In this document: piece by piece, positions 1-33,000 of the stretch | Layout: each line of letters starts with the position of its first letter | Position numbering within the stretch: position 1 is the first letter of the stretch | Origin: Laetmonice hystrix | Lineage: Eukaryota | Reading direction: 5' to 3' | Length of the DNA: 33,000 bases | NCBI GenBank assembly: GCA_965235115.1 | Contig: OZ249445.1 | Coordinates: 10,416,001-10,449,000 of the forward strand | Notes under the pieces: model-generated | Told to the model about the DNA's origin: nothing | The model's database searches: none | What the model saw: the letters and a program-made list of their open reading frames with translations, nothing else | Program-made: the position numbers and the translations under genes

Positions 1-1050
1 CAATTTACCACGCACATCCTACATCCACCGATCTTCGTCCAAGATCGCCTTAAAAATCCGTCCGAATTCTCATCCTCTTGTAACTTCGGAACTCCACATG
101 AATGGCAGTGGATGTAAATCAGCAGCACTTTTTTTTAAAATCCACGTTGGTCTCAATCTCAGAAATGAAGTTACGAAAGTGTTAGCTTGGGTCGAGTCAG
201 GCAATCCGCCGCGCAGTGCCCTCACGTATTTGCGCACCACTGTACTGCTTTGGCAAGCACCCACTCCACTGACCCCTCAAGCACATGGCGGTGCCAAAAG
301 TATATATCTTGTCTTGTCAACGCAACCGGTGACTCAATAGAGTGCGAAGTGCACGCCTCTACCTCTAGGGCCGTCAAGCTGTGACCTCCAGTGGTCAGTC
401 AAGTCGTCCTCAGATCGACAGTCCTGAGATCGACAGACCTTGGCATCCCCTGGTCAGGTACTTACCCTAAATCAGGTGCCAATCACGACGAGGTGAGGAG
501 CCGGAGGTTCCAGTCGCTCTACACGGAACTATGCTCCACGGTCGTGCAGCCCCTACCTGGGAGAAGACCGAGATTCTTGCCTGCAGCATGAGGAGTATAA
601 ATACCCGTTGGGAGAGTGGCGGTATAAATAACTCGGTGTGCTCCCAGTTGGGATAGCCCTGGCCTAGTGGTAGTGGATCCCGGGGGTCGGAGGGGCTGGC
701 CCCACGTCAGTGTACTGAATGGGCTGGATCCTTCCCCACTCACCGACCTGTTACACCTGGCATCCACAGGTCTGGGAGAACGGAGGCAGCACCATCATCA
801 GGAGCTCAGCTGTCACGGCCATCCATCACTGAGCGGTCACACTTCATCCACCAATACTCAGCGGTAACACGCAAAGCAAAGTTCTCCCTCCATGTCGATG
901 CTAAGCGGCCATACCTTGACATGGAACTACTTAAAACTCTAAACTGGTTCCCATCTGATTTTCTTTGGAGACCATCTGAACTAACCGGGGCAAAAACAAG
1001 AACTGAATCGGGAGAAACGTCCGGTCTAGCCTGGAGGTTTAACAACAAAA

Positions 1051-1322
1051 CAGGGGCGTATCCAGAAATAGCTTAAGGGTGGTTTCCTAAGTTTAGGTAC
1101 TTAAGAGATGGCCTTAGGTCATGCTCCTCTGGAAAGTTAAAAAAAAGGGACATCAACGAATGCAATCTCAGGAAAGTCTTGTTTGGAAATATGAAGATTT
1201 TCTGGTTAAAATAATGCACTTTTTACACTCCTGTTTTACAAAAATGTCCTTAATATAGTATTTTTTTTCAAGGTGGGGGGGGGGGGGCGGGATACTTGGA
1301 AAGGCCCCTGGATACGCTACTG
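1051..1322. mobile_element. Short inverted-repeat (MITE-like) element
   Basis: Left end CAGGGGCGTATCCAG (1051-1065) matches the reverse complement of the right end, CAGTAGCGTATCCAG (1308-1322), at 13/15. Non-coding interior with a poly-G tract. No target-site duplication seen, so superfamily unassigned. Confidence 0.6.
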
Positions 1323-1998
1323 TAAAAGGTACCTCTCCCGTATAGTCCATTTGAAAACGGATTCATTCGTATGACCAACACTAACCAAGGGGCACCATGG
1401 ACATGAAATATGCAACCATGACTTTCCATCTAGGTGTTCCAACATATTATTATTTACTTGTTTATTCGATAGCCCAAACAGCTTGCATTGCATTGAACCC
1501 CCAAACAACCCTCAGTATAGTGATACACCGACAACCTTGCAGTATATCGATAACCCTAATTCCATCTCCCTCCATAACGGCCACAATACCAAGGTAATGT
1601 GTACCTCCCCTCTGAACGACTCTGTAATGGTTCCCCTGAGGTAGATGTAGAGGTGGCAGCACACAGCCATCACCAATTGATGGTTGTTAATTCAGCCTCA
1701 CATTACACCCTTTGCTCAGATTACAGTGTACAGATCAGAGACAGGTCTCGGCTCGGACGGCATCCTTTCCCCGTTAACCTGTCCCACGGGATCCTCTATC
1801 ACCTCCGCCATGGCCAGGGTCCTCTATATGACAGATACGGCGCCGAATCAACTCGGTATGAACCTACTCGCCCTCTCCTCTTTCAACCGCTACTCCAGTT
1901 GCTGTTCACACCACATAAAGGCTCCTATCTAGATTCCATTCTCTTTGTCCCGATTTTTCGTCCCGAGGCCATTTGAAATTACAGTGCGAGTCAACAGT

Positions 1999-2200
1999 GG
2001 TCCTCAGTGGATCAGCAGTCTAAGCGTTTGGCTCATGAGTGACTACAGGGCCTCTCACCTCTGGGTTCGAATTCCACTCTAGCCTGACGTGAGAAGGTTT
2101 GTCAGTTACCTGCTGTAAGGTCAGCGGTTTTCCTCGGGACACTCCGCTTTCCTCCTCTAGTAAAACGGACCGCCTTGGCTGTTGCGAAGACGTTAACCCC
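1999..2200 (+). mobile_element. tRNA-derived SINE with a MetaSINE/V-SINE-like central domain
   Basis: A-box-like TGGATCAGCAGTC (2008-2020), B-box GGTTCGAATTCC (2064-2075), then AAGGTTTGTCAGTTACCTGCTGTAAGGTCAGCGGTTTTCCTCGGGACACTCCGCTTTCCTCC...AAAACGGACCGCC, which resembles (from memory, not searched) the conserved core of invertebrate MetaSINE-type elements. Confidence 0.75.
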
Positions 2201-5200
2201 CGCAGTGCAGGATCCTACATTTGTAAGGGCATTAATAGCCGAGTGGGTACATTCCTGAGTGAGTATGGATCATAAACTAAACAGGTGCTGGCAACATCTT
2301 GCCATTCAACCACCCTACTACCGGTGATATTTGTTTACTGTGTGCTTATTAAAATCATCTCTAACTCTACCTATTTCACATTTCGCCCTCTCTCTTCATA
2401 CAGATATCGTCAAATGAATCTATCATGTCGAGACCCAGGAGGAGGACGAGGGTGTCGGTGACCTGGAGCAGCCTCCTGGAGCCAACTCCAGACGGCTGTC
2501 GTGCAGTGTGCCGTCTCCAACTCCATCCTACCAGTGTAAGAAAAATCTGATACTGGGATGTACCAGCTACACAACACCGGCACTGGCACCTACATGGGCA
2601 ACCACCAAGTTCATCCTGTTAATTATGTACATTACACTGACTTGATGCCGGAGTAGTTATGAGTCATATAAAATATAACCCTCTAGACCTGCTGTATTAT
2701 GATGTAAGTTAATAGATTCCCCTATCTCTGGTCAGTAAGGCAGGACCATATAGAGATTGAAGAACTCCTGGCACATTATCACATACATAATGGTGTCCTA
2801 ATACGACGAGATATACTTGATGAGATTATAGCCTTGAGAGGTCAGTCACGAGTACTGGCATGAATATACACAGTGTCGAGACGCTCACAACAGCCCTGTA
2901 AATCGTTCCGGTAATCATATTCATGGATTATGTGCGTCGTTTTCCTCACATGCATCCAGTAGTTATAGTTAACAGCATTTGATCTCCTTGTTACCTAGAA
3001 TCCGTATTCTCTTCCTTGTAATTATCAGTCGATAAGATTAACAAAACCATCTCCCCCTTTATCTGCTCACACGGATCTACACATGAGGTAATTCTGACCA
3101 GAATACTGATAGCAAACCAGACTCCCAGATTTACAAGATTATCCTGATTGTAAATAGGATTCGCTAAGATCAAGGCGAACTGGAGCCCATAGCAAGCCAT
3201 AGATCCAAGCCCTATCCATGCGTGCCTCGATGTAAACGACCAGTGAGGGTGAGCATTATATTCCATCCTTGAGCAGGTGTGATTCAGTTAGGCCCTGCAT
3301 GACGTGTTGGGAAGGCCTGGTTAAGAGTTGGAGATATACAAACAACGTCACTTGCTTGGCCAGACACGTTTCCATAAAACAAACATTGGAGCAATAATAT
3401 TCTAATGCAAGTGCCTTTTGTAAGCTCTCACAACACGTACTTCTATGGACAACGAGATGTGCGGAAATATACAGACAGCATTCAGCGGCATGTTCTCAAT
3501 ATCTTCACATAATGCTGCAGTAGACCCGGTATATGAAACCAATAGTAATATGTCATAGTATATACCTTAACAGCAACTACCGTATAGTGTGGCATTATTA
3601 CAGGATTACGGTCCAATCATGACCCCAGTAATCAAAACAATACACATGGGTTGACACGATAAAATGATAAACTCGTACGTCAGTCTGCGCAGTGCGCCTG
3701 GCTGTGTTTGCAGACCTGAGGATCCTGTATGCCACAGCACTGAATGCCAGCAACTACAGTGTTAGGATGGTGCGGCATGGTTCCTTATATCAGAACACTT
3801 GAGTGCAGGCGGTTGAGGCTTAGAGGCGGCGTTTTTACAATACGCCCGCACTGTAGCCAACCGACATACAGTACTTGGAACCCTTAAACCAGGCGCATCC
3901 AGAAACACCTAATCTTGCTACGATTAAAGGATACATATTTTTCCCATTAAATGCCACGCGGGTAATTGCCATTCTCACGCATTGTATTGTTTGGGTTGAG
4001 CTTTACGTATGACATCAGTACTTTGCCAAAACAAAGGAAGCAGACTCTCCCTCCTGCCTGTCTCGATCCCTAGTTTAATTGAAGTTCTCCTAACAATTTC
4101 TCTCAATACTTTGCTGGTATATGCACTGCTTACTTCACCACATACTATTTCAATAGCAAACGCCTTTATCAGTGAGAGCGAAATGCATCTTACGAGTGAC
4201 AAAGTCTTTCAAGTTTTCCCCTTGTGTGCTTCACTCCAAGTTTAAGTGTTACCAGTAACATTTCCGCCTCTCCCTTTCACTAATTTCCCTGTTTACCTTT
4301 TCCTCGCCCATTATTAGCACACCGATAGCCATACTCTTACCTCCGTCAGATCAAAGCCTTCCATGGTGACTTCCCCAAGTGATCCAACTAGAACTCACGA
4401 CTAATCCTCCACCACGCCGCCAGGACTGAATTCTAAAGGCCCCGACTAGACGATGGTGGTTTGATTTAAACACACGTCAGTGTAGCCGGAAGTATAGAAT
4501 TGGCAGTGAGGAAGGTTCCGCACCGAAACAGACCTCATCATGACTGAGGTGAAGGCCAACTCACACACACTGACGATGGGTGGAGGTGGGGGTGGGGGTC
4601 AGGGTAGGCCCGTTACGCCAGCCTCGGCCATGTAACCAAGATCGAAACTCGTTACTCAGGCAAGGTAACGTGGCTGGGCAGTCAACAAGGGTCTGTCAAA
4701 CGACCTGATGATATGAGGCGGGGGTGGAGGGGTGTGGCGGCCAGGGTGGGCTTGAGGCACTCTAAGGTCTCTAAACACAGCCGGGCGGCCACAAGTAGTG
4801 GAGGTAAACGGGCCCGTATCCCTGCAGCGCCCAGAATCAACTGTTGACTGTTGCTCTACGCGCCTCCAGTGAAAAACAAGACCAGCAGGGCACAAAAAGG
4901 TTGATACAACACGCTCTAGGGGTTCTGTCATTGTATCAAACCTACACTTGCCACATTCTGGATATACCATGCTGTTCCATCTTCAGCCATCTACAACCAG
5001 GTCAAAGTTGGTGCAAGGGGAATTAATAACCAGAACCGTAAAAATATTTTACCGTGTCCTGAACAGATTTTGTGTTTATAAAAAACTACTAAGCACTCTT
5101 GTTGTTTATTTAGTAGTTTTACATACACCTAGTTGACTGATTATCTCTACCTAGGTTTGAAGTATTTTGTAGCGTTTTTATCATGAACTGGTTGACTCGG

Positions 5201-7218
5201 TGCAGTGTAAATCGATCTACCAAATGCTTTTATGGTTAATCCAGTGGAACCTCGAATGTAGCTCAGCTGAGACTTCCGGAAGCTCAGCCATAAGAACAAA
5301 CTTTTTTCTCCATATCATAATTTCTTGCAGTCATACACCGGTACTACAGAATTGCTGTGTATAAATAACATTCATCTGCACTATTACACTGCAGGTATTA
5401 CCGACAATAAATACCACATCAATTCCTGATGAATGGCATTCCCCAGTGTGAGACAGACAGAGCAAGACTGATTAGGTATAATCCTCATGGCACGTTAGCC
5501 GTGCAATCTCCAAGTATTTTTTTTCTGTCAAATATCAGGATTTGCCCAGGTTTTGTCCTGATATTCCATTTCTTCTGGTCTTGGTGCCCAGCTAGGGTTT
5601 TACCTTCTTATTACGATTATACACGGTTACCGGCTGCAGTATATAAATATCAGCCTGCCGACCAGGCAGTCTGTAAGCTCCCATCCCCTGGATCCTGACC
5701 GGCTACGTCTGACCTTCAACTCTTCCCGTTCATTACCGCTTGTCTTTCATATCTTTAACTGAACCCGCCGTCTTGTTATTTCGGTCGTTTGTATTGTTTT
5801 TTTTTTCTGTTTTTTTCCCCCCCTTTTTGCCCGGCAAACCCACACTTGTCAGTCCAGTACTGAGGGTCAAGGCAGTACACTTACTTATTCTTTTCACTTT
5901 GGGTAATCCATGCGATATCTAGTAGAATTCCTCTATGAGATTAAAAAAATTTGCTCAAAGGTTTGACGGCTGGCTGAGACGTGTAAGCAGAGAATGTGTA
6001 AAGCAGCTGTATCAGTATCTTTGGCGTTAGCAAACTGAGAGCAGCTTTGAGAGAGCGTCTGCATAATTAACCTTGACCACTGGTGGGGGCGCCATAACAC
6101 TGACGGCCTGTTGACCCGCGGACCTCGAGATCTTCTATGTGAAGTGCTACCACTGATCGGTTGACCAGTAACAAGAGGTGATCAACTGCTCCCTCCGGCT
6201 GATTACCGCGATCTCACACAAACACTTCAACAATAAGTCGTCAGTGTATTCATCAAGAAACAAACAGTAAATGTCAACAGAGGTCCTTGTTTGTGATATC
6301 TGCAGGGACTCCGGTGGTTTGGCCTCCGTCCAACTCTACCTGACCTTCGACTGTCTATTACTGTCACCCACTGGCGGTACAAATATATGTAATGCTGCAC
6401 AAAAATCCACCTGTGTGCTGTCATCTTTGCTATCTGCGCAAAATACCCACTCTAAATGACAGAGAAGACATTTCAAAGTAAACCTGCTTCTAGGAGCGCA
6501 CCGTTCCTGTCTGATAAACGTCGCGATCTCCATCACGTTTTTACACATTCAAATAGTCCTGGCTAATACAATACGTGAGAACCAGCTATACACTTATTGT
6601 TTTACATGAATATCCCCCCATTCAACCTCAATTCTTTACTTCAAGTACTTTAGTGAACGACTTCAGCCTGTTTAGGGTAAATAATATTATTTTTGATCTC
6701 TTTTTTCTTACACAATATCTACTATTGCGAAAGCCGAGAGATACTCGATATGATATAAGGAAGCTAAGGAAGCTGTTGTGATTGGCTGCTGCCGATAGAT
6801 ACAGGACAACAGTCGGCCACTCTGACGTCCTCCGGGCATCCATTATGTGGGTAGAGGAAGGGCAGAAACACCCAAACACTTCCCCACCCCTCGGCTGACG
6901 GTCTATTTCATGCGGTTACAGCCCCTCAATCTACTCTCCCACTCCTCTCTTTCTCCACTTAACCAGGCACCGAGCACTAATCCCTTCTTACACCCCACTT
7001 GAAACTCTGCCAGCTCCAGTTTAACACAAGGCAACGCTCACTTCGTCCTCGGGTCACTGTACACGTTGGAATCAAGCTTTCTATATATAAATACCATAGG
7101 AACATGTAGAACATATTACTCTTCAGTTTTTATATTTAGTTGGCCTGGCCCGAGCCCTACCTCCATTCTCAGTCCATCCCTGGTACGATAACCTCCATCG
7201 GTACCCTCACTGCATGTT

Positions 7219-7427
7219 TTCAAAACGTCATGATCAGAACTGCGCGTCAATGCTCTGCTCATGACGTCTTCAAAACGTCATGACCAGAACTGCGCGTCAT
7301 CAATGGTCTGCTCGTGACGTCTTCAAAACGTCATGACCAGAACTGCGCGTCATCAATGGTCTGCTCGTGACGTCTTCAAAACGTCACGAGCGGAACTGCG
7401 CGTCATCAATGCCCTGCTGTTGACGCA
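7219..7427. repeat. Tandem array of about 4 x 53-bp internally palindromic units
   Basis: Unit TTCAAAACGTCATGACCAGAACTGCGCGTCATCAATGGTCTGCTCGTGACGTC starts at 7219 (50-bp variant), 7269, 7322 and 7375. Confidence 0.95.
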
Positions 7428-10400
7428 TTATCAATGTCAGAACATATGACAACCGATTAAGAATAACGAAAGTAAAGGGGGTGAGCCGCTCGAAAAATTG
7501 CCAAGAGTTTGTCTGAACCAATCAACGACGTTACGAAACAGCTTCAACTCTTCAAAGTGCTCTTTTCTACAAGTAGGTGCCCTTTTAGTAGTGAAGCAAA
7601 TAACTGATATGCCCTATATGAGCCCCCTCCCTCTGCTTCCCGTCCTGATTCCCGAGCTATTTACTACGTGCAGCAAGCACTGCCGCATTTGAGGGAAAAC
7701 AGGTGTTCCTAGTCGACGGGGACCCCCCAAAAACCTACTTGATTTGTAATAATCGCAGAAAAAACAGGTACGACTGTACGACTAAGTAATGTTATCCAAA
7801 CAGTATACCGACACCGATGGCCCACCGGCGTATTCTTCTCATCTCCGCGTCCATACCACATCTAAATGTTCTTGGATTTATTTAACAAGGCAACAGACAT
7901 TTAATCTGAGGCCGTTTTAGTTGTGCCTCTTTTACAACCAAAGGTCATCTTCTAGGCAAGATTGCATTGAATACATTTTATAACCTGTCAATCGCAAAGC
8001 TGACGTACCACCTTAAACATCTGCCATGACGATACACCGTGTCATAAGGCCGATAATAAAGTCACCAATGTGACCATATATTCTGAACTGCAGGTTTTAA
8101 CCACCAAATCTGACAACCAATAACCAACTGAAGAAACATGCCATCTACAGGGACTGCAGCCACACGAGCCGGCAGGACGTAGTTCCCTCAACATCATCTG
8201 TCATAATGATAACCGTGTTCCCGAACGTCTAGCAATAGTCAGAAGGGAAAGGGAAGGGTCGAAATATAGGGCCACCCTCGCACAGCCACCCTAGCCGGTG
8301 AAAACGAGAAATGGAAGGAGGTAAGCAAATATTCCGAATATTAGATATTCCAAGAGTCTACATTACACAACCGCTCGACTTTTTAAAGGCATCCCTGACA
8401 CCTGACACATTGATTAGAAAGCTGTTTGTTGGTGCAGTGATCCGGTTTTTGGAGGAGCAGCTGTCGGTAATCATAGGATAAAAAGATATAAATAGCAAAT
8501 CGGTCGTCATTGCCGATCTGTGCGCACATCAGTCACTGATAAATCATGTAGAGGATTAGTGCGAGTTACATCTTCATAATGATAGCACGGTGCCGGGGGC
8601 AGACTGTCGGTCTATACGCCCGGCCGTCTAAAGCTCTCCTACCCATCACATTATGCGTTATGACCCGGTCTGAGCTATAGAACATTCTCAGACACCTCCA
8701 CCGCCCACCTGTTCCATGGTACTCACCACGACTCAAGGTTCCCATCCTACGACAGGTTGTCCTCGTGATTATCAATACTAAAGGATGATACCTTTTACTT
8801 GCTTGCAACATCTGACTGCTTTTCATTTCCGCGGCCGATTCTGAAAATGGGAACTTACTCCAGATCGCAAGGAAATGGTCAGATGCATCACCCTAGACCA
8901 TCAGAACCTTAATTAAAAATAATTAAAAAATAAAATCCAGGAAAAAAATCAACCTCATTTGAAAGCATTTGATGACTTGTGTTTTAGAAGGATATCAACG
9001 TCACTTATAGAAAATGAGCGAATGAGCGGTGAGGGGCCGTAAATATCATCTTGCCCCAACATCTTACACTGCCCCAGCCGTTCCAACTGGCCCGGAAGAC
9101 AAGGCACTGGAGGCTCTACCGACCGCGCTGGAGGACCTCCTCCAGCGGCTGGTGTATCGGAAACCTGGATGTGGTGTTTTTAGAACATTTTGAAAGTGTG
9201 ATCTTTTGAGGCGGGAGTCGACAGCTGGGGCTGTCCCCACGCATCAGCCGCGGCGTGTATGACAGGGATAATTTTATCTCTGCCATGCCGACTGCCTCCT
9301 GCTTGCCCCCTGTTTGCTTGCTGACCTTTGCGAGCCACTGGAAGTGAAGAGGACCCGTAGAGTGAGCAGCAGCGGGCCAGCAAGCCAACACCAGTCAACT
9401 ATTTGGTGGCTGCCCGGTCGGTGGGCAACCGAGCCACCAATGTCCCAAATGGTTGTGCTAAGAAGAACGACGAGCAGCGGGTTTTGATGGTCGAACATGG
9501 TACTACTGAGGGGACAATCAGTCGGTGTCTTTGCAAGCGGGTCGGCAGACTGCGACCTCAGTCCGCCCTCTTCCCCATGGGAGACAATTCACTGAACATG
9601 GACACAAGCACAAGGTCATCACCTGACACACGGGTCCTATCTAGAGATAGTCGCCAGCTGCAGGCCTTGGCGACCAGGTCGGCTCAGACTTGTCGGGTCT
9701 CATGTTTCTTGTTCTTCCCAATCTATTAGTCGCACCGCATCACCTTACTGAGGGTAGAAGCTTCCACTCCCGTCACTGTAACTGTTTTTTCCCGGTGAAA
9801 GGACCGGCAGAGATGTGCAATTAAAATACAGGTGGCACACTGTTAATTCCCAGCTTGATGCTCAGTGTACCGGTAGAATACAGGTGGAATAGTCTTCATC
9901 AGTGATTATCGAGTGTCTTACCTGTCCAACCCAGACATACCTTTCTCAGCCCATTGTTAATGGTAATTTTTCTTTTTTTTCTGCTTGAAAGGTTCAAATC
10001 AAACATACACAACCCCCTTGGCATACCACCCCCCCCCCCCACCCCCTACCCCCCGGCGCAAACCCGGACCCACCATGTGATGTCATATTTTGATTCCAAA
10101 TCTTCATCAGTCGTAAATGTCACTGCCACTGCGATCATTTTTAGTTCGTTCAAACAAACAACTAATTTTGCTTGACACCCTACACTGCCGCACAATCCTC
10201 CCATTCCCAAGGTGAAGCATGAAAGCTAATTTTCAAGGTCCATTATTTTCTGCTCACATCCTGGATTCGGCCTGAATGTTACCGATATGTTTCAGAAAGC
10301 AACCTAAGAGAAAGAAAACGAAAAACAAGATGGTCGGCATAGAGTTACACCATGCCTCAAGTATTAAACCTAGACTGTTGACGACTTCTGGGCTCTTTGT

Positions 10401-11498
10401 TTGCAATTTTACCATCTCAGTCCAACTTTCCGATCGACCTGAAGCCCCGCCATGTGTTGACTATCTCAACAGGACGGTAAGAAACCCAATAAAGGACGCC
10501 ATTAGCTAAATGTACTATTAATACCAACCGGATTCAGGTGAGCGACGAGAAATTTCCCTCCTTCACCTACATGAAATGATGTTTCATACTAAAAAGATTA
10601 GTTTTTTAGAAGTGATTTGCTTTATTACGCTTTGTCTGACAGCTGCGAGGACATGAACCTTGCCTTGCGTTCAACCACTATCCGTTGTATTATACTCTCG
10701 ATGACGTGTGGTGGCGGTGGGGAGTACGGATTATGTAGGGGGGATTGGTGAATTTTTTTTTATTAATGCACCACTTTTATTAATGAAACTATTTTATCGA
10801 CTTGATCTGACACTAATAGTTTCTGTGCAGATAGATCGCCTGAACGTATGCATACTTCGGCGATATATTGACTTCTTTAATTTTAAAATGCCCCACACTT
10901 CACATCCTAACAAGCACAAAGTTATACGGCCACTTATAAGGCTGTGAATGACCTAAGCTTGACCCTTTGACTTTTGTCATGCCCACATACTTTATATTCT
11001 ACCCAAAGGTCCTGCTTGACCGCGCCATGTTGCTTTCCTTCGAGGCCGTATTTTTCGTCCATTTCCCCCACTAACGGGTACACGGGCGGCTCTATGTGTC
11101 ACACATGATGTTATAGTAGGACTGGCTTCTATTCGGAGATATCAAACGTGGCTGGAGTCTACATCCCATAAATTAATCAACCCTAATCCAAGTGTATATT
11201 TTGAACCAGTTTGTACATTATTTATTTCACAAATGTTGTCAGGAACGATACAGATTCCACTTCAAACGATCACGAAGAACCGTTTCCATGGAAACATTCG
11301 GACACTGTTCACTCAAACAGTCCGTTTAATTCACGTATACAGGTTTAATACTTAAGTGCATGGGACCTGATGGGTGCCACCCTGTTGCACTGTGTCCCGG
11401 GCGTGAATTTATTTTTCGTGAACCTTTCGGGCAAATCATGGGACCATTAGCCAATTAAGAACATAGTTGTGACGTCACACTACGCCTGACGCTAATAC

Positions 11499-11529
11499 TA
11501 ACCCTAACCCTCACCTTAACCCTATCCCT
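11499..11529. repeat. Degenerate (TAACCC)n interstitial telomere-type microsatellite
   Basis: TAACCC TAACCC TCACCT TAACCC TATCCC T; five imperfect hexamers. Confidence 0.7.
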
Positions 11530-12020
11530 TTGTATTTGTTCAAACAAATGTCTAAGTCAACTATATAAACCTATATACATTTGTATTCATTCGGAAATAT
11601 GTAAACAGGGGCTCATTGCGTCCGAAAGGTTTCGGGGAGGGGGGGGGGATCACCCCCTGGCCTTTTTTCATAGAATGTATCATCGTATTTTGCCATAACA
11701 TATCGCTTCCCCGCGCGAATATACGTCCCGTGGATGGGAAAGGCGTGATTGTCTGGTATTATATCTCATGTATGATTCCGTGTCATTGTGAGTCTTTATA
11801 GACTGCTTGATTTTCTCATGTCCACGGACTTCACTGTGTCCACCTGTCTTCTGAACTTGAATCCACGCAGCTATGGGCGCATTTATAATGGCTTTGGACA
11901 ATGCTGACATTTTATCACTCCAAAGTAAAATGCACGATTCAACACCCGGCTAAAAATAGCAGCGGATGTGACAAAGACATTTTACTGAAAATCATCGCAA
12001 AATAGTTTTATTCTTGAGAA

Positions 12021-12181
12021 AGACCTTCAGGCTGAACCAGATATCGATAGAGCTGGATATGGGAGCAACGAGTATTTATTCTATACTCGTTGATAGGAGG
12101 AAAGCCTCTTCAGACCTTCAGGCTGAACCAATCATCGATAGAGCTGAGCTGGATACAGGAGGAAAGCCTGTCCAGGCCTTC
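12021..12181. repeat. Imperfect tandem duplication with a perfect hairpin in copy 1
   Basis: AGACCTTCAGGCTGAACCA at 12021 and 12112; AGGAGGAAAGCCT..CAG.CCTTC twice; 10-bp stem CAACGAGTAT (12066-12075) / ATACTCGTTG (12083-12092). Confidence 0.85.
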
Positions 12182-12399
12182 GTTTCGTAAGACTATTACG
12201 TCATATTCCAGAGCTCCTCGGGGTCGTTTCTCACATTACTGCCAACAGGCTGGTCGGGTACATACATCTGAAATTTATACGTTGCACTTCCCAGGCCCGA
12301 CTTTTATGCCTGGCAGTACAACACTGTATTTCAACATCCATATCGTTGGATCGTTAAACCCTTCGCCAAGACCAATGACTATACCCCCAAGAATGACAC

Positions 12400-12427
12400 C
12401 AAAGAACCTCGATATCGAGGTTCTTTG
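12400..12427. repeat. Perfect 28-bp palindrome
   Basis: CAAAGAACCTCGATATCGAGGTTCTTTG is its own reverse complement. Confidence 0.95.
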
Positions 12428-12787
12428 ATGACACTGCATTTCTTTTCGGGTTTAAATCCGGCCGTGACATCGTGTTCTTGTTGCTTGTCACACTAGACAT
12501 TATCTTGCTTTATATTTTTTCACCGAGTAATATTTAATGCCGCGAGCACATTTTACAGCTTGCACTCGTCGCCCGCTCAATCGCGGGAATTCCGTATCAA
12601 ATTTAAACCTGCTCGACTACTGAGTGTGCTGAACTCATACATCTTTAAGGTAATGCCTTTAAATCCAAACTGGGTGCTAATCGATGTTTAACCAGTCACG
12701 CAGCAGTTGTAGTGATGTGATAATTAAATATCAGGTTGAGCCCCAAGAACTAGGCCCACTGAGGTTGGAAATACCACACCACATCTG

Positions 12788-12832
12788 CTACATGTCACGA
12801 ACAATCAACGCTTCATTTAACACCGTCTTTTC
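12788..12832 (-). CDS. Candidate (alternative) terminal exon of the F-BAR gene: EKTVLNEALIVRDM*
   Basis: Acceptor tttttctcatgtag| 128 nt downstream of the 12960 donor; phase 0 matches the preceding exon and reads 14 codons to TAG. No homology support. Confidence 0.35.
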   Translation of the reverse strand, partial: EKTVLNEALIVRDM

Positions 12833-12960
12833 CTACATGAGAAAAACGCTCCAACACCCTTGACAGTTCACGGCGACAGCAGGTAATATTTAATTATTGC
12901 TCTGTGGACTCTGGTACACTGAGCTGAAATGGAAACTAAACCGAAGGTAGAATGACTTAC

Positions 12961-13072
12961 CTGAGCTCGAATGGCTGCGAGTTGCAGATTGGCAACGCGA
13001 ATTTCATTCCTCTTTCGACATAAATCCTCTTGTGTTTCATAAACCTTTGCATGTAAATGATTGGCTAAGTTT
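12961..13072 (-). CDS. F-BAR gene exon 7b (coiled coil): NLANHLHAKVYETQEDLCRKRNEIRVANLQLAAIRAQ
   Basis: Strong acceptor ttttctttccctccttgcgtttgcag|, donor CAG|gtaagt, 112 nt, phase 2 to 0. Its first base completes the AG|A Arg codon left by exon 19347-19501. Heptad-like helical sequence. Confidence 0.85.
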
Positions 13073-13129
13073 CTGCAAACGCAAGGAGGGAAAGAAAACA
13101 GAGGTATCATTAGTATATCTGGTACTTAC

Positions 13130-13217
13130 TCTTTGATCGGGACGGGGCGAAGGAGATGGGGGAGGCAGCGGGGAAGGAGGTTCCTTCTTCTTGGATTCTT
13201 TGTGCTTTTTCGGCATT
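13130..13217 (-). CDS. Candidate alternative exon 7a (Lys/Pro-rich): MPKKHKESKKKEPPSPLPPPSPSPRPDQR
   Basis: Acceptor attgtacag| (weak pyrimidine tract), perfect donor AGA|gtaagt, 88 nt, phase 2 to 0 like exon 7b; open and strongly protein-like; begins with an ATG, so could also be an alternative first exon. Confidence 0.55.
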
Positions 13218-13505
13218 CTGTACAATATTTGCATAGATAACGACGGCAAAACCTGTGTCGTGTGAAGGATAGAAAAACAGTCACATCTTCGCTCAGTTGC
13301 AGTCACATGGTAACGCAACTATAAGCTTGGCGCAGTTGGAAGCCCCAGGACTGTAGAGACTACGGCCCTGTGTCTCTCACTCCTGTATCATCCACTGCTT
13401 AAAACATCCACCGTAGGCAAACCCCCCGAATGGAGAGAATTCAACAAAATACAGTCAAGTCACAGCATCCAGAATGACACATCGGAGATTGCCATCATGT
13501 AAGAT

Positions 13506-14189
13506 AGAGATTCCTACGTGAAGCCTGAAGCAGCCCCTATCGTGGCTGCGTGGCGTGGTGGACATGAGGCAGTCTGAGGATGTCACAGACTCACAGTGGT
13601 CGTTTTCCTGCCCCACCACCGGCAGCACCGCTCCACCACCGGCCACCAACCACCCAACCCACCTGTCGTTAGGCTGGCTGGCCACTACGCTCAGTCGTTG
13701 ACACCGCAAGGACAATCAGAAACCACCTCAGCAGATGGTCTAAAGGCTAACATCCTGGAGATCATTGACCATCAAGGCTCGTCTGAGGTCGCACCAGTTA
13801 GAGCAACAGTAGGAGGATGAGGGGACGGCGCCATCCATCACAAACAGCAGGAACAGCGACATCAGCAGCAGCAGCAGCCACAGCCACAGCAGCAGTGCTC
13901 AGCCCTGGCTATAGTTTACTTCAGGTGTGCAGCGAGTGCCCCTCCCTGCTCCCCTCCCCCTTCCATCAGCGCCCAGCTCTCAGCCTCTGATAGCGCCCCT
14001 CCCACCTGGTCCCCAGTGTCGTCCTCCGTGCCCCCTCAACCCTGTCCTGCTGTCCCAGCCCTCCGTCCAGCACCCCGACCTCCGTCACTTTCTCCACCCC
14101 TCCCGTTCACCCTACCCCCGGAACCCCCTCCCCCGCCACGTGCCACCCTACGCCAGTCACAGCAACCTCACCTACCTGTGGACCTATAG
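13506..14189 (+). pseudogene. Disabled low-complexity reading frame (poly-Gln then Pro/Ser-rich), origin unknown
   Basis: One frame of 228 codons with only two internal TGA stops (13575, 13818); includes HHKQQEQRHQQQQQPQPQQQ and PPQPCPAVPALRPAPRPPSLSPPLPFTLPPEPPPPP. GC-rich low complexity alone lowers stop frequency. Confidence 0.35.
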
Positions 14190-14868
14190 ATACATGTAGC
14201 TTTGTTTTCTACGACCTCCTTTAGTGTATACGTGCGGATGTTATGTGGCCAGCAGGCCAGCAGTAGATTATACAGTACACTCATCATATACAATGTAGCT
14301 TGTTATCTATTTTCTACTCTCACTCCAAGTCCCGTCCCCGCTCTGTTTGAAATGTTATGACGGAGGGGCCAAGCTTGAGACATACTAATAGATCATCCGA
14401 CAGTTCATTAGTGTTACCTACAGGTCAACAGTGTCGGGAAACATTAACTATCAACTGAGAGACTGACTAAAACAAAAGAAGGTATATTCACCGTACTGTG
14501 GCAAGAAAGTTTTAAAATCCTTGGAGAGAAACCAACTGCTAGAATTCATTTATAATTGATCAGCATCACTGATAGCCAGCAGACCACCAGACCTCGATGA
14601 TGTACCCCGGCTATCTATTAGCTGTTCCATACTGCAATGATCAACGTTCATCTGCGATAAAAGGCTGTGTAGACAGCCCCTGGCTACAATGGATGGCTAC
14701 AGGCTGCATGGTTTGACCCACAGTCAAGGCAGTGGTCACATAGCCTCGGCTGTTAATACCTAATACCGTTAATACCGTCTTTGCCGACAGATGTAACCTC
14801 AAACACGACTTCACAATTGATTCGTGCATCAGTAACATTACGTCAGCGTTTCACACTCTGGGGCCAGT

Positions 14869-14939
14869 TGCATGACGGTCCGTTCGTTAGAATTCTCATT
14901 GAAAATACATGGGGACATTAACGAACGGACAGTCATGCA
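14869..14939. repeat. Fold-back inverted repeat (MITE-like core)
   Basis: TGCATGACGGTCCGTTCGTTA (14869-14889) versus TAACGAACGGACAGTCATGCA (14919-14939): 20/21 complementary, 29-nt spacer. Confidence 0.85.
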
Positions 14940-17900
14940 GACGTAGAGGAAATGAAACTCTTAATGAGATATATTTGCTATCGTCGCTGGCGGTAGTTAC
15001 TTGTGTTGTGCTTATTGCATCACACCGATTTTGCAAAAGAAATCATTCAATAATAAATAAATCTATCAATTTAGCATTTGATTCCCTGTCTCTTGTCTAA
15101 TCATTCTTTGCACTTTACTCAACTGATTCTTCATGTTGATGTCGACTTTCCAAACATAGAATAGGTAGCATTTGCTGGCTTGCCGCCTGCCATTTAATCT
15201 TGTACCCACACCACCTTTCGCCCCCATAATACCCGTGCCAAGAGTTTAGTGTTTTCAGTTGATATTTCAGGGTTTGGGCCATGAACACGGAGAGAGAGGG
15301 TAGGGTACACTTGCTGAGCCATCCCTGCCCAACCTACACAGACGGGGGTTGTTTACACTGCCCCGGTGCGGTAACCGAGCCAAGTTCACAGGAATATAAA
15401 GTAAGGTTCCTGTCTGTTGGTCTACATGACCTGTCTCTCCAGTAGGAACAGGTGGTTAGACTTCCACCCAAGTGGTTTGTACTGGTTCTCGGTGCCGCCG
15501 CTATCTCATGACTGATCACTTTCTGTCCATCATTCACAACTACTGGGAAATTTCTATGGAATGACAGAAAACAGTTATTATAATCTTGTCAATGTGTCAC
15601 ATTGATTGCCACCTTATTTTAGAATATTTATCAATATACAGGTATTTTGTAGTTATCTGCGTTATATAACTATACTAGTTAATACTATCTCTTTGGAGAA
15701 AAAAAACATTTCCTTTACATTTATGTAAGGTTTCTTCACAAAACAGGCTTTCTTCAGTTAAACTTCAATTCAGATTTTTTGCAATCGTCCGGTGGTAGTT
15801 TTTATCGATACGTTACCCATGCTTAGGATAAAGCAACCAAACCAACCAAGGCCATCACCCCGTGCTACTTCAATCCTCAAATTACTCAAATGGGGATCAA
15901 CTCCAGGGGTGCAGAGTTGGCATGGTAACAAGGGCCCCACAGAGTGGACGAGCGGGGTATAAACCTGGGTGGGGTAAAGTTTACCTGTTAGAATTGGACG
16001 TTTCTCACAAGACAGGTTAACACCTTTTTACATCATACCAGTATTTTCTTTGTGACGTCTGTCGGCAGACGTATATAAAGCGTGATCTGGGAGCAGTCCT
16101 CCTGCCTGCAGACGTCAGTGGGCAGGCCGGGGTAATGGCTAGGGATGGCCGTGAGGTGAGGGGCCAGGTATGGTAGGAGGAGGGGAGGCCGCCCACACCT
16201 CGGCTGTATCCCCAGTTCACCCTGTCATGATCCCACCTACTAACTACCGAGGTCGCCGACAGGAATAACCCTCATCTATAGCCATTAGCCTCCTAGTCTG
16301 ACACACGGGTGCCGCTGTGGTGGGTTACACTCGGACAAACATGTACAATTTATAATCTCGTGATACAAGGCACAGGCTGTGCCTTTTCCGATGTTTTGTC
16401 ACACTTCTGTTGACAAATGTGTCTACTATTCATATCTCACCTGGCGTTATCATATTATTTCCGTTGAATACAAAAGTTGGTATAGGGATGCCAGTCGCAA
16501 TCAATAATATGATTATTTATTTAGAGCATTTAATATTTGAGGGGACTCTTATTTGTGTTATATGGGTAAAACACCAATGATACAAAAGATGGTGTCTGAC
16601 CTCGTCATGCCAGAATGATGGTGCTGCCCCAATACCTGGCGTACATATTCACGCACAGATTGGTGGCGCCCACAATGGAAGCATTTAGCCTGGAAAAATA
16701 CCTCCCTCCGCCATAGTTGGAGATATGGTATATGGAGCACATAGTAGACAATACGCGATGTGATCCTACCTGATTTGCTAATGTGTGGCCACCCTCCCAC
16801 CCGTGTGTACTACATCGTTATTACATCAGACTATCCACAGTGAGGGAGGGAATCCGTCTGCCGGAGTAGCATGTGTATAATCTGTGCTCCGAGTTAATTA
16901 ACCGGCCACTGGGATGGCTCAGGTATAGGATAACCAGGACCGACGGTGCTTGCGGTGCTCGCTTCGCTTGCACGTCACACAATTACAATTTCTGTAACCC
17001 CCCCCCCCCCCCCAATCAACCTCTGGAGCCCTACATCCCTGCAGTAATTGTTCACGTACTCATACATCGAATAGTATATCTACGAGTCCGTCTGGCGATA
17101 CGGTCAGTCACTATGATTGTGATACAGGTACAATTAGCTCTGTGTTGTTCTACACTCGTACCTTTTGACATGATATGTTGGTGAGGACCAACAATGACCA
17201 CTCAGATGGCATACATCGGACTGATACCCGACTTGATCGAGCTGTCTCGATCATCCACCTCAGGACTGCACGCTTCCCGCCTACCAAGTATGGTAAACAC
17301 AATACACCGGCTCGTCCCAACTGCCACACCGATAGCTACAATAATAATGTATATTTACACCCATTTAACAATCTTGGGACGTGCTTTACTTTTCGAAGAC
17401 AACAAAGGACAAAGATGGCGAGTCACATTGAACATCATTATGGACTTCATATCGCCTCATTAACCAACAAACGCTATAAGCATACAAATGGCTTCAAGCA
17501 TAATTGATCACAGGAGCTGGAATGCATGCTGAGCCTATGCAGCCTATTGAGATACACTATGACCTTTCAAGATCAATCAAATCCAGAAGGAACAGTGCCC
17601 AATAACAATGACAGATATGTAGTGTACTAAGATGCAACTTGTGCACTGGTGAAACCAGAAGTACAAGTAATATACAACTGTTGTACCTCAGTCTTTCCTT
17701 CACATGTCTCTCGGTTACTGATTCCAGCCGCTTCAGATCTGGCTCTCAACACTTTGGCACAAGTTTTATGCGTTGACCTTACAAAAGGTTCAAAGGTCAT
17801 ATCCAGTCCTGCAGCCATACATGAGGATATCCTTCAAGGAGAGCTGACATTTCCCTCAGATTAGCAACATGCAGTGGTTACCTGTATTGTATGTCCCTGT

Positions 17901-18427
17901 GAGATTCAGAATTTGTTTAGTGTGACAGTACTCGCTCACCTTCTCGTCATTGTGAGCTCCCTCGGCTGTATTTGTTTATAGCGTCCATGTTGAAAGACTG
18001 ATATTATTGTGAAACAAATTACCAACGCCAGAAATCCGCGTATACATATGTAAACCAAAGCCACATTTATCCTACACCTCTACATTTTGAATATCTGTTT
18101 CTCATATAGCAGTGATCTACACAGAAACAATTTTTTGTATCGTACCAACACTATATTAAAACCGTGTTGTATGTCCGACAGATGACCTTATCCTATACGT
18201 AGTTTAATGAAGTACCACTTCTCTCACGTTCATGTAAAAAAAGGATAAAACCGAAAACAGACAGTATTATATTTTCTGCCACAAAGTAATCCTCGTCAAA
18301 ACGTCACAACTATATCATCACCCAAAGGCCGCCGATCATACCAGGTCACGTGATATTGGAAGCCTCTCCAAAATAATAAAATCCGTTACCCGGTGCATTA
18401 GAGGCAGGCACATACAGAAAGAATCAA

Positions 18428-18489
18428 AGAGCCTGTGAGAGGTATAGAGAATTTCATGAGAGCCTGTGAGAGGTATAGAGAATTTCATG
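18428..18489. repeat. Perfect 31-bp tandem duplication
   Basis: AGAGCCTGTGAGAGGTATAGAGAATTTCATG at 18428-18458 and 18459-18489. Confidence 0.95.
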
Positions 18490-19346
18490 GAGATAAAGAA
18501 CCGGGGTGGTAGAATCCTCCTGTCGTCGACTGGCAGAACCTGAAGGGAGTCTACTGTGACCATTTATCAGTGTCCTGTCCTCGCCGCCTTCCCCAGCCTC
18601 CCAGCTTTGTGTGTGTGGAGGAGGGCTAGGCAGAGTGTGGGACCGAGAAATCTCCTGCTATATGGGCCTTGTAGACAACTGGCACTCGCCAGTAACATCC
18701 CCAACTGATAAGGTCAAGACGATCTCAACCTCAAGGTTCCAAATCGGTTGTCTCTCGATGGGTTATCGTGTGTTCTGCAGACGCCAGATCTTCGAACGGT
18801 AGGACTTGGACCAACTGCCTCTAAGTTCCCCCTTTTTTTAGGTACTCTCAATTTTTACATTGCACGATTGTATCATTTCAGTCCTACTAAATAATAGGTC
18901 AGCTGGCCGCTTGGTCGTATAGATTGCTTACCAGATAGAGTAAACGATGGGTCAAAGAAGAGTAACTTTGTCAGTCCACTGATCTCACAGAGGGTGTACA
19001 AACATTTGATAAAAACACGTCGTGAGGCACAAATCACTTCAGAAGTCGTTCGACATAATAATAAGTGTATTCAACTTCTTTATAACCGTTTTTGTGAAAT
19101 CTACTTATCATAATTAGAATTGTATCATAATTTGAGCATTTAACGAAAAGATCATAATAACGTATGATGATGTGGTAATCACAAATAATTGCATGAATTA
19201 CTCTTGGTTTTTCTGTAAACATATTATTTCGTTTTCTGCTCTTTTTTTTCTACAAATTTATAGAAAATTATACTTCAGAAACTATAAAAGAGACCTGTTT
19301 AAGGGCGCTAGCAAAGAAAGGTTGAAGTCATGGAATCAAAACTTAC

Positions 19347-19501
19347 CTCTGACATACATTCATGAGTGTTTGCGTAACATCCTGATTTTGTTTAAGGTAA
19401 GAAGTTAACTCCGACGCCTCACGTTGTAAATCCATTCGTTTGGCCTTTACATTCACTTCTGTATGCCGGTCAAATATTATATGGTCCTTGAGTGTACTGA
19501 G
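19347..19501 (-). CDS. F-BAR gene exon 6: LSTLKDHIIFDRHTEVNVKAKRMDLQREASELTSYLKQNQDVTQTLMNVCQ(R)
   Basis: Acceptor ttttcactgttgtag|, donor GAG|gtaagt, 155 nt, phase 0 to 2, open; resembles the coiled-coil extension (FX-like) that follows the F-BAR in Fes/Fer. Confidence 0.88.
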
Positions 19502-20135
19502 CTACAACAGTGAAAAGCCATACGGGCCATCAACACCTAAAACCATTAGTAGTTTAGGAATGAAAAATATGTTGCAATCAAACTGTCTCATTTGTAACAC
19601 CTAGGGTGAATTCTGAACTTCTATTCCTGCCATTTCTATGCCCATCACGTTTCAGACTTCCCATTCTCAGGTCACATGGACAACAACTAGGCACACCTTA
19701 TACTCTCAGGTCCAGACACCACCACTACAATGTTCAACACTTAATTACCATCAATACGTATTTCAAGATGTCATCGATACTATTTGTCCGTAGAACTGGT
19801 ATCCGGATCATTTTACTTATTGGCACACACTCACAGGTTATCAGTGCGTAATGAATAACATAAGTGGTTTGGTACAACAATTCATTACTATACAAGAGTA
19901 GGAGCCATTACAACCTAATGACAGGTAATCTCCTGCCACGCAATAAAATAAATGCATGTTACAGAATTATTGAAATTCCGTGACGATTTCAAAAAATTCA
20001 CGAACGACGATTGACCTGAACAATCTGATTAAAAACACTATTACTAACAGCGACAATAGTGTTTCAATCACATACAGGAATGACAATTTCTCAGACTAGA
20101 CGATAATGGAGAGTGTAAAGAAGTGATGGTCCTAC

Positions 20136-20306
20136 CTCTGATCCCGGTATATTGGGGTCAGACGGTGGGTTAAATATGTATTCCTTGGGATCGTACGTAA
20201 CCGACTCCTGAGATACGCATACAATGAAGTTGTGTACGTCCGTCTTTGGATTCACGGATTTACACGTCCGTAAGATTCCCTCAAAACGTCGACTCTGCTC
20301 ATTAGC
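20136..20306 (-). CDS. F-BAR gene exon 5: ANEQSRRFEGILRTCKSVNPKTDVHNFIVCVSQESVTYDPKEYIFNPPSDPNIPGSE
   Basis: Acceptor tccttatcttacag|, donor GAG|gtagga, 171 nt, phase 0 to 0, open; V-[ND]-P-x-x-D-x-x-x-F-I pattern typical of the end of F-BAR helix 5. Confidence 0.9.
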
Positions 20307-21041
20307 CTGTAAGATAAGGAGACACTTTTAATTAATTTACCACCTCCCCCTTTCTCCTTTTGTCTGTGTCTGTCTAGTATCGGTCTGTCTGTCTTGGTGC
20401 GTTTGTCTCTACTTTTTATAATCTTAAACCATGCTAACACTCAGAATCAATGACTGTTCCTGGCAGTGACCTGTCAGAAAAAATGCCTTTAATTAAATAT
20501 AGGCATATAATCAAAACCAGAAAGCCTACCTGAATTCTAAAATGAACTGTCATAAACTACATAGCAAGAGAATGCAATGTGAAACTGTGCTGCTGTCATA
20601 TTAATAGACGTTCGTCCAATACTGATAGTTCCGAATGTGTCGGTATTCTGAATTCTGAACTCAGTATCAAAGGAGGAAGATTACTATTAACGTTTCTATC
20701 AGTGCATTGAACCCTTACGGCATTAGAAAATCATACTGAACACAACCCATACTGAACATCACAAGTTCATATTGATATAAATTACTTAGTCTTACAATCT
20801 AACACTGCTGTATAAGCTGTATATTGTTCGACTGTTAACCGTATACAGAATTCATAAACATGTAAGTCCTTCTTTTATCATGTTACTCCACAACCCTGCA
20901 ATCTAACCCCAGTCACTGGTCACATGTTTCCTGTGTCTGCCGCCGGGTGGCACTGCGTTACGCTTAGATTAGAACACTAGCGCCACCTATATGTTGAGAT
21001 GACTGCTAACACGGTACATGTATCTAAGAATGTAATTTTAC

Positions 21042-21122
21042 CTTAGTGAGGAGCAAGAGCGCATGACTTTCAATGGCCCCATTGAGCGTGTTGGCCAAGT
21101 CTATGTGAATCTCCTCCAACTC
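21042..21122 (-). CDS. F-BAR gene exon 4: ELEEIHIDLANTLNGAIESHALLLLTK
   Basis: Acceptor ctttctttttgtcag|, donor AAG|gtaaaa, 81 nt, phase 0 to 0, continues the helix after LPYLLQ. Confidence 0.9.
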
Positions 21123-21177
21123 CTGACAAAAAGAAAGCCAAGAATGGTACATGAATGAAAGCAGAACAATGACTTAA

Positions 21178-21705
21178 AGGGGCATATTATGAGGAAACGT
21201 TAAAAATCGTTATTTCATAGAACTTTTGCTGTTTTCATAAAGAGATCCTTCATTAACATTGCTTAGTAAACAAAGACAGACTTATCAGTTTCATTTTGCG
21301 TGAGAAATCGAAGTTTCTTAAGCTCCCTTGCCCGCTTCTCTGCCGATTTCGTAAAATATTTTTTGGGTGGCATTCTGATGCCGGGCGATCGAGTGCCACT
21401 GCTGAATTGTTTACAACTTAGCAAAGCACGTGACTAAGCACATGCAGAGAGTGCACACACAGGATGTGACACAGTATGCAATTACACGGGTTGATGGGGG
21501 GTTGTCTGCCAAATTATGGCGGGAGATGTGCTATCGGGAGAAATCTATAGGTTTGGTCGTATAGAACCTACTTGTGCTGCATACGCAGCGAAAACACGTC
21601 CGAGGACAAAATGCTGTGGTAGGATTATTTACTTGGATCCCTAGTACACGGTCATGTTGGATAATTGCCGGAAATCCTCAAAAACGTGTTTCATAGCATG
21701 CCCCT
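21178..21705. mobile_element. Non-autonomous DNA transposon (Kolobok-like MITE) in an F-BAR gene intron
   Basis: TTAA on both sides (21174-21177, 21706-21709); left end AGGGGCATATTATGA versus right-end reverse complement AGGGGCATGCTATGA. TTAA duplication with purine-purine termini fits Kolobok; piggyBac would start CC. Confidence 0.8.
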
Positions 21706-21841
21706 TTAATGAACTAAGTAAAAAATAATGCCATGGTAAGGTATTATTCTAAACTAAACTTTGTAACTTTCCCTGGTTTGCCCAAAGTTACTGTTATAAT
21801 GACCTGCCCCCCCCCCCCCCCAGCCGATATGGAAGGGTCAC

Positions 21842-22018
21842 CTGGAGAAGGTAGGGGAGTGCCAGCTGATGGTACTCCTCCTCCTGGCGATTGGAAGCTC
21901 GGATCTGTAAGATGTAGTCATTGTGTGCGCTGTGGTAGGCGGCCAGGTACCGCGGCGCGTCACGACTGCTACTGTTACTACGCTGGTTTTGATACGCCTC
22001 AATGTAGGCATTATGGCA
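21842..22018 (-). CDS. F-BAR gene exon 3: CHNAYIEAYQNQRSNSSSRDAPRYLAAYHSAHNDYILQIRASNRQEEEYHQLALPYLLQ
   Basis: Acceptor ttttggtaatttcag|, donor CAG|gtgacc, 177 nt, phase 0 to 0. AHNDYILQI...YHQLALPYLLQ aligns with the H-N-x-Y-[VI]-L...LP-x-LL helix-4 motif of Fes/Fer-type F-BAR domains. Confidence 0.92.
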
Positions 22019-22354
22019 CTGAAATTACCAAAATAACACCTCTTTAAAATTAAAGGGATTGTTTAAATATACTGATGGACGGTCAGGTAAAAGGACATGT
22101 GCATATTTCACATTAATATCCCGAAAGAAACACTTTTTTGATCTGTTACATGTATAATTTTTGTTTTTGAAACAACTTTGTACCCACAAGACTTTGATTA
22201 CTATGAATACATTTTTCATACATTTCTTACATATTTGAGGAAATAGATAAATAATCCATAATTATGAGATGTCAATATGACTCATACAAGTAATAAAATA
22301 GACAGTACTGCTTCAATTTCCCGCCAGTCATACGTAAAGTGGATAGAAACGTAC

Positions 22355-22507
22355 CTTATAAACATTGTCTTCAGCATTAGAGAGCATAGATTCAAAGCTG
22401 TCTCTGAACTGGTAGAGTTTCTTGGACTGACTCCGTTTGTAACTGGCAATTTCTAGCAGTGGCGTGTAGACGTTTTTCATGATGAGCGTGGCTGTATCAG
22501 CATGTGC
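22355..22507 (-). CDS. F-BAR gene exon 2: AHADTATLIMKNVYTPLLEIASYKRSQSKKLYQFRDSFESMLSNAEDNVYK
   Basis: Acceptor ggaccttacag|, donor AAG|gtacgt, 153 nt, phase 0 to 0; H...PL...K..KK pattern of F-BAR helices 2-3. Overlaps ORF-track 22328..22528. Confidence 0.92.
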
Positions 22508-23100
22508 CTGTAAGGTCCAACAAATCACAACTATTGGTAATTGTTCGTATACAAAGTGCGCTCTCCTGCCACTAGGAGGCCGTCCACGCGGGCTTCCATA
22601 TACATGGCGCCACCTGCCGGGAATCCGAGAATACCTGCATGGGGCAGGAAACCATGTTTACCGTCGTCGCGAATTTCTCTCCTTCCAATACGCGGGACTG
22701 TAGATAGCCAGAGCGGACACCTCACTGAATGGCTTTTTATTGTAATTTCGAAATGATTATTAACTACAATCCAAGATAACTCGATTATTAATTCTGGAAA
22801 TGGTAGAAAAAAATCTTGAAAGTATCAGGAGACGTGATCGGACCTGGTGAGTTGTTCCATTTATAGTACACTTATTAAGTTTCTGTCAACATGAGGAGTG
22901 GTGACTTCTCAAATACTACTTGATCCATTTTTTTTCTTTTTTTGGTTCTTTTAATTTCGATTCACATTCGGATTAGACTAGTACTTAGATCAATTTTTCC
23001 GCGTGAAATTACGTCAGCACATTGCCACCTCAAGGCTCGTACTTGACTGGTATCACAATATGTAGCTGCAAAGTTAAGCTGCACAAAGAGAAGTTCATAC

Positions 23101-23173
23101 CTGAGCATCATATTGTGTCTCCTGGAGTAACGTTTCCCATGCACCACTTAGGGAACTTGGGCAATCTAGTGGT
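23101..23173 (-). CDS. F-BAR gene, most 5' exon found: PLDCPSSLSGAWETLLQETQYDAQ
   Basis: Acceptor gtcgtattttgcag|, donor CAG|gtatga, 73 nt, phase 2 to 0; SL-x-x-AW-x-x-LL-x-ET is the F-BAR helix-2 signature and joins in frame to AHAD. Confidence 0.9.
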
Positions 23174-24951
23174 CTGCAAAATACGACACAAGACCACTTA
23201 AACAGAGCTGACAGCGTACGGTAATAACAATATCAATTGACAATTTCAGTAACAGAGTGATTACAAAATGTGTAACCCTATATGACCAAGATCTAAAAGA
23301 ATAACTATTTTTTACTTCAAGTATCGCTTGAAATATTGGCCAAATCTACAATTTCTTCACTTTTGTGTTATATACCTATATATATAAGCGTGACCTTCAA
23401 AATACAAATAAATACCAAATATACATAACAAAGCTATTCCAATTATAGTAAGGCCTTGCAAAGGCTACTAATTCTTCCATCCCTAAAATCTGGTCGTATC
23501 TAATAATCTAAATGTGAAACCATCCCAGGATTAGCCGTATTTCAAAGTATTAACCAGGATTTGCGATGACAATGGATTTAATGCAGTCAAACATAAATGT
23601 GTAGAACCAGTCAACTAGATATTCGGGATTACCGTATACACGGGGAAAAAAGATACTAAAAAACGTAAATGTCTTATCTTGTGTGCTCGCACCGACAAGT
23701 CTTTATGTAATGACGTAAATCACGAGTTTATCTCGTTAAAATACAGCATGAACAAAAGGCCTGACGTTAACAGACAGCACGCTATCGGCCCACGCTTTGA
23801 TAACTTCACCACGCGAGTCACAAATAGGATCGATTTCAAACTGGGCCCAAGTATGACCACTGCCATTACAAGGGGCTTCTCTGACGTCATAACGACAACC
23901 ACAGGTCACTTTATGTGACCTATTCCTATCTGTGTGTCCACCATACTGTCATGGATCCATCATATGTTAATCGGCGTGGCTCATTAGTCAGACACGTGGG
24001 CTGAGATAGCTTCAAAAAAGGCCACAATATCTGGGCTAAATATCTAAAGCTTCTTAATTTGAGACTCTGCTTGAGCACGTGGCGTTTTGTCCAAACAACG
24101 GTTTATTATTCTTTTGTGCGTAAACATGTCGGAAAATGTCTAGGCCAGATTAATTACGCGTCTAAATCACAGGTGTTATGGATGTTGTAAACTCTTTCTA
24201 CCTCATTAGACCTCATCCAAAAGTGAGAGTCGACTGGGAGTCACGGACATTACTGTGTAGATTGCACGGTTTGCAGTATTCAAAACAACAAAGTAAGTCC
24301 CCTGGCTGCCTGCGATCAATGACGTGGTTATGTTGATAGCTTAATCAGTTTAGGGCCTAACTAGTAGATGGAATGCTGACATCGAGATCGATCGGAGTCC
24401 ACCGACGGTTGAAGCTATCAGAATACCAGTCTTTATACCGATTAATGTGGCTGTAATCCCCGCGCCACTTTCTCTCTTAAAAGCCGAAGCCCCTCAAAGG
24501 GGCGTGCCACCTGATAACGTGGCTATGTCAGCCCCCTGTTTACGGCATGTGACAGGGTCCGGTTCATGTTCTATGGTATCATTCCCATCTAATATTGGGA
24601 GTAAGGGGGAGGTTTCGGGCAGGGCTTAAAATACGTTTTATGGGGAGGTCTGGAGACCGGGAGAAGGGCTTTGCATTTGGTCTAGGAATAGTGAACGATT
24701 TTTTAAATATCAAGCATCACATTTCATGAAGATGTGACCGTGAGGGGGACACACAGACTCCTGGCAGCCACCCACCCACCGATCTCTGATCATCAACCTG
24801 TTACATCCCAAGCTTTGAAAACAAGCCAGCAATGCGTCGGCTTGTCCCTGTGTCGTACCAAAGCTCTGAAGCATGAGAGGATGGCACAGTCCTGAAAAAA
24901 ACCTTCCTGATGATCACTGATGTCACATCAAAACCTCAATATGGTATGACG

Positions 24952-24968
24952 GTGTGTGTGTGTGTGTG
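24952..24968. repeat. (GT)n microsatellite
   Basis: About 8 uninterrupted GT units. Confidence 0.9.
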
Positions 24969-27900
24969 ACTGGCAAGGATAAGGGAGGGCGGAGCAGTAA
25001 ACGAACTTAAATCATGCTATTGTGCTTTTTCTCCAATTGATCATATTTTGGTCGGAGGATAAGCTCTTTTGACAGTGGTTGGTATACTTACTATAGGTTG
25101 GGAAACTGCAGTAAAATATAACGGTACACCTTGTGACGCGTCTTTCTGCGTGTCGATACCTCTTGTCAAAGGATCACACCAGCCTTTCAGGACTGGCAGT
25201 AGCACTGTTGGAGGGTGGGGGTGGGGGGCAGTTCTGCCCTATCAGTCTTTGTCGTTCTATCGGAGCTTCTCTTTATTACCTATAAGTATTTGATACGTAC
25301 GGTATGTTGAGTTTCATCACCAAACAGGTATTTTATATCCCTACATTGTTGTCTGTTTTATACAGGAAAAACACCAAAATCTGGTACTGCATCCTTTTCT
25401 TGTCGTTGTCAAAGAAATCAGAAACCAAAACGGAAGATCGGGTTCTAAGTTCAATTCGAGCCACAACCTGACATTTGCCTCACTTGCACATGCTGACTTC
25501 CACATATCGAATTCCGTCGTCACTGCCTGGCGGCCCTGTCGACCGTTACCGATTGTGCCGACACTGGAAGACTCCAAGCCGAGGTGATACGACAAACAAG
25601 GTTTGCGTGAGACTGAGAACAACCCCAGTCTGACCCAGCCACCCATGACAAGTTATGTGTAGTCATGCAACTACCTGCCTATAAATTCCCTCCATCACTG
25701 CCGCCCCTTTTGGCTCATAATTTAAAACATCTACACGATATTAATTGGAGCTGGTACCGAGCCAGACTCTAAGGAAGATGGATCTAGAACCCTTGGCGCT
25801 CCCTCTATGGTCTATTTTCTACGATTTCAACCAACTACATGTACCGGCATCGGCTGCACTGATTGTAACATAAGTCGACTTCAGCATCGGGATCACTTCT
25901 CTGTTTCCGACTTTTTCTTTAGGGCCGTTTTTCATTTTTCTGCGTTCAGATAGTCATTTTTCTGACGAACTTTCTTCCTGTTTTCGCACTGTGACCATGT
26001 AACATAACTAAGCTTTATAATAAAAGAAACTCGATTCTAAGTTACCTGCATGGCTGTCAAGAAAAGTCTCTTCTTACATGCACAGACTGGCCACATTGTT
26101 CTCAGGTGACACTCAGACGGTAAGGTGGCCTTTCTGTCCCCACCACAAAAATCCTTAAGGAACACCGGCACATTGTCATTATAGCACACGTAAAAAATCT
26201 TAGATTGGAGTATTTGTGAATGTGTTCGTTTGGTCATGACTTTAACCTCATTGCATGTCTGACCGACTGATGGGCGCAAATGAACATTGCACATGGCATT
26301 TCCATTGTGAGACAGTAACAACAGTTAGAAAGTCCTGCTATGCCAATTCTACCCTCCATTTTCTTATTTCCGGGTGAGAATTTTTGTCTGAGCATGTACG
26401 GGTCACAGTGAGTTGTCTGAGCGGGCACAGGTCACAGTGCACGTTGACTGAAGGAAAGTCTTGAGGATCGTACAGGTAGCAGGTACACTGTTGTATTGTA
26501 GACAACATGCACACAATGTACAGGTATCATCCGGACAGCTAGACTATGGACGTCGGCAGGAAACATACCGCATACGTTATTATCAGGAACAAAATTAATG
26601 TCATATGAGCGTGCCCTTTGTACAGGTGTGATATGGTTAGAGAATAGCAACAACCTTCACGGGCATCATGATTCGATTGCTTTCCTCCCTTCTACAGGCA
26701 ATGTTCCAATCTGGCCACCAAGACCACTACTTCCATAGTAATATAATAAATAAAAACCACAGCTTCTCTTTGTATCTTATCTAGATGATTTTTTGTGAAG
26801 CTGGGGCTGTTGATTTGTGTGGCGTTCCCAGCTTCTTCGATTGAACGCGGAGGCCTTTGGTGTGTATAATTGATAGATAGCAGCCACAGTAAATGCAATG
26901 AGCTGGTTCCTTGGCAACCGATTGCCCTTTACTGGCAAGATTTGCAGTGCAAAATAGATGTTTTTCGTCCTTAATACAACGGTGCCCCTGATCGCCCGGC
27001 TAATAAGACTTGTAAAAGGCTGCCTACCTTGGCCTTGTAATTACCCAAATCAATCTTAGATTTCATCACCCCGGCAATCCCTTTCTACATTCATGTTTTA
27101 CCTTGAACGTGTGCCATGGATCTCTTCTATAACATAACGTGCTGATGCTCGTCCTCTGAGCTCTTCTTAAAGCTCCTCCAATATTGTATTTAAAGTTCTT
27201 AATCGCTCCTTGCGACGCGCGGTGCTGGTGACATCCGTTACTTCAAAAAGATTAGATCAGTGTCACGTTGCTCACCTATTAATGTCATTAAGTTTTTAGT
27301 GCTGACTTTGATCGTACCTGGGGCCTAGATATCTGGGGCCGATCGGAATGGGTGAGGCCTGTCATCGTGGCAGGGCGGAGGTGGCGGGGGGGGGGGGGGG
27401 GCTTAATATTAGAATGCCGAGCACACGGTAACGTAGGCGGCCGGGCGGCCGGTCCGAGCGGACGACATTGCCATCCGTCGGCCGAGCTTAGTACGGTACT
27501 GGTCTGTCCTACCTCTGGGACACTGGACCTGCTGGCCGTCGGCTGTTTACTGATCGACCGCTCCCCTTCAACATGGGATGTATTTATGCTTTGTCTTAGC
27601 TGTAGACTCTTTCTACAAGCAATCGGCTGAATTATTGTTGCCCCTAACAGGCACTCTGCGGCTTCAGATGCTTCTACCAGATTACACACTGTGTTTGCAG
27701 CAATTGAGGACACTTTGTATGATGCTGGCAGTCTCTCAACCCGCGAGGAGGCCGTCCTCCACTCCGCTGAGTCAGCACTTTATACAAAACCCTTGGAGGT
27801 GACGGGAAAGAGAAGCATTTGGCATTATGTGGCATGGGATTTCAATTCTGGCAGGCAATGGCTTTGATATCGTTCTCGTGAGGCGGATATAAAATCTCCA

Positions 27901-29220
27901 GGGTTTTTCGTTGGACGAATCGATTAAATAAATTATGCCACATCCATTACTGGCACAGTTCGTATAAATATACATCTGTTGATATGATATTTCTCGTCAC
28001 CCCTCATGACTTGTTCGCTTGTTGAATGAAGCAATAATCAAGGTGTTATCACACAGGGCCTTATACGACAAAGGTATCACTGACTTCCAAAAGATTATGA
28101 CGAAGAAAACTAATTGAATAACCTAGAGAATCAGTAACGAAATTAGTAGAGAAATGGAATTCTGAATTCATAGCCCGTGCACGATTCTAATAGATACACC
28201 TTTCCCATCCTGTACAGTCATTTGGTGGTATCCTGACCCAAGCATGCTGTCATATATTCGGTCTACAGATTCGAGAGATATTGTAGATTTTAAGCTTTCT
28301 TGTGAAGTATATTTCAATGTGTAGGCGTCTGGTGTTGGTGGGTGATTTTAATCTAAGTGAGACGGGTGGTCGACGTTTGGAAGGTGACCAGACTGACGTG
28401 TTTCCACCAACAACAGTTACTGTCCTGTACAACGTTCCGTGCTGGCCTTGGGCCTCCACGCCAACTCCTGGCACTTCACTACTTCCACTGTATCTCCTCT
28501 CATGAACTATGATTAATTCAATGATCCAACTTCGCAAGTGCACTGTGCACGGCCATCTGCACGGTTGTTTTCTGCATGAATTATCAATGGCCACGACTGC
28601 CTCTGGTGCCAGAGACTACTCCAAACCGTGAACGTTTTCGTTGTTTCTAGCCAAAACACCATTACAAAATCATTCCTTTTAGTGCCCAAAAACACTGAGC
28701 CTTTCCTAAGGAGAACAAGGAGAACAGTGAACGAATAGAGAAATGTCCGTAATGGGCCTATGTCTGAACTACTAATGGTTAGGCTTTTGTGTTCAATAAA
28801 GTCAATCTATTCAAGCTAATCCAAGGAGCAAAATAAAGAATGTTATGTGATATCAGTATCGAGAAACGGGTGATATAATAATTGAATTCAAAGAACGAAA
28901 TTTGAACTTCGGTTTGAAGATACTTCTAATTAAGACCAAGAATTGCACTGACACTGGAATAAGATGAACAAAGTCTCACCCCGTCTCTTAACGTTGAGAT
29001 CTACATACTCGAGGAGACGTTTCACACGGGTCCCCCGTACACAAACCCAGGACTGACTCCGTTATACTGTGACGGGTCAAACTTAACCAGCTTTTCCATG
29101 GCAGATACACTGCTCCTCAAGCAGTCAGTGAGTTAATATCATCTGTATGCTATTGTATCGCCTACGAACATCTTTCCATTTCTTAAACTGAAATACGGCC
29201 AGCCTGCACTCTGCGGGTCC

Positions 29221-29377
29221 GTTCCACTAAGCCCGAAAGACGTCTTTGAAATGGTCGCTGAGCCCAAAGAGGTCTTTGCGGCGACGGGTGTTCCACTAAG
29301 CTCCTATTCTTTAACATTGGCCCCGCAAAGATGTCTTTCCAAAGACGTCTTTGCTAAAGACGTCTTTCGTTAGTGGA
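29221..29377. mobile_element. Probable DNA-transposon end or collapsed MITE with clustered 12-bp palindromes
   Basis: AAAGACGTCTTT or single-base variants at 29236, 29266, 29327, 29341 and 29356; GTTCCACTAAG twice; inverted TTAGTGGA at the right end. Confidence 0.55.
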
Positions 29378-30084
29378 CTTTTGACGCCTACCCCTGCCCC
29401 CCAGCCTCCACTCCACATGGTGTCCCATCAGTTGAATCTGGCCAGCTCCCCGCCCCTCATGTCAAGAGTCAGTGACCAGGCAGTGATCGGCTCTTCCCAC
29501 CAGCCCGCTCGGTCATGCCACATCCAGGCCCACTCGTGTGTCTTCATTAGCCGCCGCCGAGCGGCGCTGCAGTCCGATTAGCCGGGGAGGGCCCAGCCCA
29601 GCTCTCCGTTGTCCAGGCCCCACCTGACCGGCACGGCCCGGCTGACAGTGATGAAGATGTTTGCCAAACCTGGTTACATCTTCACACCATGAGCCACGTT
29701 GAGCTGGCAGAGTAAGCTCAACCCCGCTCTCCTCGCTCATGAATGGAGAAGTCCTTCTGGTCACTGCGATCGTGAGGGTTTTAAACCTTCAAACGGTAGG
29801 ATGCCTTTGAAACCTCTCACTCTGAATGAAAATCTAGAAATCATTTATGACTCCAATGGTTCTTTTTGGTGTTATTCAGGAGTATGATATGATTTCTACC
29901 ACTTCATAAGCTAGCTGGGCATGTCTAGGATGAGATAACGGTTATATGATAGGATTAGACGATATCTCTTGCATAATCGTTCAGTCAGGTTAGACTCGTT
30001 GATCCTTGAGGAATCAATTATGTGCGCCGAGGGACGTGAACTTACAGCGACACTCATAAAACATGTCATCCCTATGTGAGGGAA

Positions 30085-30510
30085 GTTAGGGGGCGTTAGG
30101 GGAGACGTTAGGGGTGACGTTAGGGGAGACGTTAGGGGAGACGTTGTGGAGACGTTAGGGGTAACGTTAGGGGTAACGTTAGGGGTGACGTTGTGGAGAC
30201 GTTAGGGGTGACGTTGGGGAGACATTAGGGGTGACGTTGTGGAGACGTTAGGGGTGACGTTGGGGAGACGTTAGGGGTGACGTTGTGGAGACGTTAGGGG
30301 TGACATTGGGGAGACGTTAGGGGTGACGTTGGGGAGACGTTAGGGGTGACGTTGGGGAGACGTTAGGGGTGACGTTGGGGAGACGTTAGGGGTGACGTTA
30401 GGGGTGACGTTGTGGAGACGTTAGGGGTGACGTTGGGGAGACATTAGGGGTGACGTTGGGGAGACGTTAGGGGTGACGTTGGGGAGACGTTAGGGGTGAC
30501 GTTGGGGAGG
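30085..30510 (+). repeat. G-rich telomere-like minisatellite (11-12-bp monomers)
   Basis: About 37 monomers TTAGGGGTGACG / TTGGGGAGACG / TTGTGGAGACG, mostly alternating as a 23-bp dimer. Confidence 0.95.
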
Positions 30511-33000
30511 TGTACCGGTAACGTGATGGTCGACCAGTAAGGCAGGTGTCAGTGATGGGGCCGGGCCGACTGATATATGAATACACCCACCCACACTTCG
30601 CCATACGAGCCCATTATAAATGATGACGGTCTGACGTATTATAACGGTATCAGAAGAGGTGGTTAATGACGTCTGGTAAAGGCCGTGAGAACTTAAAACC
30701 GTTTCCAGTTCCACCTTTGAATTACACATGTATGTATGTAGGGATATCGTGATAATTTGCTCACGCCTTGTAAGGGGTCCATCAGTAAACATAGAAGGTG
30801 AAATTGAATAAGCTTGGGGAATGGTAAGCAGCATGCTTAATGCCAATTAGTTCAGTATAGGGAAATTCAACCGGTGCCCTGCTTGGAGAGTTTTGAATCA
30901 ATTCTATTACCGGTTAGTATTTTGTATGGCAAAACATACGGGAATATCCTTGCTGGTTTCAATGTCTCATCATGGTTTTGTTAATGTTTTGTTAACCTTT
31001 CCAACACTGGTGCTACTGATGCTTTATGCTGTTCTAATCCCATTCATTGCCCCAAGTGAGCACTACAGCTGATTGGAACTGTCTAATCATCTTGGTTCGT
31101 CCATGCCTGGAGCAACATCATCAGAGGCCAAGCCTTGCAGGAGCCCTTTCCCGTCTAAACTTTAGAGAACGTCACTGAGCAGTATAAGGGCACTGAATAG
31201 GCACCAGGCTACCTCTGTGACGAGCACGAAATAAAATCCAGCTAATTACTACTGCAATATCAAACCATACAGTGCAACGAGAGACCAGCATTGGGGAAGT
31301 CTCTTTCTGATAATTGTCTTGTAAATTAAAAAGATAGATTGACGACATAATAGTGACGAAAATTTAAAAAAAAGAACAATGAATCAATCAATAATCGTAG
31401 TTTTCCAAATGAAAAAAAAAACAATTAGAATGTAATTATGTAATGTTTTATGTTATTTTGGAAACTGAATGAAGTAGGCGTCAGCTTGTTACACGTTTTC
31501 CCGCCTGATCATGTCACCTATTCGCCTGTCCAGGAAACCGACATCATGCGATATCTCGATCTCTGATCACTCCAGACATGATGCGATTACCTCTAATTTT
31601 GATGAATGACATACAAAGGCCACATAAGTACTTCACTAAAAATGTCTCAGGAGACACTGTCTGTTTGAGTTCACTGCATATGATGAATGCATCAATACTC
31701 CGGCTACCTGACCTGCATAAAATGTTTCCAACTTTTATATCAGTAGTTCAGTAGTTGACATTGGTGTGACAACGTCAAAGGATATGGCATGCAGAGGCAC
31801 TCCAGCGAATCCTCAGTTAAGCCTATTTTATCTTTATAAAGCGGCTTTAAAGAGGCGTTTCACACTAATAAACCTTGTCACACTTCAAATCAAACATGGA
31901 AAGGCGAATTTCAATGCAAGGCACATTCAAAAACTCTCAATCTTGTAACAGGTTAACTGAACAAAATTTATTTGACGTTATGTTATTGGTTGATCTGAAG
32001 GGTTTTTTTTTTCTCTCTCTCTCAGAAATGCGAGTTTTAACATGCCAGATTACCTCTTGTGCTGTAGATTCCCATTCCTTTCAATTGGACCCCTGAATGT
32101 TTCAGAGAGTGACAATTCAGTATTTTGAAAACAAACATCAATACAAATATCCACATTCTCTCCTTCCACGCTATTATCGCCAGGAAAGTTTAAATGATCA
32201 TGATCGTGATTTACATTTATGTTGCGTCCAGCAGTCAGGCTCTCTAATTATTCACAAATGTTTACTTTGCACAGTACTCAAATCGTTAACGAAAAAAACG
32301 CAACCATTTATGTCACCAGCCGCCATACGCTAAAAGGCCTGACACGCCCACTACACACACGTTCACCAAAATTAAAAATAAAGAAATGATAATAACAACG
32401 CAACATCTCAATACTCTTTGACAGGCCATGTCAGCGATGGAGAATGGGAACAAACAAAAGCTAATCAGTAGAAAGGAAAAGCAGCTGCAAATCAACTCCT
32501 GTAGCAAAAACAGTGGTGGAGGGGGCAATCATGGCAAGCAATTATACACGCTGGAAACTGCCCACCTGACAGGCCTGGTAATGCAGTTGCCCTGTACGCC
32601 AGCTGGGCTCGTGGTCTCCAGCAGGCAATCAACAAGACACTACCCATAGCGGCCAACAACGCCGCATGAATGGGCATCCCGCCTCCAACCTCCGCCGTGC
32701 CAGACAACCACTCCTCAACATCAAGCTGCTATTTACGTGTCAGATATTTTTATCCCGAATGACAGCTTTTGTCAATGTCCCCAAATTTATATCAGGCAGG
32801 CAAAAGTCGGTGGCCATCACGTGACATTTTATATCACGGAAAGGGCTGTCAGTGAGAACCAATCAAAAGGGTAAGCCCCACATTTCTGTCAGAAAACTCG
32901 CCAGGCAAACCTGGCGCTGTTCTTTTGCATACTTTTTTTTCTATTTCTTAAAAAAAAAAATCCCGCTACCTGGAGATGACATGGACCGAGCTCACGTTGC

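Follow-up and report, generated by a model that had tools for sequence, protein, structure and literature searches.

How can two adjacent exons that are unrelated in sequence be kept from appearing in the same transcript? The question is raised by a locus of Laetmonice hystrix (GenBank assembly GCA_965235115.1, contig OZ249445.1), where the window, meaning the whole stretch of 33,000 nucleotides analysed here (positions 10,416,001 to 10,449,000 of the forward strand), contains a highly conserved exon, 7b, and immediately upstream of it a candidate exon, 7a. An earlier note had proposed that the two are mutually exclusive on steric grounds, the 7a donor being too near the branch point of 7b for the interval between them to be spliced. 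Our reading, to which we assign a probability of about 0.5, is that 7a may be a genuine alternative exon and, if so, one that must bypass 7b.

Anatomy and Reading Frame

The gene carrying both exons lies on the minus strand, and when all coordinates given for it previously were re-read against the sequence, they matched. The features on which the argument turns, numbered from the first base of the window, are as follows.

19347..19501, minus strand: exon 6, ending ...ELTSYLKQNQDVTQTLMNVCQ + AG; located by tblastn with the Tubulanus orthologue P0009 (71% identity) and by splice-site context
13130..13217, minus strand: candidate exon 7a, 88 nt, coding A + MPKKHKESKKKEPPSPLPPPSPSPRPDQR; read from the sequence
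13073..13129, minus strand: interval between 7a and 7b, 57 nt, with TACTAAT and a pyrimidine tract
12961..13072, minus strand: exon 7b, 112 nt, coding A + NLANHLHAKVYETQEDLCRKRNEIRVANLQLAAIRAQ; found in every orthologue and isoform examined
13037..13039, minus strand: TGA reached when 7a and 7b are included together, reading KLSQSFTCKGL*

Exon 6 probably begins near 19501, judging by a tag| acceptor, and ends at 19347 in phase 2 (...TGT CAG AG|gtaagt). Because it ends in AG, the first A of either 7a or 7b completes an AGA codon. Exon 7a opens at 13217 behind the acceptor tattgtacag|A and closes after 13130 with the donor AGA|GTAAGT, and exon 7b is bounded by the acceptor gtttgcag|AAAC at 13072 and by the donor CAG|gtaagt after 12961. 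Following exon 6, 7a alone reads R MPKKHKESKKKEPPSPLPPPSPSPRPDQR and 7b alone reads R NLANHLHAKVYETQEDLCRKRNEIRVANLQLAAIRAQ, each ending in phase 0. Exon 8, which lies at contig position 10,406,718, 22.2 kb downstream in the same genome and thus beyond the end of the window, likewise starts in phase 0 (tgtccag|ATT GAG TTG, coding IELLSPKQNG). Since 88 and 112 nt are both of the form 3n+1, with exon 6 in phase 2 and exon 8 in phase 0, either exon alone keeps the frame, and both or neither would break it. The interchangeability originally described, with its two exon lengths and its stop on joint inclusion, therefore stands, as does the description of 7a as basic and then proline-rich, which agrees with the translated sequence. 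In fact, the observation as a whole (anatomy, phases and spacing) is confirmed as accurate. Exon 7a is single-copy, and the gene has no paralogue in the genome.

Taken alone, the frame compatibility of 7a does not exceed chance. Intron 6 is 6274 nt long and holds six AG..GT pseudo-exons that have a donor score of at least 7/9, are open in the right phase, and are 3n+1 in length. Moreover, none of the three reading frames of 7a contains a stop, and the pyrimidine tract of its acceptor is moderate (0.53–0.56). All of this speaks for a chance pseudo-exon, where TACTAAT and the downstream tract would merely serve the constitutive exon 7b, and where GTAAGT and the open frame would be fortuitous products of a C-rich composition with few stops. 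We regard such an origin as rather unlikely; what goes beyond chance is the recurrence of the 7a-donor layout in other lineages, described below.

Identity of the Gene and Role of Exon 7b

The best full-length relative is LOC141913058 of Tubulanus polymorphus (P0009, 798 aa), with 58% identity over the mapped exons. It possesses an FCH/F-BAR domain and C-terminal SH3 domains only, with neither SH2 nor kinase. The PDB matches of its SH3 region are to STAC, GRB2 and similar proteins, the nearest being the tandem SH3 domains of STAC3, STAC and STAC2. Downstream exons of the gene in the window's own genome match the linker and SH3 region of P0009, and relatives carry the RefSeq names “nostrin-like” or uncharacterised. 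The gene is thus, by sequence, an uncharacterised lophotrochozoan “nostrin-like” adaptor with an F-BAR domain, a helical extension, a disordered linker and a C-terminal SH3 region. NOSTRIN/CIP4-type adaptors show the same domain order (F-BAR, helical hairpin, linker, C-terminal SH3), but here the disordered linker is long and the closest SH3 domains are those of STAC3, STAC and STAC2 rather than that of NOSTRIN. A search of the literature found no paper on this lophotrochozoan gene family.

An identity as Fes/Fer was considered and rejected: these kinases have an SH2 and a tyrosine-kinase domain after the F-BAR, whereas the orthologues here end in STAC-like tandem SH3 domains. Consequently, the comparison with FerT offered previously, in which an internal promoter yields an F-BAR-less isoform much as was proposed for 7a, holds as a loose analogy only. 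The gene is not Fes/Fer, but the F-BAR fold is FES-like and an internal first exon is still the favoured reading of 7a (see below).

In the AlphaFold model of P0009:61-446 (pLDDT 85), helices occupy 5-251 and are followed by a hairpin, 286-329 plus 333-367. The best PDB matches of the model are the srGAP2 F-BARx and the FES F-BAR (E ~5e-9), with which the N-terminal fold aligns over ~380 columns, and the match to FES presumably takes in the FES FX extension as well. On this model, the hairpin of the F-BAR extension is predicted to have its first helix (orthologue helix 286-329) coded by exon 6, and its turn and second helix (orthologue helix 333-367, pLDDT ~90) by 7b, in keeping with the claim that 7b is helical. 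Few parts of the protein are as well conserved as exon 7b, which has many invariant columns. It was present in each of the more than 100 orthologues and isoforms examined, among them sets that include RNA-seq-based RefSeq models from Lineus (10), octopus (9, Octopus bimaculoides), oysters and Haliotis, and also in mussels, scallops and a flatworm.

Spacing Between Donor and Branch Point

The case for exclusivity rests on the 57-nt interval. TACTAAT occupies 13115-13109, and its candidate branch A, 13110, is intron position 20, the distance from the 7a donor given in the original description. Other A residues of the interval are confined to positions 3-25 and 56, none falling between +26 and +55, so that the 3′ part, up to the acceptor CAG, is a 31-nt tract free of A and containing just two G. 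The predicted donor-to-branch distance is accordingly 20 nt, and at most 25 nt. A threshold of ~50 nt has been proposed for the steric conflict between donor and branch point in vertebrates (PMC7969005), and in C. elegans introns shorter than ~40 nt are not excised (PMC4165533). The in silico distance falls below both limits, and these agree with the steric idea. In this genome, 17 introns sampled between adjacent myosin-head exon matches measured ~94-327 nt by rough estimate, the shortest being of some 95-130 nt, and none was near 57 nt. By its sequence, then, the interval probably cannot be excised.

This kind of crowding has well-studied precedents. In alpha-tropomyosin exons 2/3 and in OGDH exons 4a/4b, the downstream branch point likewise lies too near the upstream 5′ splice site. 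For alpha-tropomyosin the donor-branch distance is reportedly 41 nt, a figure attributed to Smith and Nadal-Ginard (1989). For OGDH it is 25-41 nt, against the threshold of ~50 nt (PMC7969005). Those pairs differ from the present one in that their members are duplicates of one another, backed by lariat mapping and by evidence from RNA, whereas 7a and 7b are unrelated in sequence and form a candidate pair predicted from the genome; furthermore, the upstream exon here may be a first exon. Invertebrate exclusivity has also been ascribed to a sub-minimal intron, as in C. elegans egl-15 5B/5A, let-2 9/10, bet-2, gly-5 and gly-6, and 7 of the 29 mutually exclusive clusters of that species are not homologous pairs (PMC4165533). 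The introns of these clusters are 14-30 nt long against a minimum of ~40 nt, in contrast to 57 nt here against sampled introns of at least ~94 nt.

The same spacing bears on a further explanation, that 7a is a poison cassette. Exon 6 would be joined to 7a and 7a to 7b, with the 57-nt intron removed, and the stop at 13039-13037 would send the transcript to nonsense-mediated decay. A length of 88 nt, indivisible by three, and a stop lying over 50 nt ahead of the next junction would suit this role. Against it, every candidate branch-point A lies within 25 nt of the donor, the sampled introns are far longer than the interval (at least ~94 nt), and the corresponding interval in oyster is only 40 nt; we consider it very improbable.

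The 7b acceptor has a single plausible branch point, 20 nt from the GTAAGT donor of 7a; if 7a is instead a genuine alternative exon, that donor would be unable to pair with 7b. Blocked from 7b and also out of phase with it, the donor would join exon 8 in frame, and 7a transcripts would therefore skip 7b. The predicted product would have the second helix of the F-BAR extension replaced by a disordered segment, first lysine-rich and then proline-rich.

Candidate Exon 7a: Known Proteins and a Related Organism

A protein search with the 7a open reading frame (93 aa) gave no match at E <=1, and among the more than 100 relatives and isoforms there was neither a 7a-like segment nor an isoform without 7b. 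Searches of Pfam with exon fragments and upstream ORFs returned nothing meaningful, and an ESM Atlas search with the oyster upstream ORF gave no usable match. The proposal of a sterically enforced exclusive pair is consequently sustained in its anatomy, frame logic and spacing, but not by the known isoforms, all of which keep 7b. The lack of any protein resembling 7a, together with the universal presence of 7b, is a further point in favour of a chance pseudo-exon.

Sequencing runs over 7601-13600 comprised contiguous DNA contigs of the same species (X1-X3) and one from a related organism B (X5); no splice joint showed up in any of them. In organism B, 7b and its pyrimidine tract are ~94% identical at the nucleotide level. 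The 7a donor and TACTAAT are also kept, the 30 bases upstream reading CA|GTAAGTACC..TATACTAAT with 20 of 23 bases identical. The body of 7a, on the other hand, is less than 90% identical, giving no alignment at >=90%. The conservation of 7a in relatives, which the earlier note had named as a check on its proposal, is thus seen in the donor and branch motif but not, at that level, in the exon body. Retention of the donor and branch motif counts against a chance origin, and the divergence of the body counts for one, as does the segregation of a 6-nt indel and a non-synonymous polymorphism in the branch motif of the interval and in 7a, respectively. These two variants, which are haplotype differences within the same individual or sample, are:

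13110: TATATA inserted inside the branch motif in a second haplotype (X2/X3)
13138, minus-strand gene: C>T polymorphism as read on the plus strand (runs X2/X3); translated in frame with 7a, a GAT-to-AAT change that replaces Asp by Asn

On the TATATA haplotype, the distance to the candidate branch A is at most +31.

Recurrence of the Crowded Donor in Other Lineages

The comparison took in the window and the 7b-bearing genomic contigs of eight other lineages, L001-L007 having been obtained via ORF matches, with Tubulanus as L018 and Magallana gigas as L019. Of these nine, five have a GTRAG donor 40-81 nt 5′ of the 7b acceptor, where the background rate is 0.117 (binomial P 0.0018):

Window: donor GTAAGT, 57 nt upstream of 7b, phase-0 ORF of 63 codons
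L001: donor GTAAGT, 62 nt upstream of 7b, phase-0 ORF of 22 codons
L004: donor GTGAGT, 81 nt upstream of 7b, phase-0 ORF of 89 codons
Tubulanus (L018): donor GTAAGT, 75 nt upstream of 7b, phase-0 ORF of 39 codons
Oyster (L019): donor GTGAGA, 40 nt upstream of 7b, phase-0 ORF of 153 codons

The phase-0 ORFs at these five donors are longer than those at 459 other GTRAG sites, where the median is 12 codons (Fisher P 3e-4, or 1e-3 with the window removed); both cross-species tests were framed post hoc, after the pattern had been seen. In four of the five lineages, the longest local ORF is the phase-0 one, the phase that fits exon 8; the window's species, oyster and Tubulanus all have an exon 8 that begins in this phase. 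The donor follows position 39170 of L018 in Tubulanus, with exon 8 at about 49118, and position 21808 of L019 (GCA_963853765.1, OY970749.1) in oyster, with exon 8 at 25396. All five ORFs have an in-frame ATG and are rich in Ser, Lys and Arg. That of oyster runs for 133 codons from its ATG to ...DMDDSNQ and ends at the CAG|GTGAGA donor 40 nt from 7b, and that of Tubulanus ends MLRSSSSKSSKKSSSKEGSSRRRAHKQPANPD|GTAAGT. Counting all lineages with analogous ATG-bearing ORFs upstream of 7b gives L001, L004, L005, L006, L018 and L019. Of these, L006 (Haliotis-like) and L005 share the layout but have weaker donors, and both are biased examples because they were found through ORFs reading into 7b. No such upstream exon layout occurs in L002/L003 or L007.

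The donor counts and the long phase-0 ORFs are the main evidence against a chance pseudo-exon. The occurrence of a similar upstream ORF and donor near 7b in several distant lineages makes the layout appear old, and this recurrence is what suggests that 7a is probably a real alternative exon.

The peptides of the upstream ORFs share composition, with no demonstrable homology. In L006 and L004, the best local nucleotide alignments of 7a fall at the syntenic position, but with scores of 15 and 13 they are barely above a background of 12, and nucleotide homology of 7a with these relatives is not claimed; a global alignment of 7a with L001 beat shuffles, under a lenient control. A search in the relatives for an acceptor in phase with these ORFs turned up no good candidate, and no annotated isoform uses them. 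A steric block is also not assured in Tubulanus, since its 75-nt interval contains CTTAAC 61 nt from the donor.

That the donor motif and its position are conserved best, rather than the peptide, and that no annotated isoform uses the donor, would also be expected of a U1 snRNP-binding site. Placed beside the 7b branch point, where it might for instance act as a decoy or hinder U2 from binding, such a site could tune the recognition of 7b or the removal of intron 6, the ORFs being incidental. This would leave unexplained the in-frame ATGs, as well as the 153-codon ORF of oyster and the 89-codon ORF of L004 that end at the donor in the phase of exon 8, and we think it quite unlikely, whether as decoy or as block.

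Possible Entry into Exon 7a and F-BAR-Less Isoforms

Returning to 7a as an exon that bypasses 7b, it could be entered in two ways. In the first, an internal promoter would make 7a a first exon, and translation would start at the ATG at 13216-13214, which is in frame with exon 8 and opens a frame running through the 7a donor; a further ATG lies at 13237-13235. The product would lack the F-BAR domain and read MPKK...PDQR + IELLSPKQNG..., followed by the SH3 domains. The second is splicing from exon 6, for which the window has a usable cag|A acceptor at 7a, so that 7a would be a true cassette. Given that 7a is used, the internal first exon is the route we would expect, with a modest degree of confidence, and the cassette is the somewhat less likely one. 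The first exon is favoured because the upstream ORFs of the relatives have an ATG and no convincing in-phase acceptor. When the doubt about 7a itself is included, its use as a first exon can be put forward only tentatively, and its use as a cassette is unlikely. Both the transcription and splicing of 7a and the start site of such a transcript are predictions from the genomic sequence.

Two facts from relatives fit the first-exon reading. One is a spliced cuttlefish RNA contig, L008 (P0122), in which an ATG-bearing sequence that is not 7b is joined directly to exon 8, giving MEESSKQ|IEVLSPNHNG. The join is rated a possible exon–exon junction, since a strong pyrimidine tract precedes exon 8 at its real acceptors; the 725 nt of A-rich sequence before exon 8 (L008 1-725) ends in ATGGAGGAAAGTTCTAAGCAG, with no such tract. 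It may represent an alternative 5′ exon or else an unusual case of intron retention. The other is that the oyster annotation holds F-BAR-less products of the gene, which start further downstream than 7a would. In Magallana gigas, an alternative exon at L019 30207-30389 codes MWKKVVQKLKLN..., which resembles the MWKKAFKSLK motif of exon 8, and the MWKKVVQKLKLN exon is used by the older Crassostrea virginica ‘STAC2-like’ models P0108 and P0110, giving F-BAR-less isoforms.

Alternative coding sequence is also known from the corresponding intron of cephalopods. Octopus and cuttlefish isoforms P0037, P0038 and P0039 carry a Ser/Pro/His-rich cassette of 55-208 residues between exon 6 and 7b, and since this intron is homologous to the 6.3-kb intron of the window, it is evidently a site of alternative coding exons in the family. 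The cephalopod cassettes match the phase of 7b and always occur together with it, unlike 7a, which is out of phase with 7b. No counterpart of them was found in intron 6 of the window.

The sequence around 7a offered no CpG island, the observed/expected CpG being 0.47-0.67 at 13001-14000. A few hundred bases 5′ of 7a, the stretch 13500-14200 is rich in G runs, with a GC content of 0.59 and an observed/expected CpG of 0.47, and it too does not qualify as a CpG island.

Finally, it is conceivable that the arrangement is Lophotrochozoa-wide, so that in the window's species, a nemertean, an oyster and probably others an internal-promoter first exon is held 40-81 nt from the 7b acceptor and is thereby forced onto exon 8. 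This broader proposal is speculative and may well prove wrong. A conserved steric bypass of this type would couple promoter choice to the loss of half a helical hairpin, and would produce an SH3 adaptor that lacks the F-BAR and has a basic N-terminus bearing PxxP.

Significance

The steric mechanism is of a known kind; what is new is the gene, the non-homologous nature of the pair, and the apparent conservation of the crowding. Should 7a be used, the locus would offer a compact natural test of the spliceosome's steric rule outside vertebrates, flies and nematodes, in a non-homologous pair that seems to have retained its crowded spacing in lineages very far apart. A second product of this uncharacterised and highly conserved F-BAR/SH3 adaptor would come to light as well. 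That product would be without the membrane-sculpting module, or at the least without the extension helix, and would have gained a basic segment rich in proline, which could interact with membranes or with the SH3 domains of the same protein. Should 7a not be used, the interval is an ordinary branch point beside a chance ORF.

Other Features of the Window

Several repeats lie elsewhere in the window. At 30085-30509, a minisatellite consists of ~18 copies of a 23-nt unit (GTTAGGGGTGACGTTGGGGAGAC), is G-rich on the plus strand, and accounts for the GC-skew spike at 30001-31000. A 53-nt unit is repeated in tandem at 7219-7425, in the 22-kb intron 3′ of 7b; there are 4 copies, with 91% matches. High-copy repeats are present at 9963-10017 and 11434-11612, where the depth of the DNA-run contigs rises from ~40-60 to thousands, with many loose ends. 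These are probably transposon or satellite fragments, and the second of them, near position 11.5 kb, is abundant in organism B as well.
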